A stretch of DNA of 64,000 nucleotides from Candidatus Poribacteria bacterium (lineage in GTDB: Bacteria; Poribacteria; WGA-4E; PCPOR2b): assembly GCA_965218095.1 (NCBI GenBank), contig OZ244587.1, forward strand, positions 3,936,001 to 4,000,000. The letters are read 5' to 3'. The position numbers were made by a program, and so were the translations under genes. Of the stretch, positions 1-64,000 are shown one piece after another (the first letter of the stretch is position 1; each line of letters opens with the position of its first letter). The notes beneath the pieces were generated by a model. It was not told the origin of the DNA and did no database searches. It saw only the letters and a program-made list of their open reading frames with translations.

Positions 1-13
1 TTTTCTTGAAGGA

Positions 14-373
14 TTGTTGGGCCAAGATAGAGCAACCGAAGTTCAATCTTTTTTCCAATCAATTGATTGGAGTACAATCTCCATGACGGATTTTTCTCTT
101 CATTCAGTCGGTATTATCCTGTTCAAGTTGAAGAAGTTTGCACTTTTTATCTCATTCATGGAGGATATCCTTGTTAATGATGTCGATATCCTCTCATTGG
201 ATCCAGAAGATCTTAAGACATTAAACCAGTTAGCTCAGAAATTCAACCTTGATTTTGATGACGCCTACCAATATGCTGTCGCCGAGGAATATGACCTACA
301 ACTCATCAGTTTTGATAAGGATTTTGATCAAACAGATAGAGAACGAAAGGAGCCCGCCGAGCTGCTAAAATGA
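14..373 (+). CDS. PIN-domain (VapC-like) ribonuclease, probably 5'-truncated by the window edge
   Basis: C-terminal PIN motifs LDFDDAYQYAVA and LISFDKDFD; stop overlaps the methylase ATG (ATGA). Confidence 0.8.
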   Translation: MLGQDRATEVQSFFQSIDWSTISMTDFSLHSVGIILFKLKKFALFISFMEDILVNDVDILSLDPEDLKTLNQLAQKFNLDFDDAYQYAVAEEYDLQLISFDKDFDQTDRERKEPAELLK

Positions 374-3117
374 AACGCTTTATTGAAGAAACCTTCCCCG
401 TCAAAGAAGTCAGCGAAGAATCCGCTCGTGAAAAAAACATACGACACGGAAACATTTCTACCCTCCATATCTGGTGGGCGCGGCGACCACTTGCCTCATC
501 ACGTGCGACCGCCTACGCCGCCCTGACCCCTACGCCGGAGAACACCGACGAGTGGAGCCGCAAACGGGATTTTATCATCAATCTCTCGAAGTGGGAAAAT
601 TCCCTTAATCCCCACCTCATTGAACGGGCGCGGCAGGACATCCTCGAAGCAAACGACGGTGTGCCCCCAAAGGTTCTCGATCCCTTTGGGGGCGGCGGGG
701 CGATTCCGCTGGAGGCGCTTCGGCTTGGATGTGAAACCTACTCCAACGACCTCAACCCTGTTGCTGTCCTGATGCAGAAGTGCACGCTCGAATACCCGCA
801 GAAGTACGGTATGAGGAAGACGGGTAATGAATTACCCATCTACAAACCTGAAAATGAAGGAATACTCTTTGGTGAGGCAACGAAAAATCCCTCCGGTGAA
901 GCACCGAGAGTCCGGAGCGACTTGCTCGAAGATGTCAAGAAATGGGGTGCGTGGACACTCGCGGAAGCGAAAGTAGAACTGGAGAGATTTTATCCCGAAG
1001 AGAAGGACGGTGCAATCCCGGTCGGCTATATTTGGGCGAGAACGATTCCGTGTCAGAATCCGTCCTGTGGTACGGAAATTCCGCTAATGCGTCGATTCTG
1101 GCTGGCAAACAAGGCGAAAAAGAAGGTTGCCCTTTATCCTGACGTTGAGAACGACGAGGTGAATTTTAAGATTGTCGGCGATGGCTACGAACCGATGCCG
1201 ATTGGTTTTGACCCGACTAGGGGCACCGTTTCACGCGCTGTGGCGGTGTGCCACGTCTGCAGTGGGCCGGTAGAAGCGAAGTTGACGCGACAGTTGTTTC
1301 AGGATGGGAGTGCGGGAGAGCGGATGGTTGCCGTTGTAACACACACACCGGGCACAACGGGAAAACGTTATCGCGTGGCGACGGATGCCGACCTTGCCCT
1401 CTTTTGGGAAGCCGAGGCGTACCTTGCGGAGAAGCGGGAGAAGTTGACGTTAGAATGGGGTATGGATGCGGTGCCGGATGAGCCTACACCAGAAGGAAAA
1501 GGAAGCGGGGCTGAAAGAGCATTTTCTGTTCAGAACTACGGAATGAACACATGGGGCGACCTCTTCAACGCAAGGCAGAAATTGGCGTTGATTACGTTTG
1601 TGGAGAAGGTGAAGGCGGCGTATCAAAAGATGGTGGCGGAAGGGGTTGATGGGGAGTATGCGAAGGCGGTGGTGAGTTATTTGGCACTATGTATAAGCCG
1701 TTGTTCAGATTTTGAGAGCACACTTGTTACGTGGTTGAACCATGTGGAAAATTCAGGCCATACGTTTACAAGACAAGCAATTCCAATGGTGTGGGATTTT
1801 TTTGAACTCAACTTATTCTCGCCTGTTTCTCAAGGAACTTTTTACAGCATGTCCCGACAAATCTTGCGGACAATAGAGATTTTGGGACAGACTAAATATC
1901 CATTCGCTGGATTAACCACCCAAGCCTCAGCAACCTCCCTCCCCTATCCTAGTAATTTCTTTAATGCGGTCTTCACCGATCCGCCATACTACGACAACGT
2001 GCCGTATTCGTATCTCTCCGATTTCTTCTACGTTTGGCTCAAGCGAATGTTGGCCGATGTCTATCCCGAACTCTTCTCCACACCGTTGACACCCAAGAGA
2101 AACGAGATTGTCGCCTATTCGCACGGCGTAGGCGGTTTTGAGGAGGGCAAACGGTTCTTTGAGGAGTCGCTCAAGCTGTCTTTCCAAGAAATCCACCGCG
2201 TATTGAAACCGAACAGTGTTGCCGTTATCGTCTACGCGCATAAATCCACAGAGGGATGGGAAACATTGATTAACTCCCTACTCGATTCTGGGCTGATTGT
2301 GACCGGCGCGTGGCCACTGGATACGGAGATGAAAGGGCGTCTTCGTGCTCGAGAATCCGCTGCCCTCGCGTCCTCTATCTACATCGTCGCCCGGAAGATG
2401 GAACGTCAACCCACCGGTTTCTACAACGAAGTCAAAGCGGAGATGACAACGCATCTCAACGCCAAACTTCACCGACTCTGGGAGGAAGGTCTGGGCGGGG
2501 CGGACTTCTTCATCGCCGCCATCGGCTCCGCCATTGAGATCTTTGGTAAATATGAGAAGGTTATGGATTTTGAAGGGGAGATCATCCGCGCTGATCGGCT
2601 GCTTGACGATGTGCGAGAGATTGCCACCGATTACGCGGTGCGGCAGATTCTGCACAATGGATTTGCCGGTGAAATTTCCGACCTCACTCGTTTCTATGTC
2701 CTCTGGCGGTGGGAGTACGGCGAAGCACGCGTCCATTTTGACGAAGCACGGAAGTTGGCGCAGTCCTGTGGTGTTGACCTCGCCCAGGAATGGGGCAGCA
2801 AGGGTTTCATCGTGAAAGAGAAGGCGTTTATCCGCCTCCTCGGACCACAGTCCCGGAAGATAGACGACCTCAAAGACGCAGGAGAGTTGATTGACGTGTT
2901 GCACCATGTCTTGCTCCTATGGGAAAAGAGCCAACGAGATGAAATGATTCGCGTCCTCGCACAAAGCGGCTACGGAGACAGCGAGGCGTTCTATCGCGTC
3001 GCGCAAGCCATCTCCGAAACGCTGCCCATCGAGAGCAGAGAGAAAAAGCTGTTAGATGGTTTCCTCGCCGGTCGTGAAAGGGTCAGAGACGAGATGAGAC
3101 AAGGACGATTCTTCTAG
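370..3117 (+). CDS. DUF1156-domain adenine-specific DNA methyltransferase
   Basis: N-terminal LHIWWARRPLA (DUF1156), motif I DPFGGGG, Cys pairs CQNPSC...CHVC, motif IV TDPPY. Confidence 0.9.
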   Translation: MKRFIEETFPVKEVSEESAREKNIRHGNISTLHIWWARRPLASSRATAYAALTPTPENTDEWSRKRDFIINLSKWENSLNPHLIERARQDILEANDGVPPKVLDPFGGGGAIPLEALRLGCETYSNDLNPVAVLMQKCTLEYPQKYGMRKTGNELPIYKPENEGILFGEATKNPSGEAPRVRSDLLEDVKKWGAWTLAEAKVELERFYPEEKDGAIPVGYIWARTIPCQNPSCGTEIPLMRRFWLANKAKKKVALYPDVENDEVNFKIVGDGYEPMPIGFDPTRGTVSRAVAVCHVCSGPVEAKLTRQLFQDGSAGERMVAVVTHTPGTTGKRYRVATDADLALFWEAEAYLAEKREKLTLEWGMDAVPDEPTPEGKGSGAERAFSVQNYGMNTWGDLFNARQKLALITFVEKVKAAYQKMVAEGVDGEYAKAVVSYLALCISRCSDFESTLVTWLNHVENSGHTFTRQAIPMVWDFFELNLFSPVSQGTFYSMSRQILRTIEILGQTKYPFAGLTTQASATSLPYPSNFFNAVFTDPPYYDNVPYSYLSDFFYVWLKRMLADVYPELFSTPLTPKRNEIVAYSHGVGGFEEGKRFFEESLKLSFQEIHRVLKPNSVAVIVYAHKSTEGWETLINSLLDSGLIVTGAWPLDTEMKGRLRARESAALASSIYIVARKMERQPTGFYNEVKAEMTTHLNAKLHRLWEEGLGGADFFIAAIGSAIEIFGKYEKVMDFEGEIIRADRLLDDVREIATDYAVRQILHNGFAGEISDLTRFYVLWRWEYGEARVHFDEARKLAQSCGVDLAQEWGSKGFIVKEKAFIRLLGPQSRKIDDLKDAGELIDVLHHVLLLWEKSQRDEMIRVLAQSGYGDSEAFYRVAQAISETLPIESREKKLLDGFLAGRERVRDEMRQGRFF

Positions 3118-3211
3118 GTTCGTAGTAGGTCTCGGACTCTCGGTCGTAGACCGGAGGCGATTTATCGCCCGTCCGTGTCAACAACGCGCAATCAATTGCG
3201 CTACTACAAAT
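3118..3211. repeat. GTAG-type REP doublet (REPIN-like)
   Basis: Ends gtagtag...ctactac; right arm acgcgcaatcaattgcgctactac matches the reverse complement of gtagtagcgcaattcattgcgcgt at 47051 with one mismatch. Confidence 0.65.
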
Positions 3212-3241
3212 CCCAAGCACTTTATCTAAGGAGAAAAGCGA

Positions 3242-3415
3242 ATGATTCCATTCCACACAATTGCTGTGCCCCACCGCGACATCTTAGAAGGCAGACTCAC
3301 GCTAGACGTATTCGCGGCAGACCTGTGGGAAGTGTTCAAAGGTCGAGCACCGGACGAATACAAGGATACCAAGCAGTTTTTCGAGAAAACTTATAGAAGG
3401 GGATGGACAAAATGA
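3242..3415 (+). pseudogene. 57-aa stub duplicating the N-terminus of the DUF499 ATPase (not in ORF track)
   Basis: Reads MIPFHTIAVPHRDILEGRLTLDVFAADLWEVFKGRAPDEYKDTKQFFEKTYRRGWTK*; same RBS aaggagaaaagcga at 3228 and 4034. Confidence 0.9.
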
Positions 3416-3723
3416 ATCCGGCAATTCTTACCAAACGCGAGATTAAACAGAGGCTTCTGAGCCACCGGAACACGCTGAAAGAATACGGTGTGAAACGGCT
3501 TGGACTTTTCGGCTCTTATGTCAAAAGCACCACCGTTCATAGAGGTAGTGATATAGACCTGCTTGTAGAATTTGAGGAACTGTCATTCGATCAGTACATG
3601 GGGCTGCGTATTTTTCTTGAGGATCTTTTTGAGAAAAAGATTGACCTCGTCATCGCCGATTCGGTCAGACCGCGCTTGAAGCCTCGTATCGAAAAGGAAG
3701 TGGAGTATGTCGCGGGACTATGA
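3403..3723 (+). CDS. Minimal nucleotidyltransferase (MNT) antitoxin; start may be 3412
   Basis: LFGSY...GSDIDLLVEF nucleotidyltransferase motif; paired with HEPN gene. Confidence 0.9.
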   Translation: MDKMNPAILTKREIKQRLLSHRNTLKEYGVKRLGLFGSYVKSTTVHRGSDIDLLVEFEELSFDQYMGLRIFLEDLFEKKIDLVIADSVRPRLKPRIEKEVEYVAGL

Positions 3724-4051
3724 CATCTACCTCGAAGATATATTAGAAGCAATAGATCGGATTCAAGAGTACATGCAGGGAGTCAACCGCGCAGCGTTTG
3801 AAACCGATCGGATGCGGTTTGACGCAGTCATCCGAAACCTTGAAGTTATCGGTGAAGCCGTCAAACAGGTGCCTGATTCCGTTCGAGAAAAGCATCCAAG
3901 TGTTGAGTGGCGGAAGATTGCTGGGTTAAGAGACATCCTCATTCACAAATATTTCAACATCAACATTGAGATTGTCTGGGATGTGGTGCAATCGAATATT
4001 CCGATTTTGAAGATGGAGATTCAACAGATCACCAAGGAGAAAAGCGAATGA
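3707..4051 (+). CDS. HEPN (DUF86, HepT-like) ribonuclease toxin
   Basis: R-x4-H-x-Y motif RDILIHKY; RNLEVIGEA; overlaps both neighbours. Confidence 0.9.
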   Translation: MSRDYDIYLEDILEAIDRIQEYMQGVNRAAFETDRMRFDAVIRNLEVIGEAVKQVPDSVREKHPSVEWRKIAGLRDILIHKYFNINIEIVWDVVQSNIPILKMEIQQITKEKSE

Positions 4052-6591
4052 TTCCATTTCACACAATTGCTGTGCCCCACCGCGACATCTTAGAAGGCAG
4101 ACTCACGCTAAACGTATTCGCGGCAGACCTATGGGAAGTGTTCAGAGGCGCAGCGCCAGATGAATACAAAGACCCCACACAATTCTTCCAGAAAACATAT
4201 CAGACCGATGGACTCAAAAACCTGCTTTCGATTGTTGAAGGGAGGCTTAATGGTCGGGGCGGCGATCCGGTGATTCAGATCCAGACCCCCTTCGGCGGCG
4301 GTAAAACCCACGCGCTGATTGCGATGTATCACAAAGCCAGTGACTGGGACGTGCAAAAAGTGGTGCTAGTCGGGACACCGATGGGCGCGTCCGACACGTT
4401 ATGGGGCATGTTGGAAAAACAGTTGACGGGCAAGGTCGCACGTTTTGATGGGTTGACTTCACCCGGTCGGGACGCGCTCTACCAATTGCTGTCAGAAAAC
4501 CAGCCCGTGCTCATCCTGATGGACGAGGTACTGGAATATATGACCAAAGCCGCTGGCGTCCGGGTAGCGGACAGCACACTTGCATCACAGACACTTGCCT
4601 TTATGCAGGAGTTGACCGAAGCCGCTGCCATTTTGGAGCAGGTCGCATTGGTCATCACCCTTCCATCGGGGACTATGGAACACTATGACCAAGGGGCAGA
4701 ACGGCTATTTAAGCAACTTGGACAGATCGCGGGACGGGTGGAGAAGATTTATACGCCAGTACAAGAGCATGAGATCGCTCAGGTCATCAGGCGACGGCTC
4801 TTCTCACAGATCGATATGAATAGCGCGAGTGAAGCGATTCGGGATTTTATGGATTACGCCGACAGAGAATCCATTCTGCCGCCCGGAACGGAGCCCTCAG
4901 AATACCGAAAACGGTTTGAGGCCGCTTATCCGTTTCAACCCGAAGCGATTGATGTCCTTTATCAGCGGTGGGGCAGTTTCCCAAGTTTTCAACGGACGCG
5001 GGGTGTGTTGCGGCTCCTGTCATTTGTGATCTATTCCCTTAAAGAGGATGCAATTCCCTATATCAGTCTGGCAGATTTTGATCTGAGCGTTCAGGAAATT
5101 CGACAGGAGTTGTTAAAGCACATCGGAGGGGAATACGACAGCGTCATCGCCGCAGACATCACGGGTGAAGACGCCGGTGCGAAAAAGGTTGATGTCGGTC
5201 TGGGAGATGCTTACAAAGGATTGAAGTTGGGCAGCCGAGCTGCGACGGCCGTTTTTCTGTACTCATTTTCAGGTGGTACAGAGAAGGGCACGAATCTTGA
5301 AGAAATTAAGCGAAGCGCGACGACAACGGGGAATCCGTCGAGTATCCTCACGGAAGCGGTTGAGGGTTTGCGGGAAAAACTGTTTTACCTACGGCACGAT
5401 GGTGGAAGAGCTTATTTCACCAACCAGCCCAACCTCAACCGAATTCTGCTGATCCGAATGGAGAATATCAACGAGCGAGTAATTGACGAGTTTGAGGAAA
5501 CAGAACTGAAAAGGAACCTCTCTGGGGGACGGCTCAAGACTTTCGTCTGGCCCAAAGATAGATCGGACATTCCAGACAACACCGATCTGAAGTTGGTAAT
5601 CCTCAAGGAGCGCGACGACCCCCTGATGAAAGATACGCTGGAAACGAAGGGAAATACGCCTAGGGTGAACCGAAACACGCTTTTCTTTCTCGCACCGCTG
5701 GAACGCGAAGGGGCCGGGTTTTATAGTCAACTGCGAAAGATCATCGCCTACCGAGCCATTAGAGGCGACAAAACGCTGAATCTCTCTGTTGAACAACAGA
5801 AGGAGGTTCGGACCGAACTGAAAAAGGCGGAAGATGGGTTGGATGATGCGTTGTGTCGATATTACCGAACCGTGTTCGTTCTGGCAAGCGATGGTCTCAA
5901 AGAAAACGATTTGGGGCTTCCAACCTACGGTGTGCCGAAGATACTTGACGAAGCCGTATATGATAAACTGAAATCAGATGGAGTGGTTCTTGAACGTATT
6001 CATCCATTTGTGATTAAGGAGCGGTATCTTAAAACCAACGAATCTGTTTCCACTGAACAGCTCTATCAATCCAGTGCAAAGACACCGGGGGAATCGCGAG
6101 TCACCGGTCGCAGCGCATGGGAATCGGGAATTCGTGAAGGGGTGGAACAGGGGTTGTTCGGACTTGGGGAACTAGAAGACGGAAAACCGGTCTGCCGATA
6201 TTTCAAGGAGCGTCCATCCTCAATTGCCCTTTCTGCGAATGAAGTGATTATCCGAGAGGACATCTGTATCGCCCAGGAGGAAGCGGAAAAAGAAAAGGAA
6301 AAATCACCGGAGCCTCTCTATTCCCCCGGTGGCAGTACCAAAACGAAAATCGTAGAACCACCAGTCCCGGAGCCACCGTCGCCGCCAGATGGACGCGACA
6401 GCGTTCGTCTGAAGTTCACAATCCCGAAAGGAAAGGTGTCAGGACTCATGGGCGTGATGAACCTGCTGCAATCGAATTTCGATAGCCTTCAAATTGAGTT
6501 ACTGGCGACGGAGGGGCAGATGTCAGATCAGGATTACGAAGATAAAATCAAAGAGGCGTTTGTGCAATTGGGAATCGATCCGGAGGAATAA
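4048..6591 (+). CDS. DUF499-family AAA+ ATPase
   Basis: Walker A TPFGGGKTH, Walker B LILMDE, family motifs YPFQP and FQRTRGVLRLL. Confidence 0.9.
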   Translation: MIPFHTIAVPHRDILEGRLTLNVFAADLWEVFRGAAPDEYKDPTQFFQKTYQTDGLKNLLSIVEGRLNGRGGDPVIQIQTPFGGGKTHALIAMYHKASDWDVQKVVLVGTPMGASDTLWGMLEKQLTGKVARFDGLTSPGRDALYQLLSENQPVLILMDEVLEYMTKAAGVRVADSTLASQTLAFMQELTEAAAILEQVALVITLPSGTMEHYDQGAERLFKQLGQIAGRVEKIYTPVQEHEIAQVIRRRLFSQIDMNSASEAIRDFMDYADRESILPPGTEPSEYRKRFEAAYPFQPEAIDVLYQRWGSFPSFQRTRGVLRLLSFVIYSLKEDAIPYISLADFDLSVQEIRQELLKHIGGEYDSVIAADITGEDAGAKKVDVGLGDAYKGLKLGSRAATAVFLYSFSGGTEKGTNLEEIKRSATTTGNPSSILTEAVEGLREKLFYLRHDGGRAYFTNQPNLNRILLIRMENINERVIDEFEETELKRNLSGGRLKTFVWPKDRSDIPDNTDLKLVILKERDDPLMKDTLETKGNTPRVNRNTLFFLAPLEREGAGFYSQLRKIIAYRAIRGDKTLNLSVEQQKEVRTELKKAEDGLDDALCRYYRTVFVLASDGLKENDLGLPTYGVPKILDEAVYDKLKSDGVVLERIHPFVIKERYLKTNESVSTEQLYQSSAKTPGESRVTGRSAWESGIREGVEQGLFGLGELEDGKPVCRYFKERPSSIALSANEVIIREDICIAQEEAEKEKEKSPEPLYSPGGSTKTKIVEPPVPEPPSPPDGRDSVRLKFTIPKGKVSGLMGVMNLLQSNFDSLQIELLATEGQMSDQDYEDKIKEAFVQLGIDPEE

Positions 6592-6669
6592 AACTTCAGG
6601 GGACTGTTTCCGAGAGCGTGCTCGGAAAATGGTTCTTCGCGCCACGAAAAAGACGAGAAGGAGAAAGTT

Positions 6670-7065
6670 ATGCCAACCGCTTTTGAAGCAATTGACAGGT
6701 GGATTGACGAGGCACACGCCAAACTGGAAAATGGTGGGCTTCAGACAAGGGATCTGGATCGACTTCATCAGATTATCAACACAAATCAGTTGCATACGCG
6801 ACAACGGCTGCTCTATCTCCATACGGCGACACCGGGCATCCGTTCTCAAGTCATCGGCATGGCGCTGCATGAACCGACGCCCGGCTCAGTGACGGAGATT
6901 ACGACGGAGGGTCACGAATGGTCTTATAATACCGTACACGATGCCATCTTGGACGGGTGGCAGGTCATTCATTTCCCGGATCAGCAGACTGACTTTGACG
7001 ACCGGGAAATTGACATCTTGGGCTACGAATTTATCCTACAAAAATTGGAGGTTTACAATGGCTGA
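6670..7065 (+). CDS. Hypothetical protein coupled to a PhyH dioxygenase
   Basis: RBS aaggag, 131 aa, overlaps next start. Confidence 0.7.
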   Translation: MPTAFEAIDRWIDEAHAKLENGGLQTRDLDRLHQIINTNQLHTRQRLLYLHTATPGIRSQVIGMALHEPTPGSVTEITTEGHEWSYNTVHDAILDGWQVIHFPDQQTDFDDREIDILGYEFILQKLEVYNG

Positions 7066-7813
7066 CAAGCCGTACCTCTTGACCGACGACGAAACCATCT
7101 CTTTTATCATTCGCGGTTACCACATCGTTGAGGCGGATTTCCCCGAAGGCTTCAACGAGTCGATTTACGAAGAACTTGAAGGCTTAGATATTTTGCAGGA
7201 CAATCCGGGCGATGCAATTCTTGACCGCGTCCCCAAGCTCTATCAGGTCTACGACCATCCCAAAATGCGTGGGGCGTTGGTGAGTCTGCTCGGCGAAGAT
7301 GTCCAGATGAACAGCCATCGGCATTGCCACGTCAACCCGCCCGGCACACGGAGCCAGTCATGGCATCAAGACGGAACAAACAAGCGGCGCCACCAGATTC
7401 AAACCGTCCTGGCAATGTATTATCCGCAGGATGTGACTGCGGAATTAGGACCCACTGTAATCATGCCCGGGACGCACTTCCGCAACGCTCCGACCGACCG
7501 CATGGCGACCTACGCCAACTTCCGCGAGCAGGTTGTGCTTGCGGTCAAGGCGGGGACGGTGGCGATTACGCACTACGACATCTGGCACGCCGCCACCGCG
7601 AATTGTGGCGATCAGACACGGTACATGCTGAAGTTCCTCTTCAGTCGTGGGATCGAGCCAAAGGCGCCGAGTTGGAACTACCATCCGGAGAAAGCTGCCG
7701 CCTCGATACGTCGCTTTACCTTCGAGCGGGCATGCGCCTGTTCCCAATCCGATCATTACAAGGAACGCGGGTTGCGTATGGAGATGTGGAATCACTTAAT
7801 CGGCAAGACGTAA
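7058..7813 (+). CDS. Phytanoyl-CoA dioxygenase (PhyH) family Fe(II)/2OG dioxygenase
   Basis: WHQD HxD motif, GPTVIMPGTH, distal IWHA; start at MADKPY after RBS ggagg. Confidence 0.85.
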   Translation: MADKPYLLTDDETISFIIRGYHIVEADFPEGFNESIYEELEGLDILQDNPGDAILDRVPKLYQVYDHPKMRGALVSLLGEDVQMNSHRHCHVNPPGTRSQSWHQDGTNKRRHQIQTVLAMYYPQDVTAELGPTVIMPGTHFRNAPTDRMATYANFREQVVLAVKAGTVAITHYDIWHAATANCGDQTRYMLKFLFSRGIEPKAPSWNYHPEKAAASIRRFTFERACACSQSDHYKERGLRMEMWNHLIGKT

Positions 7814-7993
7814 TGATAGCATTTCGGATTACGCTGTTAACCGTGGAGGACTTTACGGGAAGGGTTTATAGTATCTTGCCGATATCAGGCTCTGTTGACG
7901 AACTCGGGGAAATGTGCCCCCAATCTCCGATTGGGGATGCAAGTTGAGCGAAGCGAAATCCTGATCTATCGGAGCAACGGAAAGGATGATTAT

Positions 7994-9571
7994 ATGGGTA
8001 CGAAGATGAATTTTACTTCAAAAGTTCCGCAACGGACCTATGCGGCCACACTGGATGAGCAACTGGAACAACTGAAAACGGATGCGCTGATGCTACGATT
8101 CGCTGAGTCGCGCAAAAGGCTGTCATCCGATCCCTGCCGTCCTGTCTACCATTACGTCAATCCCGAGGGGAATCTGAATGACCCAAACGGACTGTGCTAC
8201 TGGCAGGGGCAGTGGCACCTGTTTTACCAGGCGTATCCGCCGGAAGACCCGCGCCAGCACTGGGGCCACGCCGTCAGCAATGACCTGGTGCACTGGGAGG
8301 ACCTTCCGCTGGCCATTTATCCCGGCATCGAGAGGTGTTGTTATAGCGGTAGCACGCTCGTCGAGGCAGACCGCGTCATCGCCATGTACCACGGCACGCT
8401 CGCAGGCAACATGGTCGCCGTATCCGGCGACCCGCTGCTCCTCAACTGGGAGAAAATTTCTGGCAACCCGGTTATCCCCATGATGCAGCCCGACGAAATG
8501 GGATGGCCCTACCGCGTGTACGACCCCTGCATCTGGAAGGGAGAGAACGGGTACTATGCGCTGTCCGGCAGCTACTGGGAGGGGGAAATCTTTGACGACT
8601 GCCGAATGGTACAGCATCTATTTTTCTCACAAAATCTGGAACGCTGGGCCTACCTCGGGTCGTTTGTCGAGGGCGATATTTTCACCGCGCCGGGTGAGGA
8701 CGGCGCGGTCCCGTACTTCTGGCCGATCGGCGATAAACACATCCTCTTGTTCGCCAGTCACCAACGCGGCTCACAGTATCTGCTCGGCGATTACGACAAG
8801 GTGCATCACAGATTCAAACCCTTCGCGCACGGCCGCTTCAATTTTGGCCCCATCGAGCCCGGCGGCGTCCACGCCCCGTCGGCTACGCCCGATGGCAAAG
8901 GAGGCGTGTACGTCATCTACAATATCAACAGCGGCAAACCAACTCAGGGCTGGAACCACATCATGTCCCTCGTGCGTCTGCTGACTTTGCGCGAGGATAA
9001 CACGCTGGGCATCGAACCCGCCCCGGCGGTGGAATCGCTCCGATTTGACTACAAACACGTCGGGGAAACGTCCCTGCCTGCAAACCGGGAGCTTGTGCTC
9101 AAGGGCATTGAAGGGAACGCGATGGAACTCGCCGCCGAAATCGAGCCCCAAGACGCGCGCGAGATCTGCATCAATGTTCTGCGTTCGCCAGACAGCGAGG
9201 AGTATACCGCCATCAAATTCTACCGGCAGGGCCATATGCGGGTGAGTAAAGCTGGATGGGAAGGGAGGCACAAGCGAGACGCGCTGGTAATCGACTCGTC
9301 TCGCTCATCGCTGCTGCCAGACGTGCTGGCGCGTCCGCCGGAGGTGGCGCCGTTCGAGCTCGATGATGGCGAATCCCTCAAGCTACGGCTCTTCATAGAC
9401 AAGAGTGTGGTCGAAGTCTTCGCCAACGGTAGGCAATGCGTTGCCCTGCGGGTATACCCCGCACGGGTGGACAGCGTGGGCGTATCCATCCGCGCCCAGG
9501 GTAGCGATGCGGCCTTGCGCTCTCTGGAAGCGTGGCAGATGAAGCCCATCTGGCCGCATGAGAAAGATTGA
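7994..9571 (+). CDS. Glycoside hydrolase family 32-like protein
   Basis: NDPNG, WHLFYQ, WGHAVS, SGS motifs, C-terminal SVVEVFANG. Confidence 0.85.
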   Translation: MGTKMNFTSKVPQRTYAATLDEQLEQLKTDALMLRFAESRKRLSSDPCRPVYHYVNPEGNLNDPNGLCYWQGQWHLFYQAYPPEDPRQHWGHAVSNDLVHWEDLPLAIYPGIERCCYSGSTLVEADRVIAMYHGTLAGNMVAVSGDPLLLNWEKISGNPVIPMMQPDEMGWPYRVYDPCIWKGENGYYALSGSYWEGEIFDDCRMVQHLFFSQNLERWAYLGSFVEGDIFTAPGEDGAVPYFWPIGDKHILLFASHQRGSQYLLGDYDKVHHRFKPFAHGRFNFGPIEPGGVHAPSATPDGKGGVYVIYNINSGKPTQGWNHIMSLVRLLTLREDNTLGIEPAPAVESLRFDYKHVGETSLPANRELVLKGIEGNAMELAAEIEPQDAREICINVLRSPDSEEYTAIKFYRQGHMRVSKAGWEGRHKRDALVIDSSRSSLLPDVLARPPEVAPFELDDGESLKLRLFIDKSVVEVFANGRQCVALRVYPARVDSVGVSIRAQGSDAALRSLEAWQMKPIWPHEKD

Positions 9572-9621
9572 ACATAAAATACAATCACACCTTACGTTTG
9601 AATCAAGTAAGGAGAACCAAT

Positions 9622-10827
9622 ATGGCAAATCTAGCAATTAACGGTGGAACACCTGTTCGGACAAAACCTTACCCCTCATGGCCCACATTTGATAATCGAG
9701 ACCTCAAAACCTTTGAGGCGGTCTATCGGAGTGGAAAGTGGGGCACCGGTGGTTCAAGGGTTCCCAAGTTTGAAAAGCGTTTCGCTGAATTTCAAGATGC
9801 AAAGCACGGCGTTTGTGTCAATAGCGGAACAGCAGCTTTGTATGTCGCACTCAAAGCCGCAGGCGTTGGGCTCGGCGATGAAGTCATCACAACGCCATAC
9901 ACCTTTCAAGCAACGGTCGTTGCTATCCTGATGGCAAATGGAGCGCCGGTGTTCGTCGATACGTTGCCCGATGGATTTAACATCGACCCATCGAAGATCG
10001 AACCCGCAATCACACCGAAGACAAAAGCCATCCTGCCGGTTCACATTGCTGGCTATCCTGCCGATATGGACGCGATTATGGAAATCTCCAATCGACACAA
10101 CCTCATTGTGGTTGAGGACTGTGCGCAGGCACACGGCGCGGAATGGCGTGGCAGAGGAGTTGGTGGTTGGGGACATTTCGGTTGTTTTAGCTTTCAGTCA
10201 TCCAAAAACCTGTGTGCCGGAGAAGGCGGTATCGTTTTGACCAACGATCGAAAGCTATATGAACGTGCCTGGGCGATTCACAACTGCGGGCGCACGCCTC
10301 CTGGGTCGGAATTTGATACAGAGCCACTTGGCGGGAATTTCCGGATGACCGAGTGGCAAGGTGGGTTACTGCTCTCACGCCTGGATAGACTTGATGAGGA
10401 GGTCAATCTGCGCAATACGAATATGCGACTTTTGGACCAGGGGTTAGGGGAGATTCCCGGCATCAAGGTGACGCCGCTCGATCCACGCGCAACTCGTGGC
10501 GGTTGTCACGGCTACAAAGCGATTTTCGATTCAGAGGAGTTTGAAGGCATCTCCCGCGAAGATTTTCTCCAAGCGATGCGGGCAGAAGGTATTCCGATGG
10601 GGCATTGGTATACAACGCCGATGTATCGACAGACGCTCATGGGTTCAGATCTCCTGAGTGCAAAGCTCGACTATTCAAATGTCTCCTGTTCAGAGGCTGA
10701 AACACTGTGTGAAAATGGTCTGGCACTGAGCCAGAGCATTTTGATGGGAAGCCAAGAAGACATGGCTGACATCATCACAACGGCAACTAAGGTACGTCGC
10801 TACGTGGGGGAGTTGGCAGAATCTTGA
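9622..10827 (+). CDS. DegT/DnrJ/EryC1/StrS PLP-dependent aminotransferase
   Basis: EDCAQAHGA, FSFQSSKNL, GEGG. Confidence 0.9.
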   Translation: MANLAINGGTPVRTKPYPSWPTFDNRDLKTFEAVYRSGKWGTGGSRVPKFEKRFAEFQDAKHGVCVNSGTAALYVALKAAGVGLGDEVITTPYTFQATVVAILMANGAPVFVDTLPDGFNIDPSKIEPAITPKTKAILPVHIAGYPADMDAIMEISNRHNLIVVEDCAQAHGAEWRGRGVGGWGHFGCFSFQSSKNLCAGEGGIVLTNDRKLYERAWAIHNCGRTPPGSEFDTEPLGGNFRMTEWQGGLLLSRLDRLDEEVNLRNTNMRLLDQGLGEIPGIKVTPLDPRATRGGCHGYKAIFDSEEFEGISREDFLQAMRAEGIPMGHWYTTPMYRQTLMGSDLLSAKLDYSNVSCSEAETLCENGLALSQSILMGSQEDMADIITTATKVRRYVGELAES

Positions 10828-10883
10828 TTGATTATGTTTTTCACGCTTTGTATTAACCCAAGTTGCCACCTATAAGCAGGTAG

Positions 10884-11051
10884 AAACTCGATTTTGAAAG
10901 CAACTCACTCGAAGATGAGTTTGCTCAACCCCGATAAGATCGGGATTCAAAGCAACTTGAGGCGAAAGACAGCGCCGAGAACGACCTCGCTACGCTGAAA
11001 TCGCAACTCGGAAAAGGAATAGAATCAGATACTGAGACAAAAGATGCGTAA
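10884..11051 (+). pseudogene. C-terminal relic of a PspA/IM30-like protein interrupted by a 27-bp insertion
   Basis: SLEDEFAQ[insert with TAA]LEAKDSAENDLATLKSQLGK. Confidence 0.55.
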
Positions 11052-11101
11052 ACGTAAAGGTGAAATATCTGACGTTTTACGCCTTTTCAAAGGAGGGTCT
11101 C

Positions 11102-12184
11102 ATGGCTCAACCCAAGGGCGAGGCATTTCGTGTCATTCACGAGAGCAAACCTAAACACACCTATCGCAGTGCAGTTGTCGGATGTGGCAGAATGGGCAGC
11201 ACAATTGATGATGAACATATCGGAATGCCACACTACCCCTGGCCGTGGGCACACGCCCCGGCAATGATTGAAGCGCGGGGCGTAGATCTACTTGCTGCGG
11301 CCGATGTGGATCAAGCAAAACTAAATGACTTCAAGCGGCGTTGGGGCGTCGAAGCCCTTTACACCGACTATCGAGAGATGGTCAAAAAGGAGCAGCCAGA
11401 CATCGTCTGCCTAACGACCCGTCCCGAACCCCGTGCAGAGGTCACTATCGGCTTGGCAGAAGCCGGCGTCAAGGCAATCTATGCCACGAAGCCGATGTGT
11501 CGCACCCTCGCCGAAGCGGACGCAATGATCGACGCCTGCCACAAGCACGGGGTCATCCTCGCTATTGCGTGTCATCTCAACTGGTACAACTGGTACACAA
11601 ACGCTCGTCAAGCAATCGCCGACGGAACCATCGGCAAATTGAGATCGATGTTCTGTCACAGCCCATCCAGCCTCTCGAATCTGCATAGCCATACGCTCGC
11701 GCTCTTTCGCCTGTTTGCCGGTGCCCCGGCAAAGTGGGTCTTTGGCGTGATGGACAGCGAAGAAGGCGCAGCCGGAGATCGCGACCTCTCGGGCTCGGGG
11801 TATATCGTCTACGAGAACGGTGTCCGCGCTGTCATGAATACCCAATCTGAAACTTCAGGGCACACATGGACACTCGAATTTATCGGTGAGAAGGGGCGTA
11901 TCGTTTCACGCAACGCCCACGCCCAGTTCGAGCTATGGAGTACCCATCCAGAGACGGGTGGGCCTATCCAGTGTCAGTTTCCCAACCCTTGGTATCCGCG
12001 GAGTTCAATGGTGGACGCAGTCGAAGGCGTTTGCAAATCTCTTGAGGCCGGAGAAGAGCGAATCTGTCCGGGTGAATTTGGCAGGGAGGCTCTGGAAATC
12101 GCCATTGCTCTACGCGAATCCCATCGCCGCGGCAATGTGCGGGTCGATCTGCCACTGGAGGATCGAAGCCTGCGGATGGGGTAA
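11102..12184 (+). CDS. Gfo/Idh/MocA oxidoreductase
   Basis: VVGCGRMG Rossmann motif; ATKPM variant of EKP. Confidence 0.85.
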   Translation: MAQPKGEAFRVIHESKPKHTYRSAVVGCGRMGSTIDDEHIGMPHYPWPWAHAPAMIEARGVDLLAAADVDQAKLNDFKRRWGVEALYTDYREMVKKEQPDIVCLTTRPEPRAEVTIGLAEAGVKAIYATKPMCRTLAEADAMIDACHKHGVILAIACHLNWYNWYTNARQAIADGTIGKLRSMFCHSPSSLSNLHSHTLALFRLFAGAPAKWVFGVMDSEEGAAGDRDLSGSGYIVYENGVRAVMNTQSETSGHTWTLEFIGEKGRIVSRNAHAQFELWSTHPETGGPIQCQFPNPWYPRSSMVDAVEGVCKSLEAGEERICPGEFGREALEIAIALRESHRRGNVRVDLPLEDRSLRMG

Positions 12185-12324
12185 TTGATGGGAGAAATAT
12201 ATGAGACCAGCATCAACACTAGCGTCCAGCGAAAGACCCGATGATGGCGAAAACGAAAAACGGTTGCGTTCCACGCAGGAAATAGCGTACGCAGCGGTCT
12301 GAGCGCGTCCGATTCGCACAGATA

Positions 12325-12651
12325 TCAATCGTAACTAAAATCATCAGGTGCTTTCTTCTTTTCGATTATCTTAACAAGGTGATAGGCATATCGCCCCACA
12401 TCCTGTATCTCCGTACCACGGTCTTCCAATCTAACCTCAAGTGTATAAATAAACCCCGGTTCAAAATCAAAGCCCTGAATAGCCTCGTAGAAGAATTCCC
12501 AGCGACTTGAGTCCTCGTTGTACACCAGAAAGCAATCTTGTTCAATAAAACCCTGACACTGCTGTGTGTAAGGGCCAAGCGTGATAATCTCGGTATCTTC
12601 CTCGCCGCAAGCAAACAAAAACAGCAAAGCAAGCATCGGTAAAAATCTCAT
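12325..12651 (-). CDS. DUF4377-like lipoprotein
   Basis: Lipobox LFAC; two Cys; WEFFYEAIQGFDFEPGFIYTLEV. Confidence 0.75.
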   Translation of the reverse strand: MRFLPMLALLFLFACGEEDTEIITLGPYTQQCQGFIEQDCFLVYNEDSSRWEFFYEAIQGFDFEPGFIYTLEVRLEDRGTEIQDVGRYAYHLVKIIEKKKAPDDFSYD

Positions 12652-12945
12652 TTCCGTATCTCCAAAAAAAACGGATGAAATTAAGAAGGACATCTTAAGC
12701 CCCAGCGATCGGTGGCGCGGATTTCATTCCATGACAGGCGCGCATTGTCGAGCATTTCTTTTTAGTATGTCGATTTTCCAAAATCGACATGCTATGCTGA
12801 GATATGAATCTCGACCTACTAACTGGAATAGGTAGCAACTTGGGTTAATTTTATAGTGGGAACGGAGTGGAGTGAGATGCAACGCACAAGAAACGCGCTT
12901 ACTACTAACGGTTGGAAAGAAGATGGGGTTTATTGGAGGGGAAAT

Positions 12946-12980
12946 AAAAATGGAGGGCAAAGAAAATCTCTGCCCTCCAT
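12946..12980 (-). terminator. Rho-independent terminator of groEL
   Basis: atggagggca...tgccctccat followed by T5 on minus strand. Confidence 0.8.
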
Positions 12981-13021
12981 ATCTGCTTGTAATTTCAGAA
13001 TCTGCTTGTAATTTCAGACAC

Positions 13022-14710
<1,689 letters not shown>

Positions 14711-15001
14711 TTAGCCAATCTTTGCCAAGATGTCATCTTCGCGCAGAATCAGCAATTCTTCATTTTCATACGTCACTTCAGTACCAGAGTACTTCCCAAA
14801 CAGGATTTTATCTCCAGTTGCGACATCAATGGGTTGCCGATCGCCATTGTCAAGCAAGCGACCTTTCCCAACAACGATAACTTCCCCTTCTTGGGGCTTT
14901 TCTTTGGCAGTGTCAGGAATAATAATCCCGCCACTGGTTGTCTGTTCGTCCTCTTCAGTGCGTCGGATTAAAATCCGATCGCCTAGCGGCGTGAGCGCCA
15001 T
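14711..15001 (-). CDS. groES: Co-chaperonin GroES
   Basis: [24 protein letters not shown]. Confidence 0.98.
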
Positions 15002-15095
15002 ATCCCTTTCTCCTTTCTTGCGTTTGAATCAATGAACCTAAAGTTCGGATAGATTATCCACCTTCAAAATAGTAAGCAATAGCTTCAAAATAGTA

Positions 15096-15111
15096 AGCAA
15101 TAGATATGCCA
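15096..15111 (-). promoter_or_regulatory. sigma54 (-24/-12) promoter candidate for groESL
   Basis: Minus strand TGGCATATCTATTGCT fits TGGCAC-N5-TTGCW with correct GG-N10-GC spacing. Confidence 0.65.
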
Positions 15112-15222
15112 CCCTGCTATCACTGAGTTATCCCGCTGCAGATGACATTTTGGCACAATAATAATCGAGACAAAATGCCACTATCCTTGCCTTCTATTAC
15201 ATTCGTGTCAATTTGTCACATG

Positions 15223-16206
15223 CTAAAAGGGGCATCGAACGGCTTTACCGGTTTGATTCGATTCGTAAGCAGCCGCAAGGATCTGATTGGCACGCAGCCC
15301 ATCGAGTCCTGTGACAATTGGTTGTTCGCCTTCAGTCGCACACCGTGCGAAATGCTCAAATTGGAATTGGTAAAGATCTTCATACCGAGAGGCGATGATG
15401 TGACACTCGTTGTCGAGGAAGGTCTTGATTTTCCAACCATCATCATCATAGACCAGTACCCACCCCTGTGTACCGTAGACTTCAATGACGAGATCGCAGC
15501 CGGCAGCAGCAAAGCTGGTGTCGGTGAATCCCTGAGCGCCGTTCTCAAAACGCATCATGATTGTTCCAGTCTCTTCGACATCATAACGATGAATGGTGCT
15601 GTTGCAGAAGGCGCTGACTTCGCTGACCTCTCCGATGATGTAACGCAAGAGATCGACGCCGTGCACCCCGAGGTCCATCAGACAGCCGCCGCCAGCTTGG
15701 TCAGGGTTCCCCCGCCATGTCCCTTGAGGAATTGGGGAAGATTTGAGAAGCGGCATCCGCCCATGAACGATTCGCCCTAAGCGTCCTTCATTAACCCAGT
15801 TTCTGATCTGTTGGAAGCAAGAGTGAAAGCGAAACAGAAAGCAGATCTGTAGATGTACGTTGTTCGCTTCGCAGGCATCGATCATCCGCTGGCACTCTTC
15901 AGAATTCATCGCCATCGGTTTGTCGCAGAGAACATGGAAGCCCCGTTCGGCAGCTTGGATCACTTGCCCGCAGTGCAGATACACAGGTGTTGAGACATAA
16001 ATCGCATCCAACTCTGAATCTGAAAGGAGATCATCAACGGTTGTGTAATACATCTGTGCCCCATGTTCTGTCGCGATGCGCTTGGCACGCTCTGCGTCTC
16101 TGGAGAACAGGGCGTGAAGTTCCGCTCCTTTCGCCTTATTGATTGCTGGGATAGCTCGGCGTTGGGCCACACTCCCCGCGCCAAGCACTCCCCATTTCAG
16201 CGCCAT
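15223..16206 (-). CDS. Gfo/Idh/MocA oxidoreductase
   Basis: GVLGAGSVA, CDKPMA, GGGCLMDLGVH. Confidence 0.9.
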   Translation of the reverse strand: MALKWGVLGAGSVAQRRAIPAINKAKGAELHALFSRDAERAKRIATEHGAQMYYTTVDDLLSDSELDAIYVSTPVYLHCGQVIQAAERGFHVLCDKPMAMNSEECQRMIDACEANNVHLQICFLFRFHSCFQQIRNWVNEGRLGRIVHGRMPLLKSSPIPQGTWRGNPDQAGGGCLMDLGVHGVDLLRYIIGEVSEVSAFCNSTIHRYDVEETGTIMMRFENGAQGFTDTSFAAAGCDLVIEVYGTQGWVLVYDDDGWKIKTFLDNECHIIASRYEDLYQFQFEHFARCATEGEQPIVTGLDGLRANQILAAAYESNQTGKAVRCPF

Positions 16207-16502
16207 GATGAACCTCCTCGGTGATCAGGTATGTCAGAAAGCAGGATGCTCGCTTTCACACATCACCAGAATAGTATTATACCCCAATAGGTCGTAACTT
16301 ACACTGCTCTGTAAATTTAGTTTTGGCTATTGGAGTAGAGCGGGTCCGATTTTCAATCAAGACAGGCACGGCTCCCCGTTCATCTGTAGTTGGGAGAAAC
16401 GCTTTCGAACCCCGATCCATCAAGGCTCTACAGTACCCTTAATGAAATAGTACCCTTAATGAAATTTTACAAAGCACTACCGCCCGTATCGGAATTTTTC
16501 TG

Positions 16503-16531
16503 TTGAGAATAATGGCACAAACTGGTATAAT
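16503..16531 (+). promoter_or_regulatory. sigma70 promoter candidate for rpsU
   Basis: TTGAGA-N17-TATAAT with TG extension. Confidence 0.55.
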
Positions 16532-16769
16532 AAAAAACTGCATTTCACAAAATTAAACTTGGGGTTTTAGTGCTAGGAAGTGTATCAGAGGTGCTTTGCA
16601 TTCATGATTAGATGTCAGCTTAATCAGATCGGTGTGGAAATGTTGGGAAGATACTGGAAACATATTGTTCCACCAATATCCAAGCAGGTATATATATCGT
16701 TAATAGCTACAGCCCTTTCGCTGCCAGTTGCTAAAATGCTAGGAACGAAAGGGGGATAGGTTTGATATA

Positions 16770-16970
16770 ATGATTCACGTCAAAGTTAATCCAAACGAAA
16801 CACTTGATAAAGCCCTGGCCCGATTTAAGAAAATATGCAGCAAGGCAGGTATCGTCACGGAAATTAGGAGACGTAGTTTTTATGAGAAGCCAAGCGAAAA
16901 ACGACGTCGTTTAGAATTAAAACGGCTACGGAAAAGCAAACTCCGTACCTTTAACACCAGGCACCGATAA
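16770..16970 (+). CDS. rpsU: 30S ribosomal protein S21
   Basis: ETLDKALARFKK...EIRRRSFYEKPS. Confidence 0.93.
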   Translation: MIHVKVNPNETLDKALARFKKICSKAGIVTEIRRRSFYEKPSEKRRRLELKRLRKSKLRTFNTRHR

Positions 16971-17207
16971 TAAACTTAACTAGCCTCATTGGCATCGCAG
17001 TTGCAACGATTATCGAATTGGCAGATTTTCTGCAACCTTAGAACCTGGATCGAAGGGCATACATGATCTGCTCAATGGCACAATCTACAGAGGTTCCATT
17101 GGGTCAGCGTGTATGCCCTTTGTATTTGCCACTCAGATCTCCAGATTAACGGGGTCATTTTTCGTCCGCCACTTTGCCCCGTTTATACCCGGTGTGTCAC
17201 GCGACGC

Positions 17208-17237
17208 AAAAAGCCCGCCGAAAAGTGGCGGGCTTTT
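17208..17237. terminator. Bidirectional terminator between rpsU and the DisA fragment
   Basis: aaaaagcccgcc-gaaaagt-ggcgggctttt. Confidence 0.8.
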
Positions 17238-17242
17238 CCAAC

Positions 17243-17869
17243 TTAATCGGAGGGAGCGAGGGGAGGAAAATCATGGTCCCAATCATCTCTCCTCCGAAAC
17301 TTCATACGCATCAATTCATTTTTGATCATTGCAGCGCGAACTTCTCCAACGCCTTCAACCGCTTGCAAATCTTCTATCGTCGCATCATAGATGGCGCTAA
17401 GGGTTTGAAAGGTTTTAACCACATTCTCGATTACGTTCATCGGCAGGCGGGGAATTTCGTTGAGCATCCGATAACCACGGGGTTCCGTCGGCTCGATGTG
17501 ACCGGCAACATCGCGCGGAAAGCCGAGGGCAACACAAATGTTACCACGATCTGCCAGGGCCTGGGCGTCGAGTTTGAAGATTCGATCGAAAATCTCTTTC
17601 TCTTCTCGTTGCTCTTCTCGTTGCTCTTCTCGTTGATCTGCGCAGTAGTAGTCACGAACCACCAGGTGCGCTTCTTCCACTTCGGTATCTAACTCTGGGG
17701 GACGGAGTTGCAGGGATTGTGCCTCTGTTCCTAACTCAATCCGATAACGATTCAGATCCATCTCTGTCCGACGTACCATCTCGTTGCGCTGAATCACTGT
17801 AACAACGTCTGCAAATGTCACCGAACCATGCAATTCGGCATGATGGAGTTTCTCCATTGCTGAACTCAA
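17243..17869 (-). CDS. DisA-like linker plus helix-hairpin-helix region lacking the diadenylate cyclase domain (possible pseudogene)
   Basis: VIQRNEMVRR...YRIELGTE, PRGYRMLNEIPRLP, LQAVEGVGEVRA; no DGA or RHR DAC motifs. Confidence 0.75.
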   Translation of the reverse strand: MSSAMEKLHHAELHGSVTFADVVTVIQRNEMVRRTEMDLNRYRIELGTEAQSLQLRPPELDTEVEEAHLVVRDYYCADQREEQREEQREEKEIFDRIFKLDAQALADRGNICVALGFPRDVAGHIEPTEPRGYRMLNEIPRLPMNVIENVVKTFQTLSAIYDATIEDLQAVEGVGEVRAAMIKNELMRMKFRRRDDWDHDFPPLAPSD

Positions 17870-18193
17870 CCCTTATAGTGAACGATTCAACCAAAGATAA
17901 TCCAATTGTATCCAAATATAGGCGCCATACATCAAGATTATAGCACTATTGCAATGGCTCGTCGAGGAGATTGAAATCGTAATCGTGGCGCATTCATTCT
18001 TCAATCGAAATGGCATTAATTGTAATAGTCAACATTAATTGTAATAGTCAAGAGGATGCTTGACACTGCTCCCGATGGATTGGCAAAAATCCATCGGCTA
18101 TGGCGTGGATTTGTCAATGGCTCGCATCCCGATCCATCGGGTCCACGCCGAGTGGGGTGTCGATCATCATGTTGACCACTACACGAAATGGCA

Positions 18194-19576
18194 TTAATCT
18201 ATCAACCGAGCATTGTACTGGCGCGGTGTGTGGCGGTAGCCACGAAACGCTGGGGGATGGAGAGGCGGTGGGGTATAGATGTAGATTGCATCACTGTATG
18301 GGTCGTACAAGATTACCCCCTCGCGTTCATCGCCACAGACATCTGCGGGAAAGCAATGATACCATCCCATCTTGCCACCCGTTGGCGGCGGCAGTCCCGG
18401 GAACGTCACGACTTTGCGTCCGAAGCCATCATAGAGCGCGGCAGGACTGTAAATCAGGTCAGCCGCACCCTCGCCGTTCCAACGAATGATTTCCAAGCCG
18501 GTGTTATTGGGGGACGCATCAACGCGAAATCGACTGAGCACCCCACCGCTGTTACTCACAACCATCAGATCCGGATGATGCCCATTGTAACGGATGATAA
18601 GTTCAGGCCCCGGCGAATCGAGTCGAACATCGCCGTGACGGATCTCCTGTCCATGTGGCACGAGCTCTTCGCCGAGTTTGAGCAGGGTATTTCCACGCCC
18701 ATCAAGAACCTGTCCCCAACCAGACAAGATTGCCTCCTTCCCGTTGCTTTCATCCCCATCCCACTCTTCAACCAAGACGGCATCCATGTTATCGCCAAGG
18801 TATTTTTCCCACAACACACTGCCATCGTAAGCTAGACCAAAATGCCCACCATTCACCTCATCTATCCCATCGCCATCCAGATCCCCGACAGCAGGGATGT
18901 AAGCGGAATGTTTGGCGTAACGATACCATTTATTTGTGTACCGCCACAAGATGTCGAGTTCATGGTTAAAAGCGAACAGATCATTGCCGAGTTTGACAAC
19001 AAAGTCCTGCGGTTGCGCATTGCCGGAAAAGTTAGCAATCATCAGGCGATGATGGGCATAGTTGGCGATGTGAAGCTCGCCATTGATATAAGCGTTACAG
19101 CAGCGAAGTTCAGCCGGCGCAGTTTTCTTTTTGATTTCACCTGTTTTTCCATCTAAGATGACCAGATCAATCGCATCCAGATTCCATTTGCTCGTGCGTT
19201 TCACATCAAAATCGATTAAGAAGCAGATGACTTCTAAACAGCCATCTTGATCGATGTCGTAGACCGCAACGGGCCCGGGGCGATCCGGAGGGCGTGTGCG
19301 AAGCGTGCCTGTCCCGTCGGCATCCGCGACACCGAAATTTTTATCGCCGATTGACCAGATTGGCTCGCCACCGAGCGTGAATGCACCGAGAAAGCACGGC
19401 TTCATGCCGCCCAAGGATTTGTAGACGAGGAAATCGACAACGCCATCGCCCGTGAAATCGCCAATGCGGATGTCTCCCCCCCACCGTTCACCTGAATCTT
19501 CAGAGATGAAACCATCAGGAATGAGAATTTTTTTATGAAGCGTCGCGCCTTCTGGAACTGGAAAATTATCATTCAT
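18194..19576 (-). CDS. Beta-propeller protein with FG-GAP-like Ca-binding repeats (rhamnogalacturonan lyase 11-like)
   Basis: GDFTGDG, YDIDQDG, GDLDGDGIDE, ADVCGDERE. Confidence 0.6.
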   Translation of the reverse strand: MNDNFPVPEGATLHKKILIPDGFISEDSGERWGGDIRIGDFTGDGVVDFLVYKSLGGMKPCFLGAFTLGGEPIWSIGDKNFGVADADGTGTLRTRPPDRPGPVAVYDIDQDGCLEVICFLIDFDVKRTSKWNLDAIDLVILDGKTGEIKKKTAPAELRCCNAYINGELHIANYAHHRLMIANFSGNAQPQDFVVKLGNDLFAFNHELDILWRYTNKWYRYAKHSAYIPAVGDLDGDGIDEVNGGHFGLAYDGSVLWEKYLGDNMDAVLVEEWDGDESNGKEAILSGWGQVLDGRGNTLLKLGEELVPHGQEIRHGDVRLDSPGPELIIRYNGHHPDLMVVSNSGGVLSRFRVDASPNNTGLEIIRWNGEGAADLIYSPAALYDGFGRKVVTFPGLPPPTGGKMGWYHCFPADVCGDEREGVILYDPYSDAIYIYTPPPLHPPAFRGYRHTPRQYNARLID

Positions 19577-19870
19577 GGTTTGCTGCTATCCTTGTCAAGA
19601 ACCGGCGCCCACGCTGGCGTTTGAATCAACCCCAAGCGGCCTTGGTCTTGATACATCGGTACGCTTCTACTCGACCCCGATAGATTCGGGGCAATTGGAT
19701 TTTACGTAAAAAACTAATGACTAGAGCATCACGGCAAAGGTTTCGACCCCGTAAGGGATGGTGACCCTTGCGAAGGTTTGAACCCTTCGCAAGGTTTCTC
19801 GTCCCGTAAGGAGCTCCTTAACAAAGCTGCTGTGATTAATGATGTTCCCTTTTCAGATTTTGGTCGAATT

Positions 19871-21250
19871 TTATAAGCGATCTTGTTGGCTTAACCGCTG
19901 CAGTAGCTTGCAGTAGGCCTTCTGCCCACGCTCAAAGCTAATGAGCCGGAAGAATTCGTCCGGGGCGTGTGCATTTTCATCCTCCAACGCAAAGGCAAAC
20001 ACCACTGTATAGACATCCAGTTTATCTAGGAAGAAGCTGCATACCGGAAGGGTACCACCGAGCCTGGTGTAATACGGTGCTTTTCCGTACACCTCTTCGA
20101 GTACAGCGTACGCAGCCTGGTTGCCCGGATGATCGTCCGGTATCCGGTAGGCCGGGGATGGAGCAGATTGCGGGCTGACCATTATCTTTACGCCCAGAGG
20201 CGCATACTTTGCTATATGAGCGGCAATCCGTTCAAAGATTTTGCTGGGTTCCTGGTCAGGAACCAGGCGGCAGGTGATTTTGGCATGGACTTCCCTCGGG
20301 ATGACGGTCTTGGTCCCCTCGCCCTGAAAGCCGCCCCAGATTCCGTTCGCTTCAAGCGTCGGGCGCCCCCATGCCCGCTCAAGGGTCGTGTAGCCGGGCT
20401 CGCCGAAGACATCGTCCACGCCGAGTTGTTGCTTGTATTCCGCCTCGTCGTGGGGAATCGCGGCGATGTGCGCCCGATCTGCGTCAGTCAGTGGAATGAC
20501 ACCATCGTGGAAACCTTCGACCAAGATCCTGCCATCGGGACTGCGCATGGAGTCCAAGAGTCGCACCAGGGCGTGGATGGGGTTCTGGACGGTTCCCCCA
20601 TAGATGCCGGAGTGCAGGTCCACGTTGGCGCCCTCAACGTCGATCTGTAGAGCACACAGTCCCTTGAAGCCAACGAGCAGCGCCGGCTGGTCTTCGCGCC
20701 ACTGCAATCCATCGGCGCTGACCACTAGATCACATGCGAGCAATTCTCGATGTTCGTCTATAAAGGTAGGGAGATGTCCGCTGCCGATCTCCTCCTCACC
20801 TTCAAAAAAGAACTTTAGGTTGACGGGCAAATGCCCCTCCACCTTGAGCATCGCCTCGGCGGCGATGATGGGGATGAGCATATTTCCCTTGTCATCCGAA
20901 GCCCCACGGGCGTACACTCTGCCGTCTCGCACGACCGGCTCAAAGGGCGGATGAGACCAGAGATCGACTGGGTCAACCGGTTGCGTATCAAAGTGCCCGT
21001 AGATTAGAATTGTTGGCTTGCCGGGGGCGTGCAGCCACTCGCCGTAGACCACCGGAGGGCCATCGGTTGGCAGGATGCGTACGTCTTCGATGTCGGCTGC
21101 CTTCATGCGGTCTGCAACCCACTCGGCGGCGCGTCGCACGTCCCCGGCGTGCTCGGACAGCGCGGAGATACTGGGGATGCGGATAAAGTCCAGCATCTCA
21201 TCCAGAAATCGAGATTTGTGATTTTTCAGGTAGTTTTCCCAATCTGCCAT
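19871..21250 (-). CDS. M20-family dipeptidase
   Basis: YGHFDTQP, RGASDDKG, EGEEE, DLHSG, HAPDE. Confidence 0.9.
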   Translation of the reverse strand: MADWENYLKNHKSRFLDEMLDFIRIPSISALSEHAGDVRRAAEWVADRMKAADIEDVRILPTDGPPVVYGEWLHAPGKPTILIYGHFDTQPVDPVDLWSHPPFEPVVRDGRVYARGASDDKGNMLIPIIAAEAMLKVEGHLPVNLKFFFEGEEEIGSGHLPTFIDEHRELLACDLVVSADGLQWREDQPALLVGFKGLCALQIDVEGANVDLHSGIYGGTVQNPIHALVRLLDSMRSPDGRILVEGFHDGVIPLTDADRAHIAAIPHDEAEYKQQLGVDDVFGEPGYTTLERAWGRPTLEANGIWGGFQGEGTKTVIPREVHAKITCRLVPDQEPSKIFERIAAHIAKYAPLGVKIMVSPQSAPSPAYRIPDDHPGNQAAYAVLEEVYGKAPYYTRLGGTLPVCSFFLDKLDVYTVVFAFALEDENAHAPDEFFRLISFERGQKAYCKLLQRLSQQDRL

Positions 21251-21589
21251 AGGTTTTTCCTTTCCTCACGTTTGTCCCTTATACGAGTGAAGTGGCGCCT
21301 CGTCGTTTGGTGACCGGGGTTTGGTGGGCTGTACCTCCGTAAAAAGTAAAGAGAAACGCTAAAATCAGCCAGTTTCTATGGATTTGAACACGCACCATAA
21401 TACACGTCGGCATAAATTACAATCCCCAGCCCCCTCTGCATTTCCTTCCTTGCCCCTACCCCCTGGTGCCCAAACTTTAGGGTTCAGGGGGTTTGCCTGG
21501 TAGCGATACGTATGAAGTTAGGGCGCTCGTGTCATGGTGCATTTCAAGCGCCTGCGAATTGATTCGCAGGGCGTCAGGCGGGCTTAAAT

Positions 21590-21736
21590 TGATACGAATG
21601 GGGAGTTGAGTTGTTCTCCCCCAGTTCCGGTGCGAAGCACCGAGAATCCTCGACCTGCGGTCGGGACATTAGGGGGCCGCGGGGGGCAGCCACCAGTGGA
21701 TCTGTCAATGAGCTCGTTTAAATTTACCAAAGTCAA
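21590..21736 (-). repeat. Diverged copy of the MITE at 26387-26542
   Basis: Minus strand ttgactttggta...gagctcattgacagatccac resembles ttgactttgcta...gagctcatcggcagatccac; other end not resolved. Confidence 0.55.
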
Positions 21737-21788
21737 GTTATAATTCGATCGTTTACAAGTCAATCGTTTACAAGTCAGAAGAGACTCT

Positions 21789-22595
21789 CTACCGGGTGCC
21801 TTCAGCAACGAGGGTCAACTCCGCTTTGCCGCCAAGACCGGCGACGATCGGATACGTTTTCTCCCGAGGTTGACCGTCACGTGGAACGTAACGAACCTGC
21901 GGAGAGAAGTATGCGTAAAGCGCAGTGTTCCGTGGATTCGGTGAACGGTTGGGGCCTGATCCGTGCGCCATGAGGCTATGGAAAAACAGGGCGCTCCCCG
22001 CCGACAAGGGAACGTCAATCTGTCCTGAAAAATCGAGATTGTCATGGTCAGTCAACGATTCATCCTGTTTGCGAGCGATATGTCCCCACGATTGGATGCC
22101 CCACCTGTGGCTCTGTGGGATAATCTTAAAACACCCATTTTCAGGCGTGGCGTCGTTGAGCGCAATGCTCACCGTCACCAACTTCGGCGGCTCCATCGGC
22201 CAGTAGGCGGAATCCTGATGGATGCCGTGCGCGGAGCCGTGGAATGCGGGTTTGAACATTAAGGTGCTTCTGAACAACAACAGATCCGGCCCGATTAGGT
22301 CTTGCAAGACCTCAATGAGCTTCGGGTGCGCCGCAAGTCGACGAAAGACATCTGAGTATTGACAGGTATCTTCAGCCTTTCTCAGGATGGGCAAGCCACC
22401 ATCTTGCGATGCTTCTTTGGCGTATGGCTCACGCTGAAAGTGACTTTTTTCGCCTTCTTCTTCAAGTTCAGCGGCAAGTTTGTGCAGACGCAGTATTTCC
22501 ACCTGACACGCTGTGAGTTCTTCAGGCGAGAGTAAATTTGCCACGATGAGGTAGCCCTGTTCTTCAAAAAGGTCCTTCTGCCCTTGTTGGGTCAT
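21789..22595 (-). CDS. PhyH-family dioxygenase
   Basis: HQDSAYWP, DATPENGC, HGSGPNRS. Confidence 0.9.
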   Translation of the reverse strand: MTQQGQKDLFEEQGYLIVANLLSPEELTACQVEILRLHKLAAELEEEGEKSHFQREPYAKEASQDGGLPILRKAEDTCQYSDVFRRLAAHPKLIEVLQDLIGPDLLLFRSTLMFKPAFHGSAHGIHQDSAYWPMEPPKLVTVSIALNDATPENGCFKIIPQSHRWGIQSWGHIARKQDESLTDHDNLDFSGQIDVPLSAGSALFFHSLMAHGSGPNRSPNPRNTALYAYFSPQVRYVPRDGQPREKTYPIVAGLGGKAELTLVAEGTR

Positions 22596-22685
22596 ATTAT
22601 TGGATCTCCTTGCAAACGTAAACGTGATGCGTGAAACGTAATGTGCCAATGAACCTCTGAACTTTTGAACGCCTGAACTGCTAAA

Positions 22686-24143
22686 TCACCCGATTCGCTG
22701 TCCAATTTCCCATACAATGGAGGCCACCGCAAATCCGATGTAGACGAGTGAGGCGATGACCATTGCTGCGGTACAGATCCACCCCGGCTTCGCAACTTTG
22801 GGTAAGAATCGGTGATTGATATAGAGCGTGAGTGGAACGTAAATTGCCATTGCAAACCCACCCATATACGCGGCGTTAAACAGAAAACCGAGTTCGCTGA
22901 CGCCTCTCTGCTCCATCACATACGTGATTAAGCAACCGGCGACGATCCAAATTCCTGCCACGAGCAGATACCACCAACTCAGTTCGCGCTTTTGGGCGCC
23001 TTTGAAATTGGTGTAAACAATGTCGGCGATCGACCGCGCGACGCCATCAACCAGAGCAAGTTGTGTGCCGAAAAGTGTCGCCACGCCGACCAGCAGGAAG
23101 ATGATTCGCCCCGGGCCGCCCCAGACCTTCCCTAACACTTCTGCTTCGTCCCAGATGAGGGAGCCTTGCGCCGGAACAATGCCTTTGGGGTGCAGCACGG
23201 CAAGAGCGCCAAAGATGAAGAGGAGGATGGTCACAGTGTTCAGCACATAAAAGAAGATGATCTGATCTTTCTTAACGTAGTCCCACCATGTCTTGAAGCG
23301 ATTAGCGTTTTCCTCGGTTTCATTAAAACGAAAGCCGGTGGAGGGTATCGTCTCCGACCTGCCCCGAAGGGGATTTTGTAACTCTGGTAGCCGCGCCCCC
23401 ATACCGATGTTTTTGTCGCGAAGATAGAAAGTGTAGAACAGATTGGCAGTGCCCCCAGCCCCGGCGAAAACCAGCGCGATGAATAGCGATTTCACCGTCA
23501 TGCCTGGATCCTTGTAGCCGATGTTCATGATGCCGGCGCCCAACTCCTTCCATGTATCGAAAGAACCGACCGCAATTACTACCACGATGAGGCCTATGGT
23601 GACAATGGCGACAAGCAACTCGATGGTTTTCTCGACCGAATGATAAATCAGTTTTGGGCCAAAAAGGAGGAGGGCAACGGCGACAAATGTGACCACCGTC
23701 CAGAACGTATCCGAGCCCCCGCCATCTGGGCCAACTATCAGGGCTTTGAGGGCCAACCCCGATGCACGCCCTCAGCCCGGTGCGAGCCAGCCCAACAGGG
23801 TTAAGAGGATAAACACCAGCGCAAATCCCCGCCATACGCGACTGTAACCTGTGTAGACAGTTTCGCCTGTGGCAACCGTCCAACGTCCCACCTCGAAATT
23901 GATCCATAATTGCAGAAAGACGCCAAGCACGGCCGCCCAGACCATGTTTGCGCCAAACTCCGCTGCAATTCGTGGCCAAATGACAATCTCGCCTGCCCCG
24001 ATAGAAAGCCCGACCAAAATCGCTCCCGGTCCCGCCATCTTCCAGAAAGACAGTTTCTTCTCAGGCAAGTCTGCCGCCTTGAAATCCTCAAGTGGGCTCG
24101 TAGATTTTGCTCATTGTGATGACTCCTTTTCAGCTTGTTCCAT
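22686..24143 (-). pseudogene. Nramp-like divalent metal transporter with two in-frame TGA stops
   Basis: One frame from ATG 24143 (RBS gaggagg); TGA at 24111-24113 and 23772-23774 (APG*GRASG); GPGAILVGLSIGAGEIVIWP motif. Confidence 0.8.
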
Positions 24144-24274
24144 ACGGATATGCCTCCTCTGATACGATGAGAAATATACAATCTTGGCTTACATTCTACT
24201 CGAAAGGCCCATTCTTGTCAAGTCCAGAGATGCCGACCAGGGTTTCCAATCGGTCTACAAAGAATCATGATCGC

Positions 24275-24358
24275 GATCCTTCGCAAAGCCTCAAGATGAC
24301 TGAATCTGTCATTCTGAACCCTTCACTTCGTTCAAGGACAGGCTACGTGAAGAATCTC
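24275..24358. repeat. GTCATTCTGA-type REP element
   Basis: gatccttcgc...gatgac and gtcattctgaac...gaagaatctc shared with ~49556-49623 and degenerately ~26620-26680. Confidence 0.6.
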
Positions 24359-24756
24359 GAAAACTAAATGCCCCTAATGACGACAATCGATGCTTGTATT
24401 TTGATATGCTGTGTGCTATAATCAGTGCCGGTTATGTCCCAGGTGAGCAACCGTAGATTTTGGCTCCCTGCGTCACAAAAGCAGGAAACACAACAGAAAG
24501 GAAGAAGAATGGTAAGTAAAAAAGCAAAAACCCTCGTCACGCTAACGGTGGTGTCTGTAGTGGTTTTCTTTGCATCCGTCAGTATCCCACAAGGTGAACA
24601 GCACAGTAAGATGCGGTATCTTGATCGGTGCTTTTTTCTGTCCCTGATGCTAGTTTTGAATGTGCACCGATTTATTACAGGCTCAATCTCCCCAATTTCC
24701 TGATTTCCTAATCTCCTTTTTCTGATTTGCTGATTCTTGTACTCAGGAGGATATTA

Positions 24757-26367
24757 ATGTTTGATGATTATCGTCCCAATCGATTTGGTCCAGGACGCTC
24801 CGCCGTTATGTGTAAACACGGCGCCGTCGCCACGAGTCAACCTCTTGCCGCACAAGCGGGGTTGCAGATCTTGCACGAGGGCGGGAATGCGATTGACGCC
24901 GCCGTTGCCACCGCCGCCATGCTCAACGTTGTTGAACCGATGTCCACAGGAATCGGCGGCGATATGTTTGCGCTGGTGTATCAGCCACAAGACAGTGTCA
25001 TTCGCGGGTTGAACGGAAGCGGTCGTGCACCGTATGCCGCGGAGTTGGAGTTCTTTACGAAGCAAGGCTTGACCAGCATCCCAAGCACGGGCAACCTGTA
25101 CCCGGTGACAGTCCCCGGCACGATTGATGGTTGGGCGACGCTGCTCGAAGCGTGTGGAACGATGACGTTGGGCAATGTCCTCAAGCCTGCTATTGAACAT
25201 GCAGAAAACGGTTTTCCTGTCAGCCCACAGATTAGTTTGGCGTGGGGTGGAAGCGTCGAGATCCTTTCGAGTTCTCCTGACGCAGCCAAAACCTACCTGG
25301 TGAACGGACGTGCGCCCAAGCCGGGGGAGATCTTCTACCAGCCCAACCTCGCGAAGACATTGCGTCTAATCGCGGAAGGTGGGCGTGATGCGTTTTACCG
25401 GGGTGAGATTGCCGAGAAGATTGTGAAATTCTCTGATGAGAACAGAGGGTTATTCACGATGCAAGATTTCGCCGACCACACCTCGAATTGGGCGGAGCCA
25501 ATTTCGACCGACTATCGGGGCTACGATGTCTACGAGATTCCGCCCAACGGACAGGGAATTGCGGCGTTGCTTGCACTGAACATCGTTGAGGGCTTCGACC
25601 TCCAATCAATGGGGCATAACAGCGGAGAATATCTTCACTGCTTGATTGAGGCGATGAAGTTGGGATTTGCCGATCTGTACCAGTACGTCACCGATCCAGC
25701 CGTCGAGGATGTTCCCGTCATGGGCTTGCTCTCAGCCGGATATACCAAAAGCCAACGAGCAAGACTGAATATCGGGCACGCCAATCCAAATCCCATCGCA
25801 GGGGGCCCGCCAATGGGAAGTGACACCGTTTATCTTTGCGCGGTCGATAAAGATCGCAATGTTGTCTCGTTCATCAACAGCCTCTTTGCAGGCTTTGGTT
25901 GTGGCCTAGTGGCAGGGGACACCGGGATTATGCTGCAAAATCGAGGTGCGGGTTTCTCACTCGATCCGGACCACGCCAACCGAATCGCACCACATAAGCG
26001 CACGATGCACACAATCATCCCCGGAATGATTGCCCAAAACGGGATTCCACTCGTGACGTTCGGCGTGATGGGTGGACAGATGCAGCCACAGGGACATCTG
26101 CAATTGGTGTGCAACCTTGTCGATTTTAACATGGACGTACAATCTGCGCTCGACGCCCCCCGCTTCCGGGTTGTGGACGGATGGACGGTTACCGTCGAAG
26201 ATGGTGTGCCGATGAATGTAGGTGCGGAATTGGTGCGAAAGGGACACCAATTGGCGCCGCCTAACACATTTTTTGGCGGCGGGCAGGCAATCTTCGTTCA
26301 CCCAGAGTACAATACACTTATTGCCGGTTCCGAGCCGCGCCGTGATGGATGTGCAGTGGGATACTGA
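24757..26367 (+). CDS. ggt: Gamma-glutamyltransferase
   Basis: GGNAIDAAVA, DTVYL Thr nucleophile, PHKRTMHTIIP, GVMGG. Confidence 0.93.
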   Translation: MFDDYRPNRFGPGRSAVMCKHGAVATSQPLAAQAGLQILHEGGNAIDAAVATAAMLNVVEPMSTGIGGDMFALVYQPQDSVIRGLNGSGRAPYAAELEFFTKQGLTSIPSTGNLYPVTVPGTIDGWATLLEACGTMTLGNVLKPAIEHAENGFPVSPQISLAWGGSVEILSSSPDAAKTYLVNGRAPKPGEIFYQPNLAKTLRLIAEGGRDAFYRGEIAEKIVKFSDENRGLFTMQDFADHTSNWAEPISTDYRGYDVYEIPPNGQGIAALLALNIVEGFDLQSMGHNSGEYLHCLIEAMKLGFADLYQYVTDPAVEDVPVMGLLSAGYTKSQRARLNIGHANPNPIAGGPPMGSDTVYLCAVDKDRNVVSFINSLFAGFGCGLVAGDTGIMLQNRGAGFSLDPDHANRIAPHKRTMHTIIPGMIAQNGIPLVTFGVMGGQMQPQGHLQLVCNLVDFNMDVQSALDAPRFRVVDGWTVTVEDGVPMNVGAELVRKGHQLAPPNTFFGGGQAIFVHPEYNTLIAGSEPRRDGCAVGY

Positions 26368-26386
26368 AATTCATTAGTTGATTATC

Positions 26387-26542
26387 TTGACTTTGCTAGA
26401 TTAAAAGAGCTCATCGGCAGATCCACGGATGGCTTGCCTCCCCGGACTCCGCCCCCCTTAATCTCCCCAACTTTGGGGGGAAGAGAAGAATCGCAAAAAC
26501 TCCCCCAGAATTAGGAATCAGGGGTGAATGTAACAAAGTCAA
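26387..26542. mobile_element. Non-autonomous MITE-like element (~156 bp)
   Basis: Terminal inverted repeats ttgactttgcta / taacaaagtcaa; internal C/G-run hairpins. Confidence 0.6.
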
Positions 26543-26768
26543 ATTATTTACCTCTGTAATCCCGCATTAGTGGAGAGTCAATCCTTGAACTTATAGCGAG
26601 TAAAACGCGCGCTTCTCCCGTCAGCCTCAACGAAGGGAAGCATCTCTTGCACCTTAACGAGGAAATTCTTCGCTTCGCTCTATTAGACTTCCAAGAAACT
26701 ATCCGCAATGAGTTCCTTGAAAAGGTTTCAAACCCTTTTGAAGGTTACGCAAGCAGGAACCCTTCCCT

Positions 26769-27562
26769 ATGAATTCCAGCTTTCATACCTGTGGACTTGA
26801 ATGGTTTACTTTTGAAGAAGCGATTAATGAACTAGCTGACATCGGCTATGCCGCGTGTGGGCCTATTCTGGGGCCTGGCTATCATATCGATCCCGATACC
26901 ATCACCGATAGTCAGAAGACCGCTACAAAAACCTGGCAAAGGAACGCAATATCGCATTCAGCATCCTCAATCCTTGGAAGGCAGGAGGCTTTGCTGCCGG
27001 GATCGAGAGCGGCAAAACCGACCGTTTTTATCGTCAAGCCCTCGACCTGGCAGCGGGTTTTGGGGCGTCCGGAGTCAAATTCCTCGCCGGCGCGTCCGCC
27101 GCGGGTGAGAACGCCGGCTGGCGCACCATGATTCAGGTCCTCAAGCCTCTCTGTCACAACGCCGAGCAGGTGGGCGTAGACCTGCTGACAACCACGAAAA
27201 CCAACTCATCAACACAGCCAACGGCTTTGCCCTGCTTCCGTTACCATATGGGGTTGGAGCGCCTTCAGATTAATCTCGATTGCGCCAATCTCGCTATTCT
27301 CATGGACGACCCCAGCTAGGCTATCCGCAATTTCAGGGATTCCCTACGCTATGTGCGCGTCAAGGGGATGAACAACTACTACCCCTTTGCCCAACAGTGT
27401 GTCCCCGGCGACATTGTGGACTGGAAAGGCGTGATGGAAGCCCTCAAAGAGATAGGGTATGCAGGCTATGTGGAGTTGGTCACCTATCCGTGGTTTTCGC
27501 CCGATTTCCACAGAGATGCCTTTGCCTGGGCAACAAATCTGGTGGCTGAAGTTGGGGTATAG
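26769..27562 (+). pseudogene. Sugar-phosphate isomerase/epimerase (xylose isomerase-like TIM barrel), frameshifted
   Basis: Fragments in different frames (FEEAINELADIGY; RQALDLAAGFGA; QINLDCANL; VPGDIVDWKGVMEALKEIGYAGYVEL); TAG at 27317. Confidence 0.8.
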
Positions 27563-27607
27563 CTTCCAGCACCTTGTGAAATAAGTTTGGCGAAAGGAGA
27601 AATAAAC

Positions 27608-29155
27608 ATGCCCAAACCTCCCAAATACTGCATCATCTACAATTGGGACGGGGGACCTCACGGATACTCCGAGGTCCCGCAGTCTATGGAAGCGTTTCTG
27701 GAAAAGGTCCACGCGCCTTTGGAGGAAACTCAGGTCAGTGCGCACTTCTGGTGCATCGGCGAACATGCCTCTCGGTGGCAGAGCGATGTCCTTGAACGAC
27801 TCGGCGATGTCCACAATCGACGCTATGAAAGCGCCCAGGCGTACATTCATACGGAAAATATCCGTCAGATGCTGGAGCGCGGCGAAGACCCGCAGCAAGC
27901 CTTAATTGAGCGTGGACGCCAACTCGGACTTCACGTCTATGCCTCGGTGCGCATGAACGACAATCACTTCAACGGGGCGCAGGTGGCTGACTTGGAGAAA
28001 CTGCACCACACGGAACTGACGCGGATGCGGATCGAACATCCGGAGTGGTTGCTCGGCGACCAGACCTCAGAGTGGTTCGCGCTCTCGTGGGATTTCGCTG
28101 TCCCCGAAATACGGGAACACCGTTACGCGCACATTAAAGAGGTCTGTGAACGATATGACTGGGATGGCGTTGAATTGGACTGGCAGCGACACGCCTTTCA
28201 TTTGCCTCAAGACAAAGGCTACCGACTCCGATACGTCCTGACCGACCTCCAGCGAGCGGTGCGCCAGATGACCGATGACCTTGCGAAGAAACGCGGCAGA
28301 TCGTTCTACTTAGCGGCTCGTGTGGCTGGCACACTAGAAATGTGCTGCAACATCGGATACGACATTCCGACCTGGGTGAACGAGGGGTTGGTGGACATCC
28401 TGATTCCCGCCGGCGGCGCCGCGACGGATGCTTCCCTGGATGTCGCCGCTTTTGTTGAACTGTGCCGGGACAAGCCAATTGCGGTTTATCCCGGATTTGA
28501 TGGCGGGTTGCCCGAACCCTTCGTTGGCCCCGAAGACGCCGAAACCAAGAACCGCATGCGCACCCGTGCTATCGCCAGCCGTTATCACAAAGCCGGTGCG
28601 GACGGCATCTATGTTTTTAACTGGCACGCGAACCGCGATTCGAGGCGGGAGTTGCTCTCACAGATCGGCTCGCCTGACACGTTGCGGGGCACGGACAAAA
28701 TTTATGCGGCAACCCATCGCTTCTTCCAGAAGACGGGAGAATGGCGGGGTGCCTACCGTATCGACCGAATCTGGGGTGAAGTTCCGGTCGCCCTGAAGGG
28801 AACGCTCACCGGCGAGGGTCCGACAATTGTACTGGACGTTGCGGACGATTTATCAACCAACACCCCTGGAAGGGTTGAGTTGCGCGTGCGGCTGGATCAG
28901 TGGGTGCGCGGTGACGTCGTGCGTGTCTGGTGGGATGGGTCAGCCCTTGATGACCCCGAAATCCGCTATTGCGCCATCAATGACCCACATCGTCTTTCGG
29001 ATGTGAGCGGGGCGGCGTGGTTGTGTTTCGAGATGGCTGTGTCGAATATCGGTGCCGGTTCGCACGAAGTCAAGGTCGCGCTTGAGGCACGTCACCCGTG
29101 GGTTGCCTCAGACATCGTATTGACGGATGTGGAGTTGGTCGTTACTTTTCCTTAA
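27608..29155 (+). CDS. GHL10-like TIM-barrel putative glycoside hydrolase
   Basis: IIYNWDG, SVRMND, YDWDGVELDW, GADGIYVFN. Confidence 0.65.
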   Translation: MPKPPKYCIIYNWDGGPHGYSEVPQSMEAFLEKVHAPLEETQVSAHFWCIGEHASRWQSDVLERLGDVHNRRYESAQAYIHTENIRQMLERGEDPQQALIERGRQLGLHVYASVRMNDNHFNGAQVADLEKLHHTELTRMRIEHPEWLLGDQTSEWFALSWDFAVPEIREHRYAHIKEVCERYDWDGVELDWQRHAFHLPQDKGYRLRYVLTDLQRAVRQMTDDLAKKRGRSFYLAARVAGTLEMCCNIGYDIPTWVNEGLVDILIPAGGAATDASLDVAAFVELCRDKPIAVYPGFDGGLPEPFVGPEDAETKNRMRTRAIASRYHKAGADGIYVFNWHANRDSRRELLSQIGSPDTLRGTDKIYAATHRFFQKTGEWRGAYRIDRIWGEVPVALKGTLTGEGPTIVLDVADDLSTNTPGRVELRVRLDQWVRGDVVRVWWDGSALDDPEIRYCAINDPHRLSDVSGAAWLCFEMAVSNIGAGSHEVKVALEARHPWVASDIVLTDVELVVTFP

Positions 29156-29291
29156 GCCCTTTAAACCTTTTCAAAGATCATCGGCATACCCCTCTGTTCA
29201 TTGAGGGTGGCGCAGATTGGGAAATCTACGCTATACAACTGACCTGATTTGTAATGATGTACCACCCTCAGTTCATTAGCAACTAAAAAAA

Positions 29292-30437
29292 ATGAAAAAA
29301 AAGAGATTTTTCCCCATTTATATGTCGGCAATCATATCAATTTTTACTATTTTCTTGTCGAGCCATCAAAAGACTGAAATGTCTATCGTTAAGATATTGT
29401 TCGTCGGCGACACCAACTTTGGTGAAAATTATCAGGTCCGGAGAGGTAGAAGAAACATTTTAGAGACAAAAGGGTATGACTATCCCGTACAAAATTTCAA
29501 ACCCCTTCTCCTTCAATCAGATTTGGTTATCGCCAACCTCGAAACGCCCATAACGAATCTGTCCAAGCCCCCTTTCCCTGATAAAGAGTTTGTTCATTGG
29601 ACAGATATCGAAAATGCACCCCACTATTTGAAAAAGTACAATATTACCACGGTCTCGTTGGCAAATAATCATGCGTTAGATTATGGGGTCGAAGGCATGA
29701 AACAGACTTTAGATGTGCTACAGAGTAACGACATGGAATGGGTTGGGGCAGGGCGGGATGAAGTTGAAGCAGGCAAACCTTATCTCAGGAAAATGCAAAT
29801 TGGAAAACAGTTTTTTCATCTTGCGCTGATTGCTGGATTTGAGTATCGCAAGAACTATGATAACAAGTACGCATTTTACGCGAAAGCGGATAGGGGTGGA
29901 GTGAACGCCCTTTCAATTGAAAAGATCTCTGCACAGATCAAACAACTCAAAAAATCAATACCGGATGTTTTTGTGGTGATTTTTCCGCATTGGGGAGCAA
30001 ATTATAAATGGAAATCGAAGAAACAGACGCGGCAGGGTCGTCAGATGATTGATGCGGGGGCGGATCTGATTATTGGCCACGGTTCCCATCTGATGCAGGA
30101 GATTGAGCAGTATAACGGACGCTGGATTATTTACAGCGTTGGAAATTTCATGTTTAACTCGCCGGGGCGCTACCAAAAACACCACGTTCATCCTTATAGT
30201 TTAGTCGCACAATTGGTGTTACAAGAAAATGATGGTCGTTTAATCAAGATGCTTCGATTATATCCGATTTTTACTGACAATCGGGTTACCAACTATCAAG
30301 GACGATTCGTAACATCGGAAGAATTTGAGGAAGCATATCAATTGTTGTTGGACAGAAATTCGTCGAGAAGATTCAAACAGAACTTCAGAAAAGGACAGGA
30401 CGGTATTGGAAGGTTCTTCAAGGTTTCAATAAACTGA
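29292..30437 (+). CDS. CapA-family metallophosphatase-like protein
   Basis: FVGD, NLETPI, LANNHALDYG, PHWG, IGHGSH, YSVGNF; AT-richer than neighbours. Confidence 0.88.
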   Translation: MKKKRFFPIYMSAIISIFTIFLSSHQKTEMSIVKILFVGDTNFGENYQVRRGRRNILETKGYDYPVQNFKPLLLQSDLVIANLETPITNLSKPPFPDKEFVHWTDIENAPHYLKKYNITTVSLANNHALDYGVEGMKQTLDVLQSNDMEWVGAGRDEVEAGKPYLRKMQIGKQFFHLALIAGFEYRKNYDNKYAFYAKADRGGVNALSIEKISAQIKQLKKSIPDVFVVIFPHWGANYKWKSKKQTRQGRQMIDAGADLIIGHGSHLMQEIEQYNGRWIIYSVGNFMFNSPGRYQKHHVHPYSLVAQLVLQENDGRLIKMLRLYPIFTDNRVTNYQGRFVTSEEFEEAYQLLLDRNSSRRFKQNFRKGQDGIGRFFKVSIN

Positions 30438-30498
30438 TGATTTTCATCATCCATAAAGACGGCATCGTAAGCCAGTGAACCTTTACCAAGGAGGCACC

Positions 30499-31809
30499 AT
30501 GAAAATCACAGATATCGAAACACACGTCATCTGCCCACCGTTTCAGGCGTGGAACAGCGAGGCGTTGACACGCTATCAAGGCCCTGACTTCCGTTATCGC
30601 ACGGTCTTTGTCGTTCATACCGATAACGGGCTGGAAGGTTTAGGCGAGCACACCGGTAAATCGTGGAATAGGATGGAGGAATGGATTGATCGGCTGCGCG
30701 GTACAAATCCGTGCGATTGGTTAGCGCACCCATCTCTACCCATTGGACTCGCCCCGGCTATCTACGATCTGGTCGGTAAGTACAATGATGTCCCCGCTTA
30801 TAAACTCTTCGGACCACAAGCCCGTTCGCACGTGCCGATGGCTGCATGGACGGTCTCCCAGACGCCAGAGAAGATGGCAGAGGAGGTTGAACACGCGGTA
30901 GCTGCGGGTTACACATGGCTCAAGTTCCACACACACCACTGCCACAACGTCATCGCACAGACGGCGGCGATACAGGAGAAACTGAGTGAAATCACTGGCA
31001 GTGCGGCTGTTGCGCCACCGACATTTAAGATTCACTATGATGTCAATTTCGACAATACGGTCGAGCACGTTCTTGACCTGGCGCGGGAGTTGGTGCAGTT
31101 TTCCATCGCAGGTGCGATTGAGGATCCGTTGCGCACACACGATTTTGAGGGGTATCGTACGCTTCGGGAGAAGTGTCCGTTGCCGATTTATTTCCATCAC
31201 CTGCCATTGGGTGGACGGGAGGCGTTAATGGGACTCGCAGACGGCTACATGTTGGGTCACGCGCCCGTCGGACAGGTCGTTCAGCGAGCGGGGCTGTTCG
31301 AGTCGGCGAATGTGCCGTTCATGACGCAGAATACGGGCGGTAACATCACGCGAGCATTTATCGCGCACATGGCGGTAGTCTTCCCGATGGCGATACTGCA
31401 CCACGTCACCTGCACCCACCTGTGGGCGGAGGACGTGGTGACGCCGTCACTGAACGCTGCCGGCGGGACAGTGCGTGTGCCAGAAGAACCGGGGCTGGGC
31501 GTGACGCTCGACCATGATGCGCTTGCCCACTGGTCTGCTGTTGAACCGGAACCCTTGCCCCGCGCTCTGATACGGGTTCAATATGCCGGGCTTGCACCGA
31601 TTTACGCACGGCTGCCAGTCCGTTCTTTGAGCGACGGTCAGGGCACCGGGCCAAGTTTTGTGGATGGCTACGGCCCTGGCTACAATCAGCCTGTTGACCT
31701 ATACTACTGGGATGATGACGGTTCAGCAGCGTTTGCTGAGATGTGGGAGCGCACGGCAGCCGGAACGGTGAGTCATGAACGCCGTCAGGCACGAAAGGGC
31801 AAACTGTAG
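30499..31809 (+). CDS. Mandelate racemase/muconate lactonizing enolase-superfamily protein
   Basis: MKITDIET, YDLVGK..VPAYKLFG, VPEEPGLGV. Confidence 0.8.
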   Translation: MKITDIETHVICPPFQAWNSEALTRYQGPDFRYRTVFVVHTDNGLEGLGEHTGKSWNRMEEWIDRLRGTNPCDWLAHPSLPIGLAPAIYDLVGKYNDVPAYKLFGPQARSHVPMAAWTVSQTPEKMAEEVEHAVAAGYTWLKFHTHHCHNVIAQTAAIQEKLSEITGSAAVAPPTFKIHYDVNFDNTVEHVLDLARELVQFSIAGAIEDPLRTHDFEGYRTLREKCPLPIYFHHLPLGGREALMGLADGYMLGHAPVGQVVQRAGLFESANVPFMTQNTGGNITRAFIAHMAVVFPMAILHHVTCTHLWAEDVVTPSLNAAGGTVRVPEEPGLGVTLDHDALAHWSAVEPEPLPRALIRVQYAGLAPIYARLPVRSLSDGQGTGPSFVDGYGPGYNQPVDLYYWDDDGSAAFAEMWERTAAGTVSHERRQARKGKL

Positions 31810-31964
31810 TTTGGTATTGCGTATTGCGTATTGCGTATTTTCTACGCACTACACAATACGCATCACGCAATACAACAACCAATTGATTTACTCAGTGCCA
31901 CCGCTGTTAGGATGGTTAAATCTGGAACAATCTACAGTTCATCAAAGTGAGGGAGTCAATAGAG

Positions 31965-32675
31965 ATGGAACTCACAGGTCGAGTCGCGTTAGTGACCGGC
32001 GCGGCGCGGGGGATTGGAAAAGCGACAGCGGAAACCCTCGCACAGGCAGGCGTCGACGTGGCACTGCTGGATGTGGACGCAACGGCAGTGCAGGAGATCG
32101 CACGAGAAATTCAGGAGCGAACGGGGCAGCAGGCGTTGGCGGCACCCGCAGACGTAACCGTGAAAGCACAGCTCGAAGATGCCGTTGCTGATGTGCTTCG
32201 CACCTTCGGGCAGATAGACATCCTCGTAAACAATGCGGGCGTCTGGGGACACGGACTTCTGAGCGAGGTTTCAGAAGACGAGTGGGATCGTATCTTTTCC
32301 GTGAACCTGAAAGGCATATTGTTCGGCATACAGGAGGTTGTACCGACGATGAAAGGGCAGGGTAGTGGGAAAATTGTCAACATCGCGTCCGCAGCGGGCT
32401 TGGGGCACTCACCGGAATGGAGCGCCTACTGTATCTCCAAAGCCGCCGTCATCACCCTCACACAGGTCGCGGCGAAGGAGTTGGAACCCTTTCACCTGCA
32501 GGTCAACGTGATTTGTCCTAGTGCAGTAGACACCGATTTGACACAGGGCATCACCGAACAGACGGGCGAAGTATTTCCCCACGTGATACCGCCGGAGAGA
32601 GTTGCCGTCGCCGTGTTGAAATTGGTTTGTCCCTTCGAGCAGACCACAACCGGCACTATCGTGAGAGAGCTGTGA
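31965..32675 (+). CDS. SDR oxidoreductase
   Basis: TGAARGIG, NNAG, YCISK. Confidence 0.9.
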   Translation: MELTGRVALVTGAARGIGKATAETLAQAGVDVALLDVDATAVQEIAREIQERTGQQALAAPADVTVKAQLEDAVADVLRTFGQIDILVNNAGVWGHGLLSEVSEDEWDRIFSVNLKGILFGIQEVVPTMKGQGSGKIVNIASAAGLGHSPEWSAYCISKAAVITLTQVAAKELEPFHLQVNVICPSAVDTDLTQGITEQTGEVFPHVIPPERVAVAVLKLVCPFEQTTTGTIVREL

Positions 32676-32716
32676 GTGGGAACCAGCATCGGTGTGCCTG
32701 ACAGAAATTATTATGC

Positions 32717-33652
32717 ATGATCGAACACATCTTTGAAGCAACCATTCGCTATGCGACGCCGCTTTTGCTTGTCGCCCTTGGAGAAATTATCGCCGAACGC
32801 GCCGGGGCGATCAATATCGGGCTTGAGGGCATGATGATTCTGGGGGCTTTTACCGGCTGGCTGGGTTCATTCTATATCCAGGGCATGAACCCTGGGCTTG
32901 CGCCAGGGCTGGGTATTCTGTTCAGTGGACTGAGTGGCGTAATTTTAGCTGGGCTCTTCGCGATCTTTATTTTGTGGTTAAAAACCGATCAAGTCGTGAC
33001 AGGCACGGGGATCAACCTCTTAGCTTTCGGGCTCGTCGAAGTGTTGTACCGCCGGATCTTTGGCGTTACCGGAGAGGCGCTAAAGGTGACGATCTTCCAA
33101 CCAATTCATATCCCACTCCTATCCAAAATTCCGTTTATCGGTCCCGTCCTATTTCAGCACAATCTCCTGGTCTATGTGGCATTTCTCGCTGTTCCGCTCG
33201 TCTACTTTTACCTGTTTCACACGCATCACGGTCTCGCTATCCAAGCCTGCGGTGAACACCCCAAGGCAGCGGATACGGTCGGCGTAGACGTTCACCGGTT
33301 GCAGGCAAAATGTGTCCTCTTTGGCGGGTTTATGGCGGGGCTTGCCGGGGGGTATCTCTCACTGGCGGATGTGCCATACTTCAGCACGGAGATGACCGCC
33401 GGGCGCGGCTTTGTCGCACTCTCGATTGTCATCTTTGGGAAGTGGCATCCCGTCAAGGCATGCGGCGCAGCGCTATTATTCGGTCTTGCCAACGCCCTGC
33501 CAGACCGTTTGCAAGCAATACCAGATCTCGGGTTTATTCCCTACCAATTCTTCTTAATGCTGCCCTACGTCTTGACGCTCCTGGTTCTGGCTGGATTCGT
33601 TGGACACGCCAAACCACCTACCGCGCTGGCGCTTCCCTATCGAAGAGAATAG
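32717..33652 (+). CDS. ABC transporter permease (nucleoside/BMP type)
   Basis: ERAGAINIGLEG, GEHPKAADTVG, AGRGFVAL. Confidence 0.88.
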   Translation: MIEHIFEATIRYATPLLLVALGEIIAERAGAINIGLEGMMILGAFTGWLGSFYIQGMNPGLAPGLGILFSGLSGVILAGLFAIFILWLKTDQVVTGTGINLLAFGLVEVLYRRIFGVTGEALKVTIFQPIHIPLLSKIPFIGPVLFQHNLLVYVAFLAVPLVYFYLFHTHHGLAIQACGEHPKAADTVGVDVHRLQAKCVLFGGFMAGLAGGYLSLADVPYFSTEMTAGRGFVALSIVIFGKWHPVKACGAALLFGLANALPDRLQAIPDLGFIPYQFFLMLPYVLTLLVLAGFVGHAKPPTALALPYRRE

Positions 33653-33657
33653 ATTTG

Positions 33658-35076
33658 TCACGAAACGGCATCCGCTTTGACCGCACACGGCACGATAATC
33701 GAATCGACCATGCCGTGCAGCACTTTTTTGTCGTCGGGGCAGATGGTCGCCTGAATCCCAGCGAGGCGAATCTTGTCTTCCGTTGTAAAGTAATAGGGAC
33801 GAAGCATTACTCTTCCCAGCATCCGTCGAACCTCGCCGAGATCGAAGTCGTAATGGGTCATGGTGGCCCGATTGGCTTTATGGAATTTTTGCAGGATGTA
33901 AGGGGTTTGATGGAAACTCGTCAGCGTGGTTTCCACGACATGCTCCCAATCCTCGGTGGAGAGGTCATGCCCAATTGAGACCCCCCGACTCCCCCATGCC
34001 AATTCCGAGAATCCTGATGGTTTGATAACAATCTCACGCTGACGCTGCGTGACAGGAATGATTTGCCGCCAGTTTGTGACAGGCACCCCGTCGATTTCGA
34101 GGTCTGGAATGACGGCGTGTGGTGGGAGTTCACGCGGATCAAGCAGCCACGTCTGTGGAATGACGTTCGGCAGGAATCGGTACGTTTTTTTGCCAAGTTC
34201 TCTTCGCCAGAAAGGTTGGAGAGTTGGGTGATGAAGTAGCGCAAATAGCAACTTTTCTTCAAGGTATGCCTTCGGTGGCGGGGTCATGACCACCGTTCGT
34301 CTCTTGGCGCTGTAGAGCATCAACTCTATTTTGGGGATGTTTTTCAGATCGAACAATTCAAAGAAGCGATAGAGAACATCAATTTGAACCCTGCTATAGT
34401 CCGATTCAAGGAACAACCCATTTTCCGCAAAGATTACTTCGCGTGGTTTGATGGCGTAGGTATCCAAGCCAGCTTCACGCAGAGCAGACTCAAACCACTT
34501 CATTTCGTCCCAGTAATCTTGCGACTCATCGGAAACGACGATAGCCAGCGTCGGGGATTCGCGTTTTGCAAGGGCTCTGATCATCTCTGCAAAACTGAGC
34601 ATCATCCCATTGCTACCGCCAACGATGTTGTAGTCAAGTTTGGCGTACTGCGTCGCCAGATTTCCCGTGAACCCCATACCCCCGGGGACGGAATCCAGTT
34701 CGGTGATGATAAAGCCATCTGAAGTCGGCAAGATGTCCGGACGGATGACTTGCGGCAGTTGGCTTTTGAAGCGATTCATTCGACCGAGCTCGATAACGGA
34801 CTCTGGCTTTCCCTGATCAAGGTACGCTGCAACCCAACCTGGCTGAATGCCCCGCACGCTCTGCGAGTAGAGTAGATTACAGGCCTGGTAAAACCGCAAT
34901 AGATGTGTCCCAAGTGCCTCAAACCATTCCAGATCTCCCTGAGAAATCCAAAACGGCTCCGGCGAAATGCGCCACGGTGTATTACTATCGGGGTGAACCG
35001 CCTTCTTTTCTCCTGTGAAGAGTCCCTCTTTGGGAATCTGGCTGTTAATAAATAAACACTTTTCTTCAGCATTCAA
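33658..35076 (-). CDS. ATP-grasp-like protein (glutathionylspermidine synthase / circularly permuted type)
   Basis: RPDIL...TELDSVPGG, YRFFELFD, VIKPSG, YILQKF. Confidence 0.55.
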   Translation of the reverse strand: MNAEEKCLFINSQIPKEGLFTGEKKAVHPDSNTPWRISPEPFWISQGDLEWFEALGTHLLRFYQACNLLYSQSVRGIQPGWVAAYLDQGKPESVIELGRMNRFKSQLPQVIRPDILPTSDGFIITELDSVPGGMGFTGNLATQYAKLDYNIVGGSNGMMLSFAEMIRALAKRESPTLAIVVSDESQDYWDEMKWFESALREAGLDTYAIKPREVIFAENGLFLESDYSRVQIDVLYRFFELFDLKNIPKIELMLYSAKRRTVVMTPPPKAYLEEKLLFALLHHPTLQPFWRRELGKKTYRFLPNVIPQTWLLDPRELPPHAVIPDLEIDGVPVTNWRQIIPVTQRQREIVIKPSGFSELAWGSRGVSIGHDLSTEDWEHVVETTLTSFHQTPYILQKFHKANRATMTHYDFDLGEVRRMLGRVMLRPYYFTTEDKIRLAGIQATICPDDKKVLHGMVDSIIVPCAVKADAVS

Positions 35077-35469
35077 ACCAATACTCCTTGCGTATTGCGT
35101 ATATCTTAAGTCTACAAGTTCATAATCCTATCACAGCTTGACCTGTTTGACGAAAGCAATCCGGTTTGGTTGCAATATGTTGAATCACATTGCGAGATAC
35201 CGAGCTACAATGTTAATGATCATGGCAGCGAGCGCTCCGATACATGAACTTCCAACAGTCATATCCGTGATGTCAATGTTGAAAGATCGAATCCCTGCTT
35301 CGACAGTGAATCGCTGACCTGCGCTTTCATATATCAATGCGTCCAGATTCAAAGATGATGCGTAACTATAACACTGAGAAAAAACGTTGTCAACAGAAAA
35401 TTCACTTGACATCTTGTCCGGGTGTCTGTTAAGATATAGCCGCTTATCGTCCAGAAGGGGCTTTGAACA

Positions 35470-35706
35470 ATATCTACCGTTCTGAGAAGTGGCCCGTACC
35501 GAATATACCTCTGGAGTCACGAACCCAATGAACCACCACCTGTTCATGTTGATCGTAATGCCAATTCAGCCAAGTTCTGGCTTGGGCCTGTTAGCCTTGC
35601 CCACAATCTTGGTTTCAGTGCAATAGAGTTGTGCAGAATCGAGCGGATAGTAGCCGAGCATGAACAAGAACCTTTGAAGGTGTGGCATGACTACTTTGGA
35701 CATTAA
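35470..35706 (+). pseudogene. DUF4160 toxin with lost start codon (ATA) (not in ORF track)
   Basis: Open frame ISTVLRSGPYRIYLWSHEPNEPPPVHV...AKFWL...VWHDYFGH*; RBS gaagggg 9 nt upstream. Confidence 0.8.
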
Positions 35707-35971
35707 ACCGGGTAAAGGTGTCAAAGATGTACGCGTTACTGAAGACACCTTAAGCGCAGACCTCATCGACGGACGCACCATTATCGTGCCGTTGGTATGG
35801 TATCCGAGACTACTTCATGCGACGCCGGCACAGCGGGCGCATTGGCAAATATGTGGCGGCGGCTATAGTATTCACTGGCCAGGTATCGATGAAGATTTGA
35901 GCATAGAAGGCTTACTACGAGGCTCCCCTGCTCCTCGCCGTGTCGTGCTAGTAAACCAGGCAGCTGATTAA
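35687..35971 (+). CDS. DUF2442 antitoxin-like protein
   Basis: DGRTIIVPLVWYPRLLHAT, IHWPGIDEDLS. Confidence 0.9.
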   Translation: MTTLDIKPGKGVKDVRVTEDTLSADLIDGRTIIVPLVWYPRLLHATPAQRAHWQICGGGYSIHWPGIDEDLSIEGLLRGSPAPRRVVLVNQAAD

Positions 35972-36111
35972 TGCCGAATGCAGACATATCATACAGAATT
36001 GTAATCCGATAAACTCAATTGATTGGATACCCCACTATTGGGGCACATACCAGAAAGAAATAATCATGAAGATTTTCCACCAATACACCCACATTGCAAG
36101 CCAAACAAGTA

Positions 36112-36267
36112 ATGATATGCTATACTACCTCTATCTCTTTTTGTTGTATTTGCGCTGTGATGGTGGGCTGGTGGACCTCACGAGAAAGACGTAGAGATTT
36201 CCCCACATCAGATTGTTCATTGACGCCCATCATCGAAAACGCATTCGGTGGTGGGCGTTTTTATTTT
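36112..36267 (+). promoter_or_regulatory. Trp-type transcription attenuator leader
   Basis: Leader frame ...MVGWWTS with tandem TGG at 36169-36174; terminator hairpin 36223-36258 plus U-tract just before the RBS. Confidence 0.65.
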
Positions 36268-36282
36268 CAGGAGGCAGCAAAA

Positions 36283-37350
36283 ATGATGCAAACCAATGGT
36301 ACGATTGACAGAAATGTCAAGGACTATCAGACCTTAATGAGTCCAAGACAATTGGTGACAGATCTGCCAAGAACAGATACGATGACGCAGACAGTCGAAT
36401 ATGGCAGAACCAGCATCAAAAATATCTTGGATGGCACCGATTCACGAAAGTTCGTCATTGTTGGGCCTTGTTCGATTCATGATCCGGAAGCGGCCCATGA
36501 CTACGCCGCAAGATTAAAGGAGATTTCAGATGTCGTTTCAGACCATTTAGTCATTATAATGAGGTCTTATTTTGAAAAACCTCGCACCAGTTTAGGCTGG
36601 AAAGGCTTAATTTACGATCCGCATCTCAATGGAGAGGGGGATATCAAGGGGGGCTTGCACATTTCAAGAAGAATATTAATGGATAATCTTGAAATGGGGT
36701 TGCCGTGCGCCACGGAATATCTTGAATCGTTCACGCCCCAGTATAATTCTGATTTAATATCGTGGGCAGCGATTGGCGCACGAACAGCAGAATCGCCACA
36801 GCATAGACAGCTCGCTTCGGGGCTCTCCATGCCGGTCGGCTTCAAGAACAGCACGCAGGGCGACATCTCCATCGCGGTCAATGGGATTTTATCTGCACAA
36901 GGTGAACATTCTTTTTTGGGAATCGATGGATATGGCGTCCCCTGTGTTGTACGAACAACGGGTAATTCATATACCCATATTGTGATAAGGGGTAGCAATA
37001 CGAGTTCAAATTATGACTCACAAAGCGTTCAAGACGCCCAAGCGATGCTGATGGAAGAGAACCTGCCTCCAAATGTTGTGATAGATTGCAGTCATGGAAA
37101 TTCAGAGAAAGATTACGGCAAGCAACCCATTGTTTTTGAGGAAGCGCTGAAACAGATTCGTGACGGAAATGATGGGATTGTGGGAATCATGCTAGAATCA
37201 AATATTAAGGCTGGAAATCAGAAAATACCTTCTGACTTGACGGGGTTTGATCGATCAGAACTTGAGTACGGCGTTTCCGTCACTGACAGTTGTGTTGATT
37301 GGGAAACCACCGCTTCATTGCTTAAGGCAGCACATAAAAGCCTTGCTTGA
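36283..37350 (+). CDS. Class I-alpha DAHP synthase (AroF/G/H family)
   Basis: VGPCSIHD, YFEKPRT, IGART, DCSHGNS, YGVSVTDSC. Confidence 0.95.
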   Translation: MMQTNGTIDRNVKDYQTLMSPRQLVTDLPRTDTMTQTVEYGRTSIKNILDGTDSRKFVIVGPCSIHDPEAAHDYAARLKEISDVVSDHLVIIMRSYFEKPRTSLGWKGLIYDPHLNGEGDIKGGLHISRRILMDNLEMGLPCATEYLESFTPQYNSDLISWAAIGARTAESPQHRQLASGLSMPVGFKNSTQGDISIAVNGILSAQGEHSFLGIDGYGVPCVVRTTGNSYTHIVIRGSNTSSNYDSQSVQDAQAMLMEENLPPNVVIDCSHGNSEKDYGKQPIVFEEALKQIRDGNDGIVGIMLESNIKAGNQKIPSDLTGFDRSELEYGVSVTDSCVDWETTASLLKAAHKSLA

Positions 37351-37640
37351 GTGACTTCAAGGACCTTCCGCACGTACTCAGGAGAATTTCCCAATGACAT
37401 GGTATGAAACGTTTTCTATGAAGACTGAGCAAGAAAAGATCTACATTTGACTGTGTATCATTTACGCTGATGCCGTCGCCACAGATTCGCGCAAAATGAG
37501 TTTATACCAGTCGTAAGGAGGTGATGAAAGTAGGGTTGACGACTACCGACGAACCGGGTTTACATGACGCCGAAGGCGATCTCGCATCGTTAGAAGAACA
37601 TACCGAATTCAACACAATCACGAAAAAGGAGAATCACACT

Positions 37641-39176
37641 ATGTCAGAGAAGATTTACATTTTCGATACAACCCTCCGTGACGCTGAGCAGACGCCTGGC
37701 GCCGCACTCAATATTGAGGAAAAACTGGAGATTGCCAAACACCTGGCGAAACTGAATGTCGATATTATCGAAGCGGGCTTCCCTATCTCTTCGCCCGGCG
37801 ATTTTGATGCCGTGAAACGTATTTCCCATGAAGTCGAGGGCCCGGAAATTTGTGGGCTTTCACGCGTGGTAGAAAAGGATATCACCGCTGCATGGGGGGC
37901 AATTAAGGACGCGCCAAAACCACGCATTCACACTTTCGTTGGCACATCGGATATCCATATTGTCGGCATTACGAGATCTGATCGCGAGACGATTCTGAAA
38001 CGAGCAATCGATGCCGTCGCCTATGCAAAGAGCCTGTCTGCCGGACACCCAAATGTGAGGGTTGAATTTTCACCGATGGATGCCGCACGAACAGAACCAA
38101 GCTATCTCTACGAAGTTGTTGAGGCGACAATCAATGCCGGGGCGGCAATCATCAATATCCCCGATACGGTCGGCTATGCGATTCCGTCTGAGTTTGGACA
38201 GTTCATCGCGGACATCTTCGCCAATGTGCCGAACATCGACAAAGCAATCGTCAGCGTCCATTGCCACAACGATCTGGGGCTCGCAGTCGCCAATAGTATC
38301 GCGGCAATCAAGAACGGCGGACGCCAGGTTGAATGCACCGTTAACGGTCTCGGTGAACGTGCCGGCAATACATCATTGGAAGAGATCGTGATGGCAATCC
38401 GGACGCGCCCGGATCACTTCAAGGGCTTTTACACAGACATCAACGCGAAAGAGATCGTCCCAATTAGCAATCGGGTCAGTCGGACGATGGGAATACCCGT
38501 TCAGCCGAACAAAGCCATCGTCGGCGCGAATGCCTTCGCACATAGCTCCGGCATTCACCAGGATGGCGTCATCAAGCAGCGGGACACCTTCGAGATCATC
38601 GCCCCTGAAGATGTGGGTCTGAACGAGAGCCAGATTATCCTCAGTCCCAGATCTGGGCGAAACGCGCTAAGGCATCGTCTGAACGTCCTTGGCTATGATG
38701 TCACGCCTGAGCAACTTGATAAGATTTATGAGCAATTCCTTGAAGTCGCTGATAAGAAGAAAGGTGTTCACGATGCCGATCTCGAGGCAATCATGAGAGA
38801 CGAGGTTCACTCAATCCCCGAAGTCTTCCGACTTGAGTACATTCAGGTTGTCAGCGGGACGAAGATCTCCCCAACAACGACGGTCGGTGTCCGAACCGAG
38901 GCAGACGTCGTTGAAGAAGCCTCAGCCGGCGATGGGCCCGTCGATGCCGCCTACAAAGCGATTGATCGGGTTGCCAAGATTCCTCTCGTACTCACGGATT
39001 ACAGCATCCGTGCTGTGACGGAGGGAAAGGATGCTATCGGTGAGGTCACAATCAAAGTGCAGGACAACGGACACACAGTCATCGGACATGGCGCAAGCAC
39101 AGATATCATTGAGGCAAGTGCGAAAGCCTACATTGATGCCATCAACAAGGTTGTCCATATGCGCTATGAAGCGTAG
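37641..39176 (+). CDS. leuA: 2-isopropylmalate synthase
   Basis: FDTTLRDAEQ, HCHNDLG, GERAGN, HSSGIHQDG, regulatory-domain GDGPVDA. Confidence 0.95.
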   Translation: MSEKIYIFDTTLRDAEQTPGAALNIEEKLEIAKHLAKLNVDIIEAGFPISSPGDFDAVKRISHEVEGPEICGLSRVVEKDITAAWGAIKDAPKPRIHTFVGTSDIHIVGITRSDRETILKRAIDAVAYAKSLSAGHPNVRVEFSPMDAARTEPSYLYEVVEATINAGAAIINIPDTVGYAIPSEFGQFIADIFANVPNIDKAIVSVHCHNDLGLAVANSIAAIKNGGRQVECTVNGLGERAGNTSLEEIVMAIRTRPDHFKGFYTDINAKEIVPISNRVSRTMGIPVQPNKAIVGANAFAHSSGIHQDGVIKQRDTFEIIAPEDVGLNESQIILSPRSGRNALRHRLNVLGYDVTPEQLDKIYEQFLEVADKKKGVHDADLEAIMRDEVHSIPEVFRLEYIQVVSGTKISPTTTVGVRTEADVVEEASAGDGPVDAAYKAIDRVAKIPLVLTDYSIRAVTEGKDAIGEVTIKVQDNGHTVIGHGASTDIIEASAKAYIDAINKVVHMRYEA

Positions 39177-39194
39177 AACGAGAAAACCATGAAC

Positions 39195-39247
39195 CAGAAA
39201 GCCGCAGGGGGACGGTGCGTTGTGCTCCTAGGGCTTTCTGATTTTTT
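39195..39247 (+). terminator. Terminator after leuA
   Basis: cagaaagcc...ggctttctg followed by T6. Confidence 0.65.
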
Positions 39248-39658
39248 AACTTAGATGTCGCACGATAGTATAGAATAGAGAATTGCTACTATTTCACGTT
39301 TAGACTTGATCCACAACAGGGGATCTGCTATAATCATGCAGATGATTGATGGATAAAGTAGTAAAGTAAAATTTATTGCGCTGATGACTTGGGTTGGTAT
39401 TAAAGAATGAACCCGTAATCGTTAAAAAAGGCACTTTGTGAATTCGGAATCCACGATTACGAACAGGAAGCTAGACGCAATTATAAAAAAGTGAGAGATA
39501 GGAAACAACTTTTTGCAAACTCGATCCGGACATGGCTTACCAAAAGTGTCCTCGACTAAAGGAACTCTTGGATCAGATGTTACAGCTCGCAAAACAAGCT
39601 GGTCTTTGACAAATTCGATTGACGCCAGCATTAGAAATTTGAAGGGAAAAGTATCCCA

Positions 39659-40687
39659 ATGAAAGAAATCAGAGTCGGCATCATAGGCGCGGGTGGAATT
39701 GCAGGCGCAAAGCATCTGCCAGGACACCGGAAGGTCAAAGGCGTCTCCGTGCTCGCTGTGTGCGACATCGATGAACAGCATGCAAAGAATTTCGCTAAAA
39801 AACATGAAATCAAATACGTCTTCACGGATTACAATGATCTCGTCGCAATGCCTGAATTGGATGCGGTCAGCGTTTGTACACCGAATAATTTTCATGCGGG
39901 GCCGACGATCGCGGCGCTAAAAGCGGGGATGCACGTCATCTGTGAAAAGCCGATCGCCGGGAATGCCAAAGATGGACAGGCGATGGTCGATGCCCAAAAG
40001 GAATCCGGGAAAGTGCTTCAGATTGGATTGCAATCACGATTCAGGACGGAATCGCGGACATTGCGGAAGCTATGCGAAGATGGGTTTTTCGGTGATATTT
40101 ACTACGCACGCGCAATGGTAATGCGGCGTCGGGGGGTGCCCGCTGCACCGACATTTATCCAGAAATCGATCTCCGGGGGAGGGCCCCTCATTGACATTGG
40201 GGTGCATATCCTCGATGTCCTGCTGTGGATGATTGGCAGCCCGCAGCCGATTGAGGTGTTTGGATCTGTTGCGCAGAAATTTGGACACCGACGTAATGTA
40301 ATCAACCCCTGGGGAAAATGGAATCCCGCTAAGTTTGATGTCGAAGATTTCGCCATGGGCGTCATCCGTTTTGAAGGGGGTTTAACCGTGACGTTGGAAA
40401 CCGCGTGGGCATCTCATATCGAGAAAACCGGAACGACTTTTTTCATGGGTAATCAAGCGGGCGCAACATATAACCCTGCGCGTATCTATACGGATAAAGA
40501 TGACGAAATGATTGATTACGAACCCGAGATACTTACCGGGTTACCAGGTGAATTTGAGTCTTTCCACAAAGCCATTCGTGAAGGGTTGCCATCACCCGTG
40601 CCAGCGGAAGAGGTGCTGACCGTCGCGAAAATCTTCGATGCCCTCTACGAATCTGCCCGAATCGGTCGGTCGACACCGATTCTCTAA
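39659..40687 (+). CDS. Gfo/Idh/MocA oxidoreductase
   Basis: GIIGAGGIA, CEKP, GGGPLIDIGVH. Confidence 0.9.
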   Translation: MKEIRVGIIGAGGIAGAKHLPGHRKVKGVSVLAVCDIDEQHAKNFAKKHEIKYVFTDYNDLVAMPELDAVSVCTPNNFHAGPTIAALKAGMHVICEKPIAGNAKDGQAMVDAQKESGKVLQIGLQSRFRTESRTLRKLCEDGFFGDIYYARAMVMRRRGVPAAPTFIQKSISGGGPLIDIGVHILDVLLWMIGSPQPIEVFGSVAQKFGHRRNVINPWGKWNPAKFDVEDFAMGVIRFEGGLTVTLETAWASHIEKTGTTFFMGNQAGATYNPARIYTDKDDEMIDYEPEILTGLPGEFESFHKAIREGLPSPVPAEEVLTVAKIFDALYESARIGRSTPIL

Positions 40688-40753
40688 CAATTTGCTTGAA
40701 CTCTCCTATGTTTTTCATCGGGTGCTAATCGTGGACTTCGCTGATTTCAAAGA

Positions 40754-41260
40754 TTAGATTTGATCATGCAGATCGCTATATGAACCGGAAACGAGATCTT
40801 GATCCTGAATTCCGAGTACGTCTTTTACAAGCTGATGTTCTGTTTGTGCATCTGCTTCCGCCTGATCGCTGATTACCGTTTCCAATTCGACAAACTCACC
40901 CAGACTAACCACCTCATCCAGATGGATACGCGTGTTACCAAACACCCACAACTCCCTCTGTTTTTCGACGACAACCTTCACGCCAAGGACCATCGACATA
41001 ATCTGCTTCAACGCCGTCGGATTGGGAATATCGCAGATCTGATAATGACTATAACGCGAATCCGTTATATCTGGGCGTTCATAGTAAACCAGACATGCCT
41101 CACGATTATCAACTTCCCGGAGTTTCAATCTGCCTTTGGGTGGACTAAAATAGGTATCGATTTGCACCATTGTTCGACGGTATTCTGCCTTGAGATTGAC
41201 GAGTCGTTGACGGTATGCAGCCAGTGAACGACATTTCGCTTTGAATTCTAAATTTTTCAA
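40754..41260 (-). CDS. CYTH-domain protein (class IV adenylate cyclase-like)
   Basis: NLEFKAK, QIDTYF, RLKLRE, LGEFVELE; TTG start assumed. Confidence 0.88.
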   Translation of the reverse strand: MKNLEFKAKCRSLAAYRQRLVNLKAEYRRTMVQIDTYFSPPKGRLKLREVDNREACLVYYERPDITDSRYSHYQICDIPNPTALKQIMSMVLGVKVVVEKQRELWVFGNTRIHLDEVVSLGEFVELETVISDQAEADAQTEHQLVKDVLGIQDQDLVSGSYSDLHDQI

Positions 41261-41403
41261 TGTTTTTTGAGAGCTCCCTTTGTTCAAAAAAAACAGGGCC
41301 AGGAATCGCTTAACAAAGGCCGGTTTTACGGTCGAAATGACACCCTTCGGTTATCTCCACAAGTTTTCACTCCATGTCTCTGGCGAATCGCTTGGACGAG
41401 TGT

Positions 41404-42566
<1,163 letters not shown>

Positions 42567-42569
42567 ACC

Positions 42570-43775
42570 TCATCGTTTACGTTTCAGAAGGGGTATCAGC
42601 GCGGTGGTCGCCAACGGCAGCATCACCAATCCGTCCAACACCGTCGGCAGCCCAAAGTGATCGCCGAGCATACCCACTGGAATGCTCGACAGCCCGCCAA
42701 CGCCCCACGCAGCACCCATCATAAAACTGGAGGCGATGTTTTCGTTTTCGGGAAGCAACTGCTGGGCTAAAACGATATTAACCGTAATCGAACTGGAGAG
42801 GATGAAATTCCCTAGAAAAAGCAGAATCAGAAACAAGCCGCCCGTGCTATGCAGAGAGACGTATAAAAGTGGAGGTGCAGCGAGCAAAGAAAACAGCAAC
42901 AAGCCGTAGCGGTTAATCCAATCTGAAAGCGCGCCGCCAATCATGATACCCATCGAACCGGCGAAGATGAAAAGAGCAATAACTCCCGACCGCGCGAGGT
43001 TGGAGTACTGCTGGTCATCAAGGTACAACGACAGGAAATTTTCCAACCCAAGCGATGTTATTGTTCTGAGGACAGCGATCAGGTATAGCACAAGAATCCG
43101 ACGCCAATGAGGACGAATCACACCCCACAAATCTTTTCGCTTTTCAGGCAAGATCGGTGTGTCAATTACCGCTTGCGATGCCAAATTCGCGTTGACATGA
43201 GGTCGCTTCAAGATTTTCGGGATAAGTAACGCGATGAGAATTCCGGGGGGCATGCACCACGCCATCCACTTGAGCCCATAGCGGTACACCACCAGATACA
43301 TGATGAATAGTGGACCAAGGGCTCGCCCAATGTTTCCTCCCGTCAGGAACACCGATATGCCAAAGCCTCTACCCCCTTTGGCCAATGCAGCGGCTTGGGC
43401 GGTGGCTTGCGGGTGGAAGGCGGCGACACCGCAGCCACCGATTGCCAGCAGTACCAACACCAAAAGAAGCGAAGGTGCAACGCCCAGTAAGCTCAGACAA
43501 GCGACAGTCAGCACAACGCCAAAAGTCACGAAATGAATCGTCTTCACGCGGTCCGACAACCAACCGAAAAATACTTGCCCCAGTGAGCCAAAGCAGCTAT
43601 AGACTGAAATTAAAACCCCCGCGAGACTGTTTCGAGCAGCGGTTTGAGACGCGAGCTTTTTGAGCAGTAGGGGGAGCAGGTGCGGTAAGACGGTGGCGTA
43701 GGAATCAAGGACGGTATGGACAAATGTGAGGAAATAGAGTTGTTGGCGTGGAGAAGGTATAGTGGTTTTTGACAT
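42570..43775 (-). CDS. MFS transporter (Fsr-like)
   Basis: GWLSDR, AAFHPQA, GGNIG, multiple hydrophobic segments. Confidence 0.88.
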   Translation of the reverse strand: MSKTTIPSPRQQLYFLTFVHTVLDSYATVLPHLLPLLLKKLASQTAARNSLAGVLISVYSCFGSLGQVFFGWLSDRVKTIHFVTFGVVLTVACLSLLGVAPSLLLVLVLLAIGGCGVAAFHPQATAQAAALAKGGRGFGISVFLTGGNIGRALGPLFIMYLVVYRYGLKWMAWCMPPGILIALLIPKILKRPHVNANLASQAVIDTPILPEKRKDLWGVIRPHWRRILVLYLIAVLRTITSLGLENFLSLYLDDQQYSNLARSGVIALFIFAGSMGIMIGGALSDWINRYGLLLFSLLAAPPLLYVSLHSTGGLFLILLFLGNFILSSSITVNIVLAQQLLPENENIASSFMMGAAWGVGGLSSIPVGMLGDHFGLPTVLDGLVMLPLATTALIPLLKRKR

Positions 43776-43860
43776 CAATTTCAGGGGTTTAAGCAAGAGA
43801 TTCAAGAGGGTTCACAGATTCATTCGCGCATCGTATTTCGCTAACTTCAGAACGAATGAA

Positions 43861-44485
43861 CTAAAGAGATTCACCATTCAACTTCGCGTTTTCTTCGCAT
43901 GCGGCAAAGCAGCCGTCCAAAATTCCCAACACCTCTTCAGGTTTCTGAATCGAAGCAGGCATTGGATGACGGATAAAAAGATCCCTCTCCAGTTTGCCAA
44001 ACTGCCAAAGATCTCCTGTTGAAACGACGGCTAAGATCGGAATTTCATTGGTCCCATTTCTTCTGACAAATAACCAACTGAACGAGTGCCTGAAACTAAC
44101 CTTCTTCAAACTTTTCATCCTTGGCTTCGACGACGAGAAGAAGCGGTGTTGTTAGATCTTTCCAGCCTGTTTGTGTCTTCACCGATACCAACATAGTCTG
44201 GAATCGCTGTCAGATCATTGACCTGGATGGAAAGATGGCTAAACAGGTTGAGGTCTGGATGTCGCTTCCACGCTTCTTTTAGAAAAGGAACGATCAGAAA
44301 CTCACAAGCAAATGCTTCTTTGTCAACCGCACCACGATGGGTCATCGCAAACTCCAAATCTTCCAACATCAGTGGGTTTAAGGCAATTTGAGGTGGGTTT
44401 CTGAGATCGATGAATTATCGTATTGAAAGCCTATACCGAAATGTCTTAAGATATCTCCTGATTTCTTGAAATCACTAACGGTCAT
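43861..44485 (-). pseudogene. Frameshifted hypothetical protein (PD-(D/E)xK-like fold suspected)
   Basis: Fragments MTVSDFKK / EAFACEFLIVPFLKEAWK...IPDY / AKDEKFEEG*FQAL / VSTGDLWQFGKL in changing frames. Confidence 0.65.
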
Positions 44486-44556
44486 TTCTTTTCTTCCTTC
44501 CCTGATCCTGTTCAACGCGACAATGTAAACGTCAAATGAAATCTTGAAGTTGAATA

Positions 44557-45564
44557 TCACAGCCGGCCTGCGGGCTCTTGGACAGCTTCTAACAAACGGG
44601 TGATGACTGCATCCGAATCAACTCCCTCGGCTTCGGCGTGAAAATTAGTGAGTACGCGATGCCGGAGGACAGCACGCACCACCGATCGAACATCCTCGCA
44701 GGAGGCGTTGAACCGTCCACGTAGAATTGCCCGCCCTTTTGCGCCAAGAATAAGGTATTGTCCGGCGCGTGGACCCGCGCCCCACCGCACCCATTGCTGG
44801 ATGAAATCCGGTGCATCTTTGCTTTTGGGACGTGTCGCCCGCACGAGCTTGACAGCGTATTGCACAACGTTATCGGCTGCTGGAACCCGCCGGACAATTT
44901 TGTGCAGCTCCATGATGTCTTCGCCTGAAAGTGCTGTTTCAAGCTCAGGTTCATTGACGCTCGTGGTAGCCGAAACAATCGTGACCTCCTCCTCCTCGCT
45001 GGGATAGTCGATCACGATCTTGAACATGAAGCGGTCTAACTGTGCCTCCGGAAGCGGATATGTCCCTTCCTGCTCAATCGGGTTCTGTGTAGCAAGGACG
45101 AAGAACGGCTGTTCCAACTCGTACAGCGTTCCACCCGCGGTGACATGATACTCCTGCATCGCTTCAAGCAGCGCAGCTTGTGTCTTGGGGGGCGTCCGGT
45201 TGATTTCATCCGCAAGCAGGATGTTGGCGAAGATCGGTCCCCGAATAAAACGGATCTCTCGCTGTCCTGTCGCGCGATCCTCTTCCAAAACATCTGTGCC
45301 GGTAATGTCTGCGGGCATCAAATCCGGTGTGAACTGAATTCGCTTGAACTTCAGATTTAAGATCTGAGCGAGCGTTTTGATCATTAAGGTCTTGGCGAGC
45401 CCGGGGACACCCTCAAGTAGACAGTGCCCCCCTGCGAAAAATGCCATCAGCATCTGATCAATAACGTCCTCTTGCCCTACGATGACTTTTTTGAGTTGCT
45501 CTACGATGAGGTCTCTGCCCTCCATGAGCTTTTCGACTGCTTGAACTTCTTCTGTTGCTGGCAT
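44557..45564 (-). CDS. MoxR-family AAA+ ATPase
   Basis: [43 protein letters not shown]. Confidence 0.95.
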
Positions 45565-45701
45565 GTTGATCGACTCCTTCAGGTCATACGTGAAAAAGTT
45601 GAGACGTGATGCGTAAAACATTCTACCTGATTGCGTAACGCCTCAAGTAGTATAGCAAATCCCATTGCCGAAAGCCAGAGAGAAATTGAAAGTTAATCCG
45701 T

Positions 45702-46829
45702 TCATTGTCCCGGCAACAGATCCAATACCTGATCTATCTCCGCCTCCAAGTTATAAAAATGTGGCGACAAACGTACTCCTCCCCGCTCTGCACCAATGAC
45801 GTTTTTTTGCCTGAGCCGTTCACACAGTTCGGCTGATGAATATTGATCGCTTTCAAACACAACAATCCCGGAGCGTTCGGATTCTCCTGCTGGCGTCAAA
45901 AGATGATACCCTTTTGCGCGAAGTCCGTTGATGAGCCGATCTGTCAGATCTAAGACTCGCTGCTCGATGTTTGGTACGCCAATCTCCAGCAAAAGCGCGA
46001 TAGCTGTACCGAGCCCATACAACCCAACGCTATTGTATGTGCCTTCCTCAAACCGCGTTGCATCTCGTTTGGGTGTGAGATCGTAATTCAGGAAATCCCT
46101 TGGGTTGATGACGCTCGCCCAGCCAACGTTCGTGTTGATTAACTTATCCTGTTTTTCCTGTGCGCAATAGAAGATTGCCACCCCTTCAGGCGCAAGCAAC
46201 CACTTATGTCCATCCGCCGCCAGGATGTCGATGCCACACGTCTTCACATCCAGATTGATCGCACCCAAGCTCTGGATGGCGTCTACAACAAACCAGACCC
46301 CGCTTTCACGGCAGATCTTGCCTATCGCTGCGATATCGTTCCGAAATCCCGACGCAAATTCGACATGGCTAATTGTCACGACCTGCGTCCGCCCATCAAT
46401 CGCTGCCTCAATATCCTCGATGTGAATGCGTCCTTCCCGCTCTGGCACCATCCGCGTTTCCACGCCGAGACGCTTCAGGTTCCACCACGGATACACATTC
46501 GCCGGAAATTCCACTGCCGTTGTCACGACATTGTCGCCCTCACGCCAATCTATTCCGTTAGCAGCGATGATGATACCTTGCGTCGTATTTTTCATAAACG
46601 CGATCTCATCGGCATCTGCCTTAATCAGCTTGGCAGCGGCTTCACGGCATGCTCCAGCGGTCGCCGCCCAACGATCTGAGTTGACCGCGCCGTTATGGGT
46701 TGCATCATCCAGAAAGCCACCCATTGCTTGGCGCACACGCAATGGGAGCGGGGCAATCCCTGCATGGTTCAGATAGATATATTTCTCCGTTACTGGAAAC
46801 TGCTTTCGCCACTGGTGCCAATTACTCAT
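45702..46829 (-). CDS. Aminotransferase class V / cysteine desulfurase-like PLP enzyme
   Basis: YLNHAG, DAIQSLG, GHKWLLAPEG, RLSPHFYN. Confidence 0.88.
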   Translation of the reverse strand: MSNWHQWRKQFPVTEKYIYLNHAGIAPLPLRVRQAMGGFLDDATHNGAVNSDRWAATAGACREAAAKLIKADADEIAFMKNTTQGIIIAANGIDWREGDNVVTTAVEFPANVYPWWNLKRLGVETRMVPEREGRIHIEDIEAAIDGRTQVVTISHVEFASGFRNDIAAIGKICRESGVWFVVDAIQSLGAINLDVKTCGIDILAADGHKWLLAPEGVAIFYCAQEKQDKLINTNVGWASVINPRDFLNYDLTPKRDATRFEEGTYNSVGLYGLGTAIALLLEIGVPNIEQRVLDLTDRLINGLRAKGYHLLTPAGESERSGIVVFESDQYSSAELCERLRQKNVIGAERGGVRLSPHFYNLEAEIDQVLDLLPGQ

Positions 46830-47050
46830 GTCATCCTCCCAATCTGAAATAAACTCATCTAATAATGTTACATTATAGCCGAAAAGCGCGTTGAAATCAA
46901 TACCTGAAACGTGATGTGTGATGTGTGATGAGTCATTCGTATTTCATGAGTGGATTGAGATTGCCCGCAGAGAGATCTAAAGAACTGCGCCTAATCTATC
47001 ATCGTGCAGGGTTCTGAGTAATTTTCAGGATTAAACTATACATTCCGTTT

Positions 47051-47105
47051 GTAGTAGCGCAATTCATTGCGCGTTTGGGACAGTGATGGAATCGCCTCAC
47101 TACAA
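47051..47105. repeat. GTAG-type REP doublet
   Basis: gtagtagcgcaattcattgcgcg...cactac; same family as 3118-3211. Confidence 0.6.
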
Positions 47106-47143
47106 ACCATTACTTTCTTTTTGAAAATTACTTGAAATATTTA

Positions 47144-47927
47144 GGTTCTGTTGACATTTCATCGTAACCAGATAATCACAGCAACGAAACTCAGAAACCC
47201 CAAATAGCGACCCGCCAACTTATCAAAACGACTGAAGATACGCCTATAGTGCTTAATTTTGTTGATGAAGCATTCCACCCGATGTCTCTCTCGGTACAGA
47301 TGCGTATCATAGTCTCGTGACTCACGGCGGTTGATACGGGGACGAATCACTGGCTCTACACCCATACGGGTTATCAACTGCACCAATGAATCCGCGTCAT
47401 ACGCTGAGTCGGCTATCACATACTCACTGCTATACCCTTCTGCACAAGTCATGGCGTGGCGTTGTCCAGCCGTCAGCGCAAAACGTAATGGATTGCCTAA
47501 GCCATCAACCGTGATGTGAATTTTGGTTGAAAATCCACCCGCATTACGTCCGAGTGCCTGCGAGGCTTGACCGCCACTTGTTTTCAAAGCCCCTGCAGCA
47601 CAGGGGTGAGCGTGGCAGATGGTACTGTCACCATATCTGGGTCGTTGACAAAGTGTTGATGCAGCCGTTGGAAGATGCCTTTATCGCACCAGCGAGCGAA
47701 TCGTTTATAGACGCTGTTCCAACTGCCGTACTCTTTTGGTAGGAGTCGCCATTGACTACCACTACGAGTTATCCAAAGCACTGCTTGGACAAAACGTTTT
47801 AAGTTCGCTTGCTGTCCGGTGTAGACATCGGAACAGGTTTGCAGGAATGCTGCTATTTTTGACCATTGATTATCGGATAAGGTAAGTGTTGACATATCGT
47901 TATTATGCCATAAATGTCAACACGTCC
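47144..47927 (-). mobile_element. Degenerate IS5-family insertion sequence
   Basis: TIRs ggttctgttgacattt / aaatgtcaacacgtcc, flanked by TA; transposase motifs GSQWRLLP..YGSWNSVYKRF, DST, GGFSTKIH, ADSAYD, YRERHRVECFINKIK; frameshift just before DST. Confidence 0.92.
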
Positions 47928-47929
47928 TA

Positions 47930-48088
47930 GGTTCTGTTGACATTTCGCTGTCGCGAATTCGGCAAACGCTGTAATCATCATGCAACCCGCCAAAAACCAA
48001 GACAGTTGTCCGAAATCGCCTCAGGGTGCATCAGGCCGAAGACTCTCGGAACGGAGATTGGTTCAATCCGTCAAATGTCAACAGAACC
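47930..48088. mobile_element. MITE sharing the IS5 terminal repeats
   Basis: Perfect 16-bp TIR ggttctgttgacattt / aaatgtcaacagaacc, TA on both sides, 159 bp. Confidence 0.88.
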
Positions 48089-48101
48089 TAGTAATCGCAC
48101 A

Positions 48102-48235
48102 AAGTTTGTGCTTGACCTTTTTCGCGAACATGGCTAAAATACGCTTCCGTGACAACAGGGTTGATGAAGGATAAGTCCCAGCCCGACGTGCTTACGATAA
48201 AGCAGGTTTTGACATTGCACACTCAGGATTATGGA
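48102..48235 (+). pseudogene. C-terminal relic of a GNAT acetyltransferase
   Basis: With two 1-nt frameshifts and one stop reads KFVLDLFREHG-KYASVTTGL-EG*VPARRAYDKAGFDIAH (GNAT motif B-like). Confidence 0.6.
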
Positions 48236-48408
48236 ACAATGACGCTAAGATATCATTGACTTCTTACCATTTTCGATTTATACCAGGAGTAGTGGTTCAT
48301 TTTTTAAGTCCATGTAGGGTGGGTAAACCTATAAACCTATACGAATTTAAAAAGCAGATCAGCAGTTCGACACATATTTTCTGGAATCCATTATAAGGAG
48401 AGCAAATT

Positions 48409-49476
48409 ATGGGAAAAACACATCGCCTCCAAGCGAGTCATCTTCATTCCATCACGCGAAAATTGTTCGTAGCAGCAGGCACACCACGCCACATCGCCGA
48501 CGACGTGGCAGAAATCCTGGTGAACGCAAACCTTGCCGGACACGACTCACACGGCGTACTCCGCATCCCTGCATACCTGCGCAGCATCGACGACGGCACG
48601 ATTGTCCCCGATGCTGAACCGGAGATCGTGAGGGAAACCACGAACACCATGTTTTTTGACGGAAAGCACGGCTTCGGTCATTACACCGCTCGACAGGCAA
48701 TGAACCGAGCGATTGAGAAGGCAAAGCCCGCAGGTGTTTGCTGCGTGAGTCTCATCAACACCGGACACATTGGTCGGTTGGGTGAGTATGCAGAAGCGGC
48801 GGCCCATGCGGGCTGTATTGGCGTCATCACTGTTGGTGGTGGTGGGAAGAATCAGGGAAGTACTGTACCTTTTGGCGGCGCGGGCGGGGTAACAGGCACC
48901 AATCCTATCGCTGTCGGTGTCCCAACCGGTGACGACGCCCCGTTTATCATTGATTTTGCTACAAGCATGATTGCTGAAGGCAAAATCCAGGTTGCCCAAA
49001 GCAAGGGCGAGGATTTGCCTGAGGGATACATCGTGGACAAGCATGGTAACCCGAGCATCAAACCGGTGGATTATTACGATGGTGGATTCCTGCTACCGTT
49101 TGGCAGACACAAGGGTTACTCTATTGGGTTGCTGATCTGTCTGCTCGGCGGGCTGTCCGGAAGCTTTGACGTTGAAAAGCGCACGATGGGAGGCTCATTT
49201 ATGCAAGTGATGAATGTCAACGTACTTACACCGTTAGATGAGTATCAGCAGGGCGTACGCGCATTCCTGGACGGTATTAAGTCAACACCGCCGGCGCCTG
49301 GCTTTGACGAAGTGCTGGTCCCCGGTGATTTCGAGCATCGTTCCCGTATCCAGCGTTTGGCCGATAGCGTTGAACTGCCCAACACCATCTATCAACAGAT
49401 TCGGAAGTGTGCGGAGAAGCTGAATGTGTCGATGCGCGAGGAGACCGTCGAACCTGCCGACGCGGAGCGATACTAA
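48409..49476 (+). CDS. Ldh_2 (malate/L-lactate/ureidoglycolate dehydrogenase-like) oxidoreductase
   Basis: GHDSHG, HIGRLG, GTNPIA, DFATS, HKGY. Confidence 0.9.
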   Translation: MGKTHRLQASHLHSITRKLFVAAGTPRHIADDVAEILVNANLAGHDSHGVLRIPAYLRSIDDGTIVPDAEPEIVRETTNTMFFDGKHGFGHYTARQAMNRAIEKAKPAGVCCVSLINTGHIGRLGEYAEAAAHAGCIGVITVGGGGKNQGSTVPFGGAGGVTGTNPIAVGVPTGDDAPFIIDFATSMIAEGKIQVAQSKGEDLPEGYIVDKHGNPSIKPVDYYDGGFLLPFGRHKGYSIGLLICLLGGLSGSFDVEKRTMGGSFMQVMNVNVLTPLDEYQQGVRAFLDGIKSTPPAPGFDEVLVPGDFEHRSRIQRLADSVELPNTIYQQIRKCAEKLNVSMREETVEPADAERY

Positions 49477-49555
49477 ATGTGTAAAACGTGATTCGTGAAA
49501 CGTAAATTCTGCGAAAGTGCAGGGAAATACCGAATTATCAAAACCACCGTTCCTG

Positions 49556-49623
49556 TCATTCTGAACGAAATGAAGAATCTCGGTTGATATGTTGTAAACG
49601 ATCCTTCGCTTTGTTAGGATGAC
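49556..49623. repeat. GTCATTCTGA-type REP element
   Basis: gtcattctgaacgaaatgaagaatctc...gatccttcgctttgttaggatgac. Confidence 0.65.
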
Positions 49624-49660
49624 GGAAACGTGCGATTCTGAAAGCAGGAGAGTGTATCCT

Positions 49661-50686
49661 TCAGATTTTTGTCCGCCCCTGATAGATGAGCGGGTGAACA
49701 ATCCCAACCCTGTCTATAGAAGCCTTGATGTCATTTGGCAGAACACCGCGAAGTGCAGCAGAAATATTGGCTTCGACTTCCTGCAAATTACTGAAGCCAA
49801 CAACAATGGATTGTTGCCGCATCTCCGACAGCATCCAGCGGATGCAAAGTTCTGCCATCGGAATTCCAGAATCTGCGTGGATGTCAATGAACCTGAAATA
49901 GGAACCCGCGAAGGTTTCGTCCATCCAGTCAGGGGGATTCTCCCGCCATTCTTCCTGGGGAACGGCAAGCCAACCTTTCATAAGCGGCGCGCCAATAACA
50001 ACACCAATACCCAGTTCTTGAGCGGTTGGGAACAGGAATTCGTTGGCGTTTCTAAAGACCGGGTTGAACTGATGGGCGATCATAACGGAATCCACCTCGA
50101 CTACTTTCAGTATCCGTGCCAAAAGCCGTGCATTTTTAGCCGTCAATCCCACAAAATGCGCCTTGCCGCTATGTTTGGCGTTTTCGAGGAATCTGATCGC
50201 CGGTGCATTTACGAAGTTGTAGTCCGCATCACTTTCAATGAGTGCGGTCCAACGATCCAGACTCTTGCCAGAAAGGAGATTATCGCCCCACCATTTAAGA
50301 AAATCCGCTTCGTGAATCTGGATGATGTCCACGTAGTCGGTTTGAAGCCGCTTGAGGGAGCCTTCAAATTGCTGCATGAGCTGGTCAGCGTTGCGATGAT
50401 CTTTCAGATTATCCCGGCGCTGGTTCGTATATCCCACTTTGGTGGCAACGATTGCTTTGTCCCGCCTCCCTTTCAGGGCGATTCCGAACATGGTTTCATC
50501 GTTGCTATCCCCATAGTTTGCCGCCGTGTCGAAATAGTTCATGCCGTGTTCAATCGCATAATCCACGCAGCGGTTCAGGTTCTCCTGCCCCTGCTTAGCC
50601 ATGAAAGCAGACCCCAGCCCGAGTTCACTGACGTTGAGTCCTGTTTTTCCAAGTACCCGTGTCTTCATTTCGGTTTTTATGTCCAC
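49661..50686 (-). CDS. Aldo/keto reductase
   Basis: LGKTGLNVSELGLG, FDTAANYG, SLKRLQTDYVDIIQIH. Confidence 0.9.
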   Translation of the reverse strand: MDIKTEMKTRVLGKTGLNVSELGLGSAFMAKQGQENLNRCVDYAIEHGMNYFDTAANYGDSNDETMFGIALKGRRDKAIVATKVGYTNQRRDNLKDHRNADQLMQQFEGSLKRLQTDYVDIIQIHEADFLKWWGDNLLSGKSLDRWTALIESDADYNFVNAPAIRFLENAKHSGKAHFVGLTAKNARLLARILKVVEVDSVMIAHQFNPVFRNANEFLFPTAQELGIGVVIGAPLMKGWLAVPQEEWRENPPDWMDETFAGSYFRFIDIHADSGIPMAELCIRWMLSEMRQQSIVVGFSNLQEVEANISAALRGVLPNDIKASIDRVGIVHPLIYQGRTKI

Positions 50687-51312
50687 AACCTCTCCCCCGG
50701 TCCCCTTCGGAACGGAGATTGGTGTAACGCCGTGAAATCCTGCATGCTCGGACTGATTATATCAGAGCGCAAAAATGCTGTCAATAAAAAGGGTATCGGC
50801 ATCAGGTTTTCAATTGGTTCCGAGTGTGCGCTAAGGTTTTCATGAGATGAGGTGATAGACCTTGATTTCCATATTTCACACCGAATCATGGCGAAACTTA
50901 TAAGGGGCTACTGGTGTTTTAATAAGATAATGACTTGTGTTATTGGTCTATTTTTAATCATATTGAGTTTAACCTCCAGACCTGACAGGTTTTTGAGACC
51001 TGTTAGGTCTAAAACCGTTCAAATCTACGAAATGAACCGCTATTGATTTAATGGCATGGATGCGATATAATCAAAAGAAGATGGCGTGCCATCACTAAAT
51101 GCGTGAGAAAATCCGTTCCATTTGGCGTATCGAGAAGACGATCCGGGATTTGAGTTCAAAGGTTCAAGAGTTCAATGAACCCATGAACTTCTGAACTCAT
51201 GAACTTTTACGAGTGAATTTTCCAGTTCCGATGCGGGTTCTCAAAGGTTTGGTCATAGCACACCGTCCTATAACATTGTTAGATCCCTGTCTTCCAAAAA
51301 GGATGATACATT

Positions 51313-51912
51313 TTGCGGACTTCAGATGAAGAGTTGATGATGAAATGTCGCAACGGTGACATGAGCGCCTTTGAACTGATCGTGATGCGTTATAAGGATC
51401 TAATTACCAATTTTATTTCTCGATCTATTGGCGACTATCACCGGGCTGAAGATTTAGCACAAGAGACGTTTCTGCGAGTTTTTAAGAGTGCCAGTCATTA
51501 TGAACCAAAATGCCAGTTCAAAAATTGGATTTATCTCATCGCAACGAATCTTTGTCGGAACGAAATCCGGAATCGAAATCGACGAAACACTATGTACCTT
51601 GACGATCTTGTTCCTGAAGATGAGAATGTCAACTATTCCACGGTGATGCAGGATATCAGCCGGCTTCCAGACGAACTCTACGAAAAAAAAGAGCAGCAAC
51701 TTATAATTCAACAAACGATTAACCGCCTTCCTGAAAATCAGCGGTTGGCATTGCTTCTTGTGACTTATCAAAATCTGAGGTATGACGAAATCGCAGAAGT
51801 TCTTGATTGCTCTGTGAGTGCGGTGAAATCACTCATCCACCGCGCCCGCCAGAACATGAAAAAACTCCTTATAGAAGTTGGAATTGGAGAGAGTACACAT
51901 GCTAAAGTGTGA
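51313..51912 (+). CDS. ECF sigma factor (RpoE/SigW-like)
   Basis: AEDLAQETF, WIYLIATN, YDEIAEVLDCSVSAVKSLIHRAR. Confidence 0.92.
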   Translation: MRTSDEELMMKCRNGDMSAFELIVMRYKDLITNFISRSIGDYHRAEDLAQETFLRVFKSASHYEPKCQFKNWIYLIATNLCRNEIRNRNRRNTMYLDDLVPEDENVNYSTVMQDISRLPDELYEKKEQQLIIQQTINRLPENQRLALLLVTYQNLRYDEIAEVLDCSVSAVKSLIHRARQNMKKLLIEVGIGESTHAKV

Positions 51913-52450
51913 AACTATTCAACCACAATTATCCACTTATTTAGATCGCGAGATGCCCTTGTGGAAAGTCCGAATCATCCAGTGGCACCTCAGAGGCTGT
52001 CCAAGCTGTGCACATGAAGCCATGCGCCTGCGGCAGGCAGACAAAATCCTTCGCCAACTCGATGCGGTGAAAACCTCTGATAGTTTCTTGACGGATGTGA
52101 TGCATAAGGTTTCAACAATCACCACGACTGAAAAGTATCAGATTCCTGTGATACGTCGCGTCTTACGGCGATTGGAATCGTCGCTTGCGTGGGTGCGTTA
52201 CAGTTTTCGGACACGCGTTCGTCCTCATGCCATTGTGACTTCATTGGCTCTGATCATGATCGTCGTGAGTGTTGCCACACTTTATCAACCCTGGCGGCTG
52301 CCACTGCCATCAGAGAACACACTGACGTTAACTCAGTCACTAAGGGATAAGCAGATCGTGCTTGTGGAATTTGAGATTGTCTTAATTGATCAGTCCCCTA
52401 AGCCGCATGTGCCTTCTGATCGTCACGCGCCAGACCGTACAAATCCATGA
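51899..52450 (+). CDS. Zinc-binding (zf-HC2/ZAS) membrane anti-sigma factor
   Basis: HLRGCPSC (Hx3Cx2C), one TM segment, overlaps sigma gene. Confidence 0.85.
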   Translation: MLKCETIQPQLSTYLDREMPLWKVRIIQWHLRGCPSCAHEAMRLRQADKILRQLDAVKTSDSFLTDVMHKVSTITTTEKYQIPVIRRVLRRLESSLAWVRYSFRTRVRPHAIVTSLALIMIVVSVATLYQPWRLPLPSENTLTLTQSLRDKQIVLVEFEIVLIDQSPKPHVPSDRHAPDRTNP

Positions 52451-52745
52451 AATTGGCGCCACGTTATGCGCTTATCATCTCTTTATCTCAATTGGCGAGG
52501 AGACGCCTTCTAAATCTGTGGTTTCGATACGTTATTTCGCTCCTGCTCCCTTCCACGGAATAAAGCCCTCCCCCTATAATCTTTTCGTTGCATTCATAAG
52601 GCAAGTTATGAGATAATGATAATACGAGCTCGAAAACTACTGAGTGGGCGGCTTCGTAAACTCGTGGAGGGTTTTGATTTCTAACCCTGCTCTCCGATCG
52701 AGTTCAAAACCTTTGGAAGGATCTGACCCTATATGGATTTATGAA

Positions 52746-53030
52746 ATGAATCCCAAGGAGACGTTTGTTTTGGACAAAATCCGCGAATTGGTTATCATGC
52801 TTCAAACAGGGATTGAGGACTACGAAAAGCAGTTAAAAGCGTTACAGGAGGAACGTCTCAAATATATCCGACTATCAATCACCAATGGGTTTGGCGCCGA
52901 CGAGAATAGCTCTAAAGAATCGTGGCTGATTCACCTCAAACAACTTGAGGATTCTCTGGAGGTCCGCTTGAACGCACTCAAACAGGCAATCAAGGAAGCT
53001 ATTGATGATATCCTTTCGGAAAGGAACTAA
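52746..53030 (+). CDS. Small helical/coiled-coil hypothetical protein
   Basis: 94 aa with heptad pattern, 2 nt before next ATG. Confidence 0.6.
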   Translation: MNPKETFVLDKIRELVIMLQTGIEDYEKQLKALQEERLKYIRLSITNGFGADENSSKESWLIHLKQLEDSLEVRLNALKQAIKEAIDDILSERN

Positions 53031-53032
53031 AT

Positions 53033-54157
53033 ATGCTGACCCAGCGAGGAAGTGCATTACGACAAAAACGTGTCCGCGAATATTTATCTGAGAACCAAAT
53101 CGACGCGGTACTCATTTCAGACTATCGCGATATTCACTATCTAACGGGGTTGCTTCTGGCCAAAAACTTACCTGCGTTGCTGCTACTCGAAACCGAGGGT
53201 CACTCATGGCTTGCCGCAACAACAGACGGAGGGGATGCCCTCGTTGATGATCGCCTCGTCTACGAGTGGGAACAACTTGGCACAATGAATCCTGATCCAA
53301 TGCGATGCCTGCAAAAGGTTGTTGAAGCGCGATTGAAGAATGCGCCCTCTGTCAAGTGCATTGGTTGGCAAGCTGAGTCCCTGCCACGTGTGCTTGGGGA
53401 AACTGTCGCAAATGCGTTACACTTTGATGAGTGGGTTGCGGTCGACGATGCCCTGGCGGGGATGCAGATGCGGAAAGATCCGGACGAAGTGGATCTGTTA
53501 CGTCGTGCGATTCAAGCCTCGCTGGCGGCTTATACGTCGGTACAGAAAGTGATCGCCCCCGGCGTCAACGAACTGACCGTGTTAGCTGCAGGAAAAAAGG
53601 CGGCAATGGAAGCAGCGGGTGAACCCATCGAACACGGCGGCGACTACTGCGTTGGTGAGTTAGGTGGTCCCGCCAGGGATCACATCATTGAGAAAGGGCA
53701 GATGTACATTATCGATGCCCAAGGCGAATATCGCGGTTACTGGTCAGATCTCTGCCGGACATTTGTTGTCGGCGGCGAACCGACTGACTTGCAGCAGTCG
53801 GTCTACGACCACGTCGCAGGAATCCTCGCTGATGTGCCAAACCTTGTGAAACCGGGCGGCAGGGGTACTCAACTCTGGCGAACAATCGATGAGCGGCTGC
53901 GCGAACACCCTCATCTTGTGGATAAAGGACTCATCCATCACGCAGGACATGGCGTTGGATCGCGCGGGCACGAAATGCCAGATCTCAACCGGGATCGGGA
54001 AGGGATTTTTGAAGTTGGCAACGTGTTTTCCTGTGAACCGGGAGCCTACTCGGATGAATTGCGCGGCGGTGTTCGACTTGAAAATACCTTTCTGATTACC
54101 GAATCCAGAGTCGAGAATTTATCAGAGTATCCGACCAATCTGATTCCAAAAAGATAA
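53033..54157 (+). CDS. M24 Xaa-Pro peptidase family protein
   Basis: GYWSDLCRT, HHAGHGVG, EPG, GVRLEN. Confidence 0.88.
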   Translation: MLTQRGSALRQKRVREYLSENQIDAVLISDYRDIHYLTGLLLAKNLPALLLLETEGHSWLAATTDGGDALVDDRLVYEWEQLGTMNPDPMRCLQKVVEARLKNAPSVKCIGWQAESLPRVLGETVANALHFDEWVAVDDALAGMQMRKDPDEVDLLRRAIQASLAAYTSVQKVIAPGVNELTVLAAGKKAAMEAAGEPIEHGGDYCVGELGGPARDHIIEKGQMYIIDAQGEYRGYWSDLCRTFVVGGEPTDLQQSVYDHVAGILADVPNLVKPGGRGTQLWRTIDERLREHPHLVDKGLIHHAGHGVGSRGHEMPDLNRDREGIFEVGNVFSCEPGAYSDELRGGVRLENTFLITESRVENLSEYPTNLIPKR

Positions 54158-54172
54158 AAATTAGACGGGAAT

Positions 54173-54640
54173 ATGCTAAGGATATATTGAACGCATCGAT
54201 CTCGATTTTCCTTTTGCACAAGCTCTCAATGTAAGCCAAAAGTTAAGATTGGAGATGTCCCTGTCCTCAACCTTGAGAGGGCAGACTATATCGTTCACAC
54301 GATTGACGAACCAACAACTCAACAGAACCTGAATCGAACTCTCAGCAAGATGAACCCGTTGCTCGTCATCAAAGTTATATCCAATCGCTCTGTAGATGAG
54401 GCAGCGCAGGATCTTGCGGAAGCCCTCGCCATTGAACATCCTGTTGCCGGTCTGCATCTGCTGGGCTCTGAAGTCCGCGATCTCGTTCTCACTAGGCTTC
54501 GTAATATCAATCAACTCGATAACGCAATTGTTTGCGATCTCGCGACTCACGACATCACCGAAATTGTTCAGTGGGAGATTGAAACCTTTATGCTCGACAA
54601 GGAGAAAGAATTCGAACGGGAGGGGACATATAATAGATAG
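54173..54640 (+). pseudogene. Hypothetical protein with in-frame TGA at codon 6 (or shorter CDS from 54350)
   Basis: ATG 54173 MLRIY*THRS... in frame with ORF 54350-54640. Confidence 0.5.
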
Positions 54641-54667
54641 AACAGACCCTGGAGGAGGGGATGAAAT

Positions 54668-55642
54668 ATGCCCAAAGCCCTTTGTATCGGCGAGCTTCTC
54701 ATCGATTTCGTTTCCACAACAATTGACGCCACCCTTGCAGAATGCACCGGATTTGCCAGAGCACCGGGCGGTGCACCGGCGAACGTCGCGGTTGGCCTGG
54801 CAAGACTCGGGATCGATTCAGGATTTATCGGCAAAATCGGCGATGAGCCGTTCGGGGATTTCCTGCGAGTGACGCTTGAGCAGCATCACGTTGATACCTC
54901 CTATCTCATTTCAGGCACGGGTTGCCGCACGACATTAGCGTTTGTTGCGACCAGATCGGATGGGGCGAAGGACATCGTTTGCTATCGTAATCCGGGGGCT
55001 GATATGCTGCTCACGCCTGACGAAATCGATGAAACATACATTCAATCTGCGAATCTGTTTCACTACGGTTCAGTCAGTTTGAGCCACCAACCTAGTCGTG
55101 ATGCCACGCTGAAAGCAATTCAGTCCGCGAAGGAGGCGGGCGCACTGATGTCGTATGACCCGAACCTGCGATTGATGTTGTGGGATACGCCGGAAGAAGC
55201 CAGATACTGGATCTGGGAAGTCATGTCGTATGCGAATGTCGTAAAAGCGGCGGAGGAAGAGTGGGAATTTATTACCGACACGTCACAATTGGAAAAGGGA
55301 AGCGAGCGCATCTTGGAAACCGGCGTGGAGTTGGTCGTTGTGACGCGAGGCGAGCACGGCTGTTACTACAGCAACGGCTCATATCGTGGATATGTAGACG
55401 GGTTTCAGGTTGAAGTGGTTGATCCGCTCGGCGCAGGCGACGGATTTGTCGCGGCAATGCTGGCACAAATGATATGTACATTTGAATCAGTGGGGACCCC
55501 GTTTCCACCCGACGATGATCAACTCTGGGCAATTATGACTTATGCCAACGCCGCGGGCGCTTTGACGACGCAGAAGGTTGGCGTTATCCCTGCGCTGCCG
55601 ACAGCATCAGAAATTGAAATGTTCCTGAAACACGGGACATGA
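54668..55642 (+). CDS. PfkB-family carbohydrate kinase (fructokinase-like)
   Basis: GGAPANVA, YDPNLR, DPLGAGDGF. Confidence 0.92.
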   Translation: MPKALCIGELLIDFVSTTIDATLAECTGFARAPGGAPANVAVGLARLGIDSGFIGKIGDEPFGDFLRVTLEQHHVDTSYLISGTGCRTTLAFVATRSDGAKDIVCYRNPGADMLLTPDEIDETYIQSANLFHYGSVSLSHQPSRDATLKAIQSAKEAGALMSYDPNLRLMLWDTPEEARYWIWEVMSYANVVKAAEEEWEFITDTSQLEKGSERILETGVELVVVTRGEHGCYYSNGSYRGYVDGFQVEVVDPLGAGDGFVAAMLAQMICTFESVGTPFPPDDDQLWAIMTYANAAGALTTQKVGVIPALPTASEIEMFLKHGT

Positions 55643-55692
55643 TGCGTAAATCATCAATGGTTATAATTCGCTGATTCGAGGATGTGGAAGGA

Positions 55693-56202
55693 CTACGGCG
55701 TAATGATTTGTTGGGGACGTGACTGTTCCAGCAATTTGTCCAACTTGCTATCGATGCCATCCAGCCGGTTTTCGACATGGGGCAATCGGGTATCAATTCC
55801 TACCATCCAATTTTCCACTTAATCCAATTGACTCTCAACGTGGGTCAATCGGGCATCCATTTGACCCAATCGGTTTTCGACCGAAAAGGTTAATCGCGTA
55901 TCAATTCGACCATCCATCGCATTGAACCGCAGATCAACCGAATTGAACTTCTGGTCAATTGCGTTCAATCTAGATTCAATCGTATTGAATCGTTTGTCCA
56001 TCTGATCCAGTCGTTCATTGATATTTTTTTCGATCAGATCGATTTTCGTGTCGAGCTTATCAATTTTTAGATCTACATAGTTCTTGATGTTCTTTTCTAG
56101 CTCTTGCAGGTCGTTTTTAGTGATTTGACCCGTGCTGACGCCCGGCAAACAATGGACGAACAGTACCAAAATCTAGATGGTGCAGATAGAATGTTTTTGC
56201 AT
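55693..56202 (-). pseudogene. Secreted coiled-coil repeat protein with two in-frame stops
   Basis: One frame MQKHSICTI*ILVLF...VESQLD*VENWM...QIITP*; stops at 56173 and 55819. Confidence 0.7.
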
Positions 56203-56269
56203 TATGGATACCCCCGGAAAGTTTGCCGATATTTTACCATATCGACTCAACAAGTTCAAATACTTTCCG

Positions 56270-57004
56270 TTAAGGTCGCATCTGAAAAAAACGCCAGGTT
56301 GATTCCGAACCCACCGCTGCTCGCTCTTCAAAATCCACACGCCATTGATACTCCCGACCCGGCAGCAGCGACTCAGTTGCCCTCCCACCTTGGTTGTAAA
56401 TTACCTCGAATTGATCAAAATCGATCGTTTCATAGTGCCAAATCTCTCGAAATAGATTCTCGGTTTCTCCTGTGCTGGCGAAAACGCAGACAGTATAAAA
56501 TCCCGTTTCACCAATTCCAAGCCAACGAAACGTCGGCAGCCCATCAAGAATTGCCTGACCGGGTGGGTGTGTTAATATCGGTTTACGCATCAGTGTATAA
56601 AAAGCCGCCTCAGACATTCTACCTTCGTTTCCCAGCTCGTCGGCTGCCGTGACACGATAGTAATATTTGGTTTCCAGCTTCACTTCCGAGTCTTCATAGA
56701 ACGTCATAGCTTTTGATACGCTACCGATTCGTTCATATCCACTTGCTAGATCCGCGGAACGGTAGATCTGATAGCCAGAGAAATCCGTTTCTGGACTCGC
56801 CTCCCATTCGATATAGATGCCGTCTGTGTCTGTATCTGTTAGTGCGTCAGGTCCCCACAGGTCATCCGGAATATCGCTTCGATGCAGGTGCATTTTGGGT
56901 GGCAATGGCACCCCTCCGATTGGGTCTTCCACCTCCTCAACTGCATCCTCACCACAGCCAATCAGAACAGTGAGTATCAGCTAAATCCATCAATAGAATG
57001 CCAT
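56270..57004 (-). pseudogene. Fibronectin type III-like lipoprotein with stops in its signal peptide
   Basis: MAF Y*WI*LILTVLIGC lipobox in frame with ORF 56270-56932; GYQIYRS, YYYRVTA. Confidence 0.7.
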
Positions 57005-57461
57005 AGGAACTTCTGTCTCTCTTCTTCTTAAAATCGCTTGACAGCAAACGGGCTCACTTCTATATGAGAGCCCTTGCTACAAAGGCGAAATATTATACCA
57101 TAGGAATTACGCCGTTAGCAGGCGATGAAACCTGGGAAGTTTTTACAGCGATTTACCATCCAATTCATTTCATCAGATGCTCAAATGCGCTAGCAAAGGT
57201 ATTGTCAGAGACTTCCGAAGTCTGAACCGTTTAACGCCTCGAATTTTTGGAGGAAGCCTCATATTTTTCGGAATAGGAGACTCCATGAGGTTTATGTACA
57301 GGAAAGAGATAGCTTATCGCTTATGCTGTATCGGGATGGTCAGGCGCCCGTCCCGGAACCCAAATTCCAATCGATGAATATTGCCGCGGATGGTTTTGAA
57401 AAACGGTCCGTGAATCAGATTAAGCAATCATTAGATCTCCCACGGCAGCTTCGGAACCTCT

Positions 57462-57668
57462 TTGGAAGTTATTCTGGAGTCCAAAGCAATGGAAGGCACT
57501 TGTATTCCACTACCGGCGGCACCGTCAGGATCTGATGAGACTTTGTGGGAATTCCAGATCCAAACGCAGCGAAGTTCCAACAGAAGGTGGAGCAAGTGGG
57601 TGAAGGCTTACCTCCGCTCAGATGATGCGGGGAAATTTACTTTAATTGGGGTGCAGCGCCAAAAATAG
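57462..57668 (+). pseudogene. C-terminal relic of a secreted hypothetical protein
   Basis: End WSKWVKAYL...LIGVQRQK resembles the end of the next relic (ISKAVEVYF...VVGIVREE). Confidence 0.4.
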
Positions 57669-57779
57669 GTAGGTCGTTCACGGTATTAGATGCGGTGAAA
57701 AATGCCTCATTATCTGCAGTATCCTTGAAAAAGTTTGAAACCTTTTCAAGATTGAAGCAACTTGATTGAAAGGAGACCT

Positions 57780-58381
57780 ATGAAAATATTAGCTTTTACA
57801 ATCGTGTTTTTCCTTATGCCATTCTTTCAAGCATGATCACAGCCCACGAAAACCGTTTCAGCAGCTAAGGTAGAAAGTGGGGATGGAACCCCTTCGACTC
57901 GGCAGACACAACTTGATGAATATATCGCTAAATATCCCTGATTAGAACACTCATCGAACGACGGGATAAAGTTGGGCGGTATTGGTTTTCATGGATGAAT
58001 CCTCTAGATAAGTTTCGGTTTGAACGCAAGAGCAATGGGGAGGTGACGCTCAATTTCAACGATCTGGCTGTTGATGGAAACTCAGCCGAAGCCGAAACGT
58101 CCAAATACATCTACACCCTCTCCCATCCGAAAAAAGGGATCAATGACAAGGCGGTAACCGTTGATGCCCTCGTGATTCCAATTTCTCAAAATGGTGAAGG
58201 ATTTCTGGACGACACTTTAGCACGTCTCGGCGAAATCTCTGACGAGTCGGATAAGATCTTTCGTGTAAAAATTGAAACTCAATGGGGAGAGAAGTTGATT
58301 AGCAAAGCCGTTGAGGTCTATTTTTATTACCCTGGCAATTCAGGAGAACCGCGGGTTGTTGGAATCGTGAGGGAGGAATGA
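57780..58381 (+). pseudogene. Internally deleted secreted protein
   Basis: RBS aaggag, signal peptide MKILAFTIVFFLMPFFQA* (TGA 57834), then frame-broken join to RTLIERRDKVGRYWFSWMNPLDKF. Confidence 0.55.
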
Positions 58382-58856
58382 ATCCCTGAAAATAGACAGA
58401 TAAGTCCCCAGACTTTGCCAAGTTACAAGCGGATTACGTACATTCCATTCTGATTACCGGTTCTGTCCATTTGATTTTATCCTCGGAGGAAAGGAATACT
58501 CCAAACAAGAGGGAACGAAAGCGGATAAACCAATTCTCTAAATCCAGCCTTACTTGCGACGAGAGCGGTACCCACCGCGTTTACGACGTTGAAATGGACA
58601 GCAACTTTTTTATGTCCGCATCGTCACGCTTTCACGCCGTTCAGATGTGGATAAGGTCAACCTTGCTGATTTCCTCTCTGAGCATTCAGCAGCAGACCTC
58701 GGCAATCTGATGTCCAACGGCCCGGATCTGATTGAATGGCAGATTCATCAAGCAAAGGGCAAACTCAGTATCGCTAATAATTCTCCAACAGGCAACCTAG
58801 CGATAACCATCAGAGACTTTTTCAAAATCTCCAATGCCACCGACCATCCCGCACTA

Positions 58857-59573
58857 TCAAGGTCGCGTGGCTATTCTGAGCCGGTCAACGATGGTAAGGT
58901 GAGGCCAGAGGTCTTGCAGAAACTGTTCCAACGTTTCCTCGACAGTCGTGCACGTCGTGTCCAGGGTAAACTTGCGTTTAATCAGTGAATTATCGTACTC
59001 CTCTTGAAAGCGGTCCAGCACAAGCTCTACATCTCTGTCTTTGAGAATGCCTCTAATCCGCGGGTTCTGTCTCATCCGGTACTTGATGAGCTAGGCTGCT
59101 GCGCGCACCAAAATCAACATCGTGTCGGGCGCAAGCGCCAAGAGCTCGGCGTCCCAGGCCCGCGCACACGCACGACGGTCGGCGAACGAACTGGGATCCC
59201 CGTAGCCGTAGTAGATTGGGGCGTAAATGGCTTCGGTATAGTAATGATTGATGAACAGCGTGTCTTCATCGCGGAACATATCCGGGTGCAGATGACGCCA
59301 GACATTGTGACGTTGAAGCTGTTCAAGCACCGATGGCCGTAATGACAAGATCTGCTCTTCGTCTTCGGCGGTATTGAGGTCGGCCGCTGTTTTGCCTATA
59401 CTCGTTTGGTCACCTGCTGCGTGCACCAGCAGGTGACCATCGAGTTGCGGAACCACAAAATGATTGTGCCATCGCACCAGCCGCAATCCCATCGCTTCGA
59501 TCATCCATTTGGAGACCTCGGTGGCGAGAGTCTTCTTGCCGGTGTATTCACAACCTATGATAAGCAGGCGCAT
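58857..59573 (-). pseudogene. P-loop nucleotide-kinase-like protein with in-frame TAG
   Basis: IIGCEYTGKKT; ORFs 59091-59573 and 58857-59075 share a frame across TAG 59091. Confidence 0.7.
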
Positions 59574-59716
59574 TGGCTGCCTCCGTATGAATTAGTTGGA
59601 GCCCTAGGGCGTAATCAGGACCTTCATGGTTTGATGAGCGGGATGGGTGAATCTGTCGAAGGCCGTCTCCCAGTCTTCCAGCGGGAACCTGCAGGTAATG
59701 AGGGACTTTACGGCTA

Positions 59717-60497
59717 TTACTTGAAGCCAAGCTCCACCAGCTTCGCTGTCATGCCCCGGATGCGCGGACGGTCGCTGCTGAGGAACGACTCTTCGTAGAA
59801 CCGGTCCGTTTGGATGAACTGCATCCGCTCAATGTTCTGTTGGTTACTCTGGTACGAGCGCTGCAAATAGGCGATGTGCACATCAGTCGTTGGCTTGGCA
59901 CCAAAGTTCAGCGTGAACATGCGGCGCCCCGTCCGCCCACCGAACGACGAGTGCCAAAGATTCTGATTGAGAAACACCACGTCACCAGGCTTCGATTCCA
60001 GAGGGAAGCACGGCACGTCGCGTGGGGAAACAGCGAAGGGTACCACGCTAGGGTCCAACTGCTGACGCGTGAGCAGACTGACATCCTCGTGCAGCGGCGG
60101 CCGGTGGGAGCCGGGGATGACACGCAGGCGGCCGGTATCTTTCCCCACCGAGTCGAGATAGAATATCACCTTGATCTTGGCAGTCGGGGTGCCAGTCGGT
60201 ATCACCGACGTAGAGGTTGCCGGCGGACCCGATCCAGACGAAGCCCGGCCCCAGCAGTTGTTGGATTGGCTCGTAAATGCGGTCGTCGTCGGCCAGCCGT
60301 CTCAGCAACAGCCGTTTCTCGATAAAGCCAAACACCGCTTGCCGTTTCTCCCCCGGGAACGGTTATCCCTGACGGTCCTTAGACAGCAACTCGTCGAACG
60401 CATGACTGAACGCGTCCATCTCGTCCAGCGAGAAATACTGTCGCATCAAGAGAAAGCCAAAGATCTCAAAGTGTAATTTTTGTTCCGCAGTTAGCAT
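59717..60497 (-). pseudogene. PhyH-family dioxygenase, disrupted
   Basis: MLTAEQKLHFEIFGFL; TAA 60363; WHPD then frameshift to IKVIFYLD...VIPGSH...LWHSS. Confidence 0.8.
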
Positions 60498-60511
60498 CGT
60501 GCGTCCCCTCT

Positions 60512-61443
60512 CTACCGATCCGCAGCTAGTCGTCGCTGGTTCCATTCGCCCAATTCGAATCGGCGCGTATTGGCAGGCATCGACAGCGTTCGATATCGCG
60601 GTCCACGCGTGTGGGAGGCCTTGCCCTCGAACAGGACCTTCAGTTGCTGCGGGATCTGCCGCCGAAAAGACTCACTCAACTGGCCATGCTCATGGCCATT
60701 ATCCCAGTTGGGAAACAAGGTCGAGCCATATCCGGTGATGATGATGACGCGCTCCTTGTCGGAACAGTTCTGACCCGTAGCATGGATCAACGCCTCGCTG
60801 AACAACAGCGTGGAGCCGGCCGGGGCCACGACCTGATGGATCAAACTGCAGTCTTCGTACGTTACCTCGACGAGTTCCTTGGTCGACACGTCGATCTTGT
60901 GGCTGCCCGCGATCACTACCGTGCCCCCGTCATCCGGACCAAGGTCAGTCAGGTTCGTGAGCGTTTTAACGAAGTTGCAGTGAAAAAGGCCGTGGTGCGT
61001 GTGGCTGGCGAAGGGGATATCCGTGCCCCGGTGGAAGCCGTACTCTGGCGGCTCGTCGCAGCGCTAGGAGGGGTCGCGGCGGTTGATGTGGGCATTCATC
61101 TCGACGATGCGGGCCTCGCCGCCTATCAGTTCCTCTGCCATCGACACCATGAAGGGGTGGGTCGCGTACGCAGTGATGACCGGTGCCGCCTCAATGATGT
61201 TGGCCATATAATGGTGGTGGGGTTTGTCGACCACAATAAAGGCGTCGCGCACCCGTGGCCCCGATGCGGAGGGATCGTCAAGTTGCTTCAGCTCATCTCT
61301 GAGCCGATACAGGGCATCTTTGATGCGGGACACCTCCGCCGGTTTCAGCGTGTTCTCTACGACCACATATGCGCCGGCGTCAAAGGCGGAAACGGGCGAT
61401 CGAAGGTGAGGCTGTCGTTCATTCGTTCGGTGATTGTGTCCAT
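60512..61443 (-). pseudogene. PhyH-family dioxygenase, disrupted
   Basis: N-terminal deletion/frameshift; TAG 61064 in frame with GFHRG...LTDLGPDDGGTVVIAGSHK...EALIHAT. Confidence 0.8.
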
Positions 61444-61659
61444 CCTTTTCTCCCGTCCAGGCGACCCTGTCATATTGTTGAAATTGGAAGTGAGCAGCGT
61501 TCGGACTGATGAAGCGGATGGCCGCCCTGATGAACCCGCATCAGGTGTCCTGACTCTTATTGCCGCATAACGCGATAACGATCAGCAGATTGGTGTGAGG
61601 TTTGTCATGAAGGGATACTTATCGTGTCCAGCCCCCTCTTAAATTCGTGCTGTACCACT

Positions 61660-61947
61660 CTAAGATGCAACCTCGAACTGTTCTGACTCAGGAGGCTTCG
61701 ACCACAGAACGCTCGCTCTACTCATTACGGCTGCGCGCTCTAGAGAAGCGCGCCAAGCGTCGTAGATCTCCAAACTCTCCCAAGTCACCAATGTCGTTAT
61801 CTTCGTCTCGTCGGCCAAGGAGATAAGCGTTTGCCGATTAATGAATCCGGGCGCTTTGCTCTGCGCTAGCCCATTGCGGTCCAAGAGCTCGTGCGCCTGA
61901 TTGACCTGTTCCTTCTTTGCCCAATGGTGAGTTAATACGCCTATCAT
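61660..61947 (-). CDS. Antibiotic biosynthesis monooxygenase (ABM) family protein
   Basis: APGFINRQTL, LVTWESLEIYDAW; RBS ggagg. Confidence 0.75.
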   Translation of the reverse strand: MIGVLTHHWAKKEQVNQAHELLDRNGLAQSKAPGFINRQTLISLADETKITTLVTWESLEIYDAWRASLERAAVMSRASVLWSKPPESEQFEVAS

Positions 61948-62255
61948 AATTCCTCCATCCGGTTGTTAGGTTGTGTCATTGCTCTCACTAGCATAATTCC
62001 CTTGAGCTTCCCGCTTGGGCACGCTGGCCAAGTGACGTGCTGCACGGAAATCTTCGATTCCGCTAAACAGTACGAGGACAGCCATGCCTGCTAATGTAAT
62101 GCGGAGGATTCCCGGAACCTCCGCCGGTTGATATTTAATGGCTGTAGACATCATTCCCCCGGCGCCGATTTCAAAAAAGACTGAAGTTCAAATGAGAATT
62201 CTATTGAAATTCGTCCCGGCTAAGTCATAAAACTACGCACCCGGCCTATCAAATT

Positions 62256-62690
62256 TCACGGAAGAAAACGGTCTTTCTCCTCGGCACTCGGAATGCGACA
62301 GGAATCTCTCCGCCTGAACCATCGGTATCGATTTCGAGCGATCACTCGATAAACGGGATTTCGAATTCGTCGGGGGACGAAGCACAGAAGGCTCAAGAAC
62401 CACCAACCACCTCCCAAACGTCGATATACCTCAAGAGAGGCATCTGACTGATCGTGAATTCCCCGCTCGTCTAAATAAAGCATAGACCACTCCTGAGAGT
62501 CCTCGGAGAGTGGCGGTAGCAGTCTCTTGGCAGTTTCTCCTTGAAATGGCGCAAACCTGAACACATGTTTGGCGTCAACGCTCAGGATCAAATCCACAAA
62601 TCCGTTGCACATTCCACACACACCGTCGAAGAAGATGATCGGTGGCGCCTGCACGACACCCTTTGTTGTTTTTTCTGTCTCCGAATTCAT
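62256..62690 (-). CDS. DCC1-like thiol-disulfide oxidoreductase (DUF393)
   Basis: FDGVCGMC, FRFAPFQ, YRVIARNRYRWF. Confidence 0.9.
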   Translation of the reverse strand: MNSETEKTTKGVVQAPPIIFFDGVCGMCNGFVDLILSVDAKHVFRFAPFQGETAKRLLPPLSEDSQEWSMLYLDERGIHDQSDASLEVYRRLGGGWWFLSLLCFVPRRIRNPVYRVIARNRYRWFRRRDSCRIPSAEEKDRFLP

Positions 62691-62730
62691 ATTCAGAAAT
62701 GGGACATTGAATTACATCGAGGTGAGTGTA

Positions 62731-62841
62731 ATCTAACACTGGAATTCACCTGGGCTGCCGCGAGATTCCGAAGTTATATTTGATCCCCAAAACGAGGAAA
62801 GGACCGGTTGCGGCAGCGTCAGGTGCAATAACTGGTTAGCG
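62731..62841 (-). mobile_element. Integron attC recombination site
   Basis: Minus strand: R'' cgctaac, 5 nt, L'' attgcacc (extra G), stem gctgccgc/gcggcagc, L' ggtgaat, 6 nt, R' gttagat. Confidence 0.75.
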
Positions 62842-62924
62842 ATCTCTGCTAGCTATGAGAGAACGTGTTTGCTCATCCGTATTATAATCTGTATCAGCAT
62901 ATCGACCGTACACATCCGTAGATT

Positions 62925-64000
62925 TCAGATTTTGGACTTGCACGCCTGATGCGCCTCGATGAGTTCGATGATGTCCGTACGCTGAAAGTTGTGTGCCCAA
63001 CCGAGCGGAGTGCCGCCGAACGTTGCATCTTTGATGTCCAGATCGGGGTTCGCGGTCAGCAGAAGGCGAGCCAGTTCGATGTCGTCCCGCTCCGCCGCTA
63101 CGTGCAAGGGCGTCGTCTGCATTTCACCTGAACGCCGGTTGACGAGTTCGGGATTCTTAGCCAGAAGATCCGCAACGCGGTCCTTCCAGCCAAAGTCCCA
63201 TGCCGACAGCACGTCAAGCGTAACACCATGATCGACCAGCCACTGGGCTAAAGTGGTCTTGCCCAGCTTGACCGCGAGTTCCATGGGCATCATACCGTTT
63301 GTCAGGGGCACGTCAAAGCCATCAGTCTCAACCTGTTTCTCAAGCCCATCCAGTGCGTCAATGTCACCCCGTCCTATGGCCTCGGCAAAGGCAATCCGTG
63401 TTGGAGTGGGGGGATTGGCCTCCAGCCGTGCCACGTTCAACCACCACGTCATTCCATAACCGATCCGCTCGAAGCCGATCTGCCGATACATCCGCTCACC
63501 TGTGCCGTTGAGCGTGGCGTGTCGGCATCCGATCTTCTGGCCGTGCGAGCAAGCAGCGATTGTGACCGCTTTACCAACCCCCTGGTTACGAGCCTCTGGA
63601 ACGACGCCGATATCGTAGATTCCTGCAATGCCCAAGGCGCCTGTCGTCAAACACAGCGTGCTGTGGCCAACCGGTTTGCTGTCCAGCCATGCAGCAAAGT
63701 GCCATACCCGCTGGGGGCGTAAGCGGGTGGTGGCAAAGCGGATAGGCTCGGTCTTCTCGACGTAATAGGGAAGGTTGTCGACATCCCAGTCCGTTGCCTT
63801 TTGCACCATTTCGACGCACAGACCGTCCGGTCGCGGGTGGTCAATCCTCATTTTCTGCAAGTCGAGCCACATCCAGCGTGGACGCCATCCCAACTGGAAG
63901 CCACGAGCCAGAAGTCGAACCCCTAAGTCCGGTGGCTGGGTTGGGACCAGTGACCAACATCCGATTGAATTCTTGGGTCGGCGACTGCAATAGAATTGTA
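62925..64000 (-). CDS. GNAT acetyltransferase fused to ankyrin repeats (start lies beyond the window)
   Basis: VVPEARNQGVG acetyl-CoA motif, YRQIGF; TPLHVAA...LLTANPD, TPLGWA. Confidence 0.85.
   Translation of the reverse strand, partial: QFYCSRRPKNSIGCWSLVPTQPPDLGVRLLARGFQLGWRPRWMWLDLQKMRIDHPRPDGLCVEMVQKATDWDVDNLPYYVEKTEPIRFATTRLRPQRVWHFAAWLDSKPVGHSTLCLTTGALGIAGIYDIGVVPEARNQGVGKAVTIAACSHGQKIGCRHATLNGTGERMYRQIGFERIGYGMTWWLNVARLEANPPTPTRIAFAEAIGRGDIDALDGLEKQVETDGFDVPLTNGMMPMELAVKLGKTTLAQWLVDHGVTLDVLSAWDFGWKDRVADLLAKNPELVNRRSGEMQTTPLHVAAERDDIELARLLLTANPDLDIKDATFGGTPLGWAHNFQRTDIIELIEAHQACKSKI

Follow-up and report, generated by a model that had tools for sequence, protein, structure and literature searches.

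The window (the whole 64,000-nt stretch of DNA analyzed) carries, as judged from its sequence, a predicted MNT-HEPN toxin-antitoxin (TA) pair in an anti-phage operon of the Hma (type-1 'BREX-related') kind. The pair is embedded between the genes hmaB and hmaC and is preceded by a 57-codon stub that repeats the 5' end of hmaC. We consider it somewhat better than an even bet (probability about 0.55 for the whole account, including the coupled expression described below) that the stub is a recombination scar from another hmaC allele. It is established that defense and TA genes lie embedded in operons of Hma, BREX, DISARM, and type I R-M systems, and the route of cargo entry is left open in the main text of 10.1101/2024.01.29.577857 and in the relevant passages of PMC12839542. 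The present junction suggests that at least one embedded arrangement was built by recombination between alleles of a flanking core gene, and not by a transposase, with the cargo left fully wired into operon translation. The locus thereby offers a concrete example for the mechanism of embedding and for the co-regulation of embedded cargo; with no more than two related genomes showing it, it should be taken as a clue and not as a rule.

Core genes of the locus

The hmaB gene (370..3117, plus strand) is predicted to encode a DUF1156 N6-adenine DNA methyltransferase (PADLOC HmaB 2.5e-138; Pfam DUF1156 5.5e-21), and it adjoins hmaC on the same strand. The hmaC gene (4048..6591, plus strand) is full length, and its predicted product is an 847-residue DUF499 AAA+/STAND-type ATPase (PADLOC HmaC 5.3e-125; Pfam DUF499 9.6e-32) with a GGGKT P-loop (Walker A) at residues 83-87 and homologs at 93-62% identity. 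The methyltransferase and the ATPase of an Hma or type-1 BREX-related system are thus both present; the HmaC score of 165.8 bits lies below the NCBIfam 'DUF499_antiphage' equivalog cut-off of 1200.

The closest related locus, L001, has no cassette between hmaB and hmaC. Downstream of hmaC, the PhyH gene shares 88% identity with its L001 counterpart, which indicates that the two loci are orthologous. Compared with L001, hmaC is 81% identical overall and 89-91% identical in its 5' 300 nt, the best-conserved DNA of the gene. The native hmaB-hmaC spacer (3118..3227, plus strand), which contains REP-like palindromes at 3156-3169 and 3186-3201, is homologous to the spacer directly upstream of hmaC in L001 (blastn to L001 7918-7987, 83% over 71 nt).

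The DUF499-centered 'BREX-related' (BR) type-1 systems are described as combining a DUF499 ATPase with a DUF1156 methylase, the C-terminus of DUF499 being hypervariable, and HEPN, HEPN-MNT, PIN, and Schlafen RNases, encoded within the locus or next to it, are presented as backup effectors (NAR 2026, PMC12839542). The hypervariable C-terminus agrees with our comparison of HmaC relatives, in which the hmaC alleles were mosaic. Unlike in those systems, the HEPN domain is here not fused but is encoded by a separate HepT-like gene, together with MNT and coupled to hmaC by ATGA; a helicase is not visible in the window, and the stub is not described in the passages of that paper that deal with such loci.

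The MNT-HEPN pair

The MNT gene (3412..3723, plus strand) is predicted to encode an MntA-like minimal nucleotidyltransferase, the putative antitoxin (Pfam NTP_transf_2 6.5e-12; PADLOC PDC-S09 2.6e-31), and the HEPN gene (3707..4051, plus strand) a HepT-like RNase, the putative toxin (Pfam HepT-like 2.1e-32), with an RDILIH (Rx4H) motif in its translation. Three relatives of MNT start exactly at the residue of the ATG at 3412 and, among the 150 matches listed, none aligns earlier; 3412 is therefore the likely MNT start. No PADLOC model matched HEPN.

In MntA-HepT type VII TA systems (NCBIfam NF047751, NF047752), a small MNT gene precedes and overlaps a gene for a HepT-like HEPN protein with an Rx4H motif. 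The gene order, the overlap (17 nt), the HEPN domain with its Rx4-6H motif, and the sizes (approximately 100 and 114 residues) are shared by the present pair. On the other hand, both proteins score below the NCBIfam cut-offs of 60 bits (MNT 39.1 bits for MntA, HEPN 53.7 bits for HepT), and the pair lacks its own promoter region, being wired into the defense operon.

The HEPN protein ends in ...KEKSE*, encoded by AAGGAGAAAAGCGAATGA, and the last five codons are the Shine-Dalgarno (SD) sequence of hmaC, as the earlier note on this DNA had claimed for the second ribosome-binding site (RBS). HEPN relatives of 111 residues end in ...IL+SE and similar, whereas those of a clade of 114 residues end in ...QQI[LT]+KEKSE or KERSE, the extra tail beginning at the repeat start. 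Since this SD-bearing tail is common to the whole 114-residue clade, the adjacency of HEPN and hmaC looks old and the stub later. HEPN and HmaC relatives also have longest contigs of equal length in six pairs (including 7,742 and 19,922 nt), so the adjacency is probably old. The earlier proposal that the TA pair arrived by recombination at the 5' end of hmaC is supported as to recombination at that place, but the pair does not look like a recent arrival.

Embedded cargo in related loci

Embedded genes have been reported in 62.7% of 1,485 Hma systems, in the same orientation in 96.7%, and co-regulation was suggested (Payne et al. 2024, 10.1101/2024.01.29.577857). The present cassette (3412-4051, plus strand) likewise lies between hmaB and hmaC in the orientation of the hma genes, and its MNT matches the candidate model PDC-S09 of that study. 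The same pattern was seen in our comparison set of 80 related loci; the resident HmaC N-terminus was found in 75 of these, and 62 had at least 1 kb of upstream DNA. The hmaB-hmaC gap exceeded 250 nt in 24 of 62 related loci, which marks the junction as a recurrent cargo site. To this extent the earlier idea of an effector slot is supported, and the point is already published. The main text of Payne et al. (10.1101/2024.01.29.577857) contains neither the word 'recombination' nor the word 'duplication', and it does not address the route of cargo entry. The difference here is that the cargo is bracketed by hmaC 5' ends of different alleles, which would be the footprint of a joining event.

The direct repeat and the stub

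A repeat search showed a direct repeat of 167 nt, with 148 of 167 positions identical (89%) and a spacing of 806. Copy 1 (3228..3394, plus strand) consists of the hmaC SD, AAGGAG (3228-3233), and codons 1-51 of an hmaC allele; copy 2 (4034..4200, plus strand) consists of the HEPN 3' end with the hmaC SD (AAGGAG, 4034-4039) and codons 1-51 of full-length hmaC. In both, AAGGAG opens the copy 8 nt before the ATG (3242 and 4048). When the hmaC start region was compared with upstream DNA by blastn, the match had E = 1.25e-57, so the repeat is far beyond chance. The earlier note had placed a duplicated RBS plus about 51 codons at 3228 and 4034, bracketing MNT-HEPN, and these coordinates are exact; the two stub and hmaC peptides that it quoted agree with the translations.

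The mismatches are unevenly distributed: three of the 19 fall in the first 111 nt (the 'first ~100 nt nearly identical' of the earlier description) and 16 in the last 56 nt. The best breakpoint lies at window position 3339, with a maximum chi-square of 24.7 that was reached by 7 of 10,000 permutations (p = 0.0007). Between stub and hmaC, the silent-site and replacement-site differences were 0.09 and 0.014 in codons 1-32, and 0.91 (saturated) and 0.13 in codons 33-51, the latter being estimates from 19 codons only. Beyond 3394 a weak, indel-shifted similarity continues, GATGGA--CAAAA (3402-3412) against GATGGACTCAAAA (4207-4219), with a shuffle p of approximately 0.009, and hmaC-derived sequence therefore probably reaches the MNT start codon.

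The stub ORF (3242..3415, plus strand; 57 codons) encodes the 51 N-terminal residues of HmaC followed by a tail, RRGWTK, and it matches PADLOC HmaC (5.5e-15) over residues 1-51; it is without the Walker A motif. All six stub-specific residues are present in natural homologs; among 116 homologs, K33 occurs in 33, R35 in 39, and E48 in 35. The high silent and low replacement differences, together with these natural residues, bear out the earlier view that the divergent part of the stub is a functional allele and not the product of decay. Alignment to homologs, suggested earlier as a way to a donor allele, points to other hmaC alleles, the nearest to the stub segment being P0076, P0013, and P0058 (17 of 19 each). 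The full-length segment matches its own clade (FRG[AT]APDEYKDPTQFFQKTY in P0003-P0030).

Compared with L001, the silent-site difference is 0.185 for the full-length copy and 0.76 for the stub, which makes the stub the outlier. By position, it is the stub that occupies the native place, as the spacer runs into its SD exactly as in the cassette-less L001. We read the full-length copy as the native allele and the stub as the putative 5' end of a second hmaC allele.

Reading-frame chain and expression

Overlapping stop and start codons (ATGA) in operons and in upstream leader ORFs are a known arrangement for translational coupling. Here, the stub TGA (3413-3415) overlaps the MNT ATG at 3412, an overlap that had been claimed before, and the HEPN TGA overlaps the hmaC ATG at 4048, ATGA being formed in both cases. 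With the 17-nt overlap of MNT and HEPN, the stub, MNT, HEPN, and hmaC form a series of four ORFs linked by stop/start overlaps; this is what translational coupling needs, and such coupling is plausible here. In contrast to known leader ORFs, the leader is here a fragment of the downstream structural gene and not a dedicated leader peptide.

A scan of 2800-4400 for sigma-70-type consensus sites found 0 promoter-like sites, and one terminator-like site was found on the minus strand and none on the plus strand. The cassette, without promoter-like or terminator-like sites of its own, would be read from the operon mRNA. Ribosomes that load at the native hmaC SD, a strong one, would pass through the stub and end its translation on the MNT start; in the same way, HEPN translation would terminate on the hmaC start, its last codons being the hmaC SD. 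The chain would thus lend itself to termination-reinitiation coupling, by which TA expression would be tied to that of the defense operon.

The MNT gene also has an SD-like AAGGGG at 3397-3402, 9 nt upstream of its start, and RNA folding of 3340-3450 showed no structure beyond that of shuffled controls (z = +0.74). Coupling is therefore, on these predictions, not needed in principle, and the role of translational coupler that the earlier note gave to the stub stays putative, although the stub may still feed ribosomes onto MNT-HEPN. The idea that translation of the stub unmasks the MNT start was dropped, because there is no stable RNA structure at the stub/MNT junction.

Origin of the stub

We propose that the 5' ends of two different hmaC alleles came to lie in tandem. 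One parent would have been a cassette-less locus with the REP spacer, the SD, and hmaC, as in L001, and the other a cassette-bearing locus with MNT, HEPN, the SD, and hmaC. One illegitimate join would have fused hmaC, at codon ~52-57, to the start codon of MNT, and a homologous crossover would have taken place at another point of the locus. The exact start of the repeat at the SD would then be explained by what precedes the SD in each parent, the spacer in one and the body of HEPN in the other, and the last third of the stub would be, as observed, a deeply diverged yet protein-conserving allele. The first 111 nt of both copies may have been homogenized later by gene conversion, which is assumed, or may be the crossover tract. 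If the repeats recombined in RecA-type fashion, the 806-nt unit would be lost and hmaC would stay intact, but loss of the TA pair should be counter-selected. Such excision is plausible, but the unit was not observed in an excised form. A single DNA relative (L001) cannot fix the order of events: a Campbell-type insertion is compatible with the same data, as is an old duplication in which hmaC was later replaced from codon 33 onwards. In homology-facilitated illegitimate recombination and in transformation-generated merodiploids (compare PMC3240628 and PMC3784515), foreign DNA enters through two joins, one homologous and one illegitimate, and the anchor gene may be left partly duplicated. The proposed join would resemble this process by analogy only, the junction microhomology being weak here.

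An unlikely alternative is that the 806-nt unit (one repeat plus MNT-HEPN) is a plug-in cassette, which would loop out between the repeats and integrate into other hma loci through one crossover within the conserved 5' end of hmaC, the stub being the donor allele carried along and the slot reversibly loadable. Direct repeats do bracket the cargo, the crossover would fall in the best-conserved DNA of the gene, and diverse cargo occupies the same junction in the 24 of 62 loci mentioned above. The foreign last third of the stub, with a full-length copy and spacer that match L001, would also be accounted for, L001 being exactly the predicted empty or excised form. However, searching the 80 related loci in six frames with a profile HMM of the HmaC N-terminus revealed, besides the resident start in 75, no second hmaC start, only two matches at chance level (E = 0.37 and 0.96). 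When the hmaC start of each locus (-60 to +400) was compared by blastn with its own upstream DNA, the only real match was in the window, L001 giving a 30-nt REP match only. Among 47 short proteins with the HmaC N-terminus, one (P0123) shares the junction, and most of the 26 inspected look like frameshifted or truncated hmaC fragments, such as P0126, the tail of which fits a +1 frame reading of hmaC codons. The unit, moreover, has no recombinase, the near-identity of the first 111 nt would still need an extra step, and loss of a TA pair is normally penalized. A blastn search of 3118-4300 against plasmid and phage collections ('distant' mode) gave no match. Cargo at the hmaB-hmaC junction is common, but the stub-based plug-in mechanism is not general, and by the refuting condition that the earlier note had set (no other loci with a stub plus cargo) the same holds for the stub-plus-cargo arrangement.

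The scar reading has a more speculative extension, to which we give little credence: the first ~50 codons of hmaC and the 3' end of hmaB might act as recombination anchors by which cargo is swapped into and out of the hmaB-hmaC slot between divergent Hma loci, and the stub might be a retained leader ORF with a 3' end reshaped to supply the MNT RBS and an overlapping stop, setting the TA output per round of operon translation. If this were true, the acquisition of 'embedded' defense genes would have left its first visible footprint at this locus.

The protein that shares the junction comes from another genome. P0123 has 57 residues, is 98% identical to the stub with one replacement (R35Q), and has the same tail, RRGWTK; the second genome also encodes a HEPN protein 99% identical to that of the window (P0170) and an HmaC ~95% identical over the first 450 residues (P0007). 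To judge from contig size alone, which is equal for the three (5,302,950 nt), they appear to lie on one contig.

This retention, the intact ORF, and the preserved strong SD would also be expected if the stub were a selected product, either a 57-residue micro-protein with the best-conserved motif of the HmaC N-terminus (acting, for example, as decoy, regulator, or TA partner) or a selected leader ORF with a 3' end reshaped for the MNT SD and the overlapping stop. In line with this, the replacement-site difference is low in codons 33-51, and 3395-3411 resembles hmaC codons 52-57 changed to AAGGGG plus a frameshift that places the stop on the MNT ATG. We regard selection as improbable, since a comparison of two closely related genomes lacks the power to detect it, the low replacement rate fits a recent origin from a functional allele equally well, and no other stubs were found in the 75 related loci. 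In addition, residues 1-51 of HmaC precede the P-loop core and have no confident fold of their own in an AlphaFold2 model (65 sequences) that is poor overall (pLDDT 64.3, pTM 0.38), residues 1-26 having a pLDDT below 50.

Direct repeats flanking an insert are the classic sign of a local duplication, in which a target-site-like or tandem copy of the resident hmaC 5' end would have been made at insertion and then drifted neutrally. We consider this very improbable: neither transposase nor terminal inverted repeat was found, the mismatches are unevenly spread (p = 0.0007), codons 33-51 have 10.0 silent versus 6.0 replacement differences where neutrality predicts approximately 1 to 4, and the residues of the stub match other natural alleles. 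The source of the window is probably a metagenome-assembled genome, and strain mixtures can place two alleles side by side, but stitching of two strain variants of the hmaC start by the assembler is hardly credible when a real cassette of 622-639 nt with intact, overlapping ORFs lies between the copies and the stub, including its junction tail, recurs in a different genome together with a 99% identical HEPN.

Two further candidates were rejected. Target-site duplication by a transposon or IS does not apply to a unit that consists of MNT and HEPN only, with no inverted repeats at its ends and a 167-nt repeat at 89% with allele-like divergence. An integron-like cassette was rejected for lack of a recombinase (attC-like sites were covered by the repeat search only).

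Flanking genes

The SNF2-type helicase HmaA is expected upstream of hmaB, a position cut off by the start of the window. It lies directly upstream of hmaB in L004, L006, L034, L058, and L007, and is absent from the 4 kb upstream in L001. Before 6941, the window contains no ORF of at least 250 residues besides hmaB and hmaC, and the ORFs scanned at 6941-12184 are not helicases. A PIN-domain (VapC-like) gene (2..373, plus strand; Pfam PIN 1e-11), the 5' end of which is cut by the window, lies directly upstream of hmaB as another embedded cargo. The TGA of this gene overlaps the hmaB ATG (ATGA, 370-373), so that PIN/hmaB joins stub/MNT and HEPN/hmaC in this mode of overlap, and the GC content recorded with it is 38-41%, compared with 52-56% in the hma genes. 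Another copy of the palindrome of the native spacer is located at window positions 47048-47075.

Gene layout of the locus

Over the window's first 6.6 kb, all genes lie on the plus strand. They comprise a PIN gene (2–373, its 5′ end cut by the window), hmaB (370–3117; PADLOC HmaB 2.5e-138, Pfam DUF1156), a 110-nt spacer (3118–3227), a 57-codon ORF (3242–3415) carrying the first 51 codons of an hmaC allele, here called the stub, an MNT gene (3412–3723; Pfam NTP_transf_2, PADLOC PDC-S09 2.6e-31), a HepT-like HEPN gene (3707–4051; Pfam 2.1e-32), and hmaC (4048–6591; PADLOC HmaC 5.3e-125, Pfam DUF499). These PADLOC and Pfam matches identify the locus as an Hma system in PADLOC naming; such systems are called ‘BREX-related type 1’ in PMC12839542. 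The helicase HmaA was not found among the ORFs examined within the window; relatives carry it immediately 5′ of hmaB, a position beyond the window's left end. The closest DNA relative among the related hma loci, L001, has an HmaC that is 80% identical and is labelled Candidatus Poribacteria, as are several HEPN relatives, which points to a Poribacteria-like source for the window.

The stop of the PIN (VapC-like) gene overlaps the hmaB start (ATGA), AAAGGAG lies in its 3′ end, and its GC content is 38–41%, compared with 52–56% for the hma genes. Its sequence suggests a second embedded RNase cargo, which probably sits between hmaB and an hmaA that would lie beyond the window.

The hmaC start is duplicated around the MNT–HEPN pair

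The repeat search showed a direct repeat of 167 nt (3228–3394 and 4034–4200; 89% identity, spacing 806 nt), and blastn matched the two copies with E = 1.25e-57, confirming the observation in the earlier note that a duplicated hmaC ribosome-binding site and N-terminus bracket the toxin–antitoxin pair. Both copies open with AAGGAG, with an ATG 8 nt downstream. As that note described, the stub TGA overlaps the MNT ATG at 3412, and the last five HEPN codons (KEKSE) encode the hmaC Shine-Dalgarno (SD) sequence. The HEPN TGA overlaps the hmaC ATG, and the MNT and HEPN genes share 17 nt. The residue encoded at 3412 is the first residue of three MNT relatives, and none of the 150 matches listed aligns upstream of it.

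The stub probably derives from a different hmaC allele

The 19 mismatches between the repeat copies are unevenly distributed: the first 111 nt contain 3 of them and the remaining 56 nt contain 16 (breakpoint at 3339; the observed maximum chi-square was reached by 7 of 10,000 permutations). Between the stub and the full-length gene, silent-site and replacement-site differences are 0.09 and 0.014 in codons 1–32, and 0.91 (saturated) and 0.13 in codons 33–51, the latter pattern being, at the sequence level, that of two alleles diverged under protein-level constraint. The full-length segment matches its nearest relatives and L001 (silent-site difference 0.185), whereas the stub is an outlier (0.76 from L001). 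All six stub-specific residues are present in natural homologs: among 116 (119 minus three lacking the N-terminus), D22 occurs in 96, K33 in 33, R35 in 39, T43 in 1, K44 in 2, and E48 in 35. Over the diverged segment, 34 of these homologs are nearer the stub, 77 are nearer the full-length copy, and 5 are tied. The uneven mismatches, the saturated silent sites, and the natural-allele residues reject the possibility that the stub is a decayed local copy; the proposal that its changes look like those of a functional allele is supported.

Left and right edges of the cassette

The spacer and SD preceding the stub continue, unbroken, the arrangement that immediately precedes hmaC in L001, a locus lacking MNT–HEPN. 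Downstream of hmaC, both loci carry a PhyH gene, at 88% identity. They are thus orthologs, and the stub sits where the native hmaC would start. Weak hmaC-like similarity with small indels runs on from 3394 to 3412 (p about 0.009), and the foreign cargo may start at the MNT ATG itself, in which case the SD-like AAGGGG of MNT would fall in altered hmaC codons 52–54. The spacer also carries REP-like palindromes at 3156–3169 (GGCGAT..ATCGCC) and 3186–3201 (GCGCAAT..ATTGCGC, then CTACTAC). One of them recurs at 47048–47075 (96% over 28 nt) and several times in L001 (6677–7868 and 10984–11015), so that they look like a dispersed REP/REPIN family of these genomes.

At the right edge, among the 120 HEPN relatives listed, a clade of 114-residue proteins (to about 56% identity) ends in ...QQI[LI]KEKSE, KERSE, KERNE, or similar, and 111-residue relatives end in ...IL+SE and similar. 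The extra tail and the second repeat copy begin at the same point, 4034, and we interpret the tail as the product of an old read-through into the SD of hmaC. Six pairs of HEPN and HmaC relatives have longest contigs of identical size: P0170/P0007 (5,302,950 nt), P0187/P0056 (19,922 nt), P0247/P0065 (7,742 nt), P0237/P0077 (190,689 nt), P0239/P0064 (6,244,018 nt), and P0231/P0101 (6,111,736 nt). In P0203/P0125 and P0277/P0165, a HEPN is matched in contig size by a short HmaC N-terminal fragment. The equal sizes suggest that each pair shares one contig; if so, the position of HEPN immediately before hmaC is ancient and common to many genomes, and the stub arose afterwards.

Recurrence of the stub

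The stub recurs in a second genome (P0123; 57 residues, the single change R35Q, and an identical tail) together, to judge from equal contig sizes, with a HEPN that is 99% identical (P0170) and a related HmaC (P0007), which argues against an assembly artefact. Both genomes have D22/N22 as a difference between stub and gene, so the structure predates their split. Beyond this related genome, no second hmaC start was found in the 75 loci where the HMM detected the resident N-terminus (by our count, upstream DNA of 1 kb or more is available for 62 of them), nor by blastn in related loci, and the plasmid and phage collections gave no matches to the region. At these DUF499 loci, the search for stub-plus-cargo was thus negative. 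Of the earlier interpretation, the non-decayed, allele-derived stub stands, whereas a general stub-plus-cargo slot does not; the stub is most likely an unusual, informative scar of how embedding can arise, seen in two related genomes only.

Five short proteins (P0125, P0144, P0164, P0165, and P0166) consist of an HmaC N-terminus followed by unrelated tails. Some are on long contigs or on many (P0164 on 28). Judged by sequence, these proteins may represent additional interrupted hmaC genes, or else stubs joined at different junctions.

Origin of the arrangement

In the simplest account, the 5′ ends of hmaC from two separate loci would have been placed in tandem. One parent would have been cassette-less (spacer, SD, hmaC) and the other cassette-bearing (MNT, HEPN, SD, hmaC); a single illegitimate join would have connected hmaC codon about 52–57 to the MNT start, accompanied by a homologous crossover elsewhere, and the first 111 nt of the copies would have been homogenised afterwards. 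Such a tandem join accounts for the position of the repeat's left edge, for the allele-like final third of the stub, and for L001 being cassette-less. The same data also fit the Campbell-type entry of an 806-nt circle, as well as an old duplication after which another allele replaced hmaC from codon 33; the order of events is judged from one DNA relative, L001, on which the tandem join and these two alternatives are inseparable.

Evidently, hmaC often undergoes allelic exchange. Across the first 450 residues, most 50-residue blocks of the window HmaC are 90–100% identical to its close relatives (P0003–P0013), whereas in the C-terminal half identity falls to 60–80%, in different blocks in different relatives. 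P0007, for example, is about 95% identical over the first 450 residues and 60–84% over most of the next 350. The hmaC alleles are mosaics, a pattern suggesting that they recombine frequently and that the C-terminus is hypervariable, in agreement with the hypervariable DUF499 C-terminus described in PMC12839542. The best-conserved hmaC DNA relative to L001 is the 5′ 300 nt (89–91%, compared with 81% overall).

Translation and function of the cassette

The stub ORF is intact and has a strong SD, and overlapping stops and starts link the stub, MNT, HEPN, and hmaC in an unbroken chain. The HEPN catalytic motif is intact (RDILIH), and the MNT translation contains, by eye, GS...DID, which we take to be the MNT catalytic motif. 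Neither a sigma-70-like promoter nor a plus-strand terminator-like site was found in 2800–4400. The cassette is probably transcribed together with the operon, and ribosomes ending the stub would reinitiate at MNT. MNT has an SD-like sequence of its own, and no RNA structure needing to be opened was found at the stub/MNT junction, both of which count against a required role of the stub. In the AlphaFold2 model of HmaC, which is poor (pLDDT 64.3), residues 1–51 precede the P-loop core and residues 1–26 have pLDDT <50; nothing in the model thus suggests a stand-alone stub fold.

Cargo between hmaB and hmaC

The cargo at this position is diverse. The gene order hmaB–hmaC occurs in 62 loci, and the gap exceeds 250 nt in 24 of them, although it is overestimated in 8 of the 24, where the HmaB match stopped early. 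Pfam-recognised cargo was found in 11 of the 24: an IS200-like Y1 transposase (L001), AAA_15/AAA_21 ATPases (L002, L019), GmrSD and Schlafen (L003), Schlafen-HATPase_c_4 (L043, L069), PIN (L011), DUF433 (L057), DUF2283 and a HEPN fragment (L007), MNT and HEPN (L059), and HepT with an MNT detected by phmmer (L075). In L007, L029, and L037, an MNT–HEPN pair is also found immediately before hmaB.

Embedded genes have been reported in 62.7% of 1,485 Hma systems, in the same orientation in 96.7% (Payne et al. 2024, 10.1101/2024.01.29.577857), and auxiliary HEPN, MNT, and PIN effectors as well as HEPN-DUF499 fusions are described in PMC12839542. The cargo of these loci matches both descriptions, and the embedded pair in the window is an ordinary case of a published phenomenon. 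The words ‘recombination’ and ‘duplication’ do not occur in the main text of Payne et al. 2024, and the portions of that paper and of PMC12839542 consulted contain no discussion of the route of cargo insertion.

The L001 slot (6975–7972) contains a Y1 transposase gene (7185–7802; Pfam Y1_Tnp 3.4e-05), possibly a REP-associated RAYT judging from its sequence, bracketed by 164-nt direct repeats of the REP-bearing spacer (95% identical, 834 nt apart). No HmaA was found within 4 kb upstream of hmaB in L001 (1–3985), where four paralogous ORFs of about 253–273 residues are located, and the locus may be a helicase-less remnant. At 6598–6974, just past the hmaB stop, the terminal 61 nt of hmaB are present in three copies (89–90% identical) in 150-nt tandem units; these duplicated 3′ fragments of the left flanking gene are a counterpart to the hmaC 5′ stub of the window.
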